Shown: in pieces, positions 1 through 64,000 of the stretch | Position numbering within the stretch: the stretch's first letter is position 1 | Layout of the letters: the number at the start of each line of letters is the position of its first letter | Assembly: GCA_030587475.2 (NCBI GenBank) | Contig: JAUQYZ020000230.1 | Location: forward strand, 1-64,000 | From: Candidatus Sigynarchaeum calidifontis | Lineage (GTDB): Archaea; Asgardarchaeota; Lokiarchaeia; Sigyniarchaeales; Sigyniarchaeaceae | Direction: 5' to 3' | DNA: 64,000 bases | Made by a program: the position numbers and the translations under genes | The notes under the pieces: generated by a model | Told to the model about the DNA's origin: nothing | What the model saw: the letters and a program-made list of their open reading frames with translations, nothing else | Database searches by the model: none

Positions 1-53
1 CCCGTAAAGAGTTTGCAGAGGCGCTGCGCACGATGGAACAGGGACAGGAGTGA
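1..53 (+). CDS. 3' end of a bacterial ribonuclease M5 (RnmV)-like gene (partial; probably foreign or chimeric)
   Basis: Frame from nt 3 reads RKEFAEALRTMEQGQE-stop, resembling the Firmicutes RnmV C-terminus (ITREEF..AL). It is followed by an SD-like AGGAG and an RsmA-like N-terminus, matching the rnmV-rsmA gene order. Confidence 0.5.
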   Translation, partial: RKEFAEALRTMEQGQE

Positions 54-59
54 TCACGC

Positions 60-503
60 ATGAGCGGATACGATATGAAGGCGCTTGAAGTCGCAACGCC
101 GAAGCGCACGAAGGAAATTATTGCGAAGTACGGGTTCTCGTTCAAGAAAATCGTCCCGTGGGCAATGCTCGCCGGGTTCCTGTCCGGCTTCCTCGGCATC
201 GGCGGGGGCTTGGTCATGGTGCCCGCGTTCACGATCATCTGCACCATGCCCGCGCATGTCGTCGTGGCAACGAGTGGTTTCATGCTGCTCTTTAATTCGC
301 TCGTCGGCACCATCACGAAAATCGCGGTGGATAACGTCGACATCGTGATCGGCTTGATCTTCGCGGCCGGATCGATCTTCGGAGCCCAACTCGGTGCCAA
401 GATCGCCAAGGGAACGAAAAACAACACGCTCAAGAACATCGTCAGCATATTTCTCGTTGCGCTGGCCGTTTACAAGCTCGTCGACATCGCACTCCTTTCA
501 TGA
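60..503 (+). CDS. Chimeric ORF: RsmA/KsgA-like N-terminal ~30 aa joined to the C-terminal half of a TauE/SafE (TSUP) sulfite exporter-family membrane protein
   Basis: ATPKRTKEIIAKYGFSFKK (Bacillales RsmA N-terminus), then AGFLSGFLGIGGGLVMVP...AGSIFGAQLGAKIA (TSUP repeat motifs). Confidence 0.7.
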   Translation: MSGYDMKALEVATPKRTKEIIAKYGFSFKKIVPWAMLAGFLSGFLGIGGGLVMVPAFTIICTMPAHVVVATSGFMLLFNSLVGTITKIAVDNVDIVIGLIFAAGSIFGAQLGAKIAKGTKNNTLKNIVSIFLVALAVYKLVDIALLS

Positions 504-534
504 TCGAAAAGATTTATCCAGGGGAAACGAAAGC

Positions 535-1350
535 ATGGCACGGTTCACGTTCGGTCCAATCCATTCCCGCCGGCTCGGAATGAGCCTTGGTATCAACATT
601 CTTGCCCCGCTGGATGAGCAAAAAAAGCGCTGCACCTTCAACTGCACCTATTGCGAGATCGGTAGAAGCAAGCATGACGAGCTCGTGCCAGTCACGTTCC
701 GATACAACAACACGGACATCGCCCAGTTTCGCGCGGAGGTCGAGCCTCCCATCGCGAACTTGCCCGAGATCGATTCGGCCACGTTCGGGTACATGGGAGA
801 GACGACGCTCGCTTCCGGCCTCGAGCAATACCTCGCCATCGCCAGGGAGATAAAGGAGGCGCATCCCCGGCCCGATGGTGGCCCGCGCCTCTCCGTCTTC
901 ACGAATTCATCGACCCTTGGCGACCCCGGGATCCGCCACGTGCTCGCCAAGTTCGATTTCGTGATGGCCAAGCTGGACTGCGCCTTGCAGCCACTGTTCC
1001 TCAAGGTCAACCGCCCCGACCGCTCGGTACCGCCGGTGGCGACGATCATCGAGAACATCGCCCTTCTCTGCCAGGAGATCCGGAAAAATCCTTCTCATCA
1101 ACTAGCGATCCAAACCTTGCTCTTCAAGTCCATGAACCCGGGCACGCCTTCCAACATGGACGAAGAAAACCTCGCTGCCCTGGCCGATGCCTACGATCGC
1201 ATCGAGCCGCACGTCGTGCAAATATATTCAGTCGCTCGTGATCCCGCGGAGAATGGCATCTACGCGTTCTCGGCCAAGGACAAGGAACGTCTCCGGCAAT
1301 TCTTCGAGCAACACGTGAAACGGAAAAACATCGATATCCGCATCTATTAA
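535..1350 (+). CDS. Radical SAM Fe-S oxidoreductase (COG0731/Tyw1-related family)
   Basis: FGPIHSRRLGMSLGIN N-terminal signature, CTFNCTYC (CxxxCxxC), TNSS and KLD motifs; ATG at 535 chosen as start. Confidence 0.85.
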   Translation: MARFTFGPIHSRRLGMSLGINILAPLDEQKKRCTFNCTYCEIGRSKHDELVPVTFRYNNTDIAQFRAEVEPPIANLPEIDSATFGYMGETTLASGLEQYLAIAREIKEAHPRPDGGPRLSVFTNSSTLGDPGIRHVLAKFDFVMAKLDCALQPLFLKVNRPDRSVPPVATIIENIALLCQEIRKNPSHQLAIQTLLFKSMNPGTPSNMDEENLAALADAYDRIEPHVVQIYSVARDPAENGIYAFSAKDKERLRQFFEQHVKRKNIDIRIY

Positions 1351-1401
1351 ATGGCGCGCGCGAATTTCAACACCGGATCGTGCTTGAAACATGGTTCACT
1401 T

Positions 1402-4400
1402 TTACGAATAGCATGTCCTGTTGATGATCGAACGCTTCAAGTCATCAGTTAAATCCTTGAAATAGGCACAATAGCCCGCGATGCGCACCATCAAGTAGGG
1501 ATATTTTTCCGGATGCTCGTAGGCATCAAGCAAGATCTCACGGTTGATGATGTTGGGCTGGATTTGCATGCCCCCTTTCGTGAGGAACGTTTTCAAGATG
1601 CTCGCCAGGTTGCTCACGCCATCACGACCTTGGAAAAGAGATGAATCGATTGTCAACGTGGCCGTTGTCCCGTTATCCGCGTGGTTCGTGAAATCAACCG
1701 CGGCGATCGCATTCAACGAGGACAGAAGATCCGCTTGTTCCATGCCATAATGCGGGATGATGCTATTTGCAAGCGGGACCCCTTTCAACCGGCCGGATGG
1801 CAACGTCGGGGTCCTTTTCCCGTACATGGTCGCGACGTTCAAGGCGTAATACCCCTCGGAATACCTGCCATTGCGCGGGCAGTTTTCCACGGAATCCAAG
1901 GCCTTGTTATAGATCGCCATCACCTTGCTCACCCAATCCGAAGCTTCGCGGGACGAGTCATCGCCGAATTTCGGTACCGCGAGCAGCGCTTCCTTGATGC
2001 GCTGGTTCTCGTTCCCTTCAAAATCGGCATCGATGGCCTTGATGACTTCCGCGATGGTGTACAAGTGTTTCTTGAAAACGACCTCATCGAGTGCATGTAA
2101 CGAATCCGCGACATCCGTGACTCCAACAGCTTGTATGCCACTGCTGTTCAATACCGTGCCCCCTTCATACACGTCCTTTCCCGTGTCGATACAGCTCTTG
2201 AAAAGCGATGATGCAAGAGGCGTGGTGAAGTTCTTGCGGAGTTCTTGCTCGATGGTCTGGTGATCGGCAAGAATCGATTTTGCTAGCTCGTTCAATCGTG
2301 CCTGGAAACGATCGAGGAGTTCCTCCATGCTGGATGGTGGATTATAGTTAAAACGTCCCAGTTTCTTGGCACGCCGCTTCACCGCCTTGGCGCGTGCCTT
2401 GACAATGGCCTTGGAAATGCGATTGTTTCCCTTGAACGTGTTTTCGATGAAATTCGTGACCAGTTTTTCAAATTGATCGCCAAGCCCGTAGTGCCACAGT
2501 TCATATTCCACTCCTTTCAAGGCTTGCAAGAAAGGCAGGGCAAGATTCATGTTGGCACAATCCGTGTTGCCAAAATGACTATCGGAGGCTGCCGGCTCGA
2601 CGCATCCCACTATCGAGTAATTCCTTGCCTGTTCCACGGTCACGGGATAATGTCGCAAAATGGATTCCACGTAGATATTATCCGCATTTACCTTGGGCTG
2701 GGGAGATCCGTTGAGATATGCCTCTGCAATTCTCTCCAAATAACGAGGCGGGCTGTTTTCATGAACCCTTGCCGACATGTCGATAGAATAGGGCTGCAGC
2801 TCGCAAGCATCCACTAGCATATAGGTGATGTCATTGGTAGCATCGTTTCCATCCTTGTCAACGCCGCCAAATGTCATGGTCTGGTCCACGGACATCGTCT
2901 CGAAGAGCCTGTTGAGATTCAAGACGGAATTGCCATCATTGATCAGGAACACCTCGTCTATCTTGAGAATGAACAAGCAGAGAAGCTCCTTCGCTCTCTC
3001 GTAATCAAGTCTCCCCGCTTCCAAGTCCGCTTTATAATAGGGATACAAGATCTGATCGACGCGACCAAAGGATATTGCATTCTCATAGGATTCGAGACAA
3101 AGCGCGATGTGGAGAAAGAGCATGCTTTGCAAGGCTTCATGATAGGTGCGAGCTGGATATTTTGGGACACGCGTGCAGATCTCGGCCATGTCCTCCAGTT
3201 CCTTGCGACGTTTCGGATCGGATTCCTTCTTGCTCAATTCGACCAAGCTGTCGGCATATCTCTGGGCAAAGGCTTCCAACGCCTCGAGCGCAATGATGGC
3301 GCCGTTGTAAAAATCTTGGTTATTCTCTGGTTTTTCCTTCTGTACCGCCTTGATTTCGTCGATTATGCCCGTCGTTCCCAATTGCAAGATACGCTCGAAA
3401 TTCACGATAAAGTGCGCGATCATCGCCATGTTATTTTCAAAACCAGCGACCATTTCCGCTGCATGCGCGATTCCATAGATAAACCTTTTTAGCGAGTAAA
3501 ATACCTTCCGGAAAAGGCCATGCTTGTACCAGAATGGAAAGATACGGAAATAAGCATACAATATATCCTTCCACGAGCACTTGAAGGAAACCGGCTTTAG
3601 GCGATTTACCCTGAAGAAAAAAACACTCGGAAGATCGCAATAAAGTTCTTCCCACAACTGGCAGGCAACTCTTTTTGCCGTGAAATTTCCGACAAGCAAT
3701 TCTCCGGGATAGATAATTACTTTCTTATATTTCAAAACATAGGCGAGGCGTTCAGCCCTGTGAATGGGGGTTGGCTTCTTGAATCCATTTTTTCTGTAAT
3801 ACTGCGTCTTCAACTTGGATGCCTCGATGCAAACCGCCCGGCCGTAATCCCGTTGGGCTTTTTGTATATCTTTAACTCGCTGCGTGAATTCGGCCGGGTG
3901 CCTGGACGTGTCAAGGTCCGTGTTTTCGGCAGTGATGCCAAGCTGCTTGAACAGTTCAACAGCCTTCCGGATCGATGCCCGGCTCTGGTCGGGGGTGATG
4001 TCGAGCGGTACGAATTCTAGACCAAGGCGCTTGGCTTTATCCTCGTAAAGGTTGTGATATTTCATCAGTTCAATCGAATGGAAATTGATCGATTTCAAGA
4101 AATCTGCGGCTTTACGTATGTTACTCTCGCCATCGTTTAGTCCTGGCACCATCACCATGCGGAACTGGATCTTCACTTTCAAGTCGAGGAGTTTACCCAG
4201 ATTTTCATGGATCAAGGTGCTGTTTTGATTCGTGAGTTTTTTGTGAAGGTCATCGTCGCCGATCACCTTAAGATCGACGAGAAAAAGATCGATGTACGGG
4301 GCTGCCTTGCTGATGGTTTTCCATGGCGCGAAAAGCGATGTTTCGACGATCACGTGAAAGTTCTCTTTTTTTAACGCTTTCAATAATTCGAGGAGATGAG

Positions 4401-4713
4401 CCGGATCTTGGAGGAATGGCTCGCCGCCGCTCAACGTGACCCCGCCATTGGTCGGGGTATAAAAATCCTTGTCTCTGGAAACGATATCCATGATTTTATC
4501 AAGTGAATAATCGCATCCTTGTCCCACGCGACCTTGAAGCGGCTGCATTTCGGGATTTTGGCACCACGCGCATCGCATGTTGCACCCTTGGAAAAAGACC
4601 GTCGTGCGAATCCCGGGACCATCATAAACGCAAGTACGTTGGATTTTAAAGACTTTCAAGCCCTGATCAATCTTGATCGCATGAGGATCCTTTAGATCTT
4701 GCGCTAACAGCAT
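1402..4713 (-). CDS. Fusion of a glycyl-radical activating enzyme (radical SAM) and a glycyl radical enzyme (PFL2/dehydratase-like)
   Basis: N-terminal: DGPGIRTTVFFQGCNMRCAWCQNPE and GGVTLSGGEP. C-terminal: SFGRVDQ, Cys loop IVGCVEP, Gly loop VRIAGYCAYF. One uninterrupted ORF, open to 4767; start uncertain. Confidence 0.9.
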   Translation of the reverse strand: MLLAQDLKDPHAIKIDQGLKVFKIQRTCVYDGPGIRTTVFFQGCNMRCAWCQNPEMQPLQGRVGQGCDYSLDKIMDIVSRDKDFYTPTNGGVTLSGGEPFLQDPAHLLELLKALKKENFHVIVETSLFAPWKTISKAAPYIDLFLVDLKVIGDDDLHKKLTNQNSTLIHENLGKLLDLKVKIQFRMVMVPGLNDGESNIRKAADFLKSINFHSIELMKYHNLYEDKAKRLGLEFVPLDITPDQSRASIRKAVELFKQLGITAENTDLDTSRHPAEFTQRVKDIQKAQRDYGRAVCIEASKLKTQYYRKNGFKKPTPIHRAERLAYVLKYKKVIIYPGELLVGNFTAKRVACQLWEELYCDLPSVFFFRVNRLKPVSFKCSWKDILYAYFRIFPFWYKHGLFRKVFYSLKRFIYGIAHAAEMVAGFENNMAMIAHFIVNFERILQLGTTGIIDEIKAVQKEKPENNQDFYNGAIIALEALEAFAQRYADSLVELSKKESDPKRRKELEDMAEICTRVPKYPARTYHEALQSMLFLHIALCLESYENAISFGRVDQILYPYYKADLEAGRLDYERAKELLCLFILKIDEVFLINDGNSVLNLNRLFETMSVDQTMTFGGVDKDGNDATNDITYMLVDACELQPYSIDMSARVHENSPPRYLERIAEAYLNGSPQPKVNADNIYVESILRHYPVTVEQARNYSIVGCVEPAASDSHFGNTDCANMNLALPFLQALKGVEYELWHYGLGDQFEKLVTNFIENTFKGNNRISKAIVKARAKAVKRRAKKLGRFNYNPPSSMEELLDRFQARLNELAKSILADHQTIEQELRKNFTTPLASSLFKSCIDTGKDVYEGGTVLNSSGIQAVGVTDVADSLHALDEVVFKKHLYTIAEVIKAIDADFEGNENQRIKEALLAVPKFGDDSSREASDWVSKVMAIYNKALDSVENCPRNGRYSEGYYALNVATMYGKRTPTLPSGRLKGVPLANSIIPHYGMEQADLLSSLNAIAAVDFTNHADNGTTATLTIDSSLFQGRDGVSNLASILKTFLTKGGMQIQPNIINREILLDAYEHPEKYPYLMVRIAGYCAYFKDLTDDLKRSIINRTCYS

Positions 4714-5148
4714 TCTAAACTTCTCTTGAACATGTACGGCACGTCGATTTTGAATGATTGTAGGCACATGAAGTCGAAATAGCCACGTTGGTCATCTTCT
4801 TCTTAGTTCGATCATTTATACCTTCGCCCCCAATTCGTAATATGATCGCAAAATCTGGCGTTAAAATAGAATCTTTAATCGGGGGAAAAATGAACGCGTG
4901 GACAGAGCCTCTTTCATTGTGTTTTGAACTTAACTCAAATACATGTGAAAAAATAGGGAAACCTTCAAGGAAAATCGAAATAAATCGCATCGTGTTCAAT
5001 AAAATGCGTCCCTCGCGAGATAACCTGTCGCCGTGCATGTTCCCAATCATGCGATTAAGATTTAATGTGTCGAAATGTTTGTTCAATCATTCGCTTAACT
5101 AAATCTAAGGTATTTTTCTAACTATCTATCGTATTAAAGGTCAAGATA

Positions 5149-7356
5149 ATGAACCGTCGACTCACAATCATCGGATTGTGTTTCGTCGCCGGCTTTTTCG
5201 TCCTACTTTCCATTGGACCTACATTTTTCGCAACAAAAGAATTCATCGCTTCCACAAGTCCTGCTAACATGTCATTTTCCATGCCTGGTGTCAACAGCTT
5301 CTCGCTATCGAGGCTGCCCGACGACCACATCGTCATGTGTTACATCGATGGCGGACACATTTATTGCCGCGAGTCAGACACTCGCGGGGCGAATTGGCAA
5401 GCCCCTTTCTCTATCATCTCGACAAACATTACGAATGCTGATAACTTGTTTACTGCTATCTATAGCTCCGGAGGCAATAACATTCTTTTACTAGCCTGGG
5501 ACGCTGAACCGTCGCTCGGAAACTTGACTAGGCGCGCATTTTATGCAGCCGTGAACTTGATGACCCGGAGCATCGTAAAAATTCCCGCCTTTTGTTCTGA
5601 CGGCAGCGGTTCGGCCATGGAACAGCATCCGACGATTGCCCGCAGCGCTACGGGCGTGTACTACATGGCGTGGCTCGTGAACGCGTCTGGCAATTACAAT
5701 ATAGCTATGAGGAACGGCACCTCGCTCTCGGAATGGGGTGATGTTTCGTCTGTACATCTCGGCAGCGACCACATCTGCTGTCCTAGCATCATGGTCACTT
5801 CATCCGGGAATCCCGAGATCGTATATTCCCGCGCGAACGCGACATCCCAGCAATTGCTCCATCGATCCATACTCGATGGTGTTGATTTCGGCCCGGCTCA
5901 CGTTTTGGTGAACAACACTGCCGGCGGTGCCCGGTTCAAGTGGTTCGATAGCTCCCTTTCCTCCACGGATGACGTGATCGTGTCGTTTTATGGATCGGGA
6001 AAGATTAATGGCGAGGATTTGGCGAATGCTTCGATCATCATCTACGCGACCCGCGAGTCCGGGTTATCTCGCGTAAAAGAGCAAACCGTGGTCGGTTGTA
6101 ACGGGACACGAAGTCTTGCGCATGTTGCCTTTACAAACGATCAAGTTTTCACCATCTGGCTCGAAAACGCTTATAGCGACAGCAGTGACGTACGATTCAT
6201 CATAACCGATTTTGACATGTCGAACAAGAATTCCACTTTCCACAGCATCTTGCTCGCCTACATCATCTTGTCGTGCGGGGCTTTCAACATTTTCGTTTAT
6301 TTCCACTTGAAGAAAAGGAATAAATTGGATGAATCCAGCGAGCCGCTCAACAACCACGCGGTGACCGCTTGTTTCTTCGCGATCGGTATTCTCATGATCA
6401 TCCCTGCCTCGGGTTTCCAGGGAGAGCGGCTCGGCGAGTCCTACGCCGACGGGTTCATTTTCCCGGCACCCATCAACCTCGGGTCGATCATTGTCATAGG
6501 ATTTGTTTTCTTATTCTTCGGGATATCGACCCCCCTCATCGATAAATTCTGGCACCGGGACAAGCGGGAGCAGCGATCCATCTTGCACGTCGAAGCACGG
6601 CCGTTTTCGTGGAAGCAAGAAGTCCTGCGCAAATTACCGCACGTGATCATGTTCCTCCTCGTGTTCGGCTTCGATCCGATCGGATCCAGCGCCATGCAAT
6701 ATGTTAATATCCAGAAATATGACCGGTACAATTTCATGAACGAGGGTGGCATCATCTTCGATTACGTGCTGCGGCTCAACAACATCGAGATCGGGAGCTA
6801 TGCGGTGAAGTTAATGATGGTATCGGGCATGATCTTCCTCTGGATCCTCGATCTACACGTGCTGCTGGCCTCGCCCACCACGTACTATTTCGCGAAGGAT
6901 TATTTCATCCTAGCGTTCAGGAAAAAGGAGCGCTCGTCGATGGCGGATTTTATCGTCATGTTCTCGTCCTTGTTGCTCATGATTCTCATATTGACGTATC
7001 ACCCCCAGTACAAGCTACAAGGTTCCTTCGTGAGCTTCGCTGGCTTCGGCGTGCTATGCTTTGGTGACACGGCGGGAATGATCTTCGGCCGCATCTTCGG
7101 CAAGCACAAGCTATGGAAAGGTTCGATCAAGTCCTGGGAAGGCGCGATCGCGGGAACGGTCGTGGCCTTCATCGCGTCCCTTTTTTTCATCGAATGGCCG
7201 TTCGCGCTGATAATGGCTGGCATTTACCTTGCCGTTGATATAATCACGTCGCGCGTGCCGATCTCAGATAATTTTCTCATCCCGATCTTAACGGCTCTTA
7301 TATTCTTGCCATTGCTCCCACTCGTCCAATCTCCGCTAACTGGCCTATACACGTGA
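5149..7356 (+). CDS. Membrane protein with an extracytoplasmic BNR/beta-propeller-like domain fused to a dolichol/phytol kinase (SEC59/DGK1/VTE5-like) domain
   Basis: N-terminal signal/TM segment, Asp-box-like RESDTRGANW, many NxS/T sequons. C-terminal RKLPH, FGDTAGMIFGRIFGKHK..KSWEG and DNFLIP motifs. Confidence 0.8.
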   Translation: MNRRLTIIGLCFVAGFFVLLSIGPTFFATKEFIASTSPANMSFSMPGVNSFSLSRLPDDHIVMCYIDGGHIYCRESDTRGANWQAPFSIISTNITNADNLFTAIYSSGGNNILLLAWDAEPSLGNLTRRAFYAAVNLMTRSIVKIPAFCSDGSGSAMEQHPTIARSATGVYYMAWLVNASGNYNIAMRNGTSLSEWGDVSSVHLGSDHICCPSIMVTSSGNPEIVYSRANATSQQLLHRSILDGVDFGPAHVLVNNTAGGARFKWFDSSLSSTDDVIVSFYGSGKINGEDLANASIIIYATRESGLSRVKEQTVVGCNGTRSLAHVAFTNDQVFTIWLENAYSDSSDVRFIITDFDMSNKNSTFHSILLAYIILSCGAFNIFVYFHLKKRNKLDESSEPLNNHAVTACFFAIGILMIIPASGFQGERLGESYADGFIFPAPINLGSIIVIGFVFLFFGISTPLIDKFWHRDKREQRSILHVEARPFSWKQEVLRKLPHVIMFLLVFGFDPIGSSAMQYVNIQKYDRYNFMNEGGIIFDYVLRLNNIEIGSYAVKLMMVSGMIFLWILDLHVLLASPTTYYFAKDYFILAFRKKERSSMADFIVMFSSLLLMILILTYHPQYKLQGSFVSFAGFGVLCFGDTAGMIFGRIFGKHKLWKGSIKSWEGAIAGTVVAFIASLFFIEWPFALIMAGIYLAVDIITSRVPISDNFLIPILTALIFLPLLPLVQSPLTGLYT

Positions 7357-7388
7357 CATCTCGAGGGGCACGAATATCGTGATATCAC

Positions 7389-7745
7389 ATGGGTTATACC
7401 CGGGCGCAGCTCGTGATGATGCCCTCTTTCAAAGGATCGTGCACGGGGATCTGTTGCCAGGTGAACAGATTGCTCCAAAACCAGAGACCTGGAATTCCGG
7501 CATGGGAGGATATCAAGTACATAACGAAAGACCTGGCCAACGTGCTCGATAACTTCGTTGACGATGCTGACGCGCCCATCCCTACCATGCGCGCACGCTT
7601 GGCGAGAACTATAGCCGAAATGCGAGACGAGAAAGGCATAGAGGACCGGATGCTCAAGCCGGCTGTCATTGACCCATACACGGCTATCCGGAACACGACG
7701 CACGACGCGATGGAAAAACTGCGTGCGATTATGCTCCGGCGTTGA
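7389..7745 (+). CDS. Hypothetical protein
   Basis: 118-aa ORF filling the gap between two + strand genes, with a T-run downstream; no recognisable motif. Confidence 0.5.
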   Translation: MGYTRAQLVMMPSFKGSCTGICCQVNRLLQNQRPGIPAWEDIKYITKDLANVLDNFVDDADAPIPTMRARLARTIAEMRDEKGIEDRMLKPAVIDPYTAIRNTTHDAMEKLRAIMLRR

Positions 7746-7817
7746 GTCGATCCCGTGTTTTTTTTCAACGGGCACATATTATACATATAACCAAGTAGGC
7801 ATCCAGCCGCGCCGAAC

Positions 7818-8738
7818 ATGAAACTCCTCGACTTGCAAACCAACGGGCTCGCGATCGGGCTTGCATCACGGCTAGATTCGAATAGGGCGATCAATCTATC
7901 GAAGGATCTATCGAATTTTTTTTTTGACAAGAAGATCAAGGTTGCCCCCGAATCCCGAATCGCCAACATCCTTGGCTTGCCCGGGCGATCCTTGCACGAG
8001 ATGACGGCCGACCAGGTGCCCGTGATCGCGTGCGTTGGTGGGGACGGGACTATCCTCAGGGTCGCCCAAAAGTTGCCCTTCAAGAATCCACCGGCGATCC
8101 TCGGCGTTAATGTAGGCGCAGTGGGATTTCTCGCGGAGTTTGACATCAACACGAGGGATTCCTTCAACCAGCTCGTTTCCGCCAATCTCATCGAAGAACA
8201 TTGCATGCGGCTCTCGTGCCACGTGGACAACCAGGACCACTTTCCGCCCGCGCTCAACGAGATCCTCGTCATCACGTCGAGACCATCCAAGGCACTGAGC
8301 GTAACGGTCTCGGTCGACCGGCAAGTCTACACCACGGGATACCTCGACGGGGTCATCGTGTCCACGCCAACCGGTTCCACAGCCTATTCCTTGTCTGCAG
8401 GTGGGGCGCTCGTGGCGCCCGATGTCGAGGCGATCCAGCTCGTGCCCGTGAGCCCTTTCGTGCGAACCGGCTTCAAGCCGATCCTCCTTTCCAGTAACTC
8501 GACGATCGAGATCGAGCTCCTCCGGCCCAAGTTGAATGCCATCATCGCCATCGACGGGCAAAACGAGTACACGATCAACTCCGCTGCCACGAAACGCATC
8601 ACGATACGCAAGTCATCGAGCGGGATATCCTTTTTACGAACGCAAATATCGAGAACCTCGTTTTTCTCCAGACTGAACAAGAAATTGCTACCCGGCGCAA
8701 AATTCCCGGTACCAAAATACGATCAACCCGAAGAATAA
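7818..8738 (+). CDS. nadK: NAD kinase
   Basis: GGDGTIL, GVNVGAVGFL, ALNE and DGVIVSTPTGSTAYSLSAGG motifs. Confidence 0.95.
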   Translation: MKLLDLQTNGLAIGLASRLDSNRAINLSKDLSNFFFDKKIKVAPESRIANILGLPGRSLHEMTADQVPVIACVGGDGTILRVAQKLPFKNPPAILGVNVGAVGFLAEFDINTRDSFNQLVSANLIEEHCMRLSCHVDNQDHFPPALNEILVITSRPSKALSVTVSVDRQVYTTGYLDGVIVSTPTGSTAYSLSAGGALVAPDVEAIQLVPVSPFVRTGFKPILLSSNSTIEIELLRPKLNAIIAIDGQNEYTINSAATKRITIRKSSSGISFLRTQISRTSFFSRLNKKLLPGAKFPVPKYDQPEE

Positions 8739-9238
8739 AAATTTTGCACCGGGACTTCATTTAGAACATTTATTTTCAATCACGGCATGTTTGCTTCTGT
8801 TTAAATGTAGTGATCTACTGATTCTCACTAAGCGCTGTCATTGCGCTGGAAAAAAATGCATTTTCTCCCACGCATCTTCTTTAAGAAAGATATGTTTTCA
8901 CATCCTTTTTTGGCCTCGATTTGTGAAGAATAAGGCATCAAGAAGCTTCAAAGGAATCTCGTGAAATTCAAGAAAGATTACGTTAAATTCGAAAAAATAA
9001 TGCGAGTTTAAACCTAACTTAATGAACTTTCTGCATGAAAACTTAACTTTGGGCATTAATATCCTGGCACGGCATTTTTCCACAGTTATAAAAAAGAATT
9101 TTCCGCTCTGCTCGAAAAATGAACGAACCAAGCTAGATTTCTCTCGTTAAATACGTCGATCTGACAACTTTACAGATAGGTTTTTAACCCCGTTCTCGTG
9201 CTTTTCAAACAACACGTCAATGAAACGTGAAACATCGC

Positions 9239-9760
9239 ATGTCTTCTCCTGCTCCCCAAGTGATAATACTAGACACTGCGACTATACTGCAAGGTGTTTC
9301 TTTTTCTCGCAAGGATATTCGTGTCACGGCCCCCGAGGAGGTACTTAACGAAGTTCGGTCTCGTATCCCCAAACTTCGCCTTGAACAATTACTTAGCTCT
9401 GGCACGGTACAAATCTGTGGCGCAACAAAGGAAGCAATAGCTGCCGCTCGCCAGGCTGCTGAAAAAACGGGCGATCTCCCTAACTTGTCCAAGCCGGATA
9501 TTTCCGTCATCGCGCTCGCAATGGAACAAAAGAAGGTTAATATCACCCCCATCGTCTACACGGGCGATTATGCTGTCCAAAACGTTCTCAGGAGTCAAGG
9601 TATCGCATTTCGATCTGTTGCGAACGAAGGTATTAAGGCAGTGATCAAATGGGTGTATAGATGCGATGCATGCAAGGTATCATTCAAGGCGCCGCCCGAT
9701 GGCGATGTATGCCCTGAATGCGGCACCGACGGCATGATAAAGAAAGTCAAGTCTCCGTGA
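9239..9760 (+). CDS. nob1: NOB1-family rRNA-processing endonuclease (PIN domain + zinc ribbon)
   Basis: ILDT, KTGD...LSKPDISVIALA, TGDYAVQNV, then CDAC...CPECG. Confidence 0.9.
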   Translation: MSSPAPQVIILDTATILQGVSFSRKDIRVTAPEEVLNEVRSRIPKLRLEQLLSSGTVQICGATKEAIAAARQAAEKTGDLPNLSKPDISVIALAMEQKKVNITPIVYTGDYAVQNVLRSQGIAFRSVANEGIKAVIKWVYRCDACKVSFKAPPDGDVCPECGTDGMIKKVKSP

Positions 9761-9833
9761 AAACTATATCTTGTCTCGTCCGGAAGAAGCAATCGTGTCT
9801 TAGATTTTGAACCGTGGACGTGGTGAAAAGAAA

Positions 9834-10874
9834 ATGGGCGTGAAAATCACTGAACTCGTTTCAGCCACGAAGAGAACACCCTCCCTCACGGAACTAGCAA
9901 ATAAAAAGGTCGCCATCGACGCGTTCAACTGGCTCTATTCATTCCTCGCACCGATCCGCCTGGCAGATGGATCAATGCTGCAAGACGGTCAAGGCCTCGC
10001 CACGTCACACTTGTCGGGGTTTTTCTTTCGCAACATCTACCTTCTCGAAAATAGGATAAAGCCCGTATACGTGTTCGATGGCAAGCCGTCAGAATTGAAA
10101 AAGGAGACCATCGCCAAGCGCGTGGAAATTCGCGAGGCTGCCCGGAAGAAAGCCGAGGACAAGAAAGAAGAGGGCGCGTTGGAAGAGGCCAAAAAATTTT
10201 CGGAAGCAGGCACCCATGTCGAACAATACATGATCGAGGATTGCAAGCGCCTCTTTGAACTCATGGGCATCCCGTACATCGATGCACCGAGCGAGGGAGA
10301 GGCACAAGCTGCGCATTTGGTTAATAAGAACGCCGTGTACACGGCCGTGTCCCAGGATTACGATTGCTTCTTGTTCGGCGCACGGTCGTTGCTCCGGAAC
10401 TTGACCCAGCAAAAGGTGCGCCGCATTCGAGGCAAGGATTATCACATCGAAATGGAAGCGTATGATTTACAAACGGTTTTAAAACACTTGGGCCTCAATC
10501 GGGAACAACTCGTCGACCTTGGAATCCTTATCGGGACGGACTTCAACCCCGGGATTAAAGGGGTCGGGCAGAAGACCGCCTTGAAATACATGGTGGAGTT
10601 TGGCTCGATTGAAAACATTTTTGATAAAAAACCGGATCTCGCCCAGCATTTACCGATGGACCTCGTCAAGCGAGTTAGGAAGGTATTCCTTGAACCAGAA
10701 GTGACCGATAATTATGATCTAGCAGTGAAGCCCTTCGATCCGAAGGGGCTCGTCGAGTTCTTGTGCAAGGAGAAGAGTTTCAGCGAGGATCGCGTCAATG
10801 CACGGATACTGGCCTTGCAAAAGGAGCTAAAGAAGGCATCCCAGCAAAGCTTGGACTCCTTTTTTTCAAGGTGA
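9834..10874 (+). CDS. fen: Flap endonuclease 1
   Basis: MGV start, IDAFNWLYSFL, VFDG, APSEGEAQAA, SQDYD, GTDFNPG and a C-terminal PIP box QQSLDSFF. Confidence 0.97.
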   Translation: MGVKITELVSATKRTPSLTELANKKVAIDAFNWLYSFLAPIRLADGSMLQDGQGLATSHLSGFFFRNIYLLENRIKPVYVFDGKPSELKKETIAKRVEIREAARKKAEDKKEEGALEEAKKFSEAGTHVEQYMIEDCKRLFELMGIPYIDAPSEGEAQAAHLVNKNAVYTAVSQDYDCFLFGARSLLRNLTQQKVRRIRGKDYHIEMEAYDLQTVLKHLGLNREQLVDLGILIGTDFNPGIKGVGQKTALKYMVEFGSIENIFDKKPDLAQHLPMDLVKRVRKVFLEPEVTDNYDLAVKPFDPKGLVEFLCKEKSFSEDRVNARILALQKELKKASQQSLDSFFSR

Positions 10875-10982
10875 TGTTTATGGCGAGGACTGCTCGTACC
10901 CATTGTTATTTTTAACTTCAGTACAACATAATAACTACAAATGCTATGAATTAAGCGATCAACACCCTTCTGGTGCACGCAA

Positions 10983-13340
10983 GTGGAAAACCGAGATCCA
11001 GATCGAGATCCAGATGACGATTTCAACCCTCAAGACCCAGATTCAGGTGATTCTGGGCAACGGGACAACCCCGATGACTTCGAGGCGGATGACGACTCGA
11101 AGGATGACGAGCTCGAGGCACAAAAGGGCGAGCAAAAGTCGTTCACGTTGAAAGTAGCAGAAGCAAGGCAGAGGGATGTCGGACGTTCCATCATAAGGAT
11201 TGACCCGGAAATAATGGAACAGCTCAACGTCAAAACCGGGGACATTGCCGAGATAACCGGCAAGAAAAAAACGTCGGCCATCGCATGGCCTGCTTACCCC
11301 CAGGATCAAGGCCTCGGAATCATTCGCATTGACGGTCGCATCAGGAAAAACGCGGCCGTGAGTCTCGGGGAGGACGTCAAGATCAGCCGCGCGAGGAAAA
11401 TCTCGGCAAAAAGCGTCATTCTTGCCCCGACAAGTACGAAATTGCGTGCAGATTCCCGGTTCGAGAGTTTCGTGAAGCGTAAAATGTTGAACCTTCCAGT
11501 CACGAAAGGTGACACAATTTTCATCTCGATCGGTATCAGCCGCGAGATCAGTTTCTTGGTGGTTAACGCGAAGCCCGCTGGGACGGTGATGATACGTCAA
11601 AACACGGTGCTTCATGTTTCCGAGAACCCGATAGAAGAGGAAACACCTTCTGGTATCCCGGTCATCACCTACGAGGACATCGGCGGCCTGGAAGAGGAGA
11701 TCCAAGCGATACGCGAGATGGTCGAACTCCCGCTCAAGCACCCCGAGCTGTTCAAGAAGCTTGCCATCGACCCCCCCAAGGGCGTCTTGCTCCGCGGCCC
11801 CCCTGGCTGCGGAAAAACGCTGTTAGCGAAGGCCGTGGCTAACGAATCCGAAGCACATTTCATTTCCATCAACGGGCCCGAGATCATGAGCAAGTTTTAC
11901 GGCGAGTCTGAAAAGCGGCTGCGCTCGATTTTCAAGGAGGCCGAAGACAACGCCCCGAGCATCCTTTTCATCGACGAGCTCGATGCCATTGCGCCAAAAC
12001 GCGAGGACGTCACGGGCGAGGTCGAACGACGCGTCGTCGCGCAACTGCTTGGGCTTATGGACGGCCTGCATAGCCGCGGCCGGGTCGTTATCATCGGCGC
12101 TACTAACAGGCCAAACGCGCTCGATCCCGCGCTACGGCGTCCAGGACGCTTCGATCGGGAGATCGAGATCAAGATCCCCGGCTATGATGGCCGCATGGAG
12201 GTATTGCAAATCCACACGCGGGGTATGCCGCTAAGCGTCGACGAGAAAGATCGAGTCGATCTTGAAGCCATTGCCAGCACGACCCATGGCTATGTAGGTG
12301 CGGATCTCTCAGCGCTGTGTCGCGAGGCAGCCATGCGATGCTTGCGCCGGTATTTGCCCAAGATCAACCTGGATGAAGACACCATCGATCCGGAAGTGCT
12401 CGACCAGATCGTCGTGTCCATGGACGATTTCAAGGAGGCTATGAGGAACATACAGCCCAGTGCCATCCGGGAAGTGCTCATCGAGATCCCCAAGGTGCAT
12501 TGGGACCAGGTCGGGGGCCTGGAAAAGACCAAGGAGGAGCTCAAGGAGGCAGTCGAGTGGCCGCTGAAAAACCCGGATTCCTTCAAGCGCATGGGCATCA
12601 CGCCGCCGAAGGGAATCCTCCTGTTCGGCCCGCCTGGTTGCGGGAAAACGCTCCTCGCCCGCGCAGTCGCCACGGAGAGCGAGGCCAACTTCATCTCGGT
12701 AAAGGGGCCCGAACTGCTCTCGAAATGGGTGGGTGAGTCGGAAAAGGCAATCCGGGAAATCTTTCGGAAGGCGCGCAGCGCCGCACCGTGCATCATCTTT
12801 TTCGACGAGTTCGATTCCATCGTGCCACAGCGCGGCATGAGGAGTGGCGATTCCGGCGTTACCGAGCGGGTCATTTCTCAATTCTTGACGGAGATCGATG
12901 GTGTCGAGTCCGTCAGCAACATCGTGGTCATGGCTGCCACCAATCGGCCCGATATCCTCGATCCCGCCATCATCCGTCCCGGGCGCTTTGACCGGCTCAC
13001 CTATGTGCCCAAGCCAACCAAGGCGGAGCGCCGCCAGATGCTAGACATTTTCACCAAGAACATGCCCATCACCAAGGACGTGAACCTTGACCAGATTGCC
13101 GAGAAGATGGAAGGGTTCTCGGGCGCGGATATTGAAAGTTTCTGCCGGGAAGCTGCAATACGCGCATTACGCGAGGACATCCACGCGGCGAAAGTCGACA
13201 TGCGGCATTTCCTTTCCGTGTTCAACGATGTCCGCGCGTCCATCACGCCGGAGATGGAAAAATATTACGAGCAGGTCAAGGATCAGTTATTGAGCCGGAA
13301 GACCCGGAAGGTAGGGGAAGATAAGGGATTGTTCACTTGA
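10983..13340 (+). CDS. cdc48: CDC48/VCP AAA+ ATPase with an acidic N-terminal extension
   Basis: N-domain, two GPPGCGKT Walker A motifs, FIDE/FFDE Walker B motifs and two RPGRFD SRH motifs. Confidence 0.97.
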
Positions 13341-13376
13341 GCACGATAATCACATGGGGCAAAGATGTAGGAAACT

Positions 13377-14867
13377 TTAATTGCCCGATTTCTCTCCCAT
13401 CTCTTTTATTGCCCTCGTCGTGAGTACTGGATTCCGCGCAGCGAGTACCTGGTCGAGACGCTTCACGGGCATGGCCAACGGCGCGCTTTTCACGGTTGCT
13501 GGTTCCGTTTCTGCTTCTTTCTTGATTCGCTTGATGATCTCGACCAGATCATCGAGACGGGAGCGCGATTCTGTCTCGGTCGGTTCGATCATCATGGCCC
13601 CGTGCACGATTAATGGGAAGTATATCGTCGGGGGATGCACCCCGAGATCTTGCATCCGCTTGGCGATGTCATCGGTCGTCACGCCATTTGGAAAGCCGGT
13701 ATCGCTGCCAACGAACTCGTGATAGCAGCGTTTAGAGTATGGGACACATATCGTGTCCTTGAGCTTGGCTTTCAAGTAATTCGCGTTCAAGACCGCGCAT
13801 TGCGTGCTCTTGCGCAATCCTGCTAGGCCAAGGGAATTAACGTAGCAATAAGCCCGAACGATCACGCCAATGTTGCCATGGAATGCCTTGATACTACCAA
13901 ACCCGCCATGCTCAGGCAAGATGATCCGATACTCGCCATTATCAAGCGAGATCCGGGGCCCCGGCAAGAAATCCTTCAGGTTTTCTTTAACACCAACGGG
14001 ACCGGCACCAGGCCCGCCCCCGCCGTGCGGCGTGCCGAAGGTCTTGTGCAAGTTCACGTGAACGATGTCAAAGCCCATGTCTCCGGGGCGGCAGATACCG
14101 CAGAGCCCGTTCAAGTTCGCACCATCATAATAGCACAAGCCACCTGCATCGTGAACCATGCTCGTGATTTCGAGAATCTGCTCCTCGAAGAGCCCGAGCG
14201 TGTTCGGGTTGGTCAGCATGATCCCGGCGACATCACCCGGTGCCAAGGCTTTCTTGAGCTCCTCGATGTTCACGAGCCCGTGCTCGTTAGATTTGATCTC
14301 TATGACCTCGAAGTTGCATGCTGCAGCCGATGCCGGATTTGTCCCGTGAGACGTATCTGGGACGATTATCTTGTTCTTTTTCTTTTCCAGGCCTTCATGC
14401 ATCATGGCTTTCTTGATAGTGAGCATGCCCGTGAATTCTCCATGGGCACCCGCTGCTGGCTGCAAGGTGAAAGCGTCCATGCCCGTTAACGTGGCGAGGA
14501 TCGAGGCCAACTCGTGTAAAACGCGAAGAATACCCTGGCAGCTCTTGTTGGATTGGAGGAATTGCAGTGGATGGATGTCTCGGAAGCCGGGCATGCTGGC
14601 GATCGACTCGTGCACCTTTGGATTGTATTTCATGGTACACGACCCGAGCGGGTAGATGCCGTTGTCGATCCCGTAGTTTTTCCGAGAGAGATCGATATAA
14701 TGGCGAACGAGCTCGATCTCGGGGACGTCCGGGATGTCGAGCGCGTCTTGTTTCCCCCGCAAGAGTTCCGCGGGGATGTCGAGGGCGGTATCGGACGTGA
14801 TTGGATCGAGGGGGAAGCTCGTGGCATTTTTTCCCGGGGTTCCCTTGTCGAATATGGTCTTGATCAT
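13377..14867 (-). CDS. gcvPB: Glycine dehydrogenase (decarboxylating) subunit 2
   Basis: YPLGSCTMKYNP, LQPAAGAHGE, HGTNPASA and NLHKTFGTPHGGGGPG; ATGA overlap with the gcvPA stop. Confidence 0.97.
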   Translation of the reverse strand: MIKTIFDKGTPGKNATSFPLDPITSDTALDIPAELLRGKQDALDIPDVPEIELVRHYIDLSRKNYGIDNGIYPLGSCTMKYNPKVHESIASMPGFRDIHPLQFLQSNKSCQGILRVLHELASILATLTGMDAFTLQPAAGAHGEFTGMLTIKKAMMHEGLEKKKNKIIVPDTSHGTNPASAAACNFEVIEIKSNEHGLVNIEELKKALAPGDVAGIMLTNPNTLGLFEEQILEITSMVHDAGGLCYYDGANLNGLCGICRPGDMGFDIVHVNLHKTFGTPHGGGGPGAGPVGVKENLKDFLPGPRISLDNGEYRIILPEHGGFGSIKAFHGNIGVIVRAYCYVNSLGLAGLRKSTQCAVLNANYLKAKLKDTICVPYSKRCYHEFVGSDTGFPNGVTTDDIAKRMQDLGVHPPTIYFPLIVHGAMMIEPTETESRSRLDDLVEIIKRIKKEAETEPATVKSAPLAMPVKRLDQVLAARNPVLTTRAIKEMGEKSGN

Positions 14868-16234
14868 TTGGAACTCGCCTCCATGCAAATCGTGCAAAGA
14901 TCGTCGATCGCCTCCATGTCGTTCATCTCAGTGACACAGAAGAGCATCATGCCCGCCCACGTGGTATCGAGAGATCCGAGATCGAGTGGCCCCAGGATGT
15001 CTCTCGCCTCACATGCTTGTATGACACGCTTGACGATCGCGATTTCATCGACCTTGATGGCAAATTCGTTGAAAGTCGGCCCCTTATTGACAACAGAGAA
15101 ACCCTTGATGTTCCGCAGCTTGTTCTTCATGTAATTTGCTTTTTTCACGTTTACTTCGGCAACTTGCCGCAAGCCCGTGCTCCCGAGGGAAGCCATGTAT
15201 ATCGCGGCACGTAGCATGTTCAACGCCTCGTTGGAGCAAATATTCGAAAGCGCTTTTTCCCTGCGAATGTGTTGTTCCCTCGCTGTTAAGGTCAACGTGA
15301 AACCGTGACGGTCACCGGTCGTTTCCTTCGTTAGTCCGACGATCCGCCCCGGCATCTTGTGGAGAAGCTTGTTATCATTCACCGCGATGAGCCCGAGTGC
15401 TGGCCCACCGAAGCACATGGGAATGCCCAGGGATTGCCCCTCGCCGACGAGGATATCACACCCAGCCGCGCCAGGTGGCTTCAGCAATGAAAGCGACAAG
15501 GCCTCGGTAGTGCACTGGATAGTCATGATGTCGTTATCCTTTGCCTTCACGGCGTTTACGATCTTGGTAGTATCGAGAATCGTGCCGAAAAAATCGGGAT
15601 TGCATATCACCACGGCCAGAACATCGTCGTCGATGGCTTGTAGAATTCTGTCCGGATCGACTTGCTTGAACGTGATATTCCGAGGCATGAGCGCAGTCCT
15701 GGCAGCGGTTAAATAGAATGGGTTCAGCTGCCCCGTGACGATGATGGTTCCCCTCTTCTTGTTCAAGGAGATGGCCATGATGATGGCGTCCACGAGCGCG
15801 GTTGCCCCATCGTGCAGCGAGGCGTTCGAATACCTCATACCCGCGAGTGCCGCGATCATCGATTGGTACTCGAAGATGGCTTGCAAGTACCCTTGCGATC
15901 GTTCTGCTTGGTATGGGGTATAACTCGTCCAGAACTCGCTGCGGGAAACGAGATAATCGACAGTTGCCGGAATGAAATGCCAATAACTGCCAGCGCCCTG
16001 GAACATGCTCTTGTAAATCTTGTTCCCCGCGGCCACGCGATTCACGTGCGCCTTGAGCTCGATCTCTACCATTCCTTGCAAGGAAAGGGGACTGGCTTGG
16101 AAAATAGCCTTTGCCTTGGCATCATCGAGCAAGATACTCTTCGGAATCGTGTCGAACAAGTCTTCAAGGCTCGACACGCCAACCACTTCCATCATGGATT
16201 GAATTTCTTCGTCCGTATGGGGAATGTAATCCAT
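14864..16234 (-). CDS. gcvPA: Glycine dehydrogenase (decarboxylating) subunit 1
   Basis: YIPHT, SYTPYQAE.SQG.LQAIFEYQS and REQHIRREKALSNICSN motifs. Confidence 0.97.
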   Translation of the reverse strand: MDYIPHTDEEIQSMMEVVGVSSLEDLFDTIPKSILLDDAKAKAIFQASPLSLQGMVEIELKAHVNRVAAGNKIYKSMFQGAGSYWHFIPATVDYLVSRSEFWTSYTPYQAERSQGYLQAIFEYQSMIAALAGMRYSNASLHDGATALVDAIIMAISLNKKRGTIIVTGQLNPFYLTAARTALMPRNITFKQVDPDRILQAIDDDVLAVVICNPDFFGTILDTTKIVNAVKAKDNDIMTIQCTTEALSLSLLKPPGAAGCDILVGEGQSLGIPMCFGGPALGLIAVNDNKLLHKMPGRIVGLTKETTGDRHGFTLTLTAREQHIRREKALSNICSNEALNMLRAAIYMASLGSTGLRQVAEVNVKKANYMKNKLRNIKGFSVVNKGPTFNEFAIKVDEIAIVKRVIQACEARDILGPLDLGSLDTTWAGMMLFCVTEMNDMEAIDDLCTICMEASSK

Positions 16235-16274
16235 GCTTGAACCCCTCTTCGTTTAACTTGATGAAAAAAAGAAA

Positions 16275-16655
16275 TTAGTGGGGGAATTCCTTCTTGTACG
16301 CATCCGCCGAGAGAAGATCCTTGATTTCCTCGGGTTTCGAAATTTTAACCTTGGCAATCCACGCGTCGTACGGCGCCTTGTTGAGCAACTCGGGAGATTT
16401 TTCAAGATCCGCGTTGATAGCCATTAGCTCCCCCGAGACCGCCGCGTAAACCTCGGCGACCGCCTTGACCGATTCGATGACCGCGATGGTCTTTCCCTTT
16501 TCGACGCTCGATCCTATCTCCGGGAAGTCATCGATGTACACGATGTCGGTGAGTTCGTGCTGCGCGTGATCGGTGATGCCCATCACTGCGGTATTTCCCT
16601 CGATCTTGACCCATTCATGTGTCTTGGTATATTTTAACGTGTCGGGAATGTTCAT
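16275..16655 (-). CDS. gcvH: Glycine cleavage system H protein
   Basis: YTKTHEW, GITDHAQ and the lipoyl motif IESVKAV. Confidence 0.97.
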   Translation of the reverse strand: MNIPDTLKYTKTHEWVKIEGNTAVMGITDHAQHELTDIVYIDDFPEIGSSVEKGKTIAVIESVKAVAEVYAAVSGELMAINADLEKSPELLNKAPYDAWIAKVKISKPEEIKDLLSADAYKKEFPH

Positions 16656-16732
16656 GGGAGACCATTTCCTTTTTTTTTTGTTTCAATTTTCAGCATTCTG
16701 GTTTGTTGAGGCTCATCGCTTGTTTCTTAGTA

Positions 16733-17848
16733 TCATTGGCGTGGATGGTACGTGTAGAAAGGACGAGGCACAATCCTGGCCTTTAATAACTTTTCACGAA
16801 CTTTAACGGACACCACGGCATCGATCTTGTTATAATCGATGTTTATAATTCCCAAAGCGATACTTTCCTTGAGCGTGGGCGAGAACGTGCCGCTCGTGAT
16901 AAAACCGATCTGTTTACTGCCCGTTTCATCGTAGATCTCCGCGCCGTGACGCATAATCCCCTTGTCGATAGCCTTTAACCCGGCGATCTTTCGCTTGGTG
17001 CCGTGCTCGAGCTGGTCCAGCAATACACTTTTCCCTATGTAGTCGGCTTGCTTTGCCTTCTTGATTATGAACTCTATTCCAGCTTCAACAGGTGTTATGC
17101 TCTCGGAAATCTCGTGTCCATACAAGGAATAACATGCTTCCAAGCGTAATGTATCTCGAGCACCGAGTCCAACGGGCAGCAACTTGAATGGTTTCCCTGC
17201 TTCGAGGATTAATCTCCAGGCTTTTATCGCCTTGTCTGCCTGGAACGAGATCTCGAACCCGTCCTCCCCCGTGTAGCCGGTGCGCGCGATAAAGGCCGGG
17301 ATGGTTTCCTTGATGGTTGTCTCGATGAATTGGAAACGTTTTACCGTGTTCAGATCGACCGGCACGATGTTTTGCAATATGTCCTGGGCTTTCGGCCCTT
17401 GCAAAGAGACCCTGGCACGATGTGCAGACTGATCGATGATGGTAACGTCCTTGAATCGAGCCGCGTGCTTGTTGAGCCACGCGAGATCCTTGTCCTTGTT
17501 GGCAGCATTCACGATGATCTTGAATGAGTCCCTCGCATACTGGTAATAAAACACGTCATCAACCACGCCACCATTTTCGAGACAAAGTGTTGAATATTGC
17601 GCCCCACCTTGTCTCATGATCGATAAATCGTTCACGCAGACATGCTGGAGAAAATCAAAAGCCATGCCTCCCGAGATCATGAACTCGCCCATGTGGCTGA
17701 TGTCAAACAACCCGGCATTCACCCGCGTGTTCGTGTGCTCCTCGATAATGCCCGTTGGATATTGTACCGGTAACGACCAGCCCCCGAAATCGATCATCTT
17801 GGCGCCTAGTGCTACGTGCTCGTCGTTGAGTGGCGATTGCTTCAACAT
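16733..17848 (-). CDS. gcvT: Aminomethyltransferase (glycine cleavage T protein)
   Basis: FGGWSLPVQY, LFDISHMG, RTGYTGEDGFE and GLGARDTLRLEA motifs. Confidence 0.97.
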   Translation of the reverse strand: MLKQSPLNDEHVALGAKMIDFGGWSLPVQYPTGIIEEHTNTRVNAGLFDISHMGEFMISGGMAFDFLQHVCVNDLSIMRQGGAQYSTLCLENGGVVDDVFYYQYARDSFKIIVNAANKDKDLAWLNKHAARFKDVTIIDQSAHRARVSLQGPKAQDILQNIVPVDLNTVKRFQFIETTIKETIPAFIARTGYTGEDGFEISFQADKAIKAWRLILEAGKPFKLLPVGLGARDTLRLEACYSLYGHEISESITPVEAGIEFIIKKAKQADYIGKSVLLDQLEHGTKRKIAGLKAIDKGIMRHGAEIYDETGSKQIGFITSGTFSPTLKESIALGIINIDYNKIDAVVSVKVREKLLKARIVPRPFYTYHPRQ

Positions 17849-17967
17849 ACCAAGGTCTTGTTAGATCTACGATGCCAGTCAATAAAAGAGCGACGATCTA
17901 CATGCGCGTTCGGAACATGGACCGATCGGATCGCGTCCACACATCCCGACCGTGCCCTATTCGCTCG

Positions 17968-18219
17968 TTATTTGAACAGATCCGCGTTCAAGCGATCTTG
18001 GTTGATGAGCTTGATCTTCTTGCGCGTCTTCGTGATTTGAGAGACGGTGACAATACCTTGAACTTCAAGGGCCATGAGTTCGCGTTCCAAGATCTCGCTG
18101 CTAACAACCTCGTCTCCCCTTGAGATTAAGCGTGCAAGGTCATCGTCGAGGATTTCACCCTTCCGTTTGATAATGGCAACTAATATCTTATTGCGGAGTG
18201 GTGAGGCTGACCAGGACAT
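17968..18219 (-). CDS. Small winged-helix-like archaeal protein
   Basis: wHTH-like pattern (LMALEVQGIVTV); co-directional with the gcv operon. Confidence 0.65.
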   Translation of the reverse strand: MSWSASPLRNKILVAIIKRKGEILDDDLARLISRGDEVVSSEILERELMALEVQGIVTVSQITKTRKKIKLINQDRLNADLFK

Positions 18220-18326
18220 GATAATCACATGAACTTTTTTCGATCGTTCCGAAAAAATCGTGTAGCTAATTGTTTTAAGTTATCCCGGTGTTTTAAGTTT
18301 TATCTGAGAAAACGCTCCCTGGCTCG

Positions 18327-19739
18327 ATGCGTATGACTCTAGAAGGGATGGAAGCCGCTGTTAACAATGCCATGGAACTAGGTGCCGAGTTTTGCGACAT
18401 CCGGGTTGATTCTTGGCAAAATTTGAGCATGGATATCATGGGGTCGCGGACGCGGAACATCGTATCGTCGCTCGGTTCCGGCGCGGGTATACGTGCATTA
18501 ATCGGTGGCGCGTGGGGGTTTGCAACAACGATCGACACGAGTAAAGGGAGCTTGCTCCATTGCAGCAAGAAAGCCGTGCGTCTCGCGAAGGCATGCACGA
18601 GGTTCGTGAAAAAGGAGCAACAATTTACCATTTCCGAAGGAATCAAGTTCGCATCGGGCCGGAACGAAATCACGCGCGATGACGAGATGGATAGCGTCGC
18701 TAGCGAGGAAAAGATCAAGTTTTGCTTGGATCTTGACAAGCTCGCCCGCGCGAGGTCGCCACTCGTGAAGAACGTGATCCTCCGATTTTCCGAAAGCTTC
18801 GGGAAAGCCGCAATCGTGAACTCTCGTGGATCTTGTATCGAAAAGAGCATCGGTACCGTGTATACAATCGCCAATGTAATGGTAAAGGAAAATGACGTTT
18901 TACAGTCAGGCAGTGAGATATTTAGCCACATTGGTTGCTGGAACACGGCTGACCCTGTTGCCGTCGAGAGAGCGGTCATCACCGCGGCAGATCAAGGCTT
19001 GCGGTTGCTGAAAGCCAAGGCTTGTCCGCCCGGTGCTTTCACTATCATTGCAGACAACAAGCTTGGCGGCGTATTCGTGCACGAGGCCATGGGCCATGCT
19101 TGCGAAGCAGACAGCATCTTGTCTGGTCAATCCATCCTCGAGGGCAAGGCTGGGGAGCACATCGGGAACGAGGCCGTGACCATCATCGACGACGGCTCGC
19201 GCCGGGACTTGTACGGCTACATGCCGTCGGATAGCGAGGGTATCCCATCACGTAAAACGACGCTGGTAAAGGACGGGATCCTCGTCGGGTACTTGCACGA
19301 CCTGGAAACGGCATCGCGAATGGCGTGCCCGCCCACGGGAAACGGCAGGGCCGAGAGTTTCGATTGCATGCCCCAGGTTCGAATGACCAACACGTATCTC
19401 GAGCCACGAGACTGGACGCTCGACGAGATCATCGGCGACACGAAGCACGGCATCTATTGCAAGAACTGGCAATATGGCTACGTGGAACCAGACAAGGGCA
19501 ATTTCATGTTCAAGTGCAAGGAGGCCACGATGATCGAGAACGGAAAACAAACCACGCTGCTCAGGGACGTCGCGCTGTCGGGTCAGATATTGCAGGTCTT
19601 GCACGACATCGACGCGATCGGAAATGATTTCGGGTCTTCTGGCGGGATGTGTGGGAAGGGCGGGCAGCACGTGCGGGTGAGTGATGCCAGCCCGCATTTC
19701 AGGATCAAGAACGTGCTGGTCGGGGGGATGGAAGGATAA
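18327..19739 (+). CDS. tldD: TldD metalloprotease subunit
   Basis: HEAMGHACEAD, GNGRAES, RMTNT and C-terminal CGKGGQ motifs. Confidence 0.95.
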   Translation: MRMTLEGMEAAVNNAMELGAEFCDIRVDSWQNLSMDIMGSRTRNIVSSLGSGAGIRALIGGAWGFATTIDTSKGSLLHCSKKAVRLAKACTRFVKKEQQFTISEGIKFASGRNEITRDDEMDSVASEEKIKFCLDLDKLARARSPLVKNVILRFSESFGKAAIVNSRGSCIEKSIGTVYTIANVMVKENDVLQSGSEIFSHIGCWNTADPVAVERAVITAADQGLRLLKAKACPPGAFTIIADNKLGGVFVHEAMGHACEADSILSGQSILEGKAGEHIGNEAVTIIDDGSRRDLYGYMPSDSEGIPSRKTTLVKDGILVGYLHDLETASRMACPPTGNGRAESFDCMPQVRMTNTYLEPRDWTLDEIIGDTKHGIYCKNWQYGYVEPDKGNFMFKCKEATMIENGKQTTLLRDVALSGQILQVLHDIDAIGNDFGSSGGMCGKGGQHVRVSDASPHFRIKNVLVGGMEG

Positions 19740-21121
19740 TGCTATCGATCGATGACGACGGGTTCGACGAGGATGCCATCAAGGCGCGGGTCGAGCGCCA
19801 GATCGAGGCCCTCGGCGCCCCGATGTACGAGATCTTCATGGAAACGGGAGCCAGCCTCTCGATCGACCTGGAGCGGGGCTCGCTCAAGAACGCGGAGATC
19901 GGCAAGGATTCGGGGATCGGGCTGCGTGTCGCGAACAAGCTCGGGCAAACCGCCTTCTCTTACACGTCCCAGACAGACGCGCAATCCATCGAGAAAATGG
20001 TCAAGAATGCCATCTCGATAATGCAAATGGCCACCCCGGATCCGGATTTCAAGTCATTTGCCAACAAAGCGGCAATTATCAACTTGCCCGGCCGTGTCGT
20101 GTTCGACCCGGCAATCGAGCGCATCACCATCGATGACGCCGTGCAGCTCGTGAACGGTGCCTTGGAGAGTGCCCGGAGCAATCCCGATCCCCGCGTGTAT
20201 TCAGTAAACGTCTCGTTCAAGGCCAGTTGCACGCGTATCTCCCTTTTCAATTCCAACGGGATCGACGCCAGAGAGAAGCAGTCCGATGCCATATTAACTT
20301 GCGATGTAACGGTCAAGGATGGCGGGGAGATGAGTTCCGATTACGATTTCACGAGTGGCCGCGATTTGCAGCGGATATCGGTCGATGTTGGGGCAAAAGC
20401 GACTGGCCTCGCATTAAAAACCCTCGGGAAGGTAAAGATCAAGACAGGTTTTTATCCAGTCGTGCTCGGCACTCGTGCCGTGGGCACCGTGCTTGCCGGT
20501 GCGATTGCCAGCGGGATCAACGCGGAGCTCGTCCAGCAAGGCATGAGCTTTCTCGGCGAGAAGGTCGGGAAAGCGATCGCTCCGGATCATTTCTCCCTGG
20601 TCGACGATCCCCGCCTGGAGAACGGGTCGCGGGTGCTCTCGTGTAGTTTCGACGGGGAAGGATTTCCAACCAGGCGAAAGGCGATCGTCGATGCAGGGAT
20701 GCTGGAAACTTTGCTGCACAATTCCTACACTGCTAACAAGGCCGGCGTGGAGAATACCGGGAACGCGGTTCGAAGCGGGTACACGAGCCCGCCCCGTATT
20801 TCCCATTTCAATTTGGTCGTCCAACCGCGACGCGATCACGTCGTCCACGATCTCTACAATGGCATCAAGCGCGGAATTTACTTCGACCAGACGTATGATT
20901 CACCAAACATGGCAACAGGTGACTTCTCCGGCATGATTTCCTCCGGTTTCCTGATCGAGGACGGCACGATCACGTCTCCGATCAACCAAGCCACTTTTGG
21001 CGTGAATCTCCTAGACTTGTTCAACTCGATCGAGGCATATGGAGACAAGGTGGACGACCGGGCCGGGATCATATCACCAGCAATCCGGCTCAAGGGAATG
21101 CACGTGTCAGGAAACTTGTGA
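19739..21121 (+). CDS. pmbA: PmbA/TldE family protein
   Basis: TldD/PmbA fold motifs (FDGEG, TGNA.R, TGDFS) without HExxxH; translationally coupled to tldD. Confidence 0.9.
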   Translation: MLSIDDDGFDEDAIKARVERQIEALGAPMYEIFMETGASLSIDLERGSLKNAEIGKDSGIGLRVANKLGQTAFSYTSQTDAQSIEKMVKNAISIMQMATPDPDFKSFANKAAIINLPGRVVFDPAIERITIDDAVQLVNGALESARSNPDPRVYSVNVSFKASCTRISLFNSNGIDAREKQSDAILTCDVTVKDGGEMSSDYDFTSGRDLQRISVDVGAKATGLALKTLGKVKIKTGFYPVVLGTRAVGTVLAGAIASGINAELVQQGMSFLGEKVGKAIAPDHFSLVDDPRLENGSRVLSCSFDGEGFPTRRKAIVDAGMLETLLHNSYTANKAGVENTGNAVRSGYTSPPRISHFNLVVQPRRDHVVHDLYNGIKRGIYFDQTYDSPNMATGDFSGMISSGFLIEDGTITSPINQATFGVNLLDLFNSIEAYGDKVDDRAGIISPAIRLKGMHVSGNL

Positions 21122-21321
21122 AACCGGTGGAAACGCGCTGGATCGAGAATGATTCTTGATTAGCTTTTTTGTCGGCTCCCCTCGCAAGCATCCTTGGCAC
21201 TGGCTCGTCAAAAGGCTGCAATAACGAGGCTATAAAAATCCTGGTGAACGTGACGAGCGATAATATGGTTTTATTAACAAAATTTTATATCATCGCGTTC
21301 GGGCGATCACATTGATCGCGC

Positions 21322-22101
21322 ATGACTCTTCTTGACGCGTGCGAGATAGGCCACCGGAGCTTCACGCACCGCCAAATCACCTACACGTTCACGTACAAGG
21401 CGATGCAGCGGGAATTGCTGGAAAACATGACGGTGCGGCGCCTCTACAAGTATATACAGCTCGTGCACGACGGAAAATTCCCGAACCAGCTGTTCGACAA
21501 TCCCACGGTGCCGAGGGCGAGCGTGATGAAGATCCGAGGGCTTGACAAGGCACAGAAGTCTTATTTGCAGCAAATACTGTTCGAGCAGAAGCTCGTGGAG
21601 CACGTCCCCCCGGAGAAGGCGGATATCCCCCGGCTCGTGCAAGACGTGTTCCAAAACTTCAAGGCAGAGGCGATCGACAAGGTGCCAGACCACGGCCCTG
21701 TCTTGAAATCGATCTTGATACGTCATCCCGCGTCGGTGGCCATCGAGATGCCCGTGTGGAAGGTGTCCGAGTTCAAGGCCAATTGCCTCACGGGGCACGT
21801 GGATCTCGTTCAAGTCGAGAAAAAGGCCGGATCCTCGCGAATGGAGATCAAGATCCTCGATTACAAGCCGGAAGGCGAGAACAAGTTCATTTTTTCCATC
21901 CCGCAAATTGCCCTCTACGCCCGGATGCTCGAGGAAAAACTCAACCCTGATCGCGAGACGAAAGACCCCGATTGCGAGATGAATTGCTATATTTTCGACA
22001 AGAAGGTCATGTGGAAGTTTAAGCCGTCGATTCTTCAAGCGCTCGACGAGCGGCTCGCCCAGTATCAAGTGCCCAGGGATTGGAAACCTTTCGTGGCATA
22101 G
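21322..22101 (+). CDS. PD-(D/E)XK nuclease family protein
   Basis: E.PVW, LTGHVDLV, ILDYKP and QIALYA motifs. Confidence 0.8.
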   Translation: MTLLDACEIGHRSFTHRQITYTFTYKAMQRELLENMTVRRLYKYIQLVHDGKFPNQLFDNPTVPRASVMKIRGLDKAQKSYLQQILFEQKLVEHVPPEKADIPRLVQDVFQNFKAEAIDKVPDHGPVLKSILIRHPASVAIEMPVWKVSEFKANCLTGHVDLVQVEKKAGSSRMEIKILDYKPEGENKFIFSIPQIALYARMLEEKLNPDRETKDPDCEMNCYIFDKKVMWKFKPSILQALDERLAQYQVPRDWKPFVA

Positions 22102-22163
22102 AGCATGTGTACCACATCGTTTAATATGGCGTTATCTTTTTTACACCATATCCCGAGCATCCG

Positions 22164-22532
22164 TTGAGCGTGGCACGCGTGGCACAATTCACCAAGAGTA
22201 TCTGGGAAAAAATTCTCGGCATTTTGAAACAAATCGGGCTGATCTTGTCGGCAATACTCGTCATGGCGCTCGTTGGCTCCGGCATCGGCCTCGCGATTAT
22301 CTTGAGGGCTTGGGGATTGGATTACACGAGCATCGTCTTGCCGAGCTTGATCATCGAGGTGATCGGGTGCATTATTGCCTATCAATTTAGCTCTAATTTC
22401 TTTCCGAAAGTGAGCCGCGACTACGAGGGTAGACCTTCCAAGAAGTCATCGACCGGGTATCGCGAGCCCGAGGAGATCGAGGCCCCTCCGAGCGACAAGG
22501 TCGAACTCCCCGAGCGCAAGGTCAAGTCATGA
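22164..22532 (+). CDS. Hypothetical two-TM membrane protein
   Basis: Two hydrophobic helices and a charged tail; operon-like spacing. Confidence 0.7.
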   Translation: MSVARVAQFTKSIWEKILGILKQIGLILSAILVMALVGSGIGLAIILRAWGLDYTSIVLPSLIIEVIGCIIAYQFSSNFFPKVSRDYEGRPSKKSSTGYREPEEIEAPPSDKVELPERKVKS

Positions 22533-22536
22533 TCGC

Positions 22537-23640
22537 GTGGCGGCCGTGGGCAAGATGCTTCTCGATTATTTGCCACTCATCGTTCCGATTAACTTCTCGT
22601 TTTCTGCAAACTGGTACTTCAAGCAATCGAATGGACGTATCCGTTATACCAAGGACGTTTTGCTCGATGATCCGCTGTTAAAGGCGCGCCTGGCCCTGGA
22701 AGGCGCGCACCTGCGCCACGACTTCCTCCCAGAGATGTTCCCGGATCCAAGTTCTACTAGGCCTTCCGTGAACCTTGGAATCGGCCTCGCGACCATCCCG
22801 CACTTCGTTTACGGGGCAATAGCGAAATATTTTACATATCAAGAGCCATGGACAGAGGTCCTGGTCAAACCTGGTGAAAACCCGCTCGATGTCGTCACTG
22901 CCATGGACGAATCGCGCCTGGAGGACCTGTATGCTCCCCTTGCAAACCAGAAAGATGCGTTGCTCCGGCAATACTCTCCGAAAGAAATAAGCATCGGCCC
23001 GCCCGACCAGCAAGGGCCGATGAACTTGCTCTTCAGGCTCGTCGGCGAGCGGATCTTCCATTACATGTTGAAGAAAAAGGACATCGCGCACCGATTATTC
23101 GAGAACATCACCACGACATTCATCAATTCGCACCGGTACTTCCGCCAGCTACTTCACGGCATAAGGCCCGGCAAGAAGATGCCTTTCAACGTGGCGGAGT
23201 GCTGCAGCTATCTTGAATCGCCCGCGCTCGTCGAGGAATTCAATTTAAAATATGACACGCGATGCGCCGAGGAACTCGGCCCGATGGGGCTGCACTCGTG
23301 TGGCCAGAGCACGCATAACCTGGAAGCGTTCTCCAAGTTCAAGATCATCTGGGCAGAATTTGGATTCGGTACGGATCTCGAAAAGGCTCGGAAACTCCTC
23401 GTACAAGAAGGCATCGGCCCTGTTTCTTTCTCTTGTCGCATCAATCCGAAGCGATTGCTCTCGCTCCAGCCTGCCGACATCGAAAAAGACGTGGAATACA
23501 TCCTTGGTGCCGTGAAAGGCGGCCCCGCGTCCATTGCCTCTGTTGGCGTTGATCACGGGACGCCGCGCGAGAACTTGCTCGCCGCGATGAACCGCGTGAA
23601 GCGATATATCGACGAGAAAGCGGAACTCGAGGCATGTTGA
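22537..23640 (+). CDS. Uroporphyrinogen decarboxylase / MtaA-CmuA methyltransferase superfamily protein
   Basis: QGPMNL...LVGE, AECC...SP, LHSCG and GTPRENL motifs. Confidence 0.8.
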   Translation: MAAVGKMLLDYLPLIVPINFSFSANWYFKQSNGRIRYTKDVLLDDPLLKARLALEGAHLRHDFLPEMFPDPSSTRPSVNLGIGLATIPHFVYGAIAKYFTYQEPWTEVLVKPGENPLDVVTAMDESRLEDLYAPLANQKDALLRQYSPKEISIGPPDQQGPMNLLFRLVGERIFHYMLKKKDIAHRLFENITTTFINSHRYFRQLLHGIRPGKKMPFNVAECCSYLESPALVEEFNLKYDTRCAEELGPMGLHSCGQSTHNLEAFSKFKIIWAEFGFGTDLEKARKLLVQEGIGPVSFSCRINPKRLLSLQPADIEKDVEYILGAVKGGPASIASVGVDHGTPRENLLAAMNRVKRYIDEKAELEAC

Positions 23641-23705
23641 TCGAAGCGAGAGAGCACGCAAAAAAAAGGTAATCGTGCGGGACAGCGCCCCGCGCTCGTA
23701 CCGGA

Positions 23706-23960
23706 TCAGGTCCAACCGGCGCGGATCGAACGCATGTCGATCTTTTTGATCGCCGGTGCCTTTGTTTCCTGGGTTACGGTAACCTTTCCCTCATTCTCGT
23801 TCAAATCGAGTAGACTTTCTACCATGCCCAGCTCGCTCTTCAAGAAGTCGCGCAAAGCCACTCGGATGGCCTCGCTCCGAGAAGGGAAGAGACCTTGCTC
23901 GGTCAATTTTGCAATTGCGTCAATGTATATGCTCGGAAGATTGACGGTAACGATCTGCAT
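23706..23960 (-). CDS. Ribbon-helix-helix (CopG/Arc/MetJ) transcriptional regulator
   Basis: MQIVTVNLP...GLFPSRSEAIRVALRDFL. Confidence 0.9.
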   Translation of the reverse strand: MQIVTVNLPSIYIDAIAKLTEQGLFPSRSEAIRVALRDFLKSELGMVESLLDLNENEGKVTVTQETKAPAIKKIDMRSIRAGWT

Positions 23961-24410
23961 GGCACGCACACCTTTCACGCGATTTCTAGTAAAACATTAA
24001 ACCTACACGCGGTACCCCGAACTGAAAGTAAAATTCTGGGTATGTTCTAATTTGTCGGGCAGATATATATGTGTTTTCCAGACTGCCAGCCCTTATTGCC
24101 TATGTTGCGTTTAAATAAAGTGACGCATGAACACAACGCCGGAGCGTCGAATATAAAACACGCGGACAGGATCGCATCCTTCCATAAGAACCCTTGAACA
24201 AAGTTCAACCCGATGTTAAAAAGTGGCTGCATCACGCATATAAATAAACCCTTGTTGCGCGGTTAACATTCGGCGTTGCGGCTTTTCTTTTCCCGCATCA
24301 TGCCGTTCTATGCATGTCCCCTCGTAATACTGTCGGATGCTGGCCGAGTTGCCGTTCGAATTTCCCCGGTGGCATCGCCTTTCTAATCCCCGGGAAGCGG
24401 GGTTTCAAGC

Positions 24411-24698
24411 ATGGCCGCGGAAAAGGAAACCAGCGACGCAGACGTGTTATTTTTCACGTCGACCCGTTGTGCCCCTTGCACGATGCTGAAACGGAAGCTC
24501 GAGGCCATAAACTCGGAGATGCCTGGCCAAATACGCATCAAGACGATCGACATCGAATCGAACGACGACGCGGCGGTGCACGGAATACGAACCGTGCCCG
24601 TTCTCAAGATCGTCAAGAACAGCGAGATTTTCGTCGGGGACATGGAAATGGATGATTTAAGGAACGTGCTCATCCGCAACTTGTATTTTTCCTCATAA
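24411..24698 (+). CDS. Thioredoxin-family protein
   Basis: FFTSTRCAPC active site and cis-Pro loop GIRTVP. Confidence 0.9.
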   Translation: MAAEKETSDADVLFFTSTRCAPCTMLKRKLEAINSEMPGQIRIKTIDIESNDDAAVHGIRTVPVLKIVKNSEIFVGDMEMDDLRNVLIRNLYFSS

Positions 24699-24790
24699 GG
24701 CTGCCCAAGGTGGGCACGCTTGTGCTGGATCCTTTAACCCCGGTTATATCCTAACAAAACGTTCAAGTTATCTCAAGGATAGAAATTCTC

Positions 24791-25663
24791 GTGGCCCTCG
24801 CATCCAGCTCGATGCCGGTCATCCGGCAAGTATACAACAGCTGTGGCATAGCTAGCGTGCTCATGGTTCTCAAACCCGACAAGAACAAGGAGCTTGATGC
24901 CTTCCTTCGAAACTTGGAAAAAAAAATCACCAAGAACCTGAAACTTGATCCTGTCCGTTATGATTTCCTGGATCGGGTTCAATTTGCAGCAGCCTGGTTG
25001 ATCTTGCATGCCGTATTCAAGGAACCTGCCATCCTCGAGATGCTGGCGCCGAGCTATCCTGACATCGAGAATTTCCGGCCGATGCTGGAATCGCGGCTCG
25101 ATGAAATGGTCGTGTACCAAAAGGCAGGGAACAACGCGAGGATAGAGAAAGACCACGCGCGACTCATTGAACGCGGGGAGATCACCCAGAACGTGCTCGT
25201 CTCGTATGTCCAGGAACAGAAGACCGATGCGGAGCTTAGATTGCTCGGTTCCATGTTCGGTCTCGTTTTCAAGGCCGTACCCGAGGCAGACGGCGGCACG
25301 CCGCTCGGGACGGTCGCCCAGGTCGATCCACGACATCCCGAGGAATACATGAAGAAAGTCGGCTTGCTCGTAAGGCAGCTCGAGGCCGGAGCCGTGTTCG
25401 CCAACTATGAGTATCACTGGCTTCCCTTGCGCGAGATCGGGACCCGCATCGGTCAATTCGTGAAGGAAGAAAAGCAAATTGCCAGTGCAAGCGAGATATC
25501 CGCCACGCCGCATTACTTCAAGCTTAACAACCCGCTCTCTGGCACGATCCTTTCCGTGACGAGATTGGACATACTCGCAAAGTATATCTTCTACCTCTAC
25601 GATTTTCAATTATCACAGCAGCGACGAATCCTAAACTTGCTCAAGGCCACGCTCAAGCTCTGA
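24791..25663 (+). CDS. Papain-fold C39-like cysteine peptidase (paralog 1)
   Basis: RQVYNSCGIASVLMVL (oxyanion Q, catalytic C), YHW and LNNPL; start may be the ATG at 24812. Confidence 0.7.
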   Translation: MALASSSMPVIRQVYNSCGIASVLMVLKPDKNKELDAFLRNLEKKITKNLKLDPVRYDFLDRVQFAAAWLILHAVFKEPAILEMLAPSYPDIENFRPMLESRLDEMVVYQKAGNNARIEKDHARLIERGEITQNVLVSYVQEQKTDAELRLLGSMFGLVFKAVPEADGGTPLGTVAQVDPRHPEEYMKKVGLLVRQLEAGAVFANYEYHWLPLREIGTRIGQFVKEEKQIASASEISATPHYFKLNNPLSGTILSVTRLDILAKYIFYLYDFQLSQQRRILNLLKATLKL

Positions 25664-25689
25664 CGAGAACCCAGACCTCCTGGCTCACC

Positions 25690-26538
25690 GTGATGTCGAC
25701 CATTCCCTTCGAGAAGATCGCGGGCGGCCCGCTGCCGCTCGTGAAGCAGACCAGCAACACGTGCGGCTTGGCATCGCTCGCGATGGTGTTTTTGCACCAT
25801 TCCGGCCTGATCGACCAGTTTCTGGGTTCCGTGTATACAGCAAAGCACGCGGATGGCGTGAGCTCGCGTGCCCGGCACGGAAATAAGGAAACCCCGGGCC
25901 ACGACGCGATGATCATCTGGTCCGAGGGCTACTTGCTCGCAAAGGCCCGCCTCTCTCGCCGCATCTCGAATTGGTTCGAGCGGAACGACGGTTCGTTCGT
26001 GTACGAGGATTTCAAGCTAAGCATCGACATGTTGATCGATAGCATTGCAGGGCGCGAGGCCAAGCGTGACAAGGCTCTTGGTTCCGCGTTGAAGTACTTC
26101 AAGCACGGGACGATCCGGAAGGTCTTCGTCGCCCGGTACCTGGACCAGTTCAAGACCCAGCTCGAACTCAAGGTGCTCGCCGCGATGTTCGGGTTCGAGT
26201 TCGTTCCCTACCCGCGTGACACGATGGGTAACTTGTACTTCGCGAACGGCGACCGTGAGATGGCCGAGAAGATCAAGTTCGTGCAAGGAATGCTCGCCAA
26301 GCCAGACCACGCGGCGATCCTGGGGCACGGCCAATCACACTGGATGGTGGTGCACACCTTGCTTAAAGGTGGCGTCGACGGGCAAGAATATGCGCTCGGT
26401 ATCAACGACCCGCTCGGTTCCACCCAAACGATACCCCTTAAACGGCTTGACCACACGTATCTCTTCTATTTTTTCAAGTATAACGAGCAGAAATGTCGTG
26501 AGGGCATACGCTTTCTTAGCGACGTGCTCCACGTGTGA
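25690..26538 (+). CDS. Papain-fold C39-like cysteine peptidase (paralog 2)
   Basis: KQTSNTCGLASLAMV, SHWMVV and INDPLG motifs. Confidence 0.75.
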   Translation: MMSTIPFEKIAGGPLPLVKQTSNTCGLASLAMVFLHHSGLIDQFLGSVYTAKHADGVSSRARHGNKETPGHDAMIIWSEGYLLAKARLSRRISNWFERNDGSFVYEDFKLSIDMLIDSIAGREAKRDKALGSALKYFKHGTIRKVFVARYLDQFKTQLELKVLAAMFGFEFVPYPRDTMGNLYFANGDREMAEKIKFVQGMLAKPDHAAILGHGQSHWMVVHTLLKGGVDGQEYALGINDPLGSTQTIPLKRLDHTYLFYFFKYNEQKCREGIRFLSDVLHV

Positions 26539-26592
26539 TTGCCCGGTTTTTCAAGAACATGTTACAATGTTACCAGGCTTGATATGGTCGTT

Positions 26593-27108
26593 TCACTTGA
26601 GATGAAAGATCTCCGAAACGTAGTCGCGCCGGCTCTCGAAGTTCTGGTCGAGGTAGACCGTGAGCGCGTGCTCCGGGTGATGCAAGATCGTGACAGGCAC
26701 GATTTCCAAGGGATTCGCCAGAACGAGTTTCTTGGGAAGGTCGATGATGAATGTCTTGTCGCAGCGCTCGCACTTGACGAAGATCCGCTTCTCGCCCGCG
26801 AGCTGTTCGGGCGTTGCGGCCTGCTTTTTTTTCCTGGAAAAATCACCACACCCGTCGCTCTCGATCGGCGGGATCTTGGGAATCGGCGGGGCCTTGAGGG
26901 ACGTGCCAGGCGTGCTGGTAGTGTTGCCCGGGGACGGCATGGGTGGTTTCGGTGGGAGCTTGATGCAATCAAAACCAGGCGGCGCGGCGGCGTTGCATGC
27001 GGGCGGTTTTTCCTCCGCGGGCTTTTTCACGATGTTATTTAAAATGAAGGTGATAAGCTGGCGCTTGTCAAGTTTCAGCAATTCCTCGCGCGTGACGTTT
27101 TCAGACAT
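26593..27108 (-). CDS. Proline-rich protein with a C-terminal CxxC/His zinc-binding-like domain
   Basis: LPPKPPMPSP...APPIPKIPP linker; CERC...HHPEHALTVYLDQNFESRR. Confidence 0.75.
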   Translation of the reverse strand: MSENVTREELLKLDKRQLITFILNNIVKKPAEEKPPACNAAAPPGFDCIKLPPKPPMPSPGNTTSTPGTSLKAPPIPKIPPIESDGCGDFSRKKKQAATPEQLAGEKRIFVKCERCDKTFIIDLPKKLVLANPLEIVPVTILHHPEHALTVYLDQNFESRRDYVSEIFHLK

Positions 27109-27226
27109 GTTAAGAGACTCGATAGGAAAGTGATAATTATAATAAAATTATTATCCAGTCCATAAAAAATTTCGTCGATCGGTCGCTGTGGAGAGTCATT
27201 TGGCTGGGGAGATCATGAAATAACTT

Positions 27227-28009
27227 TCACGCAACGAGCAGCACGATGAAATACACCATGAAGAAATTTCCGAGGATGATCCCGATGCTCTTGATGTTGC
27301 CGGCGGATGCCCTGGGAACGCGGTAAATGTAGATGCAAGCCAGTGGAACGAAGGCGATCGGCACGATGTTGAAATCCCGCGACAAGATAAACAAGACGAG
27401 CCCCGACACGAGCGTGAAAATCGAGAAAAGTATCACGATGGACCGCACGCGTGCCGGCGAGAAGCGCCGGGCCAGCGCGTCGCGGTCGAGTGCCTCGTGC
27501 ATGAACTGGGAGAGCACGCCGAACAAGTACAAGCTTGCCAGCCAGAGCCACTCGACCGGATCGTCTGGCACGTGAATGGTAAAAAAAGGCATGCATATCT
27601 CGGCGAATACTTGCACGAAACCACTCGCCAGCGGGATCCGCTTCATCCCGAAGTTGTAGACCGCGACGAGAACCATGGCGGTTCCGATCCAGAGGGCGTT
27701 GAGCAGGTTGATAGCGACCGCGTCCACGAAGCAGAGCAGCGCCAGGCAGATACTTCCCATGGCGATGGCGGCGAGTTCCTTGGCCCGCCACCCCGTGTCG
27801 CGATCCTTGTCGACAATGTCGTTGATGACATTGCCCGCGACGGCAAGGAATGCCCAGCCGAGAATCGTCTTGAGGTGGTCGAGGATCGTGAATCCCGGAT
27901 CGGATTTATTGGCATACAATGCGATCAAGCACGGGATGACGACGACGAAGAGGTAATCGAGGCGTATGGCCTCCCAGCGGCTGTGCGTGGTCTTCGAGGG
28001 TTCGGACAC
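27227..28009 (-). CDS. UbiA prenyltransferase superfamily membrane protein
   Basis: Asp-rich GNVINDIVDKDRD, YN and HEALDRD motifs; multiple TM helices. Confidence 0.8.
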   Translation of the reverse strand: MSEPSKTTHSRWEAIRLDYLFVVVIPCLIALYANKSDPGFTILDHLKTILGWAFLAVAGNVINDIVDKDRDTGWRAKELAAIAMGSICLALLCFVDAVAINLLNALWIGTAMVLVAVYNFGMKRIPLASGFVQVFAEICMPFFTIHVPDDPVEWLWLASLYLFGVLSQFMHEALDRDALARRFSPARVRSIVILFSIFTLVSGLVLFILSRDFNIVPIAFVPLACIYIYRVPRASAGNIKSIGIILGNFFMVYFIVLLVA

Positions 28010-28072
28010 GGCTCATCGAAACAAGCAAGAACACGCTCCCACAAAAAGTCAACGCCACTGCCCTTCCCGGGA

Positions 28073-28750
28073 TCATGGATACCAGGGATGGCCTGGCGGG
28101 ATCGCCGGCGGGTTCCAGACGGGAACCCATGCGCCCTCGAGCGCGAAAAAACTGAGCTCGACCCCGGCGATGAGGATGAGCGCGGTGATGCCGACCGCCA
28201 CGGCTTGCATCCCGATCCGCTTTCTTGCAGTCCACGTTTCCTTCGTGTCGATCCAGTAGGTGCACAGTGCCCAGCCGAAGATGCAATAAAACCACGCGAG
28301 CCAGTTGATGATCGGGATGCCAAGCCAGCCGAAGCCGCGCGGCCCCCATGCGCTGGGCGTCCATACCCAGTTCCCGAAATAGACCTGGAAGGGATCGAGC
28401 ACGACGTCCCAGCACGTGGCGATCAGGGACGTGATCATGGCCGCGACGAACAGGTGCTTGTTCAAGGCCGGCCATGCCTTGAACATGACCTCGGCCATCG
28501 ACATGGTCACGTAACTGACCAGGATCCACCCGAGCTGCGTGACCACGGGAACGAGGGAGCCGGGGAAGTAGAGCACGTAGCCCCACTCCGTGTACGAGCC
28601 CTGGACCACGCCCGAGTTCTCCATGACCAGCCCCATCAAATACCCGACGCCGAAGATGCGCGCGGCGTATTCCTTTCCTTTCGTCTTGAGGCAATGCACG
28701 AGGAGACCCGCGATCCCCCCGCAAACGAGCAATTCAATCACCAAGCCCAT
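28073..28750 (-). CDS. CruF/DUF422 carotenoid-hydratase-like membrane protein
   Basis: MENSGV..GSY, VP...GW, WDVVLDP...GNWVW and GIPIINWLAWF motifs. Confidence 0.75.
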   Translation of the reverse strand: MGLVIELLVCGGIAGLLVHCLKTKGKEYAARIFGVGYLMGLVMENSGVVQGSYTEWGYVLYFPGSLVPVVTQLGWILVSYVTMSMAEVMFKAWPALNKHLFVAAMITSLIATCWDVVLDPFQVYFGNWVWTPSAWGPRGFGWLGIPIINWLAWFYCIFGWALCTYWIDTKETWTARKRIGMQAVAVGITALILIAGVELSFFALEGAWVPVWNPPAIPPGHPWYP

Positions 28751-28936
28751 TCACGCGGCCTCCCTTGGCTTTTCACGGGCGATCTTCACGCGGGCGACGA
28801 TGTATATCACGATCCAAAACAAGGGAAACACGACGGTCGGCAAGTACGAGTACAGCCCGAGGACGATCTCGGCGACGAAGAACGCGGCCGTGATGGCGAC
28901 GTATATCCAGAACGGCAAGGCATGTATCTTTTTCAT
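28751..28936 (-). CDS. Small two-TM membrane protein
   Basis: 61-aa hydrophobic ORF whose stop abuts the ATG of the CruF-like gene. Confidence 0.65.
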   Translation of the reverse strand: MKKIHALPFWIYVAITAAFFVAEIVLGLYSYLPTVVFPLFWIVIYIVARVKIAREKPREAA

Positions 28937-29292
28937 GTTCCGATCAGAACGTACTTCGTGTCCACTATTTATAAGATACGCGGGACGCCATCGGGCAATG
29001 GCACGATTTTAATGCAATCGAATGCTGCAATCCGTGAACATTGTTCAAGATTATCTATATAGATGCTGAAAAACCTCGAGGGATATCACGGGTCAAGAGC
29101 AGTATCTCTCCCGCACGAGCATAATAAAGTCTCGTTGAGCGATTGCACGAGAAAAAATAGATGAACACGGGTCAATTAGCACGAAAGAATGAGTGGATTC
29201 CAAATTGAAGTCCATGGTCACGGATCTACGAGAAAGATCGCGTTATTTCTCCACGTGCTGCCCGCCTCGAACCATCGATGAGAAGGTGTGGA

Positions 29293-29850
29293 TCAGATTT
29301 GCTCGCCGCTGCGCTTGAGCAGCGTTTTCACGAGGTTCAGGAATGCGTCGTCAACATTAGTTCCTTCTTTTGCGCTGGTCTCGATAAAGTCGATGGCGCC
29401 TATCTTTTTCTTTAGATCCTCGCCCTGGCTGGTCTGGATTTTCTTTATATCGGTGAGGTCGGCCTTGTTGCCAACCAGGATGAAGATCTTCTCGCCCGTC
29501 GTGTTCTCCGCGTAGTCCTTGACCCAGGTTGCCTCCAAATTATTGAATGTATCGGTCCGGGTAACATCATAAACGAGCATCGCGGCACTGCATCCTTTAT
29601 AGTAGAGTTTACGCACCGATGCATATCTCTCTTGGCCTGCTATGTCCCAGAGCACCAAATTGCAGAGAATCTCTTTCCCTTTCTTGTCCTTGAAGCTGAT
29701 CTCTTTCAAGATGAGATTCACGCCCAGAGTTGGCTTGTATTCTTTCATGAATTTCTTTTGAATGAACCGGGCGATGAGGCTCGTCTTTCCGACTGCATAG
29801 TCTCCTATAACCGCTATCTTGAACACGAAATCGGGTTCCTTGTCCGCCAT
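29293..29850 (-). CDS. Rab-like small GTPase (Ras superfamily)
   Basis: G1 GDYAVGKTS, G2 PTLGV, G3 WDIAGQE, G4 GNKAD, G5 ETSAK; RabF-like YYKGC and LVYDVT; no C-terminal Cys motif. Confidence 0.95.
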   Translation of the reverse strand: MADKEPDFVFKIAVIGDYAVGKTSLIARFIQKKFMKEYKPTLGVNLILKEISFKDKKGKEILCNLVLWDIAGQERYASVRKLYYKGCSAAMLVYDVTRTDTFNNLEATWVKDYAENTTGEKIFILVGNKADLTDIKKIQTSQGEDLKKKIGAIDFIETSAKEGTNVDDAFLNLVKTLLKRSGEQI

Positions 29851-29870
29851 CGTGATTCCAGCGCTCCTGG

Positions 29871-30416
29871 TTATTGTCTCTTCAACTCGAACGTGGTGCT
29901 TGGTTGCTCCATTTTACTCACGACATCGCTCGCGACGAATTTCGCACCGTCGGGCGACGAATTCGCCGCGGCAACCTCGAAAAATCCCGCCCAAATGTAG
30001 CTAGCCGAGAAAAGCGGGTCATTGTTAACCGTTATCTTGAATCCGTCCTTGTCTTTCTTGATCGTGATGTCCCAGGTCCCGTCTATCCATTTCTTCATCT
30101 TTTCGATGAGCGTTTCGAGGCTATACCCGTAAGGGTGCAAGTATATGGCAAACTTGCGCCCCGTCTCGCGAAGCAGCGCCTTGGACCCGTATCCAAGCAG
30201 CCGGTTCATCGCCGTGGTCAGCCGGATCAAGTCGCTCTTCGGTAGCGACGCGATCAGCGAAGGTCGCACGTGCGCATACTTCGTGCTCAAGCCCGCGAAC
30301 CTGATGACCGACATCTTGCCATCTTGGCCGATGATCTCGTTCAGTGCTTCAAGGAGAGCCGAGAACACGACTTGCTTGACCTTCTCGGTTTTTCCCTTCT
30401 CCTTACGCTTGGCCAT
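29871..30416 (-). CDS. V4R / TRAPP-Bet3-like fold protein lacking Zn-binding cysteines
   Basis: ALLEALNEIIG..G...VIRFAGL...LLRETGRKF pattern; FKITVNNDPL...WAGFF...FEL; contains no Cys. Confidence 0.6.
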   Translation of the reverse strand: MAKRKEKGKTEKVKQVVFSALLEALNEIIGQDGKMSVIRFAGLSTKYAHVRPSLIASLPKSDLIRLTTAMNRLLGYGSKALLRETGRKFAIYLHPYGYSLETLIEKMKKWIDGTWDITIKKDKDGFKITVNNDPLFSASYIWAGFFEVAAANSSPDGAKFVASDVVSKMEQPSTTFELKRQ

Positions 30417-30543
30417 GGCGCTCACTCGAGCTCACTTGATGGATGCTGTGTTATATTATTCCCCCGGACAATATATAAAGAGGTATTACGGGGGCACGGT
30501 TCCCTCGATCTTGATCGGGGACCGGCCGCGGGTCGCGTCCGGG

Positions 30544-32064
30544 TCATTTCGGCGGGGCGGGTCGACGGGGCAGCTTCAGCTTGCCCTTTTTATAGAGCCA
30601 GAACAACATGACGGCCGCTGCGCCAACCGCAATGGCCACCACGACGAGAACAATCGTCAGTGTCCAATCATCTTGCGGGACGATTTCGACTTGCTGGGCA
30701 TAGATGTCCCAGTTCGTTCCACTTCGATAATCCTCCCAGGCAATAATGGCTCTGCCAGGATTGACGCAAATGATGGCCAGACCATTCTGCATGTCGTCTG
30801 CACAGCAGATGCACCTGCCGTTGGTTTCCCATTCTATCGTGCCGGTCGGCCCGATTCGCTGGGCGTAGATATCGTCGTGAGCAGGCCCGATCCCGGGATC
30901 ATCCCCCCACGTGGCAAATGCACCCCCCTGGCCGTCGCTGCACACGCGTACTTGATAGCAATTGTGCTGGCCGTGGCTCAACGGGATGCCATTCGCGGCC
31001 CATTGCACCGCGCCGGGTCCGCTAATATGCTGGATGTATGCAACATTATGAAGTGCATCCCGTTGATCCTCCCAAGCGATGAAGGCACCGCCACTTTCGC
31101 TTGCCACGATGGTCGCTCCTATTTGAGCCCCTGGAACCGTGCAGATGGCGGTGCCGTTTGCCGTCCACGCGGGGACGCCGCTAGGCAAGAGGCGCTGTGC
31201 ATAGATGTCCCCGTCCCCGTCGACTCGCATGTCTTCCCACGCGATGATGGCCCCGCCGGCCCCGTCGCTGCATAACTGGGGGTTTTGTTGCGAGCTCGTG
31301 GGGATGTTGCAAGCTGGAACGCCGTCCATGTCCCATTGGAGAAAGCCGCTCGCGTTCAGCCGCTGGGCATACACGTCATTGTTGCCGCGAGAGTCATCCC
31401 ACGCGATGATGGCCCCGCCAGCGCCGTCGCTGCATATTACCGGATCGAGTTGGTTTCCCGCGGCCGTGCAAACGGGGATGCCGCCCGCGTTCCATCGGAG
31501 GAAACCGCTCGCGTTCACCCGTTGGGCGTAGATGTCGTAATTCCCGTTCCGGAGATCTCGCCACGCGATGATGGCCCCGCCGGCCCCGTCGCTGCACAAG
31601 CACGCGAGATCTTGATTTGCAGTGGACGTGCATGCCGGCACCCCGTTCGTTGCCCAGTAGGTGACTCCCGTGTTGCTCACCTTTTGGGCATAAATGTCGG
31701 CCCCCGTCCCGCCATCGCGGGTCCAGGCGATGATCACCCCGTCGCCGCTGGCCTTGACCATGCGCACGTTGTAATCGGGGATCCCGCTCCCGCCCCGGGA
31801 CACGTTGATCCCGTTCAGACTCCAGAGTATCCCCCCTTCCGGGCTCAATCGCTGCATGAAGATATCTTCCGTGCCGTTCCTTCTATCGATCCAGGCAATG
31901 AACGACCCGCCTTGCCCGTCGGGGCAAATGGCAACGTTGTCTTGGTTCGACGGGGCGGTGCAGACTGCAATCCCGTTCTCCCTCCACGCGGTAATGCCTT
32001 GCAGCAACAGCGTTAGCAATACAGCTCCGAAAAGGAGCATGATAATTTTGTCCTTCCTTGGCAT
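30544..32064 (-). CDS. Surface-anchored beta-propeller repeat protein (8 repeats, signal peptide, C-terminal TM)
   Basis: Eight W..nG.pvC...Q....csDGaGGAIIAWeD.R...DIYAQR units; N-terminal hydrophobic signal; C-terminal TM followed by a basic tail. Confidence 0.85.
   Translation of the reverse strand: MPRKDKIIMLLFGAVLLTLLLQGITAWRENGIAVCTAPSNQDNVAICPDGQGGSFIAWIDRRNGTEDIFMQRLSPEGGILWSLNGINVSRGGSGIPDYNVRMVKASGDGVIIAWTRDGGTGADIYAQKVSNTGVTYWATNGVPACTSTANQDLACLCSDGAGGAIIAWRDLRNGNYDIYAQRVNASGFLRWNAGGIPVCTAAGNQLDPVICSDGAGGAIIAWDDSRGNNDVYAQRLNASGFLQWDMDGVPACNIPTSSQQNPQLCSDGAGGAIIAWEDMRVDGDGDIYAQRLLPSGVPAWTANGTAICTVPGAQIGATIVASESGGAFIAWEDQRDALHNVAYIQHISGPGAVQWAANGIPLSHGQHNCYQVRVCSDGQGGAFATWGDDPGIGPAHDDIYAQRIGPTGTIEWETNGRCICCADDMQNGLAIICVNPGRAIIAWEDYRSGTNWDIYAQQVEIVPQDDWTLTIVLVVVAIAVGAAAVMLFWLYKKGKLKLPRRPAPPK
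31236..31600. repeat. Near-identical intragenic DNA repeats at 162-nt spacing
   Basis: ccacgcgatgatggccccgcc-gc-ccgtcgctgca at ~31237, 31399 and 31561. Confidence 0.85.
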
Positions 32065-32225
32065 CTAGTTTCACCTCGAGTTCACATGTCTCTTTTGATA
32101 TCGGTTAATATCCATTTCCCTCGCGTTCCTCTGCGCAAGGTTTCATTCGCCGAGAACTGCGCGGGAGAGGACATGCAAAAAAAGAAACGTTAAATCCGGC
32201 CTGCTCGCGAATGAACCACGCGTGA

Positions 32226-35024
32226 TCATGAAATGATGATGGCAGGCCGGCCAGGGATTGCCTGCTCGGCTTTTTTCTCCGACGAACCTTCCTCGGTCGT
32301 GATCTCGATGGCCGGGTACTTCTTGCCGGAAAGCAGCTTGAAATTCCCCGCTGCCACGAGCTCGTCGGCTTGGCCGGTGAACTTCGGCAGCTTCTCCGTG
32401 CCCCACGGGTCCTTGGCGAGCTTGTTCACGAAGCCGGCCACCTTCCCCCCGAGTTTCTTCATCGCCGGGTCTGCCATGAGCTTCTTGATCACGTCGCCGG
32501 CGTTCTTGCCTTCCTTGAGCCCGGCTATGACCGCCCCGGCGGCCTCGTATTTCCATGCCGCCGCGACGACGAGCACCACCTTGGATGGCTTCATCTGCAC
32601 GATCTTGAGGATGTTCTGGACGTCCTCGTCCACGAACGTGTCGTAATCCCACGTTTTCTTGATCTCGGGCTTGATCGCGGCCTCGTCGGCGACAGGCCAT
32701 TTCGCCTGGGCGATGAATCCTTTCTTTTTCAAGGCGATCTCCCAGATCTCTTCGGCCAGGTGCGGCACGGCTGGCGCGAGCATGAGCGTGATGGCCTCCG
32801 CGCACGTTAAAAACACTTTTTTCGTGGCTCCCGTTTCCACGTAGTCCCTGAAAAGATCAACGAGGTTGATGACCTTGTTCAGCGCGTCCCGCATCTCCAT
32901 TTTCTCGAACGATGCCGTCACCTCCTTGATCGCCACGTTCACGTGGTAGAGCATGAGGTCGTCGTAGAAATCCTTGGCCTTCTTGAACGTGGCCGGTGGC
33001 TGCATCAGCGTGGTGAATGCCCGCTTGATGACGCGGTGCACGGCGTCGATGCCCTCGTCACTCCACTCCAGCTGTTTCTCCGGGTTCGCCGTTGCGAGAA
33101 TGAAGAGCCGCGCCGAGTCCGCGCCGTACTTGTCCACCATCTCTTGCGGGTCGACGGTATTCCCCAAGCTCTTCGACATCTTGGCGGATTTCATCACGTA
33201 TGGCTTCCCGCACTTGTTACATGTTTTCTTGTCCGCGTCGTACTTGTCGATTGGTAGGAAGATGTTGCACGTCTCGCAGAACGGGTTCTCCTTGTTCACC
33301 ATGCCCTGGGTCAGCAGCGCCTTGAACGGCTCGGAAAACTCGTGCAAGCCCAGGTCGCGCGTCGCCTTCGTCCAGAACCGCGCGTAGAGCAGGTGCAAGA
33401 TCGCGTGCTCGATGCCGCCGATGTACTGGTCGACCGGTCCCCAGTATTTCATCGCATCCTTGCTGTAGGGCACGTCCTTGCTCCACGGATCGATGAACCG
33501 GAAGAAATACCACGACGAGTCGACGAACGTGTCCATCGTGTCGGTCTCGCGCTTGGCCTTGCCGCCGCACTTCGGGCACTTGGTGTTCACGAACGCGGGA
33601 TCGGTTTCCAGCGGGTTGCACGTCCCCGTGAACTTCACGTTCTTTGGCAGCCGCACGGGCAAGTCCTCGTAAGGCACGGGCACGGCGCCGCACTTGGTGC
33701 AGTGGATGAATGGGATCGGCGTGCCCCAGTACCGCTGGCGCGAGATCAGCCAGTTCCGGATCTTGTAATTGACCGTCGGGCCGCCCTTTCCTTTCTTCGC
33801 GAGCATCTCGCTGATGGCCTGGATCGCCTCCCGGTTGTGCATGCCGGTGAATTCTCCCGAGTTGACGAGCTTTCCGTCCCCCTCGTAAGCACGGGACATT
33901 TTTTCCACGTGGATCTCGTAATCCTCGGGCTGGATGACGATCTTGATCGGGATGCCGAATTTTTTCGCGAACTCGAAGTCGCGCTGGTCGTGGGCGGGGA
34001 CGGCCATGACCGCGCCGGCGCCGTACTCGTAGATCACGAAATTGCCGATGTAGACGGGCACCTTCTCGCCCGTGACCGGGTTGATGGCCTCCTTGCCGAT
34101 GAACATGCCCTTTTTCTCGGTCTCGATGTTCGTTCGCTCGAAGCGGTCCTCCGTGAGCACCTCGTGGAGCAAGGCCTTGAAATCCTTCTCGTACTTGGTT
34201 CCCTTGACCCATTTCTCGACGAGGGGGTGCTCAGGCGCGAAGGTCATGAACGTCACGCCGTAGATAGTGTCGGCGCGGGTCGTGAAAATCGGGATCTCCT
34301 CGCCCGTGCCCACGATCGTGAACTTGATGGTCGTGCCTTCGGACCGGCCGATCCAGTTCTGTTGCATGACCTTGACCTTCTCGGGCCAATCGAGATCCTT
34401 CAAGCAATCAAGCAATTCGTCGGCATACTTGCGGATGTTGAGGAACCACTGGGTGAGCATTTTCTGGATGACCTGGCTGTTGCAGCGCCAGCACTTGCCA
34501 CCTTGGGCTTGCTCGTTTGCCAGCACGGTCTTGCAGTCGGGGCACCAGTTCACGTAAGCATCTTCACGTGTAACCAGGCCTTTCTCGTTGAATTTCAAGA
34601 AGAACCACTGGTTCCAGTAGAAATAATCCTCCGTGATGGACTGTATCTGGCGGCGCCAGTCGTAACTGAAGCCCAGGCGCTGCTGCTGCGCCTTGATATG
34701 ATTGATATTTTCCCATGTCCATTTCTCTGGATCGGCATTGTGCTGGATGGCGGCATTTTCAGCGGGCAATCCAAAAGCGTCGTAACCCATCGGGTAGAGC
34801 ACGTTGAACCCTTGCATCCGCTTGTACCGGGCAAGGCAGTCGCCGATGCTATAATTGCGCAAGTGACCCATGTGGAGCTTGGCACTGGGATACGGGTACA
34901 TCTCCAGCACGTAATACTTTTTCTTCGACGGGTCGATCTCGACTTCGAATATCTTTGCATCAGCCCATTTTTTCTGCCACTTTTTCTCGATCGCTTGGGG
35001 GTCGTATTCCATTTTCAATGCCAT
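32226..35024 (-). CDS. leuS: Leucine--tRNA ligase (bacterial-type core, archaeal-like C-terminus)
   Basis: EMYPYPS.KLHMGH (HIGH), [21 protein letters not shown] editing domain, KMSKS and C-terminal [13 protein letters not shown]. Confidence 0.97.
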
Positions 35025-35096
35025 CCGATGTGTTAATCAAGCACGATAAGCCTTGGCGGGAAAAAAAGCATGTGGCAAGGTACTCGTACTGATTGG

Positions 35097-36842
35097 TTAC
35101 CGGGCGGGCGTTAGCCCGTGGTCCTTGAAGAAGAAGAGCTGGAACCGCGGGGCAGCCTTGCTTTCCGGCCGGGGCGGGTGCAAGATCAGCATGCGCGCCG
35201 GCAACACTGGCGAAAGCAATTCCTTTAAAGCGCGCGAACGCCCCATTTCATCCACCAACACGGGTTCCCCGCCTTCGTTCCGCACGATACCCGCGTGATC
35301 GACGTCCCCCGCGGTTAAAATGACGGGCACATCCATGAAATCCTCCAGGACATCGACGAGCGGGATGTCGATGGGCGTGGCGATGTTCGTCTGCACGGCG
35401 AACGTGGCGATGGCCAACGATCCACATTCATCGACGAAGATCCGCCCGGCGACTTGCTGCTCGGGTGGCAAGGCCAGCCGCGACCTCTGGAGGATGAGTG
35501 GCACGTGTTCCCCTGCTCCGGCCATCTTGCGAGCAAGCCGCCCTGCGAGATCCTTCCGGATACCCTCCAAGCTGGCATCATCGACGAGGTTGGTTCGCTC
35601 GTGCGGGTCCTTCTCCAGGTCGTAAAGGAATTCCTCAAGGTAGTACGTGCCGTGGGCGTTGAAGCCACCGTTCAAGCCAGGCGCAGAAACCGAGTACTTC
35701 CACTTGGCAGTGCGCAAGCATCGTCCCACCTGGCTCTCGCTGATTTGGGCGAACACGTCGTCGGGCCAGTCCTCGCCTTTACCGGTCACGAGCTCCTGCA
35801 GTGGCCGCCCGCGCATGTAGGACGGGGGCGTGATGCCCGCCGCGACCAAGATCGTCGGCGGGAGATCGATCAAGCTCACGAGCTGGCGGATTTTTACCCC
35901 GCCCGCGAAACCCGGCCCCCTGATGATGAGCGGGACACGCAAGCACGCGTCATGGCACGAGCGCTTGTACTCGTCATTCCGCGTCCGGAAGTGGCTCCCG
36001 TGATCGCTCGTGTAGATGATGAGCGTATTGTCTAGCATCCCTCTGGCCGAGAGCACGTCGCGTATCCGCTTGAAATTGGCGTCGATACTCCAGCAACAAC
36101 CAAGATAGTCGGGATAGTTCTCCTGCCAATCACCCTTTGTCCCTTCGAGATCGCCAGGCACGATATAATCCCGAAACATCTCCTTGCTGCCTTTGGGCCC
36201 TTCGTAGCACCCATGATCGTTCTGATGATGCGGCTCTATATACGAACAAAATAGAAAAAATGGCTTGCCTTTATCTCGCTTTTCCAAGCAATCAATGATG
36301 AAATCGGTTACCCCGTCGACCCGGTACTTGTCAAACGTCACTTTCTTCATGTCTCGATCGTACATGTACCCGCCACCATGGCCGTGCGACGTGGCTTCGA
36401 GCACGTCTGCGGCCACCCAGAAGTCGACGTACCCGCCACGGCGTTCGGGCGGGATGGGCTTCGTGCGAAAGTCGATGTCTGGCTCTAGGTCATAGTCCGC
36501 GGCCCGGTTATGCGTGGACGCGAGGTGCCACTTCCCGACGTAGCACGTCTCGTATCCGCTTCGGGAGAGCAGCGTCGCGATGGTCTCGGAGCCCGGTTGG
36601 AGGGCGATGCCATTCCTGAAGCACCGAGTCTCCGTGGCATATTTCCCCGTCTGGAGGCACGACCTCGCGGGGCCACAAACGGGCTGCGGCGTGAAAGCAT
36701 TTTCGAACAAGACGCCTTCACGAGCGAGAGCATCGAGGTTCGGGGTTACGGGTAGTGATTGCCCATAGCAACCCATCGTGTCGGCACGCTGCTGGTCCGA
36801 AAGAATGAAAATGATGTTGGGTCGATCGTTTCTTGCCGTCAT
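35097..36842 (-). CDS. Cys-type (formylglycine) sulfatase with a C-terminal extension
   Basis: PNIIFILSDQQRAD, CGPAR, GKWH, EPHH and TSDHG motifs. Confidence 0.92.
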   Translation of the reverse strand: MTARNDRPNIIFILSDQQRADTMGCYGQSLPVTPNLDALAREGVLFENAFTPQPVCGPARSCLQTGKYATETRCFRNGIALQPGSETIATLLSRSGYETCYVGKWHLASTHNRAADYDLEPDIDFRTKPIPPERRGGYVDFWVAADVLEATSHGHGGGYMYDRDMKKVTFDKYRVDGVTDFIIDCLEKRDKGKPFFLFCSYIEPHHQNDHGCYEGPKGSKEMFRDYIVPGDLEGTKGDWQENYPDYLGCCWSIDANFKRIRDVLSARGMLDNTLIIYTSDHGSHFRTRNDEYKRSCHDACLRVPLIIRGPGFAGGVKIRQLVSLIDLPPTILVAAGITPPSYMRGRPLQELVTGKGEDWPDDVFAQISESQVGRCLRTAKWKYSVSAPGLNGGFNAHGTYYLEEFLYDLEKDPHERTNLVDDASLEGIRKDLAGRLARKMAGAGEHVPLILQRSRLALPPEQQVAGRIFVDECGSLAIATFAVQTNIATPIDIPLVDVLEDFMDVPVILTAGDVDHAGIVRNEGGEPVLVDEMGRSRALKELLSPVLPARMLILHPPRPESKAAPRFQLFFFKDHGLTPAR

Positions 36843-36861
36843 GGCCGTATCCTTTCCGCTG

Positions 36862-38934
36862 TCATGCGTCCTTCAAGGACGCGAACGTGGTCGCGAATTT
36901 GGATCCTTGCCGGTAAAAAACCGGCGGCTCGCCGTGCGGCGCCGGCACCTCGATCCAGCCCCCGCTATACTCCTTGCCAGACCAGAGATGGATCCACTTG
37001 TCACTTGGCAGGTAAAGTTTCCGCTTCGTCGTTTTTTTCGTGTAGACGGGCGCGACGAGCAAGTCACGGCCGAGCAAGTACTGGTACTGCAAGGACCGGG
37101 GTTTCCTGGCGTGGAAGGTCGGGTCGTCCTCGTAATGCAAGTAACAGTGGCGGATGATGGGCAGCCCCGTGTCGACGTATTCCTGGATGGCTTGTTTCAA
37201 GTACGGCGCGAGCTTGGCATGGATTCTCGAGAACTTTGCGAAATGTCGGAGTGTTTCCTCGTCTGTATCGAGCGTCCAGCCAGACGTTCCCTTGGCATCG
37301 TGCGTTCGCATGATGGGGGTGAATGCAGCATGCTCGGTCCCCCGCATGAACAAATCCTTCGTTCGTTTCATCCAAGGCATGCGAAACTCGCCGGCGATGT
37401 CACAATGCGTCTGCCCGACGCCAATGAATCCCATCGAAATGCATGAGCAAATCGCCGCGGCTAGTCCCATGTCGAGGGCGAATGTCATTATCTGATCCCC
37501 GCTCCAGATAAGTGGCGAGTACCGTGTCGTCCCGGCGTTCCCTGAACGGGAGAAGAACACGATAGCATCTTCGCCCTTGTCCCGCCCTGCCTCGGAGACC
37601 GCTTCAGCGTTGATCTTCGCCCAAAGAACCGGATACTCGTTGTGGTGGAGAAGCGGATCCTGCTTGGAATGCACGACCGCATCGACGGGCAAGTACTCGG
37701 CAAAGTCGCACATCCAGCCATCGAGCCCGATCCCAATCATGTGTTCCTTGATGATGCACTTGAACCAGTCCCACGCGGCGGGGTTCGTGAGATCGAGCAT
37801 GGGCGCGCTGAACGAGTACATGCGCAGCATGTAGGGTTCCCCGGCTGCATTTTTGACGAGGAAACCGCGATCGCGTGCTTGCTCGTAGAGGTCGCCGTCC
37901 GTCATGAGGAAGCAGTTGTTGTAGCCGAGGAAACGGATCCCGTCGGTGTGCAGTTGCTTGATGTATGCTGGCAACTCGGGATACCGCTCGTGGCTATACT
38001 TCCAGTTCCAGAAGAGGCGGGTCTGTGCCTTGAAGAGGCGCAAGCCGGTCCAGTCCTCGGCCCAGACCGCCGCTATCTTCACTTTGCCGCGCCGCGCGCG
38101 GTCGATCTTGGCGATAACGCTGTTTGGATCGCTTTTATCGAGGCCTCCCACGATGCCAAGCCATGCCCCATCCAGTGCCCAGCCCGGGAGCGGACGCTGG
38201 CGGCCGAGATAGCTCGTGAGCGAGGCTAGCACCGCCGGGGCGGTGCCTTGCACGTCAATAATGATTTTCTTCGGTATCTCGTTCACGTGGAGCGAATGCC
38301 ACGAGGCGTTCCGAAAGTCGAAATCGGCGAAAGCGTATGACTCCACGTGCACGAAATAATTGCGAGACGAGACGAACGTTGGTTGCGGGTAATACGTCGT
38401 CCACCACTCGCCGCCCGCGCCGACGGCGAGGTCTGCAAGGTATTTAAAGAGCGAGCGGTTCTTGACGATGCCCGGCTCTTGCGTCCAAAGCGGCACGTGC
38501 CGGCCTCGCAAGTTCAAGAACGAGAACTGTTCCCCGCAGCCATAAACCGCCTCGGAAGGATCCGCCTTGATGTTGATCGTGAAGTGGTTATATACAGCAG
38601 CTCTCTCCCTCGCCCCATCGACGATCTCGGGGGCCAGTTCTAGCCGGCCGCCCACGACGCGGACACGCAACCGGAGCAAGCGGTCGAAATCGAGAGCGAC
38701 GCCATCATCCAAGGGCACCTTTTCGACGGCAACCAATGGCCTACGGCTCGAGACCTTGTTCTTGAGCTTGTAATACGAGACATAGCGTGGATTCATGCGA
38801 AAATCTGGATCAGCACGTGCTAGTTCGATGCACGGGGCCTGTACCGTGTGTTCGAGCAAGATCTTACCCTTGAATGACAAGCGCATCTCGTTGGATGCGG
38901 GGTCAACGTCGATCGTCAATTCGGGGGTTGGCAT
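36862..38934 (-). CDS. GH31 glycosidase, YihQ/sulfoquinovosidase-like
   Basis: YGCGEQFS, TYYPQPTFVSS, WAEDW.G.R....RLFWNW, nucleophile WMCDFAE, acid/base WSGDQ and FTPIMRTH. Confidence 0.9.
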   Translation of the reverse strand: MPTPELTIDVDPASNEMRLSFKGKILLEHTVQAPCIELARADPDFRMNPRYVSYYKLKNKVSSRRPLVAVEKVPLDDGVALDFDRLLRLRVRVVGGRLELAPEIVDGARERAAVYNHFTINIKADPSEAVYGCGEQFSFLNLRGRHVPLWTQEPGIVKNRSLFKYLADLAVGAGGEWWTTYYPQPTFVSSRNYFVHVESYAFADFDFRNASWHSLHVNEIPKKIIIDVQGTAPAVLASLTSYLGRQRPLPGWALDGAWLGIVGGLDKSDPNSVIAKIDRARRGKVKIAAVWAEDWTGLRLFKAQTRLFWNWKYSHERYPELPAYIKQLHTDGIRFLGYNNCFLMTDGDLYEQARDRGFLVKNAAGEPYMLRMYSFSAPMLDLTNPAAWDWFKCIIKEHMIGIGLDGWMCDFAEYLPVDAVVHSKQDPLLHHNEYPVLWAKINAEAVSEAGRDKGEDAIVFFSRSGNAGTTRYSPLIWSGDQIMTFALDMGLAAAICSCISMGFIGVGQTHCDIAGEFRMPWMKRTKDLFMRGTEHAAFTPIMRTHDAKGTSGWTLDTDEETLRHFAKFSRIHAKLAPYLKQAIQEYVDTGLPIIRHCYLHYEDDPTFHARKPRSLQYQYLLGRDLLVAPVYTKKTTKRKLYLPSDKWIHLWSGKEYSGGWIEVPAPHGEPPVFYRQGSKFATTFASLKDA

Positions 38935-39031
38935 GGGTGGTCACGAGATGTTGAAATGCAATCGCTCGGGTAGTGTAATGTTTAATCATCCCGCGCCAAG
39001 TATAAATTCGATTCACGCGGCATGACATTCC

Positions 39032-40507
39032 ATGGCCACCGACAAGCCGAACATCCTGGTCATCCACGCGGACCAGCACCGCTTTGATTGCCTTGGCGTC
39101 GCGGGAAACAAGGAGATCAACACCCCGCACATCGACGCGCTCGCGCGGGACGGCGTGTTTCATTCTAATTGCTTCACCACGTTCCCGCTGTGCACGCCCG
39201 CGAGGTACTCGCTGCTGACTGGCTTGTACGCGCGCCAACATCTTGGCATGACCAACGAGACGACGCTGCCTTGCGGCATCGCGACGTTTCCCCGGATCCT
39301 CAAGCAAGGCGGTTACAAGACCGCTTGCGTCGGGAAAATGCATTTCAAGCCGACCTATCTCGACGTGGGGTTCGACCGGATGGTACTGGCGGAGCAGGCA
39401 GGGCCAGGGCGGTACGACGATGACTACCACAGGTGGCTGATGGATCGCGGGCTGGTCGACGCGACGGACATGCAAGACCAGGTCTTCGAGTGCCGCGCAA
39501 GGGCCCCGTCCTCCTATCGCGAGAATTTCGGTTCGGAACCCTCCGCCCTTGGCAACGAGAACTACAGCACGACGTGGATCCGTGACCGCGCGATAGACGT
39601 GATGGACAGCTGGAGCGGCGGTGGCAACTTGCTCATGGTCGGGTTCATCAAGCCCCATCATCCCTTCGACGTACCGCCCCCGTGGAGCGACATGTACGAT
39701 CCTGCAAAGCTGTCCTTGCTCCCGGGCTGGATTGACGCCCCTCTTCCCCGCGACACGCGATTCTCCCCTGGTTATTTCGACAACAAGGCGCTCGATCCCA
39801 CCAAGCTCAGACGCGTGATGGCGCAATACTACGCATCGATTTCCCAGATCGACGCGTGCGTCGGGGACATGGTCTCGATGCTCAAGGACAAGGGATTGTA
39901 CGAGAACTCGCTGATCATGTACACGAGCGACCACGGCGAGTTCATGGGTTTTCACCACATGCTCTTGAAGGGAAATTACATGTACGACCCTCTCGTGCGG
40001 GTGCCGCTCGTCGTGAAATATCCCGGGCGAGCGCACGCGGGAAAAGTCCATGATGGCCTCGTGAGCATCATCGACACGACCGCGACGATAGTCGATGTGG
40101 CGGGGTGCATCCTCCCCCGGAACGTGTGGGGGCAGCTGCAACCGCTCGAGGACTCGGATCGCGACGTCGTCTTTGCCGAGGATGCCGCCGGCAATTACAT
40201 GGTTCGGTCCCGGCAGCGAAAATTGCTCCTGTGCAAGAACGTGGAATCGCAATTCTTCGATTTGGAGCGAGATCCAGCCGAGTTGAACAATTTAATAACG
40301 GATCCCCGTTATCACAATGACGTGATGGCAATGAAGGAGGTGCTACACGCGTGGCTCGCTTTCGAGGCACGGCCGGTTCCACACGAGGACGACGGCGCCC
40401 GCGAGATCGCCGGGCCGAACGTCCAAACGGGTGCAGCTCGGGCCGGATCCCGCGATCGAGTGAAAAAATGGCTCCACGGCCAGATGGATCTATGGAAGGA
40501 GTGCTGA
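39032..40507 (+). CDS. Cys-type sulfatase (choline-sulfatase/arylsulfatase-like)
   Basis: PNILVIHADQHR, CTPAR, GKMH, KPHHP and TSDHGE motifs. Confidence 0.92.
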   Translation: MATDKPNILVIHADQHRFDCLGVAGNKEINTPHIDALARDGVFHSNCFTTFPLCTPARYSLLTGLYARQHLGMTNETTLPCGIATFPRILKQGGYKTACVGKMHFKPTYLDVGFDRMVLAEQAGPGRYDDDYHRWLMDRGLVDATDMQDQVFECRARAPSSYRENFGSEPSALGNENYSTTWIRDRAIDVMDSWSGGGNLLMVGFIKPHHPFDVPPPWSDMYDPAKLSLLPGWIDAPLPRDTRFSPGYFDNKALDPTKLRRVMAQYYASISQIDACVGDMVSMLKDKGLYENSLIMYTSDHGEFMGFHHMLLKGNYMYDPLVRVPLVVKYPGRAHAGKVHDGLVSIIDTTATIVDVAGCILPRNVWGQLQPLEDSDRDVVFAEDAAGNYMVRSRQRKLLLCKNVESQFFDLERDPAELNNLITDPRYHNDVMAMKEVLHAWLAFEARPVPHEDDGAREIAGPNVQTGAARAGSRDRVKKWLHGQMDLWKEC

Positions 40508-40512
40508 ATGCC

Positions 40513-40962
40513 ATGGTCGCCGTCGTCATCCTCGATTCCAGCTTTTTGTACGTGCCGTTGCAGTTCAAGGTCGACATCTACGAGGCAATCCCGCGATTGC
40601 TGGAGCAAGCGACCGAGCTCGTGCTCTTATCGGGCGTGAAGGATGAGATCGTCGAGAAAAACAAGCGAAGTATTGGCAAGCTCGTGTCCAAGCAAGGCGT
40701 GGGGGTGTTGCAGCTGGTGTCGATGAAGATCGATCAAGGCCACGTCTCGTTCGTGAAGATCGATCGCCGGCCAGACGAGCAAGTCGATGATTATATCATT
40801 CGGGTTGCAAGACGGATTAAAGATGCGGGAAAGCTCGATGACGGCAAGCCGGTCTCTCGGATCGCCGTCGCAACGAACGACAAGGGCTTGAAAAAGAAAT
40901 GCAAGGCCGACGGGTTCGAGGTCGTTCACTTGCGGCAGAAGCGGTTCGTGGCGTTCTTGTAA
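40513..40962 (+). CDS. PIN-domain protein, Fcf1/Utp24-like
   Basis: VILDSSFL, VDDYII, VATNDKGLKK and LRQKR motifs. Confidence 0.85.
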   Translation: MVAVVILDSSFLYVPLQFKVDIYEAIPRLLEQATELVLLSGVKDEIVEKNKRSIGKLVSKQGVGVLQLVSMKIDQGHVSFVKIDRRPDEQVDDYIIRVARRIKDAGKLDDGKPVSRIAVATNDKGLKKKCKADGFEVVHLRQKRFVAFL

Positions 40963-41047
40963 TTAAGACTCGGAGCAATTAGAACCAAATTTACATGTTT
41001 TACCTGGCATTTTATCATGATTGCAGAGATGTGACCGCGTTCGCTAT

Positions 41048-41914
41048 CTATTCTTCCCTTTTGACCCGTTCCACGACCTTTCCCGCCGACATGTCCTTCC
41101 AATCCCTGCCAAGAAGCCACGCGCCGACGAAAAAATAGAAAAGTGCCAAGACCTTGTCAATGCTCGCCCCGTTATACAGGAGCGGCACCGCCACGATGAT
41201 GAAAAAAATGCCGATAGCTGCTTCGTGGACGTGCAAAATCCGACCGCGTATCTTGATCTCGAACCTGAAAAGCTCCACGTTTATCTCGCCTGCAAACCCT
41301 GCCAGGATGAATCCAACCGATATCGCCGCGCCCACGAGGCCATACATGGCGAACAAGTGGAGCTGCACGTGCATTACGAAATAAAAGAATCCGTACGTGC
41401 CGAGGCAAGCAATGGCCATGCCGAAAAAAAAGAACTTTGCCTTCTTGCCCTTCAACGTGCGGACGGGCATGTACTCCTCATCGACGAGCTTGGCTTGTTC
41501 CTCAGTGAGGCCGAACTCGATTATGCGCCGCTTCCGTTCCTCGATGAGGCGCGTTATCTCCGCGGCCCTGCCCTTTCCCTCGCTGCTGATGCCGATCAAG
41601 AGGAAGCTGCCGAGACTCACCATGGAGATGCACCACGAGAGGATTTCTTTCAGATCTGCAAGATCGGGATCGAGAAACGCTCCAGCGGCAATGAAGAAGC
41701 TGTAGCCGAACGAGACGATCATCGAGCACGTGAGGATCCACAACCCGAGGATACGCAAGAATCGCAGGATGGTAAGGGGTTGGCCTTTCTTCGGGCGATT
41801 TTGCTCGCTGAGCAAGTTGATCTCGTCGGGAAGGGCACCTTTGCCATTTCTCCTTTCCTTTTTTCTCGTAGCGCTATGGAGATCCAGTCGTGCCCCAGCT
41901 TCTGCATCGGCCAT
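41048..41914 (-). CDS. Multi-TM membrane protein with HVHE...GRDWKD motif (paralog A)
   Basis: About six TM helices; IRGRILHVHEAAIG...LLGRDWKD. Confidence 0.8.
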   Translation of the reverse strand: MADAEAGARLDLHSATRKKERRNGKGALPDEINLLSEQNRPKKGQPLTILRFLRILGLWILTCSMIVSFGYSFFIAAGAFLDPDLADLKEILSWCISMVSLGSFLLIGISSEGKGRAAEITRLIEERKRRIIEFGLTEEQAKLVDEEYMPVRTLKGKKAKFFFFGMAIACLGTYGFFYFVMHVQLHLFAMYGLVGAAISVGFILAGFAGEINVELFRFEIKIRGRILHVHEAAIGIFFIIVAVPLLYNGASIDKVLALFYFFVGAWLLGRDWKDMSAGKVVERVKREE

Positions 41915-42090
41915 TCGGGGTACCTCAAGCTCACAGTGCAAATATGATAGCGCGGCTCTATAGTCATCGTGCGCGTGGTTTTAAAGGATTTTTCTCCCCC
42001 GATCCGATTCGCAAACGTTGGATCGAGGTCCGGGGACAATAGACGGCTCCTAAATGAAAATAACAGAGGTGAAAACGGTAAAAAATCGGA

Positions 42091-42333
42091 TCATTTACTA
42101 ATGTCGTGGAAAAACTTGCAGCGCGTGCATTGCATGACCATCTTCGGCCCTTCCGGTGCAATGACCCTGCGCTTCACCATTTTACCAAGACATTTTTCGC
42201 AAGTCGTGTTCCAATCTATTTCCACTGATTCCGCGGTCATCATGGCTTCAGTCAATTCATTGGTTGGTATGCAATTCTCAGCGTTTTGCTGCACGGGCGG
42301 AATTCGGGCTATGGTTTTTTTGCTCAAATTCAT
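42091..42333 (-). CDS. Small zinc-ribbon protein
   Basis: CEKC...CTRC pair at the C-terminus. Confidence 0.65.
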   Translation of the reverse strand: MNLSKKTIARIPPVQQNAENCIPTNELTEAMMTAESVEIDWNTTCEKCLGKMVKRRVIAPEGPKMVMQCTRCKFFHDISK

Positions 42334-42973
42334 GTCTAGCCTTATTTTGTCAATATAATCGCATCATAATATATATGTCGGTTATCGTGACATAGACACA
42401 CAATTATTCTCATCATTCCAGACACGTTCTCGGAATTAGATGACATCCGCCTACTTTTTTTATAACGATATCATTCCCGTGTCCCCACCATCCGACAAAA
42501 ATCGACTCGCCGCACGCTAAAGCAAGAATCTTGATCTCGGGATGCAAAAATCAATTTTCGGCTTCATAAAACTCGTGAAAACCTTTAATTATGAATACGC
42601 GTGTTTCTATTTGATATGATAACCGTGAAGCCAATTAATGTTAACATTCATCTGTTCTTGACAAAAAATGATGATGTATTTCTTGTCATACAGCAGGATC
42701 TTGAAGTTTAGCAAGACCCCTTCGTGTTCTAACACGCGAATGAGCTATGCCAACTTTGTCGGCCATTCGTTTTCAAAATCCTTGCAGAACCGAGAGCGCG
42801 AACAAGTGATAATAGACTTCACGAGTACCTGGTAGCGAATCGGATACCAGATGCGAGTCAAATAGAAAGATGGAAATTGACGATTCACCGTTGGAGTCTT
42901 CCTTTGATCTGGCGAAAAGACATCGATTTCACATGAAGGTCGATCAATATAATGTGATTAGATACACGTCGAC

Positions 42974-43597
42974 TCATATCTGCTCCCGATAAACCACGGG
43001 GCTGCTCTCCTTGCCGTGGAGCCACCTGTTGAAGTACGCCAAGATCCTTTCCAGCTTTAACACGCCCCCGAACCAGGTCAGTTTCGTCGACCGGTTATTC
43101 TTGTCCAGCGCGTAGATGCCGGTCTCGTTGTAGTTCGGCCCGTCCGAATTGTACACCTCCTCTGACTTGTTCTCGAGCCGGGTCACATCCGCGAGTCCCA
43201 CCGTCACTCTCGGCTTGCGTTCGCGGTTTTTAAACCGTTCTTGAACTTCAATCGTTCCCTTGGCCTTGTCCGCGATAATATGCGTATGTAAATTCTTCTT
43301 GACGAGGTAAAACACGAGGTAGAATCCCCCGACGAAGAGCGCCACCACCGCCAGGACGACCGGCGCGCCTGCGGCGCTCGATGGTTCCCCGGATTCACCA
43401 CCGCCAGGGATGGTGATTCCCGCCCGATCAAGCAAGAAAGCAACCAACATGAGGGCACCACCAATGGCGAACAAGCCCTTTACCATCCGCATCACGCCTC
43501 GAACCACGTTCTCGTCCAAGATGGTTTCGGCCTTGATCGTCGCGAGATCGGGCCCCGCGATCTCCAGCACGAGCCATTCCTCCTTGATATAGTCCAT
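42974..43597 (-). CDS. Hypothetical two-TM membrane protein with a soluble C-terminal beta domain
   Basis: Two TM helices, then a bPH-like beta-rich region; start 43597 or 43618. Confidence 0.7.
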   Translation of the reverse strand: MDYIKEEWLVLEIAGPDLATIKAETILDENVVRGVMRMVKGLFAIGGALMLVAFLLDRAGITIPGGGESGEPSSAAGAPVVLAVVALFVGGFYLVFYLVKKNLHTHIIADKAKGTIEVQERFKNRERKPRVTVGLADVTRLENKSEEVYNSDGPNYNETGIYALDKNNRSTKLTWFGGVLKLERILAYFNRWLHGKESSPVVYREQI

Positions 43598-43707
43598 CTT
43601 GATTATTTTCCCAAGCATTTCGTTTATGGAGCGTGATCGACCTCGCGAGTTGGCAATCACCTTTCGATGCAAGATAATCAGACAAGCGCTTCTCAAAAAA
43701 AGCACGA

Positions 43708-44496
43708 TCACGTGATGATGGATCCCCGCTTCGACTTGAGCCGTATGTAGTCGTCATAATCCGGCTCACGCGATTTGTGGACGAGGATGTTACCTTGCAC
43801 GACGTCCTTCCAGTCTCTCCCGACGAGGAAAATGCCCGCGACGATAAAAGCCATGCCAATACAAAATTGAAGCCCATACATCCCGCCCGCGAGCATCGGG
43901 GTACCGATGCACGTAAAATAAAGCCCGATAACGCTCTCGTGCACGTGGTACCCAGCAATATATAGTCGCCAAACGTCCTCGTTCACGTTACCCACGACGA
44001 GCGCGACGAGGAATCCAACGGCCACGGCACCAAAAGCGATCGAGTACTGGTAAAAACCCTTGAAGATGATAGCGATCCAACTTTCAGGGGAGAAATCCCA
44101 GAGCACGTACATGACAATGGTCGCGGTGAAGAAAGCCAACGCAACGCCGAAGAACTTGAAGGTCGCCTTGCCATTCCCGCCACCGCTCGCCGCTTCCGGC
44201 TCGGCGTATTGCTTCTGCTGCTCGTAGAACGCGGCGCTCTCTCCAAGCTTCGCCGCGTCGACCGGGGGTTTCTTGACCTTCCGTTGCAACATCGCGCCGA
44301 CAAACATGAGCGCGAAGCCAAGCGCCATGATGATGGCAAGGACGGCAAATACTGGCTGCTTGAAGGCGGCCGCGCCGAGCAAATGGAACAGGTCGAATGC
44401 CGAGAAGATCGACCACGCGAGCTGGGCGAACGTATTCCCGAAGAAAGTACACAAGCCAGCGAGGCGAAATTTCCGCAAGAAAGCATTTGGGTCCAT
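43708..44496 (-). CDS. Multi-TM membrane protein with HVHE...GRDWKD motif (paralog B)
   Basis: YIAGYHVHESVIG...LVGRDWKD; start moved to the ATG at 44496 because the longer ORF overlaps the tRNA. Confidence 0.8.
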   Translation of the reverse strand: MDPNAFLRKFRLAGLCTFFGNTFAQLAWSIFSAFDLFHLLGAAAFKQPVFAVLAIIMALGFALMFVGAMLQRKVKKPPVDAAKLGESAAFYEQQKQYAEPEAASGGGNGKATFKFFGVALAFFTATIVMYVLWDFSPESWIAIIFKGFYQYSIAFGAVAVGFLVALVVGNVNEDVWRLYIAGYHVHESVIGLYFTCIGTPMLAGGMYGLQFCIGMAFIVAGIFLVGRDWKDVVQGNILVHKSREPDYDDYIRLKSKRGSIIT

Positions 44497-44594
44497 GCGA
44501 GACGGATCGACGCCGTGGCATAAAAACCGGATTGCAACGACAAAAGCCCCTGTCGAGGCGCGGCACCATTCAAGGTGGAAGGAAGAGAAAGAAG

Positions 44595-44708
44595 CGCGGA
44601 GGGAGGGGTTCGAACCCTCGCAGGATGTGGATTTTTGCGAGAAAGCCTCGCAGAACATTCTCCCACGGACTTAGCAGGCCCGCATCGTAACCACTTGATT
44701 ACCTCCGC
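44595..44708 (-). tRNA. tRNA-Ser(GCT) with a 46-nt variable region (possible non-canonical intron)
   Basis: Acceptor GCGGAGG/CCTCCGC plus G73; D-arm ATC-AAGTGGTTAC-GAT; anticodon arm CGGGC-CTGCTAA-GTCCG; T-arm GAGGG-TTCGAAC-CCCTC; CCA not encoded. Confidence 0.9.
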
Positions 44709-45224
44709 GCAAGTGGAAACATGGCTCTTGATGCATTTGCTAGCATCGACATATCATAAGCATGTATGCCGCGAGATCGTTCTTTGCCTTGATCCTTAGA
44801 AACGCGACAATCAAAAAAAGATTTTTCATCGTTAATTTTAAGTTAAAGGTAAAGATCGCCATCGAATAGCGATAAAATCAAATCACGTATATCCTTTCGA
44901 GTCCTTTCGCTGTCAATTGATTTTTCGCAACGATGGTTAGTTTCCCGTCAATGTATTTGGTTTCGATGCACTTTGCATGGCTACTGCAGTCTTTCGCTGA
45001 GTCCGGGATATGCCCTCGACAGACCCGCAAGACATCGGGTGATATTTCATCAATCAAGATGATCCGCCCATCGTCTCCCTTGATGCGTCAAGGGCGCATC
45101 AACGCATCATTTTACGCCGAATGGCCACATCCGAGTTTTCGTGGCGCACCAGATAATCCAAAAAGATTTTTCATGGCGGTGCTGTCATTGCTTGTTTTTG
45201 ATTCACTCGTCGAGTGCAAGAGCT

Positions 45225-46355
45225 ATGATGAGCATCGAGCCCGGTTCGGTTTCTTTTGCCCCCGGCCGCATTTGTCTTTTTGGCGAGCATCAAGATTATC
45301 TTAAATTCCCCGTCATCGCAGCATCTATCAATTTAGGTATCTTTATCAAGTTTTTAGGCTTTCACGAGCCCGATGATCAGAAGATCACGATCGAGATGCC
45401 TGACATGAGCGACACCCGCGTCGTGGATCTCGCCATACCCCTCGTATACCAAGGAAAGCGAGATTACATCGCTTCGTCCATCAACGTGCTCAGGAAGGGG
45501 GGAATCGTCATTGAGAAAGGGTTCAGCGTGCGCATCACGGGCACCTTGCCGATCAACGCGGGTGCATCGAGCTCGTCTGCTCTCATCGTCGCGTGGGTCA
45601 ATTTACTGGCTACATTGTTCTCCAGCAAACCGGTCGACCCGATCAAGCGGGCACGATGGGCAAACCAGGCCGAGATCGTCGAGTTCGGCGAGGCCGGAGG
45701 TTTCATGGACCACGTCACGAGCAGCGTGGGCGGGGTGCTGTACGTCCGCCACGATTTCACGATCGAGAGATTGCCGGTTCCCCCATCCATGCATGTCGTC
45801 CTCGCCGATTCGCTCCAGAAAAAGCAGACTGTCGACGATTTAAAGCGATTGCGCGCCAGCGTGGAGAGCCAAATTACCAGCGTCAAGAACTTGGTGCCCA
45901 ATTTTGAGATCACGGCTCCGGAATTTTGCAACGATCAGTTCGTCGCGGCAAACACAGATGCCGGTCTTAATCTGAAGCACGATTTCCCGCTCGTCTATGC
46001 AAACCTTCAAAACGGCATCATCACGAGGAAAGCATTCGACATCTTCATGTCGAAAAAACCATCGATTGATGCCATCGGTGCCCTGATCAACCAGCACTTC
46101 ACGTACTTGCGCGATTATTCCCGAGTTTCTACCGACAAGATCACGTCAATGGTGAAGGCTGCCATCGAAGCGGGCGCTGCCGGGGCGAAAATCAACGGCA
46201 GTGGCTTCGGCGGGACGATGTTCGCGATATGCCGATCAAAGAAGGTGCAAGACAAGGTGGCAAGCGCCATCGCCGCCGCGGGTGGAAAGGTATACAAGGT
46301 TAATATCAGCGATGGCGCCAAGATCATCGGCGTAGATAAAGAGAAAACTGAATAA
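45225..46355 (+). CDS. GHMP kinase, galactokinase-like
   Basis: APGRICLFGEHQDY, LPINAGASSSSAL, MD and GAKINGSGFGG motifs. Confidence 0.9.
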   Translation: MMSIEPGSVSFAPGRICLFGEHQDYLKFPVIAASINLGIFIKFLGFHEPDDQKITIEMPDMSDTRVVDLAIPLVYQGKRDYIASSINVLRKGGIVIEKGFSVRITGTLPINAGASSSSALIVAWVNLLATLFSSKPVDPIKRARWANQAEIVEFGEAGGFMDHVTSSVGGVLYVRHDFTIERLPVPPSMHVVLADSLQKKQTVDDLKRLRASVESQITSVKNLVPNFEITAPEFCNDQFVAANTDAGLNLKHDFPLVYANLQNGIITRKAFDIFMSKKPSIDAIGALINQHFTYLRDYSRVSTDKITSMVKAAIEAGAAGAKINGSGFGGTMFAICRSKKVQDKVASAIAAAGGKVYKVNISDGAKIIGVDKEKTE

Positions 46356-46369
46356 TTTGTGGGAATGCA

Positions 46370-47368
46370 TCATCCTCCGATTTTCACGACGATCTTGACG
46401 AAGTCCCGCTTCGATGGATCCATGTATCGCTCGAAGGCTTCCTGGATGGCTTCCAGCTTGACAACGCCCGAGATGATGGCTGCGGGATTCACCCGCTTCG
46501 CCGCGACGAGAGCGATCGCGTCCTCGATGTCCTGCCTGTCGTGAGATAGCGAGCCACGTATGGCGATCTCCTTTGAACTGAGCGTGAAAATTGGAAACGA
46601 GATCTTGCCTTTCTGGACAGATTCAACAATGATCTCGCCGCCATGCTTTACTATGTCCATGGCCAGAATCACCCCGTCCTCGATCCCGGAACATTCAAAC
46701 ACGGCCTCCGGTTCCCCGTGTTCCTTGAAGAACCGGCGTGCCATGGCAGCGCTTGGCCGGATGACCTCGGTCGCGCCGAGTTCCCTTGCCTTGGCTTGCT
46801 GGAACGCCCCCGGCTCCATCACTAGAATGTAATTGCCGCGTCGCGGGAATCCTGCCGCTCGCAAGCACGACAGGGTGGTCAGCCCGATATTGCCGGCGCC
46901 CATGACGGCGATGTTGTTTTCGCTCTGCAATCGGGCCCATTTTAGTGCCCGGACGGCAACGGCAAATGATTCGATCATCGTGGCATCCCGGGGCATGATG
47001 GATGCGGGGATGTGGAACAAGAAGTCCTTCGGAACCACGACATACTCGGCGAACCCTCCGTTCCTGAAGATGCCCAGGCCCCGCAATTCGTTGGACGTGT
47101 CAAGCTGCACGTTGATACCCGCGACACTGTCGCCCAGCTTGAATCCCGACCCCTCCATACCTGGCCCGAGTCGTGCCACCTCGCCAGCGAACTCGTGCCC
47201 CATGATGATGGGCGTCTGGTAAATCTTTGTCGTCCAGTTCTTCACGTCCGTGCCGCATATGGCGCAATAATGCACTTTCACGAGTACTTCGCCCGTATTT
47301 GGCTCGGGCGTCGGGTAATTGTCGTGGATCTTGATCGTGCGGATGTCCTCGAACACCGCCGCTCGAAT
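46370..47368 (-). CDS. Zn-dependent MDR-family alcohol/polyol dehydrogenase (probable ATT start)
   Basis: CAICGTD, GHEFAG and GAGNIG motifs; structural-Zn lobe absent. GGAGGAGG lies 7 nt before an ATT that gives MRAAVFED; the GTG at 47356 is the alternative start. Confidence 0.9.
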   Translation of the reverse strand: MRAAVFEDIRTIKIHDNYPTPEPNTGEVLVKVHYCAICGTDVKNWTTKIYQTPIIMGHEFAGEVARLGPGMEGSGFKLGDSVAGINVQLDTSNELRGLGIFRNGGFAEYVVVPKDFLFHIPASIMPRDATMIESFAVAVRALKWARLQSENNIAVMGAGNIGLTTLSCLRAAGFPRRGNYILVMEPGAFQQAKARELGATEVIRPSAAMARRFFKEHGEPEAVFECSGIEDGVILAMDIVKHGGEIIVESVQKGKISFPIFTLSSKEIAIRGSLSHDRQDIEDAIALVAAKRVNPAAIISGVVKLEAIQEAFERYMDPSKRDFVKIVVKIGG

Positions 47369-47386
47369 TTTGGTTCCTCCTCCCCT

Positions 47387-47866
47387 CTATGCCTTATCGT
47401 GATGGTGTTGGTCGTCATGTCTATGCTCCTTCTCATCGCCCGCGTCGCCGCGCGGGAACACGTACAAAGGCACGAGCTCGCAAAATAAAATGCCCTTTAT
47501 GGCCTTGACTTGCTCGACGAATGACAAGACGCTCGTGACTTCACCCCGCAATGCGATTACTTCAGAACAGTTCTCCTCGGAAACATGGACATGCATGGTC
47601 GAGTAGATATGGATGCCGGCGTTGTGTTCGATCTCGGTGAGCTCATCGAGGAGGCCTCTCTGGTGATGGTTGAACGCGATGACGAGGAACCCGTCCTCGA
47701 ATGTATCTGGCCGGAGCGTCGCCTCCTTCTTCAAGAACTCGCGCAAGGCATCCCGCACCACCTCGGACCGCTTGGCACCTTTTTCCTTGCAATACTTCTC
47801 CAGCTCCGCTAAGAAATCCTTCGGGATCGTGATCGTGACGCGATCCATGTCCTTATCTGAGTACAT
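47387..47866 (-). CDS. nikR: Nickel-responsive regulator NikR with a His-rich tail
   Basis: RHH domain RVTITIP...RSEVVRDALR; Ni ligands IEH, MHVH and ENCSEV; tail EHRHDDQHHHDKA. Confidence 0.92.
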   Translation of the reverse strand: MYSDKDMDRVTITIPKDFLAELEKYCKEKGAKRSEVVRDALREFLKKEATLRPDTFEDGFLVIAFNHHQRGLLDELTEIEHNAGIHIYSTMHVHVSEENCSEVIALRGEVTSVLSFVEQVKAIKGILFCELVPLYVFPRGDAGDEKEHRHDDQHHHDKA

Positions 47867-48308
47867 CGGAATGACCTCGGATGACGGTCATTTCTTCCCG
47901 TGGTAACATATATAATTGCACGGCGGTTGGATCACGGATATCACGGGATCGCAGCTCCGGGAAAAACGGACGACGGGGACGCCGGTGCCCTTCGACGTCC
48001 CCGCGTCTCTCAAGGTAGCCAAATGCCTTGCCTAAAGCTGGTGCCGTGAGGTGTCTTGTCGAGCCTTTTAGGTGAAATGTAAACGTTCCAAGGCCATGCT
48101 AACATTCAAGCAAGATCTATTTAACAATTTCAGTCATTGGCTTCATGTGTCAAGTTAACCGGGGATTCTGCGAAATACTCGACTTTGTAGAGAGATCTTA
48201 AGGCATCCGACAAAAATGAAGTTCAACCAATTTAACCGCGAAATCGTTCTCCACGGGTTATTTTTTCTGCTTCCCGTTGCGAATCGTTGTCATCGCAATG
48301 GCATTAAA

Positions 48309-48336
48309 GTAATACTTTATTCCAAAGAAGTATGAG
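48309..48336. promoter_or_regulatory. Putative NikR operator overlapping the start of the ECF S-like gene
   Basis: GTAATAC-N14-GTATGAG; same 7-14-7 geometry as the sites at 48979 and 55703. Confidence 0.6.
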
Positions 48337-48961
48337 CAACGACTTCGCAAGCAAAAGCACCTTGTATGTTAACGGTGAAATCGATACATCGATCATTTCT
48401 GAAAATGACCAAAATACCAATCGAAAATCCAAGGATATCGCCTTGATCGCGATCTTCTCTGCAATCCTTGGCATATTAGCAATTTTTGCATGGATCGTGC
48501 CGTTCAGGCACATCACGATGGAATTTCTCATCAACGTGGTCGTTATCTTGTTATTAAAGATTGCCCGACGAAAGGGCACCTTGTTTTTCACCGGCCTGAT
48601 CACGGGATTCATCGATTTTTTCGCGGGATTGTCTGGCCCTGGCGGGTTTCTCGCCCCGATTGTCTACGGCTTTAAACTGGGCTTTTTAGAATCGGCAAAT
48701 CACTATTATAAAAAACCGCGCCATAGGAACGCGATGCTCATCGTGGTGAATTCAATTGGATATTTTCTCACGGGAACTTTGATCTGGATAATGTACACGG
48801 CACTATTCATTCCTCTTGGGACCGAGTCCACGCAAAAGATGTGGTTCGTGTTGACCCTCGCGGGTGCGTTGATTTGCATCCCCGCTACCGTCTTCGCCAT
48901 AAATATATATGATAGGTGGTTCAAGCCGCACGCTCGGATCCTCATGCAAACGAAAACGTGA
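48332..48961 (+). CDS. ECF-type transporter S-component-like membrane protein
   Basis: KDIALIAIFSAIL first helix, RRKGTLFFTGLI, about six TMs, about 200 aa. Confidence 0.65.
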   Translation: MSNDFASKSTLYVNGEIDTSIISENDQNTNRKSKDIALIAIFSAILGILAIFAWIVPFRHITMEFLINVVVILLLKIARRKGTLFFTGLITGFIDFFAGLSGPGGFLAPIVYGFKLGFLESANHYYKKPRHRNAMLIVVNSIGYFLTGTLIWIMYTALFIPLGTESTQKMWFVLTLAGALICIPATVFAINIYDRWFKPHARILMQTKT

Positions 48962-48978
48962 AGTGGTCCACGAAGGGA

Positions 48979-49006
48979 ATAACACTTTTTTTATTCTGGA
49001 TATGAC
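48979..49006. promoter_or_regulatory. Putative degenerate NikR operator adjacent to a TATA-like TTTAAA upstream of chlD
   Basis: ATAACAC-N14-ATATGAC immediately followed by TTTAAA (49007-49012). Confidence 0.5.
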
Positions 49007-49060
49007 TTTAAAGGTTGATTTACTAACTGGCCGTGAACGAAGATCATCGAGACGACACGC

Positions 49061-51070
49061 GTGACGCACTATAAAACCTTCCCGTTCAGCGCCATCGTTG
49101 GGCAAAACGACATGAAGCTCGCGCTTATCTTGAATGCTATCAACCCGAAGATCGGCGGGGTTTTAATAAAGGGTACCAAGGGTACTGCAAAATCTACGGC
49201 GGTACGAGCACTTGCCGACTTGCTACCCGAGATCCGGGTCATCAAAGACTGCCCGTTCAATTGCAATCCTGAAAGCATCAAGGAATCTTGTCATACCTGC
49301 CAACACAAGCTAGAAGCTGGGGAAATAACTGAAAAGGATATAGAAACGAGAAAGATGCGCGTTATTAACCTCCCCATCAATGCGACAGAGGATCGCGTCG
49401 TTGGTACCATAAACATCAAGGAAGCATTGTCGACAGGACTCAAAGCGCTTGATCCAGGAATCCTTGCTGATGCGAACCGGAATATTCTATATATCGACGA
49501 GGTTAACTTGCTTTCGGATAACGTGGCCGATATATTGCTCGATTCCGCTGCGATGGGTATCAACATCATAGAACGGGAAGGGATATCTCTCCATCATCCG
49601 TCAAACTTCATCTTGATAGGGACCATGAATCCCGAGGAGGGAAACTTGCGCCCGCAATTGCTCGACAGGTTCGGACTCGGTGTAGAAGCGGAGATTATAA
49701 CTAATATCCCAGACCGGGTCGAGATCGTGCGTCGTTCCGAGGAATACCATGCGGATCCCTCCACCTTCTACGAAAAATACGATGCAAAACAGAACGCCCT
49801 TCGCAAGCAGATCGTTGATGCACGTGCTTTATTACCCGAAGTACGCATTCCAGACGAGCTTCTAGAAAAAATTGCATCGGTTTGCGTGGCATTCGAGGTC
49901 GACGGACACCGGGCCGACATAACGATAAATGCAGCGGCGAAAACGCTAGCCGCTTTCAACGGGCGACGCGAGGTCTCGATCGAGGACGTGAAACATGCCA
50001 CGCGGCTAGCATTGATGCACAGATTACGTCGCCTTCCATTCGAGGATAAGAAGCTAGACGTCCATAAAATCGACGAGTTACTGGATAAACCCGAGCATTC
50101 TGGGGGGCCAGACCCGTCGGACGAGGGAAATCCCAAAATCGATAAAAGCGATAAAGAAGCGGGAAAACGCCAGGTCGTTAACCAGCGGGAAACGACCTTC
50201 AACATCGGCGTTGGCATGAATGCAGATAAGGTGATCCATTTGCATAAAACCCGTGAATTGATGAATGCATCGGGGCGCATCGTCCCGCACCCGACGAACG
50301 ACAAGCGTGGTGCCCAGTCCGGGATCGAGAAGCCTCGACGTAGCATCAACATGCCAACATCGAGCGATGTCGCTATCTTGCCCACGATCAACGAGGCCGT
50401 GTTGGATCCAGAGAACCAGGCGTCTGTAAAAGCTGGCGGTTCCATTAATGTTGGCGAGAACCACATTCACGTGAAGAAAAGATCGGGAAAATCGAGCTAT
50501 GCCATTATTTTTTGCGTCGACGCGTCGGGATCCATGGGCGCGGAGAACCGGATGGAAGCTGTTAAGGGTGCGATCTTCACCATTCTCCAAGGAAGTTACG
50601 TCCGGCGGGATAAGGTTTCCCTCGTCGTGTTCCGGCAAGACAAGGCCGAAGTCGTATTGCCACCGACCCGGAGCATCGATCTCGCGTTCAAAGTTTTGAA
50701 GGAAATTCCAACGGGCGGTACGACCCCCTTGGCTGCGGGTTTGCTCAAGGCAATCGATGTCGCAGCCGAGGAGAAACGCAAAGCTACCGGCTATATCCCC
50801 TTGATCATTATCATCACCGATGCCCGGGCGAACGTGTATGTTCACGACGCAATTGATGATGCTAAAAAAGTCGCGAAATACATTGCGGAGCAAGGCGTGG
50901 AGACAATCGTGATCGACACGGAATCACCAAGCTTGAAACTTGGTCTTGCGAGAGAAATCGCCGATGCAGCGAATGCCACGTATTATCCCATAGACCAGTT
51001 TGGAAAAGACGAGATCCGGAACGTGCTCCACGCGGAAGGCTTGCTCGAACCGATGACAAGCGAATCCTAA
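49061..51070 (+). CDS. chlD: Class I chelatase AAA+/vWA subunit (ChlD/BchD-type, with ChlI-like ATPase domain)
   Basis: [44 protein letters not shown]; vWA motifs DASGSM, GGTTPL and ITDARAN. Confidence 0.92.
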
Positions 51071-51086
51071 TTGTTCGTGATTTTTC

Positions 51087-54000
51087 ATGCCTTCCAATCT
51101 CCGAGTGAACAAGAAACCATCCGTCGTCATAGTTTCCTCGATGGTATGCACCCGGAACTTGATCGACGCAGCTGCCACCGTTCGAGAGCAGCTGGGAAGC
51201 GTGTTTGATATTTCCGTTTTTTTCGTGAACGATGTCGAAACAGGAGTCGTTTCTAAATCAACATTCGTTACTGCCATTCATGATGCCAATGTCTTGATGA
51301 TCGACATTCGCGGGAACAATCTCGCCGCGGAACTCATCGTTGAAACCTATGAGGCAATGGAACGCGATGAACCAGCTTTGTTCAAGGAAAAAAGCATCGT
51401 TTCGCTTGTCGGGGGCAATGAGGAAATCAGGCGCTTGACCAAGCTCGGGCCTTTTATGGCCCGATCTATCCCATCGAAAAAGAAAAGCGAGTTGGGGATG
51501 GACGGTATTCCAGATCTTTCGGATCTCGTCAAGAAAGGCATACGGATCGGGCAAATGATGAAGTCCGCGGGAAAATACTTGCCGGTCGGTTCGCTCAAGC
51601 ACGCGCGCAACTGGATGCTGCTCATGGATTATTGGGCTTATGGCCACGCGGGCGTTCGCCAGAACCTCGAGAACATGTTCAAGCTGGTCCTCCGAGACTA
51701 TCTTGGCCACGAATACCTCGAGGTGCCCGAGCCTCAGAAATTCCCTCCTATCGGTATATACGACCCTCGTGACAATCGATATTATGCATCCACCGAGGAG
51801 TACCATCGCGCCCACGTTCCCGACCCCACCAAGCAGACCGTCGGTTTCTTCTTTTATGGGGGTATTTATTTCGAACAGACGCTGCCCGTGCTGGAATCAT
51901 TCATGGAAAAGCTATCAGATTACAATCTTATTCCCGTATTTTCGGAATCTTTGGAAAATATCCACGCGCACGAGAAGTTTTTCTTTAAAGATGGCGTGCC
52001 GATCGTCAACGCTGTCATCAACCTTCAATATTTCCAGATAAATGGTGGTCCATTCGGAGGTGACAATGCGCGCACGCTTGCATTGTATCGGCGGGAAAAC
52101 GTTCCACAATTTAATCCGGTAATTTTATTTGACTCGAAAAGAGAAGAATACGAAGCCTCCACGAAGGGTACTATCCCGATCAACCAGGTCATCGCTGTAG
52201 TGATGCCCGAGCTCGACGGCCGGATCGAGATGCTCGCGGCCGGAACAATGCAAGACAAGGGGATTCCTGATGGAGAACAGCTTCCCGTTTTGGAAGTCGG
52301 TCCTATCGAGGAAAACATCACCATCATCGCGAAGCGGGTCAGAAAATGGCTTGACCTCCGTGCAAAGTCAAATAGTGAAAAGAAAATTGCCATAATCCTC
52401 TATGATTATCCTCCTGGTGAAGCAAAGCTCGCGAGTGCTAGTTATTTGGATGTTCCAAGTTCCATCAAACGATTGCTAGCTTTGCTCGCACGCGAGGGAT
52501 TTATTACTTTCCCCTTGCCTGATGGAAAGGAAATTCAAGACATTCTTATGGAATCAGGAGCCATCAACTCCCCGAAGCACGTAGACGTGAAGGATTACAA
52601 GGGCATTTCCATCGATGCCCAACAATATAGCGAGCTCCTTGCATCGTTACCAAGCGAGACCCGCCAACGTGTCATCGACGCATGGGGCCCTCCTCCTGGT
52701 TCCATCATGGTCAAGGATGGCCGCATTCGTCTTCCCATCTTGCAATTTGGTAATGTCTATATTTGCTTGCAACCAGCCCGCAGCGAGGTGACTGGGGATC
52801 CGGTCGAATATCATGACAAAGATAAACCTCCCCATCACCAGTATGTCGCGTTGTATCGATATTTGGATGAGGTCGTCGATGTCGACGCCATCATCCATTT
52901 CGGTACCCATGGAACTCTTGAATTCTTGCCCGGGAAGGAATGCCTCGGCAACGTGAGGGATGATAACATTGCACTGCTCGGGCGGATCCCGAACATCTAC
53001 ATCTATCACGTGGGTAACACGAGCGAGTCAGCCATCGCGAAGCGACGTTCGAACGCGGTCATCATCAACCACGCTGGTCCAGCGTTCGAATCCTATAACT
53101 TGAATCCAGACTTGCTCCAACTAGAAGACCTGGTGAACGAATGGCAAGACGCGCGCTCATCGAACGGAAAACAAGATGAAGGATTGCTCGATAACATCCG
53201 AGAGATCGCTCGAAGAATAGGCATCGAATACTCATCGATGGCGGAACTGGAGGCGTTGATCCCCCGGTACAAGCTCGCGGCAGTTCCGATCGGCCTCCAC
53301 GTGCTCGGGGAAACGTTCACGGTCGGAGAACGTAAAAAATTAATCACGCGTGCACTTCTAGACTCGGTCGAAGCCCCAACCGCGATAGACGCCGTGATCA
53401 ACAGGTTTGGTAAGAATGAGCATGCCGTGTTGCACGAGATCGAGCCCGTGGTCGAATCGATCATCACCAACAACATGGCTCCACCAGGTAGCAAAGGATA
53501 TACAGAGATGGCGAAAAAACTGGGAATTGGGGAAAAGGATCTGGAGCAACTAGCAAGATGGGTCGCAGATCTGTCGGCACGCATGGAAGATTCCTACGAG
53601 GAACGTAATATCATCCGGGCCCTAGAAGGCGGGTATATCGAACCTGGATTCGGTGGAGACCCCATCCGTACCCCCTCGATATTCCCGACGGGGCGAAACT
53701 CGTTTGGTTTTGATCCACGCTTGATCCCGAGTTCCATCGCTTTTAAGCGCGGCGAGGAAATCGCCAATCGCCTTCTACAGCAGTATAAAGATGAGCATGG
53801 CACGTGGCCAGAGACGACAAGCGTTGTCCTCTGGGGTTTCGAGACCATGAAAACTGGTGGTGAAACCGTCGGGCAGATATTTAGTTATATGGGCGTTAAA
53901 CCCGTCAAGAAGAAGTCAGTATGGACGACCGAGCTCGAAATCATCCCGCTCGCCGAGCTTGGTCACCCGAGAATCAACGTGGTCGTGACAATCTGTGGTA

Positions 54001-54863
54001 TTTTCCGAGATACGTTCCCGTATATCCTTGATCTGATAAACCGGGCCATCGAGCTGGTCTCGAACCTGGACGAACCTGTCGACCAAAACTACGTGAAAAA
54101 AGCCACGCTTGATCTCGAAGCCCGGCACGTGCAACATCCGATTGCACGCATCTTTGGTCCATCGCCAAGTAGGTACAACACGAACATCACGGAGATCATC
54201 AATGCCGGCGCCTGGAAAGAGGAAGGAGAACTAGCGACCAATTACATCGAAACGATGGGATTCGCCTACTTGAAAAATCAAGAGGTCGAGGCCGCAAAGG
54301 ACGCGTTCGCAGCCCAGGTGACCCGCATCGAGCTGTTATCACAAGTTCGCGATAGCAACGAATTCCACGTGACCGACTTGGATCATTATTACGAGTTCAC
54401 CGGTGGCTTGGCACGGGCCCGCGAGCATCTCGCGGGCTCTAGGGCAAGCGTCTTTATCGCAGACACGTCACGGAAGCGGATCACCGTCGAAACCATTGAC
54501 AAGAGCATTAACGAAGGTGCGGTGACCAGGACACTCAATCCCACGTGGATCCACGGGATGCTCAAGCACAAGCACAGCGGCGGGCAGAAGATTGCTGAAC
54601 GCGTCGAGAATTTTCTTGGTATGGCTGCCACGACCCATGAGGTTAGCGAATGGATCTGGGACAAGACATACGCGCAGTACATCGAGAACGAGGAGATACG
54701 AGCCGCGTTGATCGAGAACAACCGGTTCGCCATGATGGACGTCGTGAAGACCATACTGCAAGCCAGCCAGCGAGGTTACTGGAACGCGAGCGACGAGCAG
54801 ATCGACACGTTGAAGAAATTATATCTGGAAATGGAGAGTTGGCTTGAAATCACGTATCAATAG
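51087..54863 (+). CDS. Class I chelatase large subunit (CobN/ChlH family)
   Basis: MPELDG, YDYPPG, PPHHQY, HFGTHGTLEFLPGK, PTGRN, VLWG.ET, GIFRD, TDLDHYYE and LNPTWI.GM motifs. Confidence 0.95.
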   Translation: MPSNLRVNKKPSVVIVSSMVCTRNLIDAAATVREQLGSVFDISVFFVNDVETGVVSKSTFVTAIHDANVLMIDIRGNNLAAELIVETYEAMERDEPALFKEKSIVSLVGGNEEIRRLTKLGPFMARSIPSKKKSELGMDGIPDLSDLVKKGIRIGQMMKSAGKYLPVGSLKHARNWMLLMDYWAYGHAGVRQNLENMFKLVLRDYLGHEYLEVPEPQKFPPIGIYDPRDNRYYASTEEYHRAHVPDPTKQTVGFFFYGGIYFEQTLPVLESFMEKLSDYNLIPVFSESLENIHAHEKFFFKDGVPIVNAVINLQYFQINGGPFGGDNARTLALYRRENVPQFNPVILFDSKREEYEASTKGTIPINQVIAVVMPELDGRIEMLAAGTMQDKGIPDGEQLPVLEVGPIEENITIIAKRVRKWLDLRAKSNSEKKIAIILYDYPPGEAKLASASYLDVPSSIKRLLALLAREGFITFPLPDGKEIQDILMESGAINSPKHVDVKDYKGISIDAQQYSELLASLPSETRQRVIDAWGPPPGSIMVKDGRIRLPILQFGNVYICLQPARSEVTGDPVEYHDKDKPPHHQYVALYRYLDEVVDVDAIIHFGTHGTLEFLPGKECLGNVRDDNIALLGRIPNIYIYHVGNTSESAIAKRRSNAVIINHAGPAFESYNLNPDLLQLEDLVNEWQDARSSNGKQDEGLLDNIREIARRIGIEYSSMAELEALIPRYKLAAVPIGLHVLGETFTVGERKKLITRALLDSVEAPTAIDAVINRFGKNEHAVLHEIEPVVESIITNNMAPPGSKGYTEMAKKLGIGEKDLEQLARWVADLSARMEDSYEERNIIRALEGGYIEPGFGGDPIRTPSIFPTGRNSFGFDPRLIPSSIAFKRGEEIANRLLQQYKDEHGTWPETTSVVLWGFETMKTGGETVGQIFSYMGVKPVKKKSVWTTELEIIPLAELGHPRINVVVTICGIFRDTFPYILDLINRAIELVSNLDEPVDQNYVKKATLDLEARHVQHPIARIFGPSPSRYNTNITEIINAGAWKEEGELATNYIETMGFAYLKNQEVEAAKDAFAAQVTRIELLSQVRDSNEFHVTDLDHYYEFTGGLARAREHLAGSRASVFIADTSRKRITVETIDKSINEGAVTRTLNPTWIHGMLKHKHSGGQKIAERVENFLGMAATTHEVSEWIWDKTYAQYIENEEIRAALIENNRFAMMDVVKTILQASQRGYWNASDEQIDTLKKLYLEMESWLEITYQ

Positions 54864-55004
54864 TATACTTGTACGATTGTGCGATTTTTTCCACGAACAT
54901 CCGAGCTATTTCTTTAATTCGATAATCATGGCCAAACGGCTTGATGATAAAGAAGAAAAATTGAAAAAATAGACACTCAACCCGGTTTCCATCGATATAG
55001 CAAA

Positions 55005-55373
55005 TTATCCGATGATGACTTGGGCTTTTTTTGCCTTACTTGGAATCTTGACCAACATCGCCGACACGATGACGATTATTGCCCAGACACCAACGATAGC
55101 AAATAGCATCGATGTTCCGAGCGTTGCCATCTCATAGAACATGACCGCGGCATCCGCTGGATCATTCATTGCAGTCAAGAACGGAAAGAAGGGAACAATT
55201 TCTTGGTGGGCAACATGTTCTAGCGCAAGCATGATGACCCCGCCCCAGAGTAACAGGCTGAGAACCCCCAACTTGTATTTATCTATCACTGATTGTTTTC
55301 CCACGCGTCGGAGGGTAATATCGATAGGTATCAAGACGATGGCTAATGCCATCGGAACAAGAAAGCAGGCCAT
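55005..55373 (-). CDS. Uncharacterised small membrane protein (MACFLVP... LWGG...EH family)
   Basis: Three TMs; LLWGGVIMLALEHVAHQEIVPFFPFLTAM. Confidence 0.8.
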   Translation of the reverse strand: MACFLVPMALAIVLIPIDITLRRVGKQSVIDKYKLGVLSLLLWGGVIMLALEHVAHQEIVPFFPFLTAMNDPADAAVMFYEMATLGTSMLFAIVGVWAIIVIVSAMLVKIPSKAKKAQVIIG

Positions 55374-55379
55374 AGTTGT

Positions 55380-55688
55380 TCAGCTCCGTACATGTTGCAT
55401 TTTTACTTTGGATACGAGGACTGCCAATTCCCAAATTGCAAAAACGGGGATGAGCATCGAGATACCGAGGATAAATCCATCCGCAATCAGACCATCTGTC
55501 GTGAATTCAATAAACGGGCTGGCGAAATCATATCCCCAAATATGATCGACAAGTATCATCACTGATGCACCCCATAGCATAACCGCTAACCAATCGAGCT
55601 TATACGTCTTCGGATTTGGTAAAGCAAGGTACACGGCTGTGACTGCCAAGGCAGCAATCAAGGTCGTTATGAGCCACACGTTTTTCAT
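55380..55688 (-). CDS. Uncharacterised small membrane protein (LWGA...DH), related to its downstream neighbour
   Basis: Three TMs; YKLDWLAVMLWGASVMILVDHIW parallels YKLGVLSLLLWGGVIMLALEHVA. Confidence 0.8.
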   Translation of the reverse strand: MKNVWLITTLIAALAVTAVYLALPNPKTYKLDWLAVMLWGASVMILVDHIWGYDFASPFIEFTTDGLIADGFILGISMLIPVFAIWELAVLVSKVKMQHVRS

Positions 55689-55700
55689 CTCGGAGAAGGG

Positions 55701-55732
55701 GAGTATTACGTCCCGTGAAAATCGTAATACTC
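55701..55732. promoter_or_regulatory. Perfect inverted repeat, putative NikR operator
   Basis: GAGTATTACG-N12-CGTAATACTC (core GTATTA-N16-TAATAC; compare E. coli GTATGA-N16-TCATAC), starting 13 nt upstream of the ATG at 55688. Confidence 0.75.
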
Positions 55733-56413
55733 ACGGTCTTCCAAGTTCCGTTCCAATTTAAAATTATAGATCCTCTGCCCAGTTCTCTTGCCTTCGATCG
55801 ATCTCACGAATACCCGGATCAAGATGCTGGCGCCGTACATCAACACGATCACGGGAGACATGATAACTGCCTATTGAATCCGGGAACGTTTTCATTTTAT
55901 GAACCCATTTTCGCTCTGGATCCGCGCACGATAAATTCGGTTAGAGATTGTCTGTAAGCGATTGCAAAAACCGGGAAAATGGTCATTCAAACCACTTATG
56001 ATCTTCAGATCATCGACGCGACCTATGACCGTTCTTCATTTTTTAACACGAATTCCCATCTCGTTGTATATAGAATTACACGTGACATTTTGAAGAATCC
56101 AAAATTGTTCATAAGCATAAAACTTGTTGAAAAACATTATTCCAATTATCACGAAAAATATTATGGCCGGGTTAATGCTATCACGTTCATTTTCACCTAT
56201 GAACATCTTTTTTTCTTGAGAGTGCACAAATTGAATGGCATCCCGCATAAACGAAGGTTTTACTTCCCCGTGTCGAAGATTATCGAAGAAAACTAATTCG
56301 GTAATCAAAATGGATATATGGACTCCCTCCTTTTGTGGACAAAAACCACTTGCGGTCGGAATCATTCTTGCACGGCACATAGCAATCCTTATATTTGAAG
56401 CCGGGGGCTGGAA

Positions 56414-56959
56414 ATGCAAGAAACAAGACGGGAACTCGCGAAAGAATCCTATCTTTCCGAGGTTGCTTCGATCATCATCAATATTTTTGTCGGGCTCTGT
56501 TTAACGTTGTTGATCTTGCCGCGACAGAGTTTCGGGCAGATCGTGCTCATGGTACCCGCCATGATTTCGACGAGGGGAAACATTTCTGGATCTTTTTCTG
56601 CGCGCACGGCTCGCGATCTGGTCATTGGTTCCTTCAGGCAAAACCATCACGAGAATATCTTATCCACGGTCGTGCTTACCATTGTCACAAGCGAGGTGAT
56701 CGGTGGCTTGAGCTTGTGCATCGCCCTTTTGCTCAAACCAGGCTCTCTTTTACCCGTGCATTGTTTTTTATTGCTTCCACTCATTACCATGCTTCTAACC
56801 GTAGTGGTATCCATCCCGATTTCCACGGGCTTGAACACCATCGCTTTCAAGAAGGGGTTGAACCCGAGTAACGTGGTCCCACCAATCATGACCAGCGTGG
56901 ACGACATTCTCGTGGTCGTGAACATGTTCATCGCTCTCGTAATATTGGGGGTGCCTTGA
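56414..56959 (+). CDS. MgtE/SLC41 integral membrane domain protein (half 1)
   Basis: PAMISTRGNISG...AR and GLNPSNVVPPIMTSVDD motifs. Confidence 0.85.
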   Translation: MQETRRELAKESYLSEVASIIINIFVGLCLTLLILPRQSFGQIVLMVPAMISTRGNISGSFSARTARDLVIGSFRQNHHENILSTVVLTIVTSEVIGGLSLCIALLLKPGSLLPVHCFLLLPLITMLLTVVVSIPISTGLNTIAFKKGLNPSNVVPPIMTSVDDILVVVNMFIALVILGVP

Positions 56960-57513
56960 TGCTGTCCTATTTTAAAAAGATCGTCCGAGAATCGAGCGGC
57001 GTGCTGATCGCTTGCACGGTCATCACGATGGTGTGCGGGATTGCTCTTTCCGAGAGCGATGAATTGCTCTCTGCTATCCCTTTTCTCGTCTTGATCATGC
57101 CCGCCCAGAATGACGTCGTGGGTGACATGTGCCAGGTGCTCGTGGGCAGGCTGGCTTCGCATCTCTATATTGGGCTCGTTCCAGCACGGCTGTCGTTCAC
57201 GCCTCGCGTCCGATACGATTTCCAGTCTCTTTTCGTGGCATTGTTGTTAAGCGTATCGACCTTGCTCGCGGTGAACGTGATCGTTGCCACGATTTCCGGG
57301 ATCGAGTTCGGTAACTTTTATAAAATCATCTTCGTCGTCTTCACCGCTGCCACCTTGTTATTTTCCATCATGTTCATCGTGCTCTTCACCGGTGCTATTT
57401 ATATCTTCAAGCATAACAAGGACCCGAACAATTTTTTAATCCCGATCACGACTTCATTGATCGACACGCTTTCTCCCATCTTCGTAGTATTGCTCGCGAG
57501 TATCGTCTTGTGA
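56956..57513 (+). CDS. MgtE/SLC41 integral membrane domain protein (half 2)
   Basis: P...DVVGD...GRLASHL and DPNNFLIPITTSLID motifs. Confidence 0.85.
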   Translation: MMLSYFKKIVRESSGVLIACTVITMVCGIALSESDELLSAIPFLVLIMPAQNDVVGDMCQVLVGRLASHLYIGLVPARLSFTPRVRYDFQSLFVALLLSVSTLLAVNVIVATISGIEFGNFYKIIFVVFTAATLLFSIMFIVLFTGAIYIFKHNKDPNNFLIPITTSLIDTLSPIFVVLLASIVL

Positions 57514-57541
57514 AACATGCGGGCGTGGAGGCACACGAGAA

Positions 57542-58786
57542 ATGTCCAAATTAAAGAAAAAATTCAAACCAGCCCCGATATCCCTCAAAGAAATATTGCA
57601 CGAAATGAAGACGAGCGTCGACGTCATGTTCGACCTTGCCTTTAGTGCCATCCTTTTCCAGAGCAAGGAAATCACGGAAGAGGCTGTAAATATCGACGAT
57701 CGCGTCCACGAGCTAACTGACCTGCTTGGCTACCAAGTCCTTCAAGCCAAGATAGGCCATTTTTCCGAATCGCGCAAGCTGGAGCCCGTCATCACGCTCG
57801 GCTATGCCATTGACAAGATATCCGAGGCACTTTCCGACATCGCGAAAGTCGTGCGCTTGAATGGCCACCTCGCGCAATTTTTCCAGCTTTGCTGGAAGGC
57901 TGATCCTGAACCCATCATCAAGGTTGCCGTGTCCAGTGAGACCGCTTTCTGTGGCAAGAAATGGGACGACATCCCGTTCAAGGCGGATTACGGCGTGGAT
58001 GTCATTGCCATCTACCATGAGAAAAAATGGATTTTCGATGAAAAAGCGATCATCAATAAGGGAGACATCCTCATTGTTTCGGGGGAACTTCCTGCACTCG
58101 CCGAATTCAAGAAGATCTGCAAGAGCGAAGAACCCATTTCCTTCGACTTGGAACGCAAGCAACCGATCGACTTGTTCGATCCCAACGACGAAAAAACGAT
58201 GGCAGTCGTTAAGCGCTTGAAGGAAAATTACGTGAGAATCACTGATATGTCGGAAACGATAGTTGACCTCGCTTTCGCGTCATTATTTTTTGGCAATCTC
58301 GAGATTGCCGAGGATGTAATAGATCAAGAACATTTCATAGATAACTTGATCGTTGATTTGGAGCGAGACATACTCACGCTTGCAAAAATGATTCCCGTGC
58401 CGGAGCGCCTGCTTGGACTCATGCGCATCGTGTTCTCGTGCGAGCTGATCTCCGACGCGGCTTCAAGCATCGCCGAAAATCTCCTCAAGGGATTTGAGCC
58501 CCACGAGGTGATCGTCGCAGCGTTTAGCGAGGCCTGGGATGTCGCCGTTCGGGAGGTCTTGGCGCCCGGTTCATTCCTCAAAGGAAAGACCGTCGCGGAG
58601 GTACACGTGCCAAAGCATTCCAAGGGTTTTCATATCATCGCCATCAAGCGAGACAACGACTGGATCTACGACATCAAGATGGATTTCAAACTCCGCGCAG
58701 GAGACATCGTGATCGGCATCGGTCCCAAGGAACAGATCAATTTCTGGCGGACGCAAGTCAATCCAAATGCCGATGTGGATGATTGA
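57542..58786 (+). CDS. PhoU + TrkA-C (RCK_C) tandem-domain protein
   Basis: Two repeats of a PhoU-like MK....MFDLAFSA...E.ISD segment, each followed by RCK_C (G.DVIAI...W...GDILI). Confidence 0.85.
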   Translation: MSKLKKKFKPAPISLKEILHEMKTSVDVMFDLAFSAILFQSKEITEEAVNIDDRVHELTDLLGYQVLQAKIGHFSESRKLEPVITLGYAIDKISEALSDIAKVVRLNGHLAQFFQLCWKADPEPIIKVAVSSETAFCGKKWDDIPFKADYGVDVIAIYHEKKWIFDEKAIINKGDILIVSGELPALAEFKKICKSEEPISFDLERKQPIDLFDPNDEKTMAVVKRLKENYVRITDMSETIVDLAFASLFFGNLEIAEDVIDQEHFIDNLIVDLERDILTLAKMIPVPERLLGLMRIVFSCELISDAASSIAENLLKGFEPHEVIVAAFSEAWDVAVREVLAPGSFLKGKTVAEVHVPKHSKGFHIIAIKRDNDWIYDIKMDFKLRAGDIVIGIGPKEQINFWRTQVNPNADVDD

Positions 58787-58840
58787 TCTCGCTTTTTGAT
58801 GATGCGTGAAAGTTTAACCCGCGAATTCCTTCTTTTTCCC

Positions 58841-59368
58841 ATGGATGACCAACCTAGCGTTGATGACCTCTTGCGGCAAGGCTATGCGGAAGTGATCCGG
58901 GATTTTCCCTTGCCCGCATCTGAGCACGTGTGCTTCGGATGTTCCCCGACAAACCCGATCGGCATGAAGATGCATTTCTATGGCAAGCCTGGCGAGCCAG
59001 AAGTCGTAACCCGGCATGTTGTCGGTGATAATTACTGCGGGTTTCCTGCATACGCGCACGGTGGCATCATTGCCTTGATGTTCGACGAGATCCTCGCCTA
59101 TGCCTCCTACCACGTTCATCACCAGTTCGGCATGACGAAATCCCTGAGCGTGCAGTTCCACAAGCCCGTGGCCACGGGGAAGACCCATTTCATCAAAGCT
59201 CGCGTGTTAGAATCAAAAGAACGCCCCAACAAGGGGTATGACGTTTCCATCGAAGCTACGCTCCACCCGGGAACCGACGCAACGGCCAAGCCATGCGCGA
59301 GCGCCACGGGTGTCTACGTCGTTCTAGCAGAGCAACGGCTCCTGAAAAACCTAAAGCAATCCACGTAG
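58841..59368 (+). CDS. PaaI/hotdog-fold thioesterase
   Basis: CFGCSPTNPIG and YCGFP.YAHGGIIALMFDE motifs. Confidence 0.88.
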   Translation: MDDQPSVDDLLRQGYAEVIRDFPLPASEHVCFGCSPTNPIGMKMHFYGKPGEPEVVTRHVVGDNYCGFPAYAHGGIIALMFDEILAYASYHVHHQFGMTKSLSVQFHKPVATGKTHFIKARVLESKERPNKGYDVSIEATLHPGTDATAKPCASATGVYVVLAEQRLLKNLKQST

Positions 59369-59408
59369 CGAAGAAGAATTCGATGTTTATCGAACCGTTC
59401 TTGAACTG

Positions 59409-59443
59409 CTCATTCCTTTTGGAATGAGGGAAGGCATTCCTTC
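59409..59443. terminator. Twin hairpins between convergent genes
   Basis: CTCATTCC-TTTT-GGAATGAG followed by GAAGG-CATT-CCTTC. Confidence 0.4.
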
Positions 59444-59514
59444 TGTATCTTGAAGGGTATCATTGAAGATGAGAGAACACGGGCTTTTTTTTTTCGGCTG
59501 GGTAAAACACAACA

Positions 59515-60933
59515 CTATTTTTCCCACAAGTAAATACATTTTCTCACCTCCTCCTTTCCGAAAGCACCCATCTGCTGGCTGCTATTTCCCTTGCCTGTTG
59601 GCAATTTGTCAATCTTCTTTAATCTCAGCCCCGCTTTTAGTGCAAACTCCGTGAGGATTAGATCAACTGGAATTACAACACCAGCAAATCGAACATTATC
59701 GTTTACATAGTAGATTTTTCCAGAGGTTTTCAAAACCCGAGCAAGTTCGAACATTATAAACGCGTGTTCGAGGAAATAATTATAGATCAATCTGAGAACA
59801 TTTGGATTATTTAACTGCTTTTTCGCTTTCAGATCTTCAAAATGGGAGATGATTGCTTTTAAAACTTCATTATTCTGAAATGTATTCAATGCTTTATTGA
59901 AAATTTCCATTTTATTGTTTTGAACATATATATTCTTGATGAAATCGAGCTTCTCTTTGTTTTCTACAGTACATGATAAGAGATTCTGCCTCAAGGCACT
60001 CAAAGCACTCTCATCGACTCCTAGAAATGCCAGTTCTAGGGCATACACTCTTGTATAATCGTACCTGTTCAAGTAAGGTGGAGATGTAATGATCAAATCG
60101 ATGGAACCATCTGGAATCGTCGGCAAGATCTGAAAATTTGATCCATGCTTGAGTTCCATTGAGTTTAATTTCCCTTTATTATGTACTGAATAGAATGATT
60201 GCAGATCCTCGATCATGCATGCAATTTGCGTGTACAATGCCTTTTCAAAGTCAAGTATTTTATTCTTGGTATATTCTGCCTTGGGTTTTCCAGATCGAGT
60301 ATCCCATCGTAAGAATTGTCCTGCTTTTTCAGTATAACTAACTTTTTCAAGAATCGATAAACAAACGAATTTAAGAATTTCTTGTAATGCCGGATCAGTT
60401 ATCACGTTTTTTATGTAAAAACGAAATGCGTTGATTTTTCTTTCTGTTTCAGGAGAAAAAGCCTTATCAGTAATTCTAACATGCTTAAAATTGGTCTCCT
60501 CGGATATTGGCATCTCCGCGAAATTTAGATCCTTTATTTGTCTTAGCAACCCCTTTAATACTTCTACGTCCATTTGTTCCGCTAGTAATCGAGCCTTAAA
60601 TACAAATGGTCCCACGGGTAGCAATTCAATCCCAATTGAATCAAGCCCTCGCTCACGAGCACAGAATAACGTTGTACCAAGACCTGCAAAGGGATCAAGT
60701 AAAACGCCGTTTGTAATGCCCGAATCTGTAATAAGATGGTTTACAAGTTTTGATGAAAAACCCTCTTGATACCTGTACCATCTGTAAAACGGCGCATTTT
60801 TATTTGCTTGTGAACTCACAAGTTGGCGATTTAGATTTGCATTTAAATGAATGAAATCCTGGTACCGGTCCTCCATCTCTTTGAGTAAACCTAAAAGGTG
60901 ATCGGAAACTTTAATATCGCTCGAGGTTTTCAT
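59515..60933 (-). CDS. Alpha-class N4-cytosine DNA methyltransferase (AT-rich, apparently orphan)
   Basis: Motif I DPFAGLGTT precedes the catalytic ITSPPY; C-terminal GKGNSSQQMG recalls the M.AvaI/M.BsoBI-like family (from memory). Confidence 0.88.
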   Translation of the reverse strand: MKTSSDIKVSDHLLGLLKEMEDRYQDFIHLNANLNRQLVSSQANKNAPFYRWYRYQEGFSSKLVNHLITDSGITNGVLLDPFAGLGTTLFCARERGLDSIGIELLPVGPFVFKARLLAEQMDVEVLKGLLRQIKDLNFAEMPISEETNFKHVRITDKAFSPETERKINAFRFYIKNVITDPALQEILKFVCLSILEKVSYTEKAGQFLRWDTRSGKPKAEYTKNKILDFEKALYTQIACMIEDLQSFYSVHNKGKLNSMELKHGSNFQILPTIPDGSIDLIITSPPYLNRYDYTRVYALELAFLGVDESALSALRQNLLSCTVENKEKLDFIKNIYVQNNKMEIFNKALNTFQNNEVLKAIISHFEDLKAKKQLNNPNVLRLIYNYFLEHAFIMFELARVLKTSGKIYYVNDNVRFAGVVIPVDLILTEFALKAGLRLKKIDKLPTGKGNSSQQMGAFGKEEVRKCIYLWEK

Positions 60934-61117
60934 CTTGAAGCACGAAACGACGATCGATAAAACGCGATCGTATAAGTAGTTGAAGAATTCATAGATAATA
61001 ACCCGTGTTTAATGCCACGGTATTAACCAACATGACATTCTGTCATTTGGCAAATCATAATGCTAAGCATGGCAGAACATCATTATCATCAATCATCAAG
61101 CAAAGCATGTTCCATCT

Positions 61118-62200
61118 ATGGTTGGCCTTTCCTATTGTGACTTGTTCTGCGGCTGCGGCGGGTTCAGCGCCGGTTTTAAGGAGGCCGGTTTCCGGCCGCT
61201 CGGCGGCATCGATATGGACAAGATGGCGTGCGAGAGCTATAAAATAAATATCACGGGACGCGTTCGGAACGAGGACATAACCGGGGTGTTCGGCCTCGAT
61301 TTCGCGCGGTGGCTCGGCGAGCGACCCGACATCGTGCTGGCATCGCCGCCTTGCGAGGGGTTTTCCGACGCGAACGTGAGCCGGATCGATGACGCGTGGG
61401 ACCGGCTATATAATCCTCCCGGCTCGCTCACGATCGAGGCCATCGACTGGATTTGTGACCTCGATCCGAAGCTTGGCTTCATCATCGAGAACGTTCCCGC
61501 CATCGGCGAAGGGGCTCTTGCAGGATACATCGCTGACGAGTTGAAGCGTATTGGGTATAGCAAAGTATACTTCAACATGATCCGCGCCGAGCGGGTGGGG
61601 TCCCCCTCGAAGCGCCCTCGATTGTTCATCAGTAATATGAAATTCGAGGAGCCTCCCGAGATCCCCGCATACAACCGGTTCAAGAGGACAGCACTCGATG
61701 CGGGGAATGGTGATGTGAATGCCGGAGCGAGTGATGACTCGCAAGGCGAAGCCGGGATCGATGCCGGTGGCGCCGAAGAATCCTGTTATAGCCTCGTGAC
61801 CGTGATGGATGCCCTTGCCGACTTGCCCGATCCTACCGCCATTCACGCCATCCCCGACCACGAACCCGCACCGATCTCTGCGACGCGAGAGAAAGAGATC
61901 GCGAACCTCAAGTGGGGCAAGTCGCTAATGCAGTTCGAGGGATCGAATGGTACGATGAAGAACACGTGGATCCGGGTGCATCCGTTCGATATTGCCCCGA
62001 TCTTGATGGGTAAATCCACATTTATCCACCCGTTCGACAACCGGCAGCTCACGATCCGGGAATACGCGCGGCTTCAAGGTTTCCCAGACACGTTCTTGTT
62101 CTGCGGCGGCTTTTCCGAGAAGAAAAACCAGATCGGCGAGGCCGTCTCTCCCCTCGTGGCGTATTATCTCGCGCGGGTGATCGCGGACAAAACCACGTGA
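61118..62200 (+). CDS. C5-cytosine DNA methyltransferase
   Basis: DLFCGCGG, SPPCEGFS, IENV, R.RLF, RLQGFPD and QIGEAV motifs. Confidence 0.92.
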   Translation: MVGLSYCDLFCGCGGFSAGFKEAGFRPLGGIDMDKMACESYKINITGRVRNEDITGVFGLDFARWLGERPDIVLASPPCEGFSDANVSRIDDAWDRLYNPPGSLTIEAIDWICDLDPKLGFIIENVPAIGEGALAGYIADELKRIGYSKVYFNMIRAERVGSPSKRPRLFISNMKFEEPPEIPAYNRFKRTALDAGNGDVNAGASDDSQGEAGIDAGGAEESCYSLVTVMDALADLPDPTAIHAIPDHEPAPISATREKEIANLKWGKSLMQFEGSNGTMKNTWIRVHPFDIAPILMGKSTFIHPFDNRQLTIREYARLQGFPDTFLFCGGFSEKKNQIGEAVSPLVAYYLARVIADKTT

Positions 62201-62278
62201 TAGATCGCGTGGCGTATGGTATCGACAGAAGCGCGCCCTCGATCAACAATATATTGGCCATCGACGCAAGCTTCATTC

Positions 62279-64000
62279 ATGCAAATAACGGCGCCTCTCC
62301 TCGAGATCGCACGATTTTCGGACCACGTGCTGAAAAACAAGGACCAGAACTGCATCGACCTCGTCTGGGCGGATCCCCGGGATATTTCTCTCGTTCACGT
62401 CGTGTTCGAGCCAAGTTTTGTCTATATTGGCACCCCCTCCCTCATCTCGGGAGTATATTACTGGAAGTACAATTGGCCGGAGAAACGGCCGCAAGCAATC
62501 GAGGGATCCGGCCAATCCGGCTGGGAGGCGCGCGACGACTGGTACAAGGGCTCGTGGAAGGCAGCGGACATAACGAGCACCCGCCATCCAGGCGTGCCAT
62601 TAACTTTATCCTTTACATTCAAGCCGATTGCATCGAAAGATTATCCTGTCACGTTCCGGCGCTCCCTCAAATTGCGCATCCAGTTCAACAAGAAGATCGT
62701 GGACATTGACAAGGTGAAAGATATCCGCGTGTACACGACAACGCTCTGCGCCCCGACAAGCTTCTCGATCTGCGTGGATCCCGGCTGGATCGACGTGAAC
62801 AACATGTTCACCGCAACCATCTGGAACGGCTATTTCACGACCAATGACAAGCCAATCGAGGACTTGAAGGTGGGTAGCGCGTTCGACACGCCCGTCACGC
62901 TGCTCGCGGCTTTGCCGTCGGAGCCGTGGTCGTTCGACTGCACCCAAGTGACTATCTGGATTCCGGGCCGCAAGCCCTTCACGTTCGCCATGGATGATCT
63001 GGTGCGCCAGGGATATATCTTCGTGCCTGCGATGCATGTCCTCGTGCGCGCCGAGGGCAGTCTCATGTTATTTAACCAGGCATGGAGCGACATCAAGTCC
63101 CGGCAAGCCGCGGCGACTCACGAGCATCCCGGCACCCCGGAAACCCCAGCGTTGCTGGGCAAAAGCGTGTATGACAGATTGTTCGACCTTCCGGAACAAA
63201 AACTCGATCGTGCCCTCGAGAACTTCAAGGGGAAGCATCTTATGCATTTTATCCTCGGTTGTGAAGGAGTACGATCGAAATGCGCCCTTAGCATAGCAGG
63301 GAGCATCCATTCTGGGAACAGGTTCATCAAGAGAGTGGAAAGATCTGACACGCCAAGGGCAATCTGGAAAAAAGCAATGCTCAAGATCGCGAAAGTTGTC
63401 GCCGTCGATGATGAGCCCGCCGGGCTTGACTTGTCGACCACGCTCGAGAAACGGCACTTGTTGGACGGGTACATACCCGTGATGGTGTCGACGTGGAAAC
63501 TTCCCCGTGGTGTCGTGCTCGAGCAAGAAGCCTATGCAACGCTGCTGCGCGGCACGGTGGTCGGGCAGCGTCCTATCGGCGACGATGACATCGTCGTGAT
63601 GGAAAAGCTTACATTGAAAAACGAATCTACAACAGAACATGTGGTTTCTTTATCGTTAGTTTTTGGAGAATCCGACAGCATAAACGATGCCTCTCTCCCT
63701 GATCCTCTATTTGAAAACATTACCTTGCAACCCGCGGTGAATGTCGCCGGACGGGTTTTAACCCTTTCCACGAGCTCGGGGAAGGAGTATCGATGTATGG
63801 TCGTCCCCGGGGATGAAAGTATGATCCTATCGGGCGAACAAGACAAGATCCCGTCTCTGGAGCTCAAGATGATTTTATCCCCTGGTTCGTCAAAAAGCGC
63901 TAACTTCAAGCTGCCCATGCTTGCCATCGACGCGGCTGCAGTCGACAAGCATTTATCGAGCCTGGATCACGAGGGCGAGAAATTAAAGGTCGTTTCATAC
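62279..64000 (+). CDS. Large hypothetical protein, possibly glycoside-hydrolase-like (partial, runs off the window; absent from the ORF track)
   Basis: Frame from the ATG at 62279 reads MQITAPLLEIARFS...YYWKYNWPEK...GSGQSGWEARDDWYKGSW...FRRSLKLRIQF and is still open at the window end (LDHEGEKLKVVSY). Frame spot-checked, not fully translated. Confidence 0.75.
   Translation, partial: MQITAPLLEIARFSDHVLKNKDQNCIDLVWADPRDISLVHVVFEPSFVYIGTPSLISGVYYWKYNWPEKRPQAIEGSGQSGWEARDDWYKGSWKAADITSTRHPGVPLTLSFTFKPIASKDYPVTFRRSLKLRIQFNKKIVDIDKVKDIRVYTTTLCAPTSFSICVDPGWIDVNNMFTATIWNGYFTTNDKPIEDLKVGSAFDTPVTLLAALPSEPWSFDCTQVTIWIPGRKPFTFAMDDLVRQGYIFVPAMHVLVRAEGSLMLFNQAWSDIKSRQAAATHEHPGTPETPALLGKSVYDRLFDLPEQKLDRALENFKGKHLMHFILGCEGVRSKCALSIAGSIHSGNRFIKRVERSDTPRAIWKKAMLKIAKVVAVDDEPAGLDLSTTLEKRHLLDGYIPVMVSTWKLPRGVVLEQEAYATLLRGTVVGQRPIGDDDIVVMEKLTLKNESTTEHVVSLSLVFGESDSINDASLPDPLFENITLQPAVNVAGRVLTLSTSSGKEYRCMVVPGDESMILSGEQDKIPSLELKMILSPGSSKSANFKLPMLAIDAAAVDKHLSSLDHEGEKLKVVSY

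Follow-up and report, generated by a model that had tools for sequence, protein, structure and literature searches.

The window, i.e. the whole stretch of DNA that was analysed, covers 64,000 nucleotides of the Asgard archaeon Candidatus Sigynarchaeum calidifontis (GCA_030587475.2 JAUQYZ020000230.1:1-64000). As judged by the ORF listing and translation, positions 1402..4767 on the minus strand form a single open reading frame with no internal stop, which encodes 1121 amino acids if read from the GTG at 4767 (P0001). The likely start, however, is the ATG at 4716, yielding a protein of 1103 amino acids (P0002), because the N-termini of homologs and the identical database protein P0389 begin there; below, residues are numbered according to either the 1121-aa GTG form (P0001) or the 1103-aa ATG form (P0002). 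From N- to C-terminus, the protein comprises a short-form glycyl radical enzyme (GRE) activase, a linker of ~14 residues and a complete GRE, a kind of enzyme that is sensitive to oxygen, resembling the PFL2 type. The original prediction of a stop-free frame of ~1100 aa is thus borne out, as is the presence of a complete activase and a complete GRE in one chain: the Pfam and NCBIfam domains are present, no catalytic residue is lost from either half, and CNMRCAWC, SGGEP, the linker, GCVEP and RIAGY, when re-read in translation, all lie where they had been placed. The domain-architecture check proposed at the same time found Radical_SAM, PFL-like and Gly_radical combined in a single chain both here and in homologs. 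The features of the locus are as follows:

1402..4716, minus strand: fused activase-GRE coding sequence, 1103 aa from the likely start, the ATG at 4716; stop codon at 1402-1404
3928..4662, minus strand: short-form GRE activase (radical SAM) domain, ~36-280 in P0001; matches to Pfam, TIGR02494 and PFL-AE 3c8f
4606..4623, minus strand: DGPGIR, N-terminal motif of GRE activases, residues 49-54 in P0001; within the predicted interface
4561..4584, minus strand: CX3CX2C (CNMRCAWC), putative [4Fe-4S]/SAM cluster site, Cys62/66/69 in P0001 (C44/C48/C51 in P0002)
4417..4431, minus strand: SGGEP, SAM-binding GGE motif, read in translation
3886..3927, minus strand: activase-GRE linker of ~14 residues, 281-294 in P0001, placed by the model after the final activase strand and ahead of the GRE's first helix
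1819..3885, minus strand: PFL-like ten-stranded barrel, PF02901, residues 295-983 in P0001, 426 bits, E 3.7e-127
2593..2607, minus strand: Cys loop GCVEP, predicted thiyl-radical Cys722 and general-base Glu724 in a CXE motif (C704/E706 in P0002)
2335..2475, minus strand: basic helical insertion of ~45 residues in the GRE barrel, ~747-793 in P0002; family-specific
1459..1767, minus strand: glycyl radical domain, PF01228, residues 1001-1103 in P0001, 70.9 bits, E 1.5e-19
1471..1485, minus strand: Gly loop RIAGY, predicted radical glycine Gly1098 in P0001 (G1080 in P0002)
394-1350: convergent radical SAM gene, no NCBIfam match

The activase half is covered by Fer4_12/Radical_SAM in Pfam (residues 49-214, P0001) and scores 216.2 bits with the NCBIfam GRE activase model TIGR02494, above the curated cut-off of 174.35. 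The match is restricted to profile positions 1-38 and 101-292; since positions 39-100 are missing, the activase is devoid of the ferredoxin insert. As judged by the same profile, it therefore lacks the ferredoxin-like auxiliary domain that is typical of, though not family-defining for, non-PFL/non-RNR activases. The signatures of the activase family – CX3CX2C, GGE and DGxGxR – are all present and invariant or nearly so: across 56 homologs, C44/C48/C51 and D31/G32/G34 are invariant (P0002 numbering), P33/R36 of DGPGIR are kept in at least 96%, G96, G97 and P99 are invariant, and position 98 is either E or D. Going by these motifs, the activase is of the short, single-cluster type.

In the GRE half, all five residues of GCVEP (G703-P707) are invariant in the 56 homologs and align with the Cys loop of GDH, PDH and PFL2. 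The Glu lies two residues past the catalytic Cys (C704-V-E706, invariant), which is the CXE motif common to GRE eliminases and isomerases (2026 GRE review). The Gly loop fits R(V/I)xG(Y/F), with R1077/A1079/G1080/Y1081 invariant in the 56 homologs, as are His434, Asp718 and Tyr956 (P0002 numbering). Foldseek aligned the barrel to propanediol/glycerol dehydratases and Archaeoglobus fulgidus PFL2 with target-normalised TM-scores of 0.86-0.93. The pocket is not that of a diol dehydratase: the His-Ser of GHSIS is replaced by an invariant Asn-Ala (ENAIS), with Gln-Ala at this place in A. fulgidus PFL2, and the segment ESYENAIS...GRVDQ fits A. fulgidus PFL2 better than it fits the GHSIS of glycerol/propanediol dehydratases. 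With the model of the PFL2/glycerol dehydratase subfamily, TIGR01774, the protein scored 451.6, below the cut-off of 678.2, and the NCBIfam equivalogs searched (GDH-type dehydratases, HypD, CutC, sulfopropanediol dehydratase and PflD/YbiW) all stayed below their cut-offs, with the best scoring 345.9 against 1000. Because the subfamily model and every equivalog fall short in this way, a reaction class can be given by resemblance only, and we describe the GRE as resembling the PFL2 / CXE (eliminase or isomerase) type, with a pocket nearest to that of A. fulgidus PFL2.

The basic insertion finds no aligned counterpart in 9rco, 1r8w or 2f3o, is missing from the long-form fusion P0301, and is modelled as two helices (pLDDT 83-92). 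The copy in the window carries a Glu (Glu971 in P0001) three residues before the active-site Tyr, where Ala is present in 55/56 relatives and in the near-identical cluster mates; the substitution might impair this particular copy, or it might be a base error.

We judged the integrity of the junction by independent assemblies, namely five other contigs that encode proteins at least 90% identical to the one in the window. Together with the window's own protein these make up a 90% identity cluster of six members on six contigs, all unbroken across the junction; 4/6 are 1103 aa long, 2/6 are ENA gene calls of 1058 aa that begin 45 residues later, and two members differ from the window's protein by only 1-2 residues. 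Among 572 matches within the length range for fused proteins, the junction is spanned in 120/120 of those listed, which are 56-72% identical to the window protein and come from Asgard archaea, Smithella/Syntrophaceae, Christensenellales and a spirochaete. Nearly all full-length listed homologs have the same four domains and a length of ~1090-1115 aa; archaeal and bacterial members are 61-72% identical to each other, and mean column identity is 74% across the 56 aligned members. The alignment shows both catalytic halves to be under strong purifying selection. The linker, too, is partly conserved in the 56 homologs: L267 and A274 are kept in 91%, and F276 and R279 in 100%.

Three loci (P0138, P0158 and P0140) looked like genuine splits, each with a short protein (50-62% identity) resembling a free activase and followed by a GRE gene. 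As revealed by tblastn, the homology continues in another reading frame in 3/3 cases, so these are frameshifted or broken copies rather than true splits. Homologs that are always split had been named in advance as a finding that would speak against the fusion; instead, the junction is spanned in every one of the 120 listed, and the three apparent splits are frameshifts.

Could the fusion be an artefact, with adjacent activase and GRE genes run together through an error in sequencing or assembly, or a chimeric contig? Errors do occur in this gene, as long-read assemblies carry indel-broken family copies (L017, L019), but the errors seen break the frame and do not join frames. The unbroken junction on the five other contigs and in the more distant listed homologs, the invariant residues inside the linker, and a second fused paralog on another contig of the same genome all point the other way. 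We consider an artefact vanishingly improbable and effectively refuted: the fusion is genuine, in-frame and intact in independent assemblies.

Apart from the two fused genes, the same genome encodes two complete unfused GREs, each with a long-form activase downstream. As the fused genes have the order AE-GRE and the unfused pairs GRE-AE, loss of a stop codon between such neighbours does not account for the fusion. Among free short activases, the nearest (42-47% identity) likewise directly follow another gene which, where DNA is available, is the 3' end of a GRE. One more GRE in this genome, at a contig end (C182), was seen without an adjacent activase. Three bacterial loci and four Asgard loci, the latter compared by all-against-all BLAST, have no conserved neighbours, only the fused gene being common to them, and the convergent radical SAM gene at 394-1350 was not found beside the fused-gene relatives examined. 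The fused gene is monocistronic in every context examined: it travels alone, with no operon, so that, being fused, the system can also be passed on by the transfer of one gene. Its G+C of 0.44-0.53 is inside the range of the surroundings and, in this comparison, gives no indication that the gene was transferred recently.

The full-length AF2 model has a pLDDT of 86.2 and a pTM of 0.88, with low confidence in the Cys-loop region (pLDDT 50-67, residues 701-720) and in the loop at the site of the missing insert (pLDDT 53-61, residues 51-70). We also predicted the complex of the two halves, supplying residues 25-262 and 342-1103 as separate chains, the first 66 GRE residues having been removed for size. 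The complex scored 0.74, with both chains taken from a single natural protein and their alignment perfectly paired, against 0.00 for the best of three controls; this mark is reached by 58/80 solved complexes and 2/110 mismatched pairs, counts that are only rough because a custom alignment was used. All contacts (100%) recur between runs, and the partner pLDDT is at least 83. The predicted contacts join activase residues 26-35 and 80-88 to GRE residues 919, 995-1001, 1026-1046 and 1102, such that nearly all GRE-side contacts are supplied by the glycyl radical domain and residues 33-35 of DGPGIR (P0002) sit among the interface residues. The predicted docking represents a closed state, and Gly1080 is not among the listed contacts. 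Since PFL-AE is named as the sole activase with an experimental structure (2026 GRE review), the full activase-GRE complex is unlikely to be a memorised template. The halves are thus predicted to form a defined interface, with the DGPGIR face of the activase on surface helices of the glycyl radical domain.

Two further readings of the fusion were weighed. The activase could mainly serve other proteins (free GREs, such as C182) or act strictly between chains, with the fusion providing only co-expression and single-gene transfer. GREs form homodimers and their activases as a rule work in trans (2026 GRE review), the C182 GRE has no activase in sight, and the monocistronic arrangement fits selection for portability. 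Nevertheless, the two complete unfused GREs have downstream activases of their own, the fused halves are conserved together through a partly invariant linker, and the confident, reproducible predicted interface places the substrate-binding face of the activase on its own type of glycyl radical domain; we therefore regard this reading as unlikely, although trans activation between two fused chains is fully possible. Alternatively, the N-terminal domain could be a radical SAM relic, now degenerate, whose only role is to stabilise or regulate the GRE while a separate activase installs the radical. The missing ferredoxin-like domain, which most non-PFL, non-RNR activases carry, the low-confidence loop at the insert site (residues 51-70) and the two free activases encoded in the genome are in line with such a relic. 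Yet the cluster cysteines, GGEP and DGPGIR are invariant or nearly so in archaeal and bacterial members, the domain exceeds the curated TIGR02494 cut-off, and PFL-AE and the RNR activase function without a ferredoxin domain (2026 GRE review), which leaves a relic highly improbable.

The protein is very probably a natural single-chain glycyl radical system, representing a conserved family of ~1100-aa proteins, and it may be a self-activating GRE. The N-terminal domain would bind one [4Fe-4S] cluster via Cys62/66/69, to be reduced by an external flavodoxin or ferredoxin, and would cleave SAM; once the glycyl radical domain at the C-terminus had moved out of the barrel, the 5'-deoxyadenosyl radical would take a hydrogen atom from Gly1098. 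The glycyl radical would then generate a thiyl radical on Cys722 for attack on a hydroxylated substrate, with Glu724 acting as the base. Because the DGPGIR face is predicted to rest on the glycyl radical domain, the activase may be parked at its target in a 1:1 ratio; it might activate either its own chain or the partner chain in a dimer.

A bolder version of the single-chain system, which we put forward tentatively and consider somewhat doubtful, is a permanently assembled activase-GRE complex rather than two merely tethered enzymes. In such a complex, with the activase seated on the glycyl radical domain by its DGPGIR face, the Gly loop would need to swing no further than between the barrel and the adjacent SAM site, and the enzyme would re-arm itself in cis; the missing ferredoxin domain and the acquired basic insert would be linked adaptations, with the basic helix possibly recruiting an acidic flavodoxin or ferredoxin. 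If so, a lost radical would be reinstalled at once, in cis, and the protein would offer a natural, stoichiometric and structurally tractable snapshot of GRE activation.

Characterised GREs had been said to use a separate activase, in agreement with a recent review (2026 GRE review). According to the same review, what is known of how an activase gains access to a glycine ~20 Å inside the folded GRE comes solely from a single free activase with a 7-residue peptide, and how the glycyl radical domain gets back to the buried active site is poorly understood. The fused protein could serve as a one-chain model of this activation step, of which no structural view has ever been obtained. Its two domains, naturally paired 1:1 in one covalent chain through a short linker that is partly invariant, and with a confidently predicted interface, make it a ready target for cryo-EM or crystallography. 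At a 1:1 ratio of activase to GRE, radical installation is faster and radical loss is also faster (2026 GRE review); the fusion bears on this trade-off, and it also lends itself to cleanly telling cis from trans activation. Only PFL-AE and RNR-AE are said to be without a ferredoxin domain (2026 GRE review), and a non-PFL, non-RNR GRE can apparently manage without one as well. The strong conservation in syntrophs and Asgard archaea, together with the lack of operon partners, points to an unfamiliar reaction in anaerobic sediments that calls for no dedicated partner genes, and a one-gene GRE would be convenient for heterologous expression.

How does the fused protein compare to known systems? 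Our literature search for fused or single-chain GRE-activases (full text, few subscription journals) recovered only the eukaryotic NrdDG, and such fusions are nowhere mentioned in the 2026 GRE review. In eukaryotic NrdD-NrdG, class III ribonucleotide reductase and its activase share one ORF, a fusion suggested to aid fixation after horizontal transfer (Lundin et al. 2010, PMC3019208). It differs from the family described here in belonging to the anaerobic RNR class rather than being PFL-like, and has been described in eukaryotes only, at the level of sequence only. The name NrdDG suggests that the GRE comes first and the activase last, the reverse of the order in the fused family. Closer to hand is the long-form fusion P0301 (1095 aa), in which Pfam finds Radical_SAM, PFL-like and Gly_radical. 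It has the same domain order and can be aligned over its entire length, junction included (33% identity), but keeps the ferredoxin insert, has no basic GRE insertion and sits on a long branch from the short-form family. GRE-activase fusions as such thus have sequence-level precedent in NrdD-NrdG (PMC3019208) and the P0301 lineage, whereas the short-form fused family, present in hundreds of uncultured anaerobes, is apparently unstudied.

For the GRE half, glycerol dehydratase 1r8w and 1,2-propanediol dehydratase 5i2a/9rco are the top matches (E ~1e-90, target-normalised TM-score 0.86-0.90). Residues that we take to be the counterparts of GDH Cys433, Glu435, His164, Asp447 and Tyr640, with positions counted along the alignment, are kept in the fused enzyme. 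Unlike these dehydratases, which have GHS (GHSIS) and a separate activase with a ferredoxin domain, the fused family has invariant ENA (ENAIS) and an N-terminal activase without that domain, and the fused protein falls far below every cut-off of the dehydratase equivalogs. The best structural fit is A. fulgidus PFL2 (2f3o; target-normalised TM-score 0.93, rmsd 3.0), a PFL2-type GRE with a single Cys on a CXE Cys loop, which can be aligned to the fused enzyme in the pocket segment YE(N/Q)AIS...GR(V/I)DQ, at the His of (I/V)(A/S)H and along the Gly loop. A. fulgidus PFL2 is nevertheless only ~27% identical, has 776 aa and a separately encoded activase, and is without the ~45-aa basic insertion; as we found no assigned substrate for it, it does not reveal which reaction the fused enzyme carries out. 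For the activase half, the E. coli PFL-activating enzyme (3c8f/3cb8) is likewise of the short form, consisting of the radical SAM domain alone, with CX3CX2C, DGPGIR and GGE common to both (3c8f, E 7e-28 over residues 28-251). While PFL-AE, a separate protein of 245 aa, works as a catalyst on PFL, whose Cys loop has two Cys, the fused activase is covalently tied, 1:1, to a GRE of the CXE type.

We found positions 1402–4767 (−) of the window to be a single open frame, as the original prediction of one stop-free ORF of about 1100 aa had it: the frame holds 1121 codons counted from a GTG (protein P0001), while homolog N-termini and an identical database protein point to the ATG at 4716 as the probable start, yielding 1103 aa (P0002). 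Window coordinates use P0001 numbering, and alignment positions use P0002 numbering (P0001 minus 18). The four motifs placed earlier in this frame were each recovered at their positions, together with three Pfam domains and an insertion:

4561–4584, minus strand: CNMRCAWC, cluster cysteines of the activase half
4417–4431, minus strand: SGGEP, activase half
2593–2607, minus strand: GCVEP, Cys loop of the glycyl radical enzyme (GRE) half
2335–2475, minus strand: basic amphipathic two-helix insertion in the GRE barrel, about 45 residues (P0002 747–793)
1471–1485, minus strand: RIAGY, Gly loop of the GRE half
Residues 49–214: Fer4_12/Radical_SAM (Pfam)
Residues 295–983: PFL-like (Pfam, E 3.7e-127)
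Residues 1001–1103: Gly_radical (Pfam)

Against the NCBIfam activase model TIGR02494 the protein reaches 216 bits (cut-off 174), and, since only profile positions 1–38 and 101–292 are matched, the ferredoxin-like insert is missing from the activase half. Domains, motifs and this match pattern agree with the proposed pairing of a complete activase lacking the insert and a complete GRE.

The single-chain activase-GRE is real and conserved. Clustered at 90% identity, the fused protein groups with five others, each of the six on its own contig and 0 interrupted at the junction. Besides the window's own protein, this cluster includes two that differ from it by one and two residues and one, about 91% identical, that carries the name Candidatus Sigynarchaeum springense. 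A homolog search with the first 420 residues as the query, limited to subject proteins of 616–1962 aa, gave 572 matches; among the matches listed, the junction is spanned in 120/120 homologs, and those of full length (about 1090–1115 aa) have all four domains. Named sources among these listed matches are archaeal (Promethearchaeota/Lokiarchaeota, Hodarchaeota) and bacterial (Smithella, Syntrophaceae, Desulfobacterales, a spirochaete, Christensenellales, Eubacteriales). The opposing possibility, that homologs are always split, is not borne out by this junction-spanning set, nor by the relatives that look split. Three short close relatives do resemble a free activase followed by a GRE, but their homology continues in a different reading frame, and they are therefore frameshifted copies. 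The fused-gene copies L017:5001–8346 and L019:5001–8281, from related ENA samples, carry one and two frameshifts; gene callers list these broken copies as separate activase and GRE genes, making them mistakable for split forms.

When 56 fused homologs are aligned, column identity averages 74%. Invariant or nearly so are the three cluster cysteines, D31/G32/G34 (DGPGIR) and G96/G97/P99 in the activase half, and His434, the whole GCVEP loop, Asp718, Tyr956 and R1077/A1079/G1080/Y1081 in the GRE half. F276 and R279 do not vary in the linker of about 14 residues, and L267 and A274 are each conserved at 91%; judged by sequence conservation, the linker is more than a loose tether. The window copy has Glu (GAG) at 1855–1857 (−), residue 971 of P0001 and 953 of P0002, where Ala stands in 55/56 family members, in both near-identical mates from the 90% identity cluster and in that cluster's representative. 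An invariant Tyr, aligned with active-site Tyr640 of B12-independent glycerol dehydratase (GDH), follows three residues later; the Glu could reflect strain variation or a base error, or it could impair the enzyme.

AF2 modelled the full-length chain with a mean pLDDT of 86.2 and a pTM of 0.88. The GRE part of this model matches propanediol and glycerol dehydratases and Archaeoglobus fulgidus PFL2 with target-normalised TM-scores of 0.86–0.93, and no solved chain covers the whole fused protein (best query-normalised TM-score 0.66). When residues 25–262 and 342–1103, the latter leaving out the first 66 GRE residues, were predicted as separate chains, the activase-GRE complex scored 0.74, as compared to 0.00 for the best of three controls; this score is the model's own confidence, and the two chains, cut from a single natural polypeptide, had a perfectly paired alignment. 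The 0.74 mark is reached by 58/80 solved complexes and 2/110 mismatched pairs, a rough guide only, as our own alignment was used. Since PFL-activating enzyme (PFL-AE) is the sole activase with an experimental structure (2026 GRE review), a memorised activase-GRE complex is unlikely to explain the score. Contacts were identical (100%) among three runs, with partner pLDDT of at least 83, and the confident ones involve activase residues 26–27, 29, 33–35 (the DGPGIR stretch) and 80–88 and GRE residues 919, 995–1001, 1026–1046 and 1102, nearly all within the glycyl radical domain. Conservation at interface positions, 0.83–0.87, is somewhat higher than the protein average of 0.77. As Gly1080 is not among the predicted contacts, the docking would represent a closed state in which the activase rests on the domain it targets. 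Residue 84 (4462–4464, minus strand), within the predicted interface, is Phe here versus Tyr in 98% of the family.

Five GRE genes occur in the source genome. Two are fused activase-GREs, the second on another contig; two belong to classical pairs, with a long-form activase downstream of the GRE; and the fifth, with no activase seen beside it, is truncated where its contig stops (C182). Beyond the window these are:

C265:7688–11038, GRE locus
C226:14013–17549, GRE locus
C266:4596–8545, GRE locus
C182:20390–22189, GRE locus, cut by the contig end

The fused order, activase first, is opposite to that of the classical pairs. The nearest free short activases (42–47% identity) sit immediately downstream of another gene, which in the one case with DNA is the 3′ end of a GRE; a lost stop codon between such GRE-first neighbours cannot yield the activase-first protein. 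A second lineage of activase-first fusions (P0301, 1095 aa; P0339; P0263; P0248) keeps the ferredoxin insert, and, as P0301 aligns end to end with the fused protein (33% identity), the short-form family may have lost the insert after fusion. In a FastTree phylogeny of 58 sequences all named archaeal members form one clade of 23 (support 100), which groups with Firmicutes and spirochaete rows, and the Smithella/Syntrophaceae clade is the sister of this larger group; within the archaeal clade, the window's protein and its fused paralog belong to different subclades. The junction-spanning query matches 3/201 sampled genomes of the phylum, source genome included, and the distribution is therefore patchy. 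An ESM Atlas cluster (rank 2; 56 proteins of about 1133 aa, nearly all with PFL-like, Gly_radical and Fer4_12 matches) is labelled 75% Eukaryota, diatoms commonest: a lead only, that eukaryotic activase-PFL-type fusions may exist.

Three bacterial and four Asgard loci have nothing in common except the fused gene. Convergent with it, the gene at 394–1350 (+) has a radical SAM-like product that carries CTFNCTYC and gives a weak Pfam match below cut-off; it falls in no NCBIfam family and was not found beside the fused gene in relatives. The divergent neighbour at 5149–7356 (+), 735 aa, has a sole C-terminal match, CTP_transf_1-like, and no apparent link to the GRE.

Our literature search for published GRE-activase fusions yielded the eukaryotic NrdD-NrdG fusion, known from sequence only (PMC3019208), and no other; “fusion” and “fused” occur nowhere in the 2026 GRE review, and database labels of homologs read only “pyruvate formate lyase family protein” or “radical SAM protein”. 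The PFL-type single chain is apparently unstudied. That review finds the ferredoxin domain missing only from PFL-AE and RNR-AE, and reports both radical installation and radical loss to be faster at a 1:1 activase:PFL ratio. The fused protein is likely self-activating, and activation may run in cis or in trans.

As to the reaction, the protein falls far short of the cut-off of every characterised NCBIfam equivalog model and also scores under that of the PFL2-3 subfamily model. In residue-by-residue alignments the fused enzyme retains the counterparts of GDH His164, Cys433, Glu435, Asp447 and Tyr640, with GDH positions as counted in the alignment. Its CXE motif, a mark of eliminase and isomerase GREs (2026 GRE review), places the fused enzyme with these by sequence. 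The basic insertion sets the short-form fused family apart: no solved GRE has it, nor does the long-form fusion P0301. It might be where an acidic electron donor docks. Finally, while diol dehydratases carry GHS in the GHSIS segment, the fused family has an invariant ENA (ENAIS), resembling the EQA (EQAIS) found in the best structural match, A. fulgidus PFL2.

Follow-up and report, generated by a model that had tools for sequence, protein, structure and literature searches.

Small GTPases of eukaryotic type are encoded by the dozen in Asgard archaeal genomes, almost none of them with an assignable partner. Operon layout rarely helps to assign one (Tran et al., 2024; PMC10933270). A locus of Candidatus Sigynarchaeum calidifontis raises the question of whether such a partner can be recognized, and of what kind it is. 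In the stretch of DNA analyzed here (64,000 nucleotides, hereafter the window), the gene of a small protein, called X in the following, directly precedes the gene of a Rab-like GTPase. A preliminary description took the two for a regulator-GTPase pair that prefigures TRAPP-type control of eukaryotic trafficking. Does the locus hold a forerunner of TRAPP, or a partnership of another kind? A Bet3 superfamily fold and a Rab-like neighbor gene do not suffice for a proto-TRAPP.

Layout of the locus and the Rab-like GTPase

Both genes are read from the minus strand. The gene of X (29871-30425) encodes 184 amino acids from a GTG start, or 181 if read from the ATG at 30416, the start used by the closest homologs. 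The GTPase gene (29293-29850) encodes 185 amino acids. The gap of 20 nt reported earlier was found to be exact in both the list of open reading frames and the sequence; this spacer (29851-29870, minus strand; CCAGGAGCGCTGGAATCACG) contains a ribosome-binding-site-like AGGAG and is too short for its own promoter. Near relatives have spacers of 12-24 nt or gene overlaps of 4-14 nt. Two A/T-rich TATA-like elements that can be read on the minus strand at 30451-30479 (tttatatatt, 30479-30470; aataatataa, 30460-30451), about 35-60 nt 5' of the X start, form a putative archaeal promoter of the pair. Comparable A/T-rich boxes lie 5' of X in four further loci (L040, L005, L001 and L003), and the X-GTPase spacers are without them. 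On the other side of the pair, a run of six T on the minus strand (29152-29157), about 135 nt 3' of the GTPase stop, and a second run of five (29069-29073) are possible archaeal oligo-T terminators that would close a two-gene unit. The gene after the GTPase starts at 28936 and has its own TATA-like cttataaatag. A scan for bacterial-type promoters and terminators returned nothing relevant, which is the expected outcome in an archaeon, and the upstream 506-aa gene, scanned for tandem repeats, has none at the DNA level. Judged by these signals, X and the GTPase are probably transcribed together.

The GTPase has an intact G domain, with G1 (GDYAVGKT, 16-23), G2 (Thr41 in KPTLG), G3 (DIAGQE, 69-74), G4 (NKAD, 128-131) and G5 (TSAK, 158-161), and the catalytic Gln73 is kept. 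The RabF-like stretches named before could likewise be located, RYASVR at 75-80, YYKGC at 83-87 and LVYDVT at 92-97. Its LGVNL, WDIAGQE, RYASVR, YYKGC and LVYDVT partly resemble IGVDF, WDTAGQE, RFRSIT, YYRGA and LVYDIT, the RabF1-F5 motifs attributed to Pereira-Leal and Seabra. The Pfam Ras family is matched at E 7e-49, and all 60 PDB matches listed are of the Rab, Sec4 or Ypt type; the best among those listed is Rab2A (E 1.1e-36), with Rab11 and Sec4 also among the best, and the Thorarchaeota Rab 7ezb is matched at E 8.7e-33. Cysteines occur at positions 63 and 87 only, and the C-terminal end (...LLKRSGEQI) is without a prenylation motif, as noted before; none of the 23 partner orthologs has cysteine as its last residue. 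On sequence grounds, the protein is a Rab-like GTPase without a lipidation cysteine. In PADLOC, X had no match and the one match of the GTPase was to a P-loop fragment, and a reading as a defense system was therefore dropped.

Conservation of the pair and prediction of a complex

The X family is present in 135 of 400 Asgard genomes, usually in one copy, and all of these belong to seven families of the window's class (coded f1-f7 here); in Asgard families outside that class it was found in none of approximately 239 genomes. A search of genome contigs with the alignment of close homologs (A1) had the sister genome as its sole match. We surveyed 30 genome loci (L007-L036, that of the window included), and in 27 of the 28 with room 3' of X a small GTPase gene follows directly on the same strand, a count that comes from related genomes and not from independent samples. 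The same holds for all metagenome contigs examined. Gaps between the two genes range over the relatives from a 14-nt overlap to approximately 170 nt. No GTPase lies downstream of the X relative in locus L021, and a paralogous V4R branch (P0019, P0024) has none either. With 58 Ras-family matches spread over 5 Mb in the genome of the window, a random gene would be followed by a Ras-family gene in roughly 1% of cases. Given this expectation and the recurrence in nearly every related genome examined, the adjacency of X and the GTPase exceeds chance. Thus, the gene pair put forward in the preliminary description proved strongly conserved, within one Asgard class.

The genomic setting of the pair is of a housekeeping type. 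Only the near clade retains LeuRS, UbiA and the rest of the flanking genes. In families f2-f7 the flanks are the operon of r-protein S13, or an epimerase, or a PCC-domain gene with an aminotransferase, and the link from X to the GTPase alone persists among the neighbor genes. The GTPases themselves are related beyond their position. A tree groups the window GTPase with 17 of the 22 sampled downstream partners and with their tandem copies in a clade (SH-aLRT 99, 26 rows) to which none of the remaining 43 Ras-like domains of the window's genome belongs. The five other partners, from families f5-f7, fall just outside, within a broader group of lower support (SH-aLRT 88) where three paralogs from the window's genome are found too. 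By this phylogeny the window GTPase is a member of a dedicated orthologous subfamily that accompanies X. Only five positions set the clade apart (V9, L42, G143, A152 and F155), and they discriminate weakly, too small a basis for inferring an interface.

Do the two products touch? A prediction of the X-GTPase complex scored 0.47 (0.42-0.51 over the runs), with 0.00 for the best control, in a band where, by the tool's own reckoning, a prediction errs in most cases unless the pairing was likely to begin with; it yielded no interface. At least 94% of the contacts agree between three runs, and the pLDDT of the partner is at least 83. When the tool was calibrated, 58 of 80 solved complexes passed its mark, against 2 of 110 mismatched pairs; with a score of 0.60 or less, only 7 of the 80 solved complexes passed, but both of these mismatches did. 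The model thus weakly suggests that X binds the GTPase, and it is to this extent that the binding presumed by the preliminary description stands. With a prediction of this kind, the genes could also be linked without contact, that is, co-transcribed or merely adjacent and serving the same process without forming a complex. Fused X-GTPase proteins, which were not found among proteins of 348-2000 aa (a weak negative), and the spacers of family f4, which reach 40-170 nt and could house separate promoters, would fit such an arrangement. However, gene order and adjacency outlast a complete change of the other flanks, the GTPase is a dedicated ortholog and X is single-copy, a pattern typical for interacting products, and in several lineages (L004, L009, L015, L035 and L061) the stop codon of X and the start codon of the GTPase overlap. 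We therefore regard linkage without contact as quite unlikely.

Fold and family of X

At the level of single sequences X is nearly mute. No Pfam family was matched at E <= 1, and none at E <= 0.01 when X was scanned within the family alignment A2; NCBIfam gave nothing useful, and a single-sequence phmmer search of PDB sequences found only a spurious designed protein. The AlphaFold2 model (pLDDT 87.1, pTM 0.84) is more telling. Foldseek matched it to H-NOX at E 1.6e-6 (probability 1.00, TM 0.6). With VIA-align, the H-NOX chains 4u99_A and 6mx5_A reach Z 11.0 (rmsd 3.7) over 160 aligned residues, model residues 16-184, which covers 160 of approximately 170 ordered residues at 11-14% identity. 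The V4R protein MJ1460 (2oso_A) follows with Z 10.5 (rmsd 4.3, 132 aligned), and PoxR 5fru and DmpR 6iy8 reach Z 9.1 and 8.7. TRAPP-type chains score Z 7.3-9.2 over 113-120 aligned residues (Thorarchaeota TRAPPC3 7yh2, 9.2; Drosophila TRAPP core 7b6d_F, 8.4; yeast 3cue_B, 8.4; Bet3 2cfh_A, 7.3). The first 22 rows of the structural comparison (Z 11.0-5.5) are without exception members of the H-NOX/V4R/BcsD/YslB/TRAPP superfamily, and they are well separated from the rows below. The predicted structure thus places X in the H-NOX/V4R/Bet3 superfamily fold, and to this extent the V4R-like character ascribed to X earlier is borne out.

Within this superfamily, profiles point to V4R. The X family profile has MJ1460 V4R as its sole credible match in the PDB (E 1.7e-6). 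Four of 29 family members match Pfam V4R at E <= 0.01, one has a weak HNOB match (E 0.0047), and two relatives carry the JGI label 'predicted hydrocarbon binding protein'. The link is also transitive: P0016 was recovered by the narrow X profile (E 2e-33) and lies above the cut-off of Pfam V4R (E 1.2e-11), which orthologs of X pass, and X is thereby homologous to V4R proteins. We conclude from these profile links that X is a divergent branch of the stand-alone V4R family.

The absence of cysteines from X, noted before, was confirmed. The segment FKITVNNDPL (129-138) with WAGFF (145-149) had been said to recall a Bet3 segment. Instead, X reads NNDPLF where relatives have NCPFC, which identifies the NNDPL segment as a degenerate V4R zinc-knuckle strand and not a Bet3 signature. 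Orthologs of X have the cysteines CPFC...C...C, and the sister clades and the outgroup of the window's clade keep those of the CPFC type. The cysteine-free state of X is read from the family tree as a single derived loss within the window's clade, and a loss that is single and derived gives no tie between the X family and the cysteine-free eukaryotic Bet3. Because the zinc site is lost and Pfam gives no match, the pocket of X and its ligand binding could be degenerate.

Haem binding in H-NOX proteins goes with a proximal histidine and a Y-x-S-x-R motif. No histidine occupies a fully or almost fully conserved column in alignments A1 and A2 (H97 of X is S, A or T in close homologs), and Y-x-S-x-R was not found in the X sequence. 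Consequently, haem binding by X is not expected, and a reading of X as a haem-binding H-NOX was rejected.

How does the proposal of a proto-TRAPP fare, with X as a Bet3/TRAPPC3-type subunit and as an exchange factor or part of one, and with the pair antecedent to the control of Rab1/Rab11 by TRAPP? Several features agree with it: X has the fold of the Bet3 family (Z 7.3-9.2) and lacks the zinc cysteines as eukaryotic Bet3 does, its partner is Rab-like, and the pair is conserved, with binding weakly supported in silico. H-NOX and prokaryotic V4R proteins, however, give higher scores and longer alignments (160 and 132 residues against 113-120), although gaps of 1-2 Z units are small and show only that X is not particularly close to Bet3. 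None of the 29 family members matches PF04051, the TRAPP model of Pfam, at E <= 0.01, nor does the window's X at E <= 1, and the PDB sequence match leads to MJ1460 only. The shared loss of cysteines is a derived event of one clade, longin or roadblock genes were found beside the pair neither in the window nor in the loci of the relatives checked, in any lineage, and the family was found in one Asgard class alone. A proto-TRAPP origin of X thus has no specific support, and we consider it very improbable. Of the earlier proposal, the pair, the fold and the Rab-likeness stand, and the Bet3 and proto-TRAPP part does not. The sequences describe the X family as a lineage-restricted V4R offshoot in which a Bet3-like absence of cysteines arose independently.

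Possible roles as sensor or carrier, and known systems

What might such a pair do? With slightly better than an even chance, in our view, X and the GTPase are a dedicated two-gene signaling unit of a sensor or regulator and a switch. X would bind its cognate Rab-like GTPase directly; like other V4R/H-NOX proteins it would accommodate a small ligand, probably a hydrophobic one, in its pocket, and the state of this pocket would feed into the nucleotide cycle of the switch or into its output. There are precedents for such an arrangement. Stand-alone H-NOX proteins act by binding a signaling partner from the same operon, and in MglA-MglB a small GTPase is kept beside a small non-enzymatic partner, its predicted regulator. 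By analogy, X might act on the GTPase as H-NOX proteins regulate signaling enzymes of their operon, or as MglB-type partners regulate MglA.

We infer the direction of control, with X as regulator versus effector. If it were reversed, X would be the output of the switch: the GTPase in its GTP state would draw X to the membrane or set it free there, with a hydrophobic molecule, an isoprenoid or lipid for example, as the cargo of X. The N-terminal tail of X, which is lysine-rich and predicted to be disordered, with 7 K/R in residues 1-17 and a much longer form in P0012, could help membrane contact in such a role, and the GTPase has no lipid anchor of its own. However, the basic tail is clade-specific in the X family. 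A UbiA prenyltransferase gene lies after the pair in three near-clade loci (L001, L003 and L005) and, in the window, after a CruF-like gene; this would suit a carrier, but the UbiA/CruF linkage was downgraded as a functional clue since it is confined to a closely related, broadly syntenic clade and gone in f2-f7. Ligand binding or transport has been suggested for Asgard TRAPPC3/V4R proteins (Tran et al., 2024; PMC10933270). We consider X as effector or cargo carrier unlikely.

Under the preferred reading of X as sensor or regulator, one GTPase subfamily has a fixed, single-copy neighbor with a ligand-sensor fold throughout one Asgard class, which makes a concrete, testable pair. Should X prove to regulate the switch, the V4R fold would have its first GTPase regulator, and the control of archaeal Rab-like switches would become open to experiment. 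A bolder version strikes us as improbable: a stand-alone protein of the V4R/Bet3 fold would by itself act directly on the nucleotide cycle of a Rab-like GTPase, be it as exchange factor, as GAP or in a GDI-like way, and the coupling of this fold to Rab-type switches would have been in place in Asgard archaea earlier than the longin-based TRAPP assembly and independently of it. If true, with X alone regulating the nucleotide cycle, it would amount to a ligand-gated archaeal Rab switch.

X has its fold in common with the stand-alone archaeal V4R proteins (PF02830, COG1719 'predicted hydrocarbon binding protein'; MJ1460, PDB 2oso/2osd), but compared with these it lies below Pfam detection, has lost all cysteines, and is extended at the N-terminus by a helix and a polybasic tail. 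Its gene is also tied to that of a Rab-like GTPase, a linkage that was not found described in the literature searched. The best full-length structural match is to the H-NOX haem-NO/O2 sensors (Tt H-NOX 1u55, So H-NOX 4u99). In TRAPP, longin/roadblock subunits form the catalytic Rab-binding surface; in the structure 3CUE, Ypt1 is said to rest for the most part on Trs23 and Bet5, which are longin subunits, and Bet3 to contribute no more than its C-terminal tail. Bet3-family TRAPP subunits and the Thorarchaeota TRAPPC3 (7yh2) have the superfamily fold in common with X, and the zinc site is missing in X and in eukaryotic TRAPPC3. In mouse TRAPPC3 this site has been replaced (Tran et al., 2024; PMC10933270). 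The connection to a Rab-type GTPase is real for TRAPP and proposed for X; moreover, X has no sequence-level link to TRAPP subunits, its structural match to them is shorter and weaker than to H-NOX/V4R, the longin partners are not beside it, and its cysteine loss is independent and recent. In MK-D1, operons as a rule do not join GTPase genes to those of roadblock, longin or TRAPPC3 proteins (Tran et al., 2024; PMC10933270), and hence the X-GTPase pair is an exception to that work and not an example of it. An operon of a LAMTOR1-like protein, a Rab-like GTPase and DENN has been described in Asgard archaea by Liu et al. (preprint 10.1101/2020.10.19.343400), who mention neither V4R nor TRAPP. In this operon and in MglA-MglB, as in the X pair, a small GTPase adjoins a small non-enzymatic partner, the predicted regulator, in many genomes. 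In contrast to both, X has the V4R/H-NOX fold and not that of roadblock, longin or DENN proteins, and its unit consists of two genes only.

Arrangement and transcription of the gene pair

The gene of the cysteine-free V4R-type protein, here called X, lies on the minus strand (29871-30425) and encodes 184 aa from a GTG; an alternative ATG at 30416, where the closest homologues start, would give 181 aa. It is followed on the same strand by the gene of a Rab-like GTPase (29293-29850, 185 aa), and the spacer between them, CCAGGAGCGCTGGAATCACG, includes AGGAG and measures exactly the 20 nt reported in the preliminary description. Two TATA-like A/T boxes precede X on the minus strand (30479-30470 and 30460-30451), and two T-runs follow the GTPase on that strand (29157-29152 and 29073-29069). 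Since relatives have comparable boxes upstream of X and none in their X-GTPase spacers, and since the gene next after the GTPase has a TATA-like box of its own, it is reasonable to infer that X and the GTPase are co-transcribed.

The GTPase matches Pfam Ras (E 7e-49), and all 60 solved structures listed as matches are Rab-type, including Rab2A (1e-36), Rab11, Sec4 and the crystallised Thorarchaeota Rab 7ezb. The protein keeps both its catalytic glutamine and an intact G1-G5 set, and the motifs quoted earlier for the pair were all found in place. Its cysteines are internal only (63, 87), in agreement with the reported lack of a prenylation cysteine. Because a C-terminal cysteine is absent from the protein and from all 22 orthologues checked, it is Rab-like rather than a strict (prenylated) Rab.

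The flanks hold further genes. Directly upstream of X, a minus-strand gene (30544-32064) encodes a 506-aa protein that has a hydrophobic segment at each terminus and carries about eight degenerate repeats following the pattern GG.IIAW.D.R.G..DIYAQR; Pfam gives it a single match, DUF4114, which is weak and below cut-off (E 4e-5), a DNA-level scan of the gene found no tandem repeats, and only about 100 aa match in the sister genome. The next downstream unit (27227-28936, minus strand) has three genes: one for a small transmembrane protein, one that is CruF-like (Pfam Caroten_synth, E 9e-12) and one for a prenyltransferase of the UbiA family. At three loci (L001, L003, L005) the UbiA gene directly follows the GTPase with a gap of 30-65 nt, a linkage limited to the window's close relatives.

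Fold and kinship of X

No Pfam or NCBIfam model matched X. Near homologues from Candidatus Sigynarchaeum springense and from Lokiarchaeota and Promethearchaeota metagenome-assembled genomes are annotated as hypothetical proteins; two relatives are labelled 'predicted hydrocarbon binding protein' by JGI, the name given to COG1719 (V4R). The family is small, because its profile found only 27 clusters among 1.84 billion representative proteins. The AlphaFold2 model of X (pLDDT 87.1, pTM 0.84, disorder confined to residues 1-10) gave H-NOX domains as top Foldseek matches (E 1.6e-6, TM ~0.6). An independent structure search ranked H-NOX (Z 11.0, 160 residues aligned) and the archaeal V4R protein MJ1460 (Z 10.5, 132 residues) over BcsD and YslB (Z about 8.4-10), Thorarchaeota TRAPPC3 7yh2 (Z 9.2, 118 residues), the PoxR/DmpR sensor domains (Z about 9) and eukaryotic Bet3-type subunits (Z 7.3-8.4, 113-120 residues); below these superfamily matches came unrelated folds at Z <=5.5. 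This ranking places the modelled X in the H-NOX/V4R/Bet3 superfamily, without special affinity for Bet3. Thus, the V4R/Bet3 fold proposed earlier is borne out at superfamily level, but the specific likeness to Bet3 is not, as H-NOX and V4R score higher and the Pfam TRAPP model matches no family member. At the sequence level, kinship is with V4R only: MJ1460 was the sole credible match of the family profile in the PDB (E 1.7e-6), and relatives such as P0016 score 2e-33 against the X profile and lie above the Pfam V4R cut-off. A haem-binding H-NOX identity is excluded, as the family has no conserved histidine.

X has no cysteines, as had been noted, and its NNDPLF segment had been likened to Bet3. 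In relatives this segment reads NCPFC, and further cysteines follow towards the C-terminus. Rooted on a paralogous V4R branch that lacks the GTPase, the GTPase-linked X family (SH-aLRT 100) falls into three clades, two of which keep the cysteines; their loss in the window's clade (SH-aLRT 99) would be a single change. Because relatives keep NCPFC and the tree needs one loss, the segment is a decayed V4R zinc knuckle, and the cysteine-free state is convergent with eukaryotic Bet3 rather than inherited.

The own genome encodes two more V4R ORFs above the Pfam cut-off (C171:26516-27241 and C170:833-964), one of 389 aa with two V4R domains, the other of 247 aa, with a Ras-like GTPase some 4 kb away (C170:4972-5430). 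In GCA_011365055.1 (L062:162-2165), a Yip1-domain gene adjoins a divergently oriented Rag/Arf-like GTPase (385 aa), two genes from the paralogous V4R protein P0019, which itself lacks a downstream GTPase.

Conservation of the pairing

On metagenome contigs with X homologues (57-70% identity), a Ras-family gene of 184-201 aa directly follows X, with a 12-24 nt gap or a 4-nt overlap. Among 400 Asgard-phylum genomes, 131 (narrow profile) or 135 (broader profile) carry X, usually in one copy, and all belong to the class from which the window comes (families f1-f7); the other 26 Asgard families have none in about 239 genomes. We took 30 genome loci, including the window's own, and a same-strand small GTPase directly follows X in 27 of the 28 with room downstream, in genomes that are related and so not independent samples. 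The own genome has 58 Ras-family matches over some 5 Mb, which puts chance adjacency at roughly 1% per gene. In 12-kb contexts, LeuRS, UbiA and the remaining flanks are common to the near clade only, while f2-f7 have wholly different neighbours (the ribosomal protein S13 operon, an NAD-dependent epimerase, a PCC-domain gene with an aminotransferase), and the X-to-GTPase link alone persists. This survival through complete turnover of the flanks is the main argument for pairing, and the conservation sought in the preliminary description thus holds within f1-f7. In a tree of the own genome's 44 Ras-like domains, 22 downstream partners and tandem duplicates, one clade (SH-aLRT 99, 26 rows) brings the window's GTPase together with 17 of these partners and their duplicates, leaving out all 43 other own-genome paralogues; the five f5-f7 partners fall just outside, in a wider group (SH-aLRT 88) with three of these paralogues. 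Because one clade holds most partners and excludes the paralogues, the partners are orthologues.

Several loci vary the arrangement. At L046, L048, L051, L054, L055 and L059 (f3/f4), small GTPase genes flank X on both sides, the upstream ones being tandem duplicates within the partner clade; the f4 block runs PCC-domain gene (PF03479), optional GTPase, X, GTPase, class I/II aminotransferase. In f6 and f7 (L041:7136-8092, L044:6891-7847, L045:4372-5310) a protein of 318 aa adjoins the pair; its Ras domain is C-terminal (152-311) and is preceded by ~150 aa of unassigned N-terminal extension. In one f2 genome (G130, L047:5977-6880) the X ORF overlaps an N-terminally short GTPase ORF by ~190 nt, probably a frameshift or assembly error.

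A proposed sensor-GTPase pair and its counterparts

The evidence agrees best with a dedicated pair of sensor/regulator and GTPase, in which X, as a V4R-type ligand-binding module, would bind the cognate Rab-like switch and act either by setting the nucleotide state of the switch or by carrying its output. Working analogies are the stand-alone H-NOX proteins, which control partners encoded in the same operon, and the MglB-MglA system. Multimer prediction, proposed earlier as a check, placed the pair above controls but in a low band: the score of 0.47 (runs 0.42, 0.47, 0.51; best control 0.00) is graded 'weak support', with at least 94% of contacts shared among the three runs and partner pLDDT of at least 83, no interface being given in the output. 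In the tool's calibration, 58 of 80 solved complexes passed the mark, as did 2 of 110 mismatched pairs, with just 7 of the 80 and both passing mismatches at <=0.60, counts that are only rough here as the alignments were custom-made. Because gene order gives a strong prior, we take this as modest support for direct binding. A search for X-GTPase fusion proteins found none, a weak negative. The polybasic tail of X, the anchorless GTPase and the UbiA gene adjoining the pair in the near clade suggest a variant in which X would act as effector or carrier.

The pair had also been taken to prefigure eukaryotic trafficking control. Superfamily fold and conserved pairing stand, but a proto-TRAPP origin finds no specific support: Bet3 preference and TRAPP sequence matches are missing, cysteine loss is convergent, the family is confined to f1-f7, and no longin or roadblock gene lies beside the pair. 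A defence island is ruled out, because the surroundings are housekeeping genes (LeuRS, r-protein operon) and PADLOC found nothing.

Tran et al. 2024 (PMC10933270) solved the structures of Thorarchaeota Rab and TRAPPC3 and point out that partner matching is hard, because GTPase genes of MK-D1 generally share no operon with genes for roadblock, longin or TRAPPC3 proteins. The X-GTPase pair cleanly matches one Asgard Rab-like GTPase to one partner and can be tested, and full-text literature searches on V4R or Bet3 with GTPases, Asgard or archaea turned up no account of such a gene pair. In a 2026 preprint V4R, fused to ParA-type NTPases, is treated as a sensor of soluble ligands, which fits the sensor reading of X. 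The operon of Liu et al. (preprint 10.1101/2020.10.19.343400), where V4R and TRAPP are unmentioned, joins a Rab-like GTPase to LAMTOR1-like and DENN partners, whereas the partner here is the V4R-type X. V4R sensors and co-encoded small-GTPase partners are both known kinds, and the X-GTPase pair is a variation on both.

Follow-up and report, generated by a model that had tools for sequence, protein, structure and literature searches.

A candidate NikR-controlled class I chelatase unit for nickel scavenging in a Loki-type Promethearchaeota archaeon

A Promethearchaeota archaeon of the Loki type (5-Mb genome, completeness 89%) encodes a class I chelatase next to nikR and predicted NikR operators, at positions 47387–55732 of the window, the 64,000-nucleotide stretch of DNA analyzed here. 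We propose that these genes form a nickel-starvation scavenging unit that takes the metal out of a tetrapyrrole acquired by import, a reading with a presumed direction and substrate to which we give about an even chance. The NikR-type switch that the chelatase shares with nickel importers, combined with the apparent lack of ring synthesis, suggests that the enzyme probably pulls nickel from scavenged cofactors. An earlier note on this DNA had described nikR, an S-like gene, chlD, cobN/chlH and two membrane genes, and every one of these ORFs was recovered where that note had placed it (Table 1). Its three 7-14-7 sites, GTAATAC-N14-GTATGAG (operator 1), ATAACAC-N14-ATATGAC (operator 2) and GTATTAC-N14-GTAATAC (operator 3), also match the DNA letter for letter.

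Table 1. Genes and predicted operators of the chelatase region (positions in the window)
Feature	Position	Strand	Basis or remark
nikR, nickel-responsive RHH repressor with His-rich tail	47387..47866	-	Pfam RHH_1 and NikR_C; NF002815 above cut-off
NikR-type operator 1 (predicted); overlaps the start codon of the S-like gene	48309..48336	.	Same position in relative G001, score 17.9
Putative ECF S-component-like membrane protein; candidate importer	48332..48961	+	Atlas model comparison
NikR-type operator 2 (predicted), directly beside a TATA-like box 5' of chlID	48979..49006	.	Shuffle p 0.002
ChlI-ChlD fusion, AAA+ ATPase and vWA domain, motor subunit	49061..51070	+	TIGR02442, motifs
Class I chelatase large subunit, anaerobe clade without characterized member	51087..54863	+	PF02514, full length
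Small membrane protein A, one of a paralogous pair; family widespread, unnamed	55005..55373	-	Neighbours include Ni/Co importers
Small membrane protein B, partner of A in the pair	55380..55688	-	
NikR-type operator 3 (predicted), perfect inverted repeat, 15 bp 5' of protein B	55703..55730	.	Top site of the genome

The nikR product is the only NikR_C match of the genome. It carries both the RHH and NikR_C domains in a profile search and scores 90.2 against NCBIfam NF002815 (cut-off 83). The square-planar nickel site of E. coli NikR consists of His76, His87, His89 and Cys95 (PMC7055735). All four ligands are kept here with identical spacing as His81, His92, His94 and Cys100, as the earlier note had claimed, and the RHH strand retains Arg9 and Thr11. 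The ligands, the DNA-binding strand and the 28-bp operator geometry resemble those of the NikR regulons of E. coli (nikABCDE) and deltaproteobacteria (nikMNQO), and nikM genes are likewise preceded by the site. The present set differs from those regulons in that a class I chelatase belongs to it, as do unnamed membrane proteins, and in the lack of an operator for nikR itself, whose promoter ranks only 932–1507. The cluster of nikR, S-like and chelatase genes described earlier exists in this genome, but the adjacency of nikR to chelatase genes is confined to one genus among the relatives searched. The 465-bp gap between nikR and the S-component-like gene holds a separate conserved RNA-like element that is antisense to both 16S and 23S rRNA. 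Rfam searches of the region gave neither a riboswitch nor another known RNA, and those of ten archaeal loci gave only 5S rRNA and one tRNA.

Comparison across relatives strongly supports the 7-14-7 site as a genuine NikR operator. A first matrix was built from the chelatase-region promoters of other genomes and applied with a score threshold of at least 13 at a 14-bp spacer. In an out-of-sample test, it detected a site before 29 of 29 nikM/cbiM genes, two families that HMMs cannot separate, and before none of 20 feoAB operons in the relatives; an iron-sensing NikR was rejected on this control. The nikM promoters score 16.4 on average at the 14-bp spacer, compared with 9–12 at other spacers. 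Orthologous promoters retain the operator, which was found in 14 of 16 chlD promoters and is absent from two promoters of genus g12, and counterparts of operator 3 are kept in relatives G005 (score 17.9) and G027 (14.2). The chelatase operon is also preceded by an operator in Jordarchaeia, Methanothrix and Methanolinea, and the cultured Ca. Lokiarchaeum ossiferum possesses both the gene and the operator. A single cluster in G054 runs nikM, nikN, site, chlD and large subunit. In G009, which has neither nikM nor the chelatase, a perfect site adjoins the nikR orthologue and precedes a HemN/HutW-like radical SAM gene, a singleton. Published NikR sites share this geometry, including flipped half-sites (PMC545781). 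NikR control of the chelatase is thereby supported computationally, and we infer from the sequences that nickel-loaded NikR would bind the three sites and repress the units.

Operator 3 is the sole perfect copy of its own inverted repeat, at spacers of 10–18, in the 5-Mb genome. Operators 1 and 2 are not significant alone genome-wide (ranks about 39 and 57), and a genome-wide matrix scan revealed no excess of the 14-bp spacer. A second matrix, derived from nikM promoters, puts the three units at ranks 35, 14 and 1 of 3,970 promoter windows of the genome; it involves some circularity, since the first matrix served to locate its sites. The matrix scan found no further regulon members in the genome; its ten best annotated promoter matches belong to unrelated genes, with no hydrogenase, CODH or other nickel gene among them. 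The earlier expectation that such a scan would lead to nickel genes thus held for the Ni/Co importers of relatives but not for the host's own top ten. The 7-14-7 words might be chance features of AT-rich promoters or sites of another regulator, with the chelatase a misplaced CobN or BchH without a nickel link. That explanation suits the position of operators 1 and 2 inside the genome-wide background, the restriction of nikR adjacency to one genus and the many AT-rich relatives in which single-promoter shuffles are often not significant. It appears highly improbable in view of the spacer-specific nikM signal, the negative feoAB control, shuffle p values of ≤0.002 in GC-rich genomes and the separate clade that the large subunit joins in two trees.

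The chelatase itself departs from the named families. Its motor subunit has Walker A, Walker B and MIDAS motifs (residues 38, 143 and 487) and scores 730 against TIGR02442, the 'putative cobaltochelatase' model (cut-off 779); the gene labelled chlD earlier is in fact a ChlI-ChlD fusion. The 1258-residue large subunit matches PF02514 over its full length (971 bits), and alignment places His608, Glu647 and Asp1099-His1100-x-x-Glu1103 in the cleft. The label CobN/ChlH was correct as to the class I superfamily and a BchH-like best score, but the protein lies under every curated cut-off, with 596 against 822 for the curated CobN model and 800 against 829 for TIGR02025 (BchH), a model that does not discriminate because several clade members pass its cut-off. 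In two trees, the large subunit falls outside the CobN, BchH and HmuS branches and within a separate anaerobe clade (100/99); the trees contain two BchH references and a single HmuS reference on a long branch, which makes the HmuS placement weak. The cleft motif across the clade equals the D-H-x-x-E of HmuS and differs from D-D-x-x-Q in CobN and D-H-x-x-D in BchH.

A CobN cobaltochelatase identity was rejected on the basis of the score, the tree placement and the absence of a detectable corrin pathway. The system has PF02514 in common with CobN and its CobST/ChlID-type partner, and TIGR02442 is the best model for the motor subunit, but the large subunit lacks D-D-x-x-Q, and no corrin ring synthesis was found in the lineage. 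The phylogenetic check proposed earlier placed the large subunit not with CobN but in its own clade, in a host in which no corrin pathway was found. A BchH/ChlH magnesium chelatase identity was also rejected. The best HMM and PDB scores, the AAA+ and vWA partner and the N-terminal head domain are shared with BchH/ChlH and BchI/BchD. However, the protein lies off the BchH branch and below its cut-off, I and D are fused here, HemB and nearby chlorophyll genes were not found, and bch genes do not occur among the recurrent clade neighbours.

HmuS/BtuS, the Bacteroidota haem de-chelatase (PDB 9d26; PMC12583661), shares the superfamily and the link to metal shortage. The equivalents of HmuS His538/Glu577 and Asp1208-His1209-x-x-Glu1212 are kept in the large subunit, and clade relatives adjoin tetrapyrrole-type importers, as in HmuS/BtuS. 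Unlike HmuS, the large subunit is about 200 residues shorter (1258 versus 1463), belongs to a separate clade and is accompanied by a ChlI-ChlD ATPase and a NikR site; no hmuY/R/T/U/V genes were seen at the locus. The analogy is imperfect because HmuS dechelation requires NADH but not ATP and proceeds without a ChlD partner (PMC12583661). The same paper describes the function of archaeal CobN/ChlH homologues as open. CobN1 of Methanothermobacter marburgensis rises about 300-fold under nickel limitation (PMC12350162). Its likeness to the present protein is at the level of the CobN family, in a host that makes F430, unlike the Asgard host, and no mechanism for it was found in that report. Neither a characterized nickel de-chelatase nor one acting in F430 salvage turned up in the literature searched, in agreement with the earlier note, which knew of no nickel de-chelatase of this type.

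What could such a chelatase act on? HemB was detected in none of 61 related genomes and CbiD in none of 41, and neither a tetrapyrrole methylase nor MCR was found in the 89%-complete host genome. These results support the earlier argument against a role in B12 or chlorophyll synthesis. With synthesis apparently excluded in the hosts, the chemistry is narrowed to imported substrates, and import of the chelatase substrate is supported computationally. Alternatively, ATP-driven insertion or metal exchange may load nickel (or cobalt) into a tetrapyrrole that is imported without metal or with the wrong one, as a high-affinity CfbA back-up in methanogens and for some metallo-tetrapyrrole in Asgard hosts. 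To our knowledge, characterized class I systems with an ATPase partner all insert metal, which weighs against the stripping reading. An intact AAA+/vWA partner adjoins about 30 of 88 clade loci and nearly all Promethearchaeia loci, one clade member sits within a cfbB-D-E/cfbA (F430) cluster, at a locus without an operator, and the clade is common among MCR-bearing archaea; in its many F430-producing hosts, insertion or repair is equally plausible. CfbA also prefers cobalt in vitro (PMC7242693), and CobN-like nickel chelatases have been proposed before (PMC3087415). Nonetheless, we regard insertion as unlikely: with no HemB found in the 61 related genomes and no MCR in this one, it would act on no known precursor and yield no known nickel-tetrapyrrole, and operator positions that fit repression by nickel suit acquisition better than consumption. 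A Mur ligase beside the Methanothermobacter pair was considered as CfbE and discarded, as NCBIfam assigns it to the pseudomurein-type ligases.

The metal may also vary with the host. A general salvage enzyme would strip cobalt from corrinoids or Co-porphyrins, iron from haem, or nickel from Ni-porphyrins or a non-tetrapyrrole metallophore, placed under NikR control in some hosts and behind a B12 riboswitch in others, and the archaeal NikR regulon may include cobalt. Two Bacillota clade members lie behind cobalamin riboswitches, and the other bacterial members checked showed no operator; the clade is thus not nickel-specific. Frequent neighbours include TonB receptors of the haem type and binding proteins resembling BtuF or IsdE. 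Across 88 clade loci, BtuF-like binding proteins adjoin about 51, FecCD permeases 24, TonB receptors 7 and NikA-like ABC systems 6, and NikMN importers also occur. The membrane-pair family, found beside nikMNQO in G005, lies beside cbiMNQO and cbi genes at one locus, beside BtuFCD-like genes at another and at two loci without a Ni/Co importer link. General salvage appears improbable, given that iron-uptake promoters lack the site, that NikR retains a canonical nickel site and that free cobalt would be of little use where no corrin ring synthesis was found. Genomes lacking nikM carry the chelatase more often (14 of 19) than those with it (8 of 42), which lends weak support to the scavenging reading; these genomes are kin and not independent, and 20 new genomes bore out this complementarity only partly (2/4 versus 3/16).

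Besides the operator and the missing ring synthesis, the scavenging reading draws on the HmuS-type cleft motif, the importers beside clade loci, the member within the cfb cluster and the nickel response of CobN1. It also calls for an importer. Atlas models of the S-like protein reach TM 0.62–0.75 against ECF S components, with a poor single-sequence model of the protein itself (pLDDT 57) and no Pfam or NCBIfam match, and a shared EcfAA'T module is encoded on contig C49. Three of 61 genomes carry the S-like gene, which is scarce even among chelatase-bearing relatives (3 of 22), and the 89%-complete host genome yielded no BtuF-type binding protein; both observations count against the scavenging reading. 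A 183-residue membrane protein beside Desulfobacterota members, tried as an S-like relative, displayed no similarity.

In the scavenging mechanism that we favour, nickel-loaded NikR would occupy the three operators, which cover promoter or start regions, and repress the units when nickel is present. When nickel is short, import of nickel or a nickel chelate would fall to the S-like protein, which would probably work with the shared EcfAA'T module, to the membrane pair, or to both. The cleft of the large subunit may hold the imported metallo-tetrapyrrole between His608 and His1100, and the ChlI-ChlD ATPase would drive metal release, a class I chelatase reaction run in the HmuS direction. The freed nickel would supply the [NiFe]-hydrogenases and CODH whose genes the host encodes. 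We infer that the enzyme removes metal and does not insert it, that this metal is nickel and that F430 is the substrate. Neighbouring methane or alkane metabolizers would be the source of the likeliest natural substrate, coenzyme F430 or a related compound; that F430 or its breakdown products from methanogen or ANME neighbours feed an ATP-driven de-chelatase in Asgard archaea is a tentative proposal, more doubtful than scavenging as such.

The analysis defines one widespread clade, links it to nickel by an operator comparison that included a negative control, and corrects its common annotation as B12 or magnesium chelatases. If the proposal is true, F430 would have its first known enzymatic turnover route, and cultured Promethearchaeota would be linked to their syntrophic partners by metal cross-feeding; Ca. 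Lokiarchaeum ossiferum and Methanothrix are cultured carriers.

The window corresponds to contig C205 of a 5.0-Mb genome that is 89% complete, and the nearest named homologues of its large chelatase subunit come from Lokiarchaeota/Promethearchaeota. Every gene listed in the earlier note is present. The 159-aa protein is NikR according to both Pfam and NCBIfam, retains the nickel ligands attributed to it (His81, His92, His94 and Cys100, spaced as in E. coli) and provides the single NikR_C match genome-wide. ChlI and ChlD are fused in the 669-aa protein, which carries Walker A/B and MIDAS motifs. The 1258-aa large subunit matches PF02514 in full; its highest score is with BchH, but it stays below the cut-offs of all curated models. 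Similarity of the 209-aa protein to ECF S components is confined to the fold level, and the two small membrane proteins are paralogous members of a family that is widespread but unnamed. A second ChlI/ChlD-like gene (AAA+ part 46% identical) lies elsewhere in the genome; no large subunit was found for it. After operator 3, on the opposite strand, two MgtE-membrane-domain genes and a PhoU/TrkA_C-like gene form a cation transport unit with no visible tie to the regulon. Farther on, translation predicts two DNA methyltransferase-like ORFs of 472 aa (AT-rich in appearance) and 360 aa.

Locations of features in the window and in compared genomes
Feature	Location	Strand
nikR	47387-47866	-
RNA-like element	~47958-48105	-
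16S-antisense stretch	48060-48042	-
23S-antisense stretch	48032-48006	-
Operator 1	48309	
S-like gene	48332-48961	+
Operator 2	48979	
chlID (chlD)	49061-51070	+
Large subunit	51087-54863	+
Membrane pair	55005-55373, 55380-55688	-
Operator 3	55703	
Cation transport unit	56414-58786	+
Methyltransferase-like ORFs	59515-62200	- (472 aa), + (360 aa)
Second ChlI/ChlD-like gene	G000:C22:25814-27856	
Split large-subunit gene (G003)	C1:2340290-2341069, 2724763-2727849 (L019, L007)	
HemN/HutW-like gene (G009)	L048:1653-2942	
Perfect site (G009)	L048 3017	
cfb-embedded clade member	L092:3816-12273	
Cobalamin riboswitches	L199:900-1452 (tandem), L229:1032-1230	
23S insertion (G036)	L058 around 534-590	
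23S interruption (G028)	L057 around 490	

The three 7-14-7 sites were recovered with the sequences that the earlier note had reported. Operator 3 is the best site in the genome; operators 1 and 2 individually fall inside the genome-wide background, so comparison across genomes was needed. With a half-site matrix built from nine sites of other genomes, the window left out, all 29 nikM/cbiM upstream regions of relatives scored at least 13 out of sample at a 14-bp spacer (mean 16.4, versus 9-12 at other spacers), whereas none of 20 feoAB operons, the negative control, reached 13 at that spacer. When the matrix was rebuilt from the nikM sites, the expected conservation in orthologous promoters was borne out, with 14 of 16 Promethearchaeia chlD promoters scoring at least 12; the two promoters without a site belong to one genus, and shuffling gave p <=0.002 for GC-rich chlD promoters. 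Among 3,970 promoter windows, the window's three units rank 35, 14 and 1, and nikR's own promoter has no site. The geometry equals that of published NikR operators, two heptamers 13-14 bp apart, for which flipped half-sites are also known (PMC545781). A perfect site adjoins the closest nikR orthologue, in genome G009. Sites lie over the start codon, against a TATA-like box or between TATA and start, positions that would fit repression. Beyond the class, a site precedes the chelatase operon in Jordarchaeia/Freyarchaeota (about 20), Methanothrix and Methanolinea; bacterial clade members have none before the operon. The observation is real, beyond chance. A chelatase with no nickel link at all is a very unlikely explanation, and NikR control, as predicted from sequence, is well supported by the comparison across genomes.

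Of 61 related genomes, 22 carry chlD paired with the large subunit. The local nikR cluster described by the earlier note recurs within the genus, but the nikR/S-like adjacency was seen nowhere else among the genomes searched; thus, the cluster is local and the regulatory link class-wide. The gene order in G054 is nikM-nikN-site-chlD-large subunit, and in G005 the membrane pair diverges from nikMNQO with three sites in between. Among genomes without nikM, 14 of 19 have the chelatase, versus 8 of 42 among those with it, counts that include non-independent kin; the figures for 20 added genomes are 2 of 4 versus 3 of 16. Because of this kinship and the modest added counts, chelatase-nikM complementarity is weak support. 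Most other Promethearchaeia carry a further NikR subfamily, in which a long His-rich insertion precedes the first nickel ligand (L049, L051-L054, L065); in L054 its gene contains an internal TAA stop. In the single-contig genome G003, the large-subunit gene is split into parts about 380 kb apart, by rearrangement or assembly artefact. The perfect site in G009, which has neither nikM nor the chelatase, lies between the nikR orthologue and a HemN/HutW-like radical SAM gene, a singleton in the 61 genomes and possibly a second route for opening a metallo-tetrapyrrole.

The RNA-like element between nikR and the S-like gene is not part of the nickel unit. Over about 110 nt it shares 79% identity with a same-genus genome, far above the flanks, and it has a TATA-like box upstream and a terminator-like GC hairpin and T run downstream. 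It contains 19 nt antisense to 16S rRNA (95%, same-family genome) and 27 nt antisense to a relative's 23S rRNA (96%), in which one shared difference is a G-U wobble. We take the targets to be rRNA from their flanking sequence, without Rfam assignment, the 23S target presumably being the helix 69-71 region. The element has no Rfam match or obvious C/D boxes, occurs only in the host genus among the genomes searched, and might act as a guide or chaperone RNA of an unusual kind. At the exact 23S target site, the rRNA of G036 carries a ~30-nt insertion and that of G028 is seemingly interrupted, both probably representing rRNA introns.

The large subunit falls, as the phylogenetic check was to decide, in its own clade (100/99), apart from photosynthetic BchH, corrin-operon CobN and HmuS (FastTree, 54 rows; IQ-TREE, 25 rows; few references, namely two BchH, five CobN and one long-branch HmuS). 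Its hosts are Promethearchaeota, Jordarchaeia, Methanothrix, ANME-1, Alkanophaga, Methanolliviera, Methanoregulaceae and Archaeoglobi, and among bacteria Dehalococcoidia, Desulfobacterota and Bacillota. In all aligned members the first cleft histidine is conserved, as is a D-H-x-x-E motif that matches Asp1208-His1209-Glu1212 of HmuS, whereas CobN has D-D-x-x-Q and BchH D-H-x-x-D. Recurrent neighbours across 88 loci are BtuF-like binding proteins (about 51), ChlI/D (30), FecCD permeases (24), haem/B12-type TonB receptors (7) and NikA-like ABC systems (6). Cobalamin riboswitches precede two Bacillota operons of NikA-like ABC genes, chelatase and chlD. Broad salvage of cobalt, iron or nickel would accommodate these mixed neighbours and is quite improbable. 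An F430 biosynthesis cluster contains one member, which has no adjacent ChlD or operator and is flanked by cfbB-D-E on one side and cfbA on the other. In Methanoregulaceae (L179, L180, L183, L184, L194), arrays of archaeal type IV pilin-like genes and a methyltransferase lie directly upstream of the chelatase.

HemB was found in none of 61 genomes and CbiD in none of 41, and the 89%-complete host genome shows no tetrapyrrole methylase, MCR, CbiM, FeoB or BtuF-type protein; a tetrapyrrole substrate must therefore come from outside. The host encodes two [NiFe]-hydrogenase large subunits, HypA, two CODH-family genes and, elsewhere, a shared EcfAA'T module; we know of no nickel-tetrapyrrole enzyme in it. 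In the simplest reading, which has about an even chance, nickel shortage would lift NikR repression, a chelate would be taken up, and the metal would be freed by the large subunit together with its ATPase, with import, direction, metal and substrate all conjectural. F430 as the specific substrate is doubtful. The main objection to this reading is that HmuS de-chelation is NADH-dependent and ATP-independent, whereas ATPase-partnered class I enzymes insert metal. Insertion or metal exchange, which would agree with that precedent, is improbable. Nickel tetrapyrroles are difficult to demetallate, which as speculation might explain a motor subunit in metal release.

The function of archaeal homologues has been called unclear (PMC12583661). 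CobN-like nickel chelatases were once suggested for F430 synthesis (PMC3087415), whose nickel insertion step was later shown to be CfbA (PMC7242693), and nickel limitation induces a Methanothermobacter CobN1 about 300-fold (PMC12350162). New here are an operator test backed by a negative control, a delimitation of the clade and a host lineage where synthesis seems to be excluded; this member of the uncharacterised chelatase clade probably belongs to a nickel regulon.

Follow-up and report, generated by a model that had tools for sequence, protein, structure and literature searches.

Nickel uptake operons repressed by NikR are known from E. coli (nikABCDE) and from Deltaproteobacteria [nik(MN)QO and nikKMLQO] (Rodionov et al. 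2004, PMC545781). The operator of this regulator consists of two 7-bp half-sites, 13-14 bp apart, with the consensus GTGTTAC-N13/14-GTAACAC in Deltaproteobacteria and GTATGAT-N13/14-ATCATAC in enterobacteria (PMC545781). The importers included in a 2024 survey are only NiCoT, UreH, HupE/UreJ, NikABCDE and NikMNQO (PMC11247825), and organisms that possess nickel enzymes but no recognisable nickel transporter have long been reported in genome surveys (PMC2667541). A two-component cobalt transporter, CbtA/CbtB, has also been predicted (PMC2667541).

The locus described here, in a 64,000-nucleotide stretch of DNA from Candidatus Sigynarchaeum calidifontis (the window), encodes two small membrane proteins, A and B, for which a function of a known kind, that of a NikR-controlled nickel importer, is proposed; the protein family would be entirely new and its architecture unusual. 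Neither protein has a match in Pfam (E <= 0.1) or NCBIfam, the profiles of CbiM/NikM (PF01891), NiCoT (PF03824) and HupE/UreJ (PF04955) and the Pfam profiles of CbtA and CbtB included, and profile searches of PDB sequences from the A and B alignments returned nothing at E <= 10, which bears out an earlier note on this DNA that had called the pair unlike NikM/CbiM, NiCoT or HupE. The ESM Atlas holds only 'hypothetical protein' clusters without Pfam families for the A/B family, and no description of it was found in the searchable full-text literature, reviews and surveys published up to 2024 containing no importer of this type.

The gene pair and its candidate operator

Gene A (positions 55380-55688, minus strand, 102 residues) is the first of the pair and is followed, after an intergenic gap of 6 nt (55374-55379), by gene B (55005-55373, minus strand, 122 residues), in agreement with the two-gene operon of the earlier note. 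The two products are paralogues, with 31% identity over 74 residues (BLASTP, E = 2e-8), and have in common the motif YKL..L..(M/L)LWG...M...(D/E)H, which reads YKLDWLAVMLWGASVMILVDH in A and YKLGVLSLLLWGGVIMLALEH in B. The A-type motif LWG-x7-D is found in helix 2 of A (MLWGASVMILVD), whereas the B-type signature comprises the N-terminus MACFLVP, the MAC start singled out by the earlier note, and EHVAHQE, with a cluster E52-H53-x2-H56-x-E58 at the outer end of helix 2. Next to the pair in the window, and divergent from it, are split MgtE genes, beyond which lies a PhoU/TrkA-C gene.

A perfect inverted repeat, previously noticed directly upstream of the operon, was located at 55701-55732, with 12 nt between its end and the start codon (ATG) of gene A at 55688. 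Its arms, GAGTATTACG (55701-55710) and CGTAATACTC (55723-55732), are complementary at all 10 of 10 positions and are separated by a 12-nt spacer. The palindrome by itself is unremarkable, since about one such repeat is expected per 64 kb (64000 x 21 x 4^-10 = 1.3 for 10-bp arms and spacers of 0 to 20 nt). Its core, GTATTAC-N14-GTAATAC (55703-55730), has the 7-N13/14-7 layout of NikR operators, each half-site being identical to the deltaproteobacterial consensus at six of seven positions and to the enterobacterial consensus in its first four bases. This exact 7-14-7 pattern occurs once in the genome, which is 4.99 Mb in size (completeness 89%). A generalised scan, which accepted the half-sites GTRTTAC or GTAAYAC in either orientation at a spacing of N13-15, returned only two zero-mismatch pairs genome-wide; sites with up to two mismatches were no more frequent across the genome than in the control. 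Positions 48309 and 48979, considered as further 7-14-7 sites, failed the scan at one mismatch and were rejected. The 8-mer GTATTACG is in addition repeated as iterons in front of a different RHH gene, on contig C232.

A TATA-like AT-rich element, recognised from sequence only, is located at 55755-55768 (minus strand), ~30 nt upstream of the palindrome, and reads TATAATTTTAAATT on the gene strand. Archaeal TATA boxes keep a usual spacing to the transcription start site and, with this spacing applied to the TATA-like element, transcription would start at or just before the candidate operator. The presumed regulator, nikR, is found 8 kb from the operator (47387-47866, minus strand; Pfam RHH_1 and NikR_C) and is the single NikR_C match in the genome; its four high-affinity nickel ligands (His/His/His/Cys) align with those of H. 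pylori NikR. The core of the inverted repeat is read as the putative NikR operator of the A-B operon.

Family, conserved residues and nickel context

Relatives of B number more than 1400 at 90% clustering; an exhaustive search grouped at 50% identity gave 558 clusters, and the family has members in at least 556 species genomes. The archaeal carriers belong to Bathyarchaeia, Thermoplasmatota, Halobacteria, Altiarchaeia, Woesearchaeota, Methanomethylicus and Asgard lineages, and the bacterial side is represented by, among others, many Clostridia of the rumen and gut, spirochaetes and one Kiritimatiellae MAG; among the cultured carriers are Ruminococcus albus, R. flavefaciens, Pseudobutyrivibrio ruminis and Anaerovorax odorimutans. 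Within the order of the source organism, only three of the 41 genomes searched, the source genome included, contain the pair.

A-type genes are barely detected by word search and require a profile, with which one was found adjoining B, in either order or divergently, in 76 of 80 loci from other species. The exhaustive search also revealed seven natural B-A fusion clusters in which the A part is devoid of its first helix. P0136, returned as a fused homologue by a word-based search for longer relatives, proved to be an over-extended ORF call and not a fusion. As judged from the gene survey, A and B are shown to be an obligate pair, and the adjacency and the fusions argue that the two proteins work as one complex, lending support to the heteromer envisaged in the earlier note.

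AlphaFold2 models A and B each as a three-helix membrane bundle (mean pLDDT 81.6 and 89.6, respectively), as expected from the three transmembrane segments that had been assigned to both. A complex prediction for A with B gave a score of 0.12, which speaks neither for nor against the heteromer; with the B model, Foldseek retrieved nothing at E <= 0.001 and the best VIA-align Z score, 6.7, was to generic helix bundles. Lysine and arginine residues are concentrated in loop 1 and the C-terminal tail, and in loop 2, which is acidic, they are nearly absent. This distribution shows a predicted topology with the N-terminus outside and the C-terminus inside in both proteins, which would place the N-terminal cysteine of B, its Glu/His cluster and its Met/Glu-rich loop on the extracytoplasmic side. 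The same topology would explain the loss of one helix in the fusions, since it requires that exactly one be dropped.

Invariant residues in B are M1, A2, C3, F4, W43, E52, H53, H56, E58, P64, E81, G86, M89 and W97, and in A they are L6, G40, D48, L74 and W86; the polar ones among them (Cys3, E52, H53, H56, E58, E81 and the methionines of B, and D48 of A) all map to the outer face or the outer half of the membrane. Retention of His and acidic residues by homologues, one of the checks proposed beforehand, is thus seen for C3, E52, H53, H56, E58 and E81 in B and for D48 in A. The Met/acidic/His motif that the earlier note ascribed to both proteins stands as a motif and for its acidic residue, which is invariant in both, but not for its histidine, which is invariant only in B, His49 of A being replaced by alanine in bacterial members. 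Cys3 of B is present in 125 of the 125 family representatives with a match from model position 1, and position 2 is invariably occupied by a small residue (A, G, S, T or C), which would permit the removal of Met1 from B.

Boxes resembling the candidate operator were surveyed with the generalised scan, at no more than one mismatch, in the 80 loci from other species (~660 kb). Fifteen of the 21 sites found are within 300 nt of an A/B pair, and five of the remaining six also immediately precede a B or A gene overlooked by the crude gene caller, which brings the total at the pair to 20 of 21 (binomial p = 4e-18). Recurrence of the box at orthologous pairs is beyond chance, as are, in the source genome, the NikR layout of the core, its single exact occurrence, the mere two zero-mismatch pairs and the one nikR with aligned nickel ligands 8 kb away. 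A box is found at the pair in 17 of the loci, 16 of them archaeal (out of 31) and one from a spirochaete. A TATA-like run is often present within the spacer, so that NikR, once bound, would cover the promoter. Several archaeal boxes are direct rather than inverted repeats of the half-site, and NikR binding is established for the inverted layout only. The A gene of G199, an Asgard relative belonging to a different family, is preceded by three half-sites at 21-bp intervals.

Genes within 5 kb of the pair in the same 80 loci were clustered and the cluster representatives annotated. The gene for NikR was found at eight loci (at seven divergent and 44-439 nt upstream, at one downstream), UreG/HypB likewise at eight, LarC at seven, UreC and UreF at six, UreD and CooS at five, LarB and HypF at four, UreAB at three and LarE at two; the neighbour representatives of CooS, HypB, LarC, LarB, LarE and HypF passed the NCBIfam cut-offs. 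At least one nickel gene is present within 5 kb at 29 of the 80 loci, and 39 have a nickel gene within this distance, a NikR-type box at the pair, or both, the other 41 being without nickel context. The neighbourhood check for a metal-regulon context suggested at the outset was positive at about half of the loci. No other neighbour family recurred in the 80 loci except ABC genes of urea and other transporters. Since NikR was found in none of 28 bacterial carriers (and in 15 of 17 archaeal ones), the nickel link in bacteria comes from gene neighbourhood alone. Neither a B12 riboswitch nor a B12 gene context was seen; of the Ni/Co permease put forward originally, nickel is in keeping with the context, whereas cobalt specificity was rejected for want of any B12 link.

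The source genome encodes two [NiFe] hydrogenase large subunits, LarC and CODH-type genes, and no CbiM/NikM, NiCoT or HupE/UreJ was found in it, in a screen confined to these three importer families. The same three-family screen detected CbiM/NikM above the cut-off in four of 44 other carrier genomes, many of which are incomplete MAGs, and NiCoT and HupE/UreJ in none. In G199 the pair adjoins, and is divergent from, a complete CbiM/NikM gene. The order of R. albus was sampled through 151 genomes, which are related and hence non-independent, and in many cases incomplete: the pair is present in nine and CbiM in 29, with no overlap, an exclusion that is not significant (p = 0.21). The pair or CbiM is present in 23 of 41 LarC-positive genomes as against 15 of 110 LarC-negative ones (p = 4e-7), the association of the pair alone with LarC not being significant (p = 0.06). 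These phyletic figures are consistent with a role analogous to that of CbiM.

Proposed function and alternative explanations

Taken together, the comparative genomics supports in silico the metal transporter suggested by the earlier note. That the A/B pair has a nickel-linked membrane function is very probable, and it is likely, with somewhat less assurance, that A and B constitute a stand-alone, NikR-repressed, heteromeric nickel uptake permease; import, as opposed to another nickel-related role at the membrane, is what we infer. The two proteins would form a heteromeric inner-membrane permease of about six helices, probably with a 1:1 stoichiometry. Nickel(II) may be captured outside by the N-terminus of B (amine and Cys thiolate) together with its Glu/His cluster and the aspartate of A, and may then travel inwards along Met, His and Glu ligands between the A and B subunits. 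No dedicated ATPase would be needed, since the membrane potential, together with nickel sinks in the cytoplasm (HypB, UreG and LarC among them), would supply the driving force. With plentiful nickel, Ni-loaded NikR would sit on the operator at the transcription start and switch the operon off. No recognisable energy-coupling partner accompanies A and B.

A more specific form of this proposal, possible but tentative, is that of a new class of transporter, an ATP-independent channel-permease built from two three-helix subunits, in which the Ala-Cys sequence of B, once Met1 is removed, provides an outer amine/amidate/thiolate site for Ni(II). Parallels to such a site would be found in the nickel hook of Ni-superoxide dismutase or in an ATCUN motif whose His is replaced by Cys.

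The alternative that survives best is that A and B are a split ECF S component, docking on a shared EcfT/EcfAA' module encoded elsewhere and thereby supporting ATP-driven import like that of NikM. The six helices of A and B in total are the number typical of an S component, the outer N-terminal metal-ligand motif may be seen as reminiscent of NikM/CbiM, stand-alone genes with substrate-specific control are typical of group II S components, and EcfT/CbiQ was found in 32 of 45 pair-bearing genomes, including the source genome and every tested Bacillota genome. On the other hand, EcfT/CbiQ was not found in the remaining 13, mostly incomplete archaeal MAGs, although incompleteness may explain some of these cases; no similarity of A or B to CbiM or ECF_trnsprt was detected at E <= 0.1 (Pfam), and no ECF genes recur beside the pair. 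We consider a split S component unlikely and rate it below a stand-alone permease.

A nickel-related role other than import, be it efflux or detoxification, a membrane store or chaperone for the maturation proteins, or a sensor, is likewise improbable. The link to nickel is strong but gives no indication of the direction of transport, A and B are very small for a transporter, and the complete NikM gene beside the pair in G199 already offers an import route there; yet 40 of 44 carriers are without CbiM/NikM, NiCoT or HupE/UreJ and would need another route of entry. Efflux in particular would be expected to come with metal-induced control, which is usual for exporters, and the lack of any riboswitch near the pair in 13 bacterial loci (Rfam), the NiCo riboswitch included, leaves no sign of such control. 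Furthermore, with the operator placed at the TATA box or transcription start, the genes should be shut off when nickel is high, whereas an exporter would be needed precisely then (NikR logic, PMC545781).

It is very doubtful that the pair is an accessory to another cation transporter, such as the split MgtE from which it diverges in the window, ahead of the PhoU/TrkA-C gene, or NikM elsewhere. The divergent CbiM/NikM gene of G199 would suit this idea, and small accessory subunits have precedents in NikN, NikK and NikL (PMC545781), but no transporter family recurs in the 80 loci, where no MgtE cluster was obtained and the ABC genes are those of urea and other systems, and 40 of 44 carriers have no NikM. 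Least probable is that the palindrome arose by chance, forms an RNA hairpin or serves another RHH protein and that A and B are unrelated to metals: about one 10-bp inverted repeat is expected per window, two-mismatch sites are no more frequent genome-wide than in the control and GTATTACG iterons precede another RHH gene on contig C232, but 20 of 21 boxes across 80 loci are at the pair, many are direct repeats that cannot form a hairpin, and nikR lies near the pair at eight loci (divergently at seven) and nickel-enzyme genes at 29.

If A and B are indeed a NikR-repressed nickel permease, the family would fill part of the missing-nickel-transporter gap, with relevance to ureolytic and CO-metabolising Clostridia of the rumen and gut as well as to several uncultured archaeal phyla. 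No nickel importer known so far would be as small, each subunit having ~100-120 residues, and the pair would thereby lend itself to work on the selection of a metal ion and its passage across a membrane. On the more specific, tentative form of the proposal, the Ala-Cys site of B would represent a metal-capture chemistry not known from any importer, and the pair would be the main entry of nickel in many rumen Clostridia, Thermoplasmatota, Bathyarchaeia and some Asgard archaea. The annotation of nickel metabolism in metagenomes (urease, hydrogenase, CODH and the lactate racemase cofactor) would also benefit.

Comparison with known systems

Like the pair, CbtA/CbtB consists of small membrane proteins encoded by two genes and was predicted by comparative genomics to import a transition metal; CbtA/CbtB, however, is tied to B12 riboswitches and cobalt and has unequal subunits, unlike A/B.

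Small subunits are also found in MerT, which has three helices and a Cys pair and takes up mercury, and in Ctr1, a copper importer with three-helix subunits and a Met/His-rich outer N-terminus. In both cases a path lined with ligands is built from subunits of about three helices and conducts a soft metal ion without ATP, the ion being captured by outer N-terminal residues. The likeness to A/B is one of analogy only, as the metals carried are different and no homology is detectable, and Ctr1 is a eukaryotic homotrimer, whereas A/B would be a heteromer of two paralogues.

NiCoT (HoxN, NixA; PF03824), HupE/UreJ (PF04955) and UreH operate without a dedicated ATPase, as predicted for A/B; like A/B, they are encoded in or beside urease and hydrogenase clusters and carry His and acidic residues in their helices. 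In contrast to A/B, to which they display no detected similarity, they are single polypeptides of 6-8 helices with signature motifs of their own.

In the structure of NikM2, nickel is reportedly bound by the N-terminal amine and His2. NikM/CbiM (PF01891) resembles B in having an invariant N-terminus at the outer face as a likely metal ligand and, like the pair, is enriched in LarC-positive genomes, the two not overlapping in the 151-genome sample. NikM is, however, one chain of seven helices with the motif M-H, while A/B comprises two three-helix chains with the motif M-A-C, and NikM/CbiM are parts of ECF systems, whereas EcfT was not found in 13 of 45 A/B carriers.

A further parallel lies in regulation. 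The proteins of the NikR-repressed uptake operons are unrelated to A and B, which come without a binding protein, ATPase, CbiM/NikM, CbiQ or CbiO, and the boxes of those operons are inverted, as opposed to the direct repeats at many archaeal A/B loci. Both nevertheless have the same operator architecture, a NikR gene nearby and links to hydrogenase, urease and CODH, and the logic proposed for A/B is that of the known operons, with import turned off at high nickel.

The A/B pair in related Asgard genomes

In the Asgard relative G199 (locus L089, contig C160, 463–2522), the A/B pair, a candidate two-subunit nickel importer, is divergent from a CbiM/NikM gene (1800–2522), and NikR-like boxes are found ahead of both units, at 1156–1204 and 1742–1769. 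Since such boxes precede the A/B pair as well as CbiM/NikM, two distinct candidate nickel importers appear to be placed under one common regulon in this genome. In G199, the stretch that carries the A gene includes a run of N, and one TAA falls inside the A-region match obtained in the genome search. In a second relative, G221 (locus L087), the B homologue begins with MGCF rather than MACF, and no NikR-type boxes were seen upstream of it. The pair is present in three of the 41 genomes searched in the order, the source genome included, and this patchy occurrence suggests horizontal transfer.

Surroundings of nikR and further half-sites

The sole nikR found in the source genome (47387–47866, minus strand) is arranged divergently from the genes for a 209-residue protein without a Pfam match (48332–48961), a ChlI/ChlD fusion (49061–51070) and a CobN/BchH-like subunit of 1258 residues (51087–54863). 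This arrangement sets a predicted class I chelatase beside the single nikR found in this Asgard genome.

On another contig of the source genome (C232, locus L090), four copies of GTATTACGG, an 8-mer identical to the half-site in the window, are located at 1406–1480, upstream of an ORF encoding a 104-residue ribbon–helix–helix protein (1522–1836) with a weak match to NikA-like mobilisation proteins. These copies are either a further target of NikR or iterons that belong to a different ribbon–helix–helix protein.

Other features of the window

A 725-nt spacer separates the A/B pair from a divergent cluster (56414–58786) in which MgtE is split into two genes, each encoding about 180 residues, followed by a protein containing two PhoU and two TrkA-C domains. 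At 59515–62200, genes for an N6/N4 DNA methylase-like protein (minus strand) and for a C-5 cytosine methyltransferase (plus strand) adjoin each other, and the two ORFs that follow have no match in Pfam; the region is possibly an island for restriction-modification or defence. An Rfam tRNA match of 114 nt (51 bits) at 44595–44708, where ARAGORN makes no call, is probably a tRNA that carries an intron or else an insertion of unusual length.

Single-chain forms and a bacterial palindrome

Natural single-chain B–A fusions (P0158, P0172, P0174, P0186, P0192, P0196 and P0264) lack the first helix of A in their A-type part, leaving five helices in total. The linker between the two parts has many Lys and Arg residues, as a loop on the cytoplasmic side should. 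In Ruminococcus (L036, L037 and L075), the interval between cooS and B holds a conserved palindrome, AGCCAA-N11-TTGGCT, about 49 nt upstream of B; this palindrome may be the operator of an unnamed regulator in bacteria, which are without NikR.
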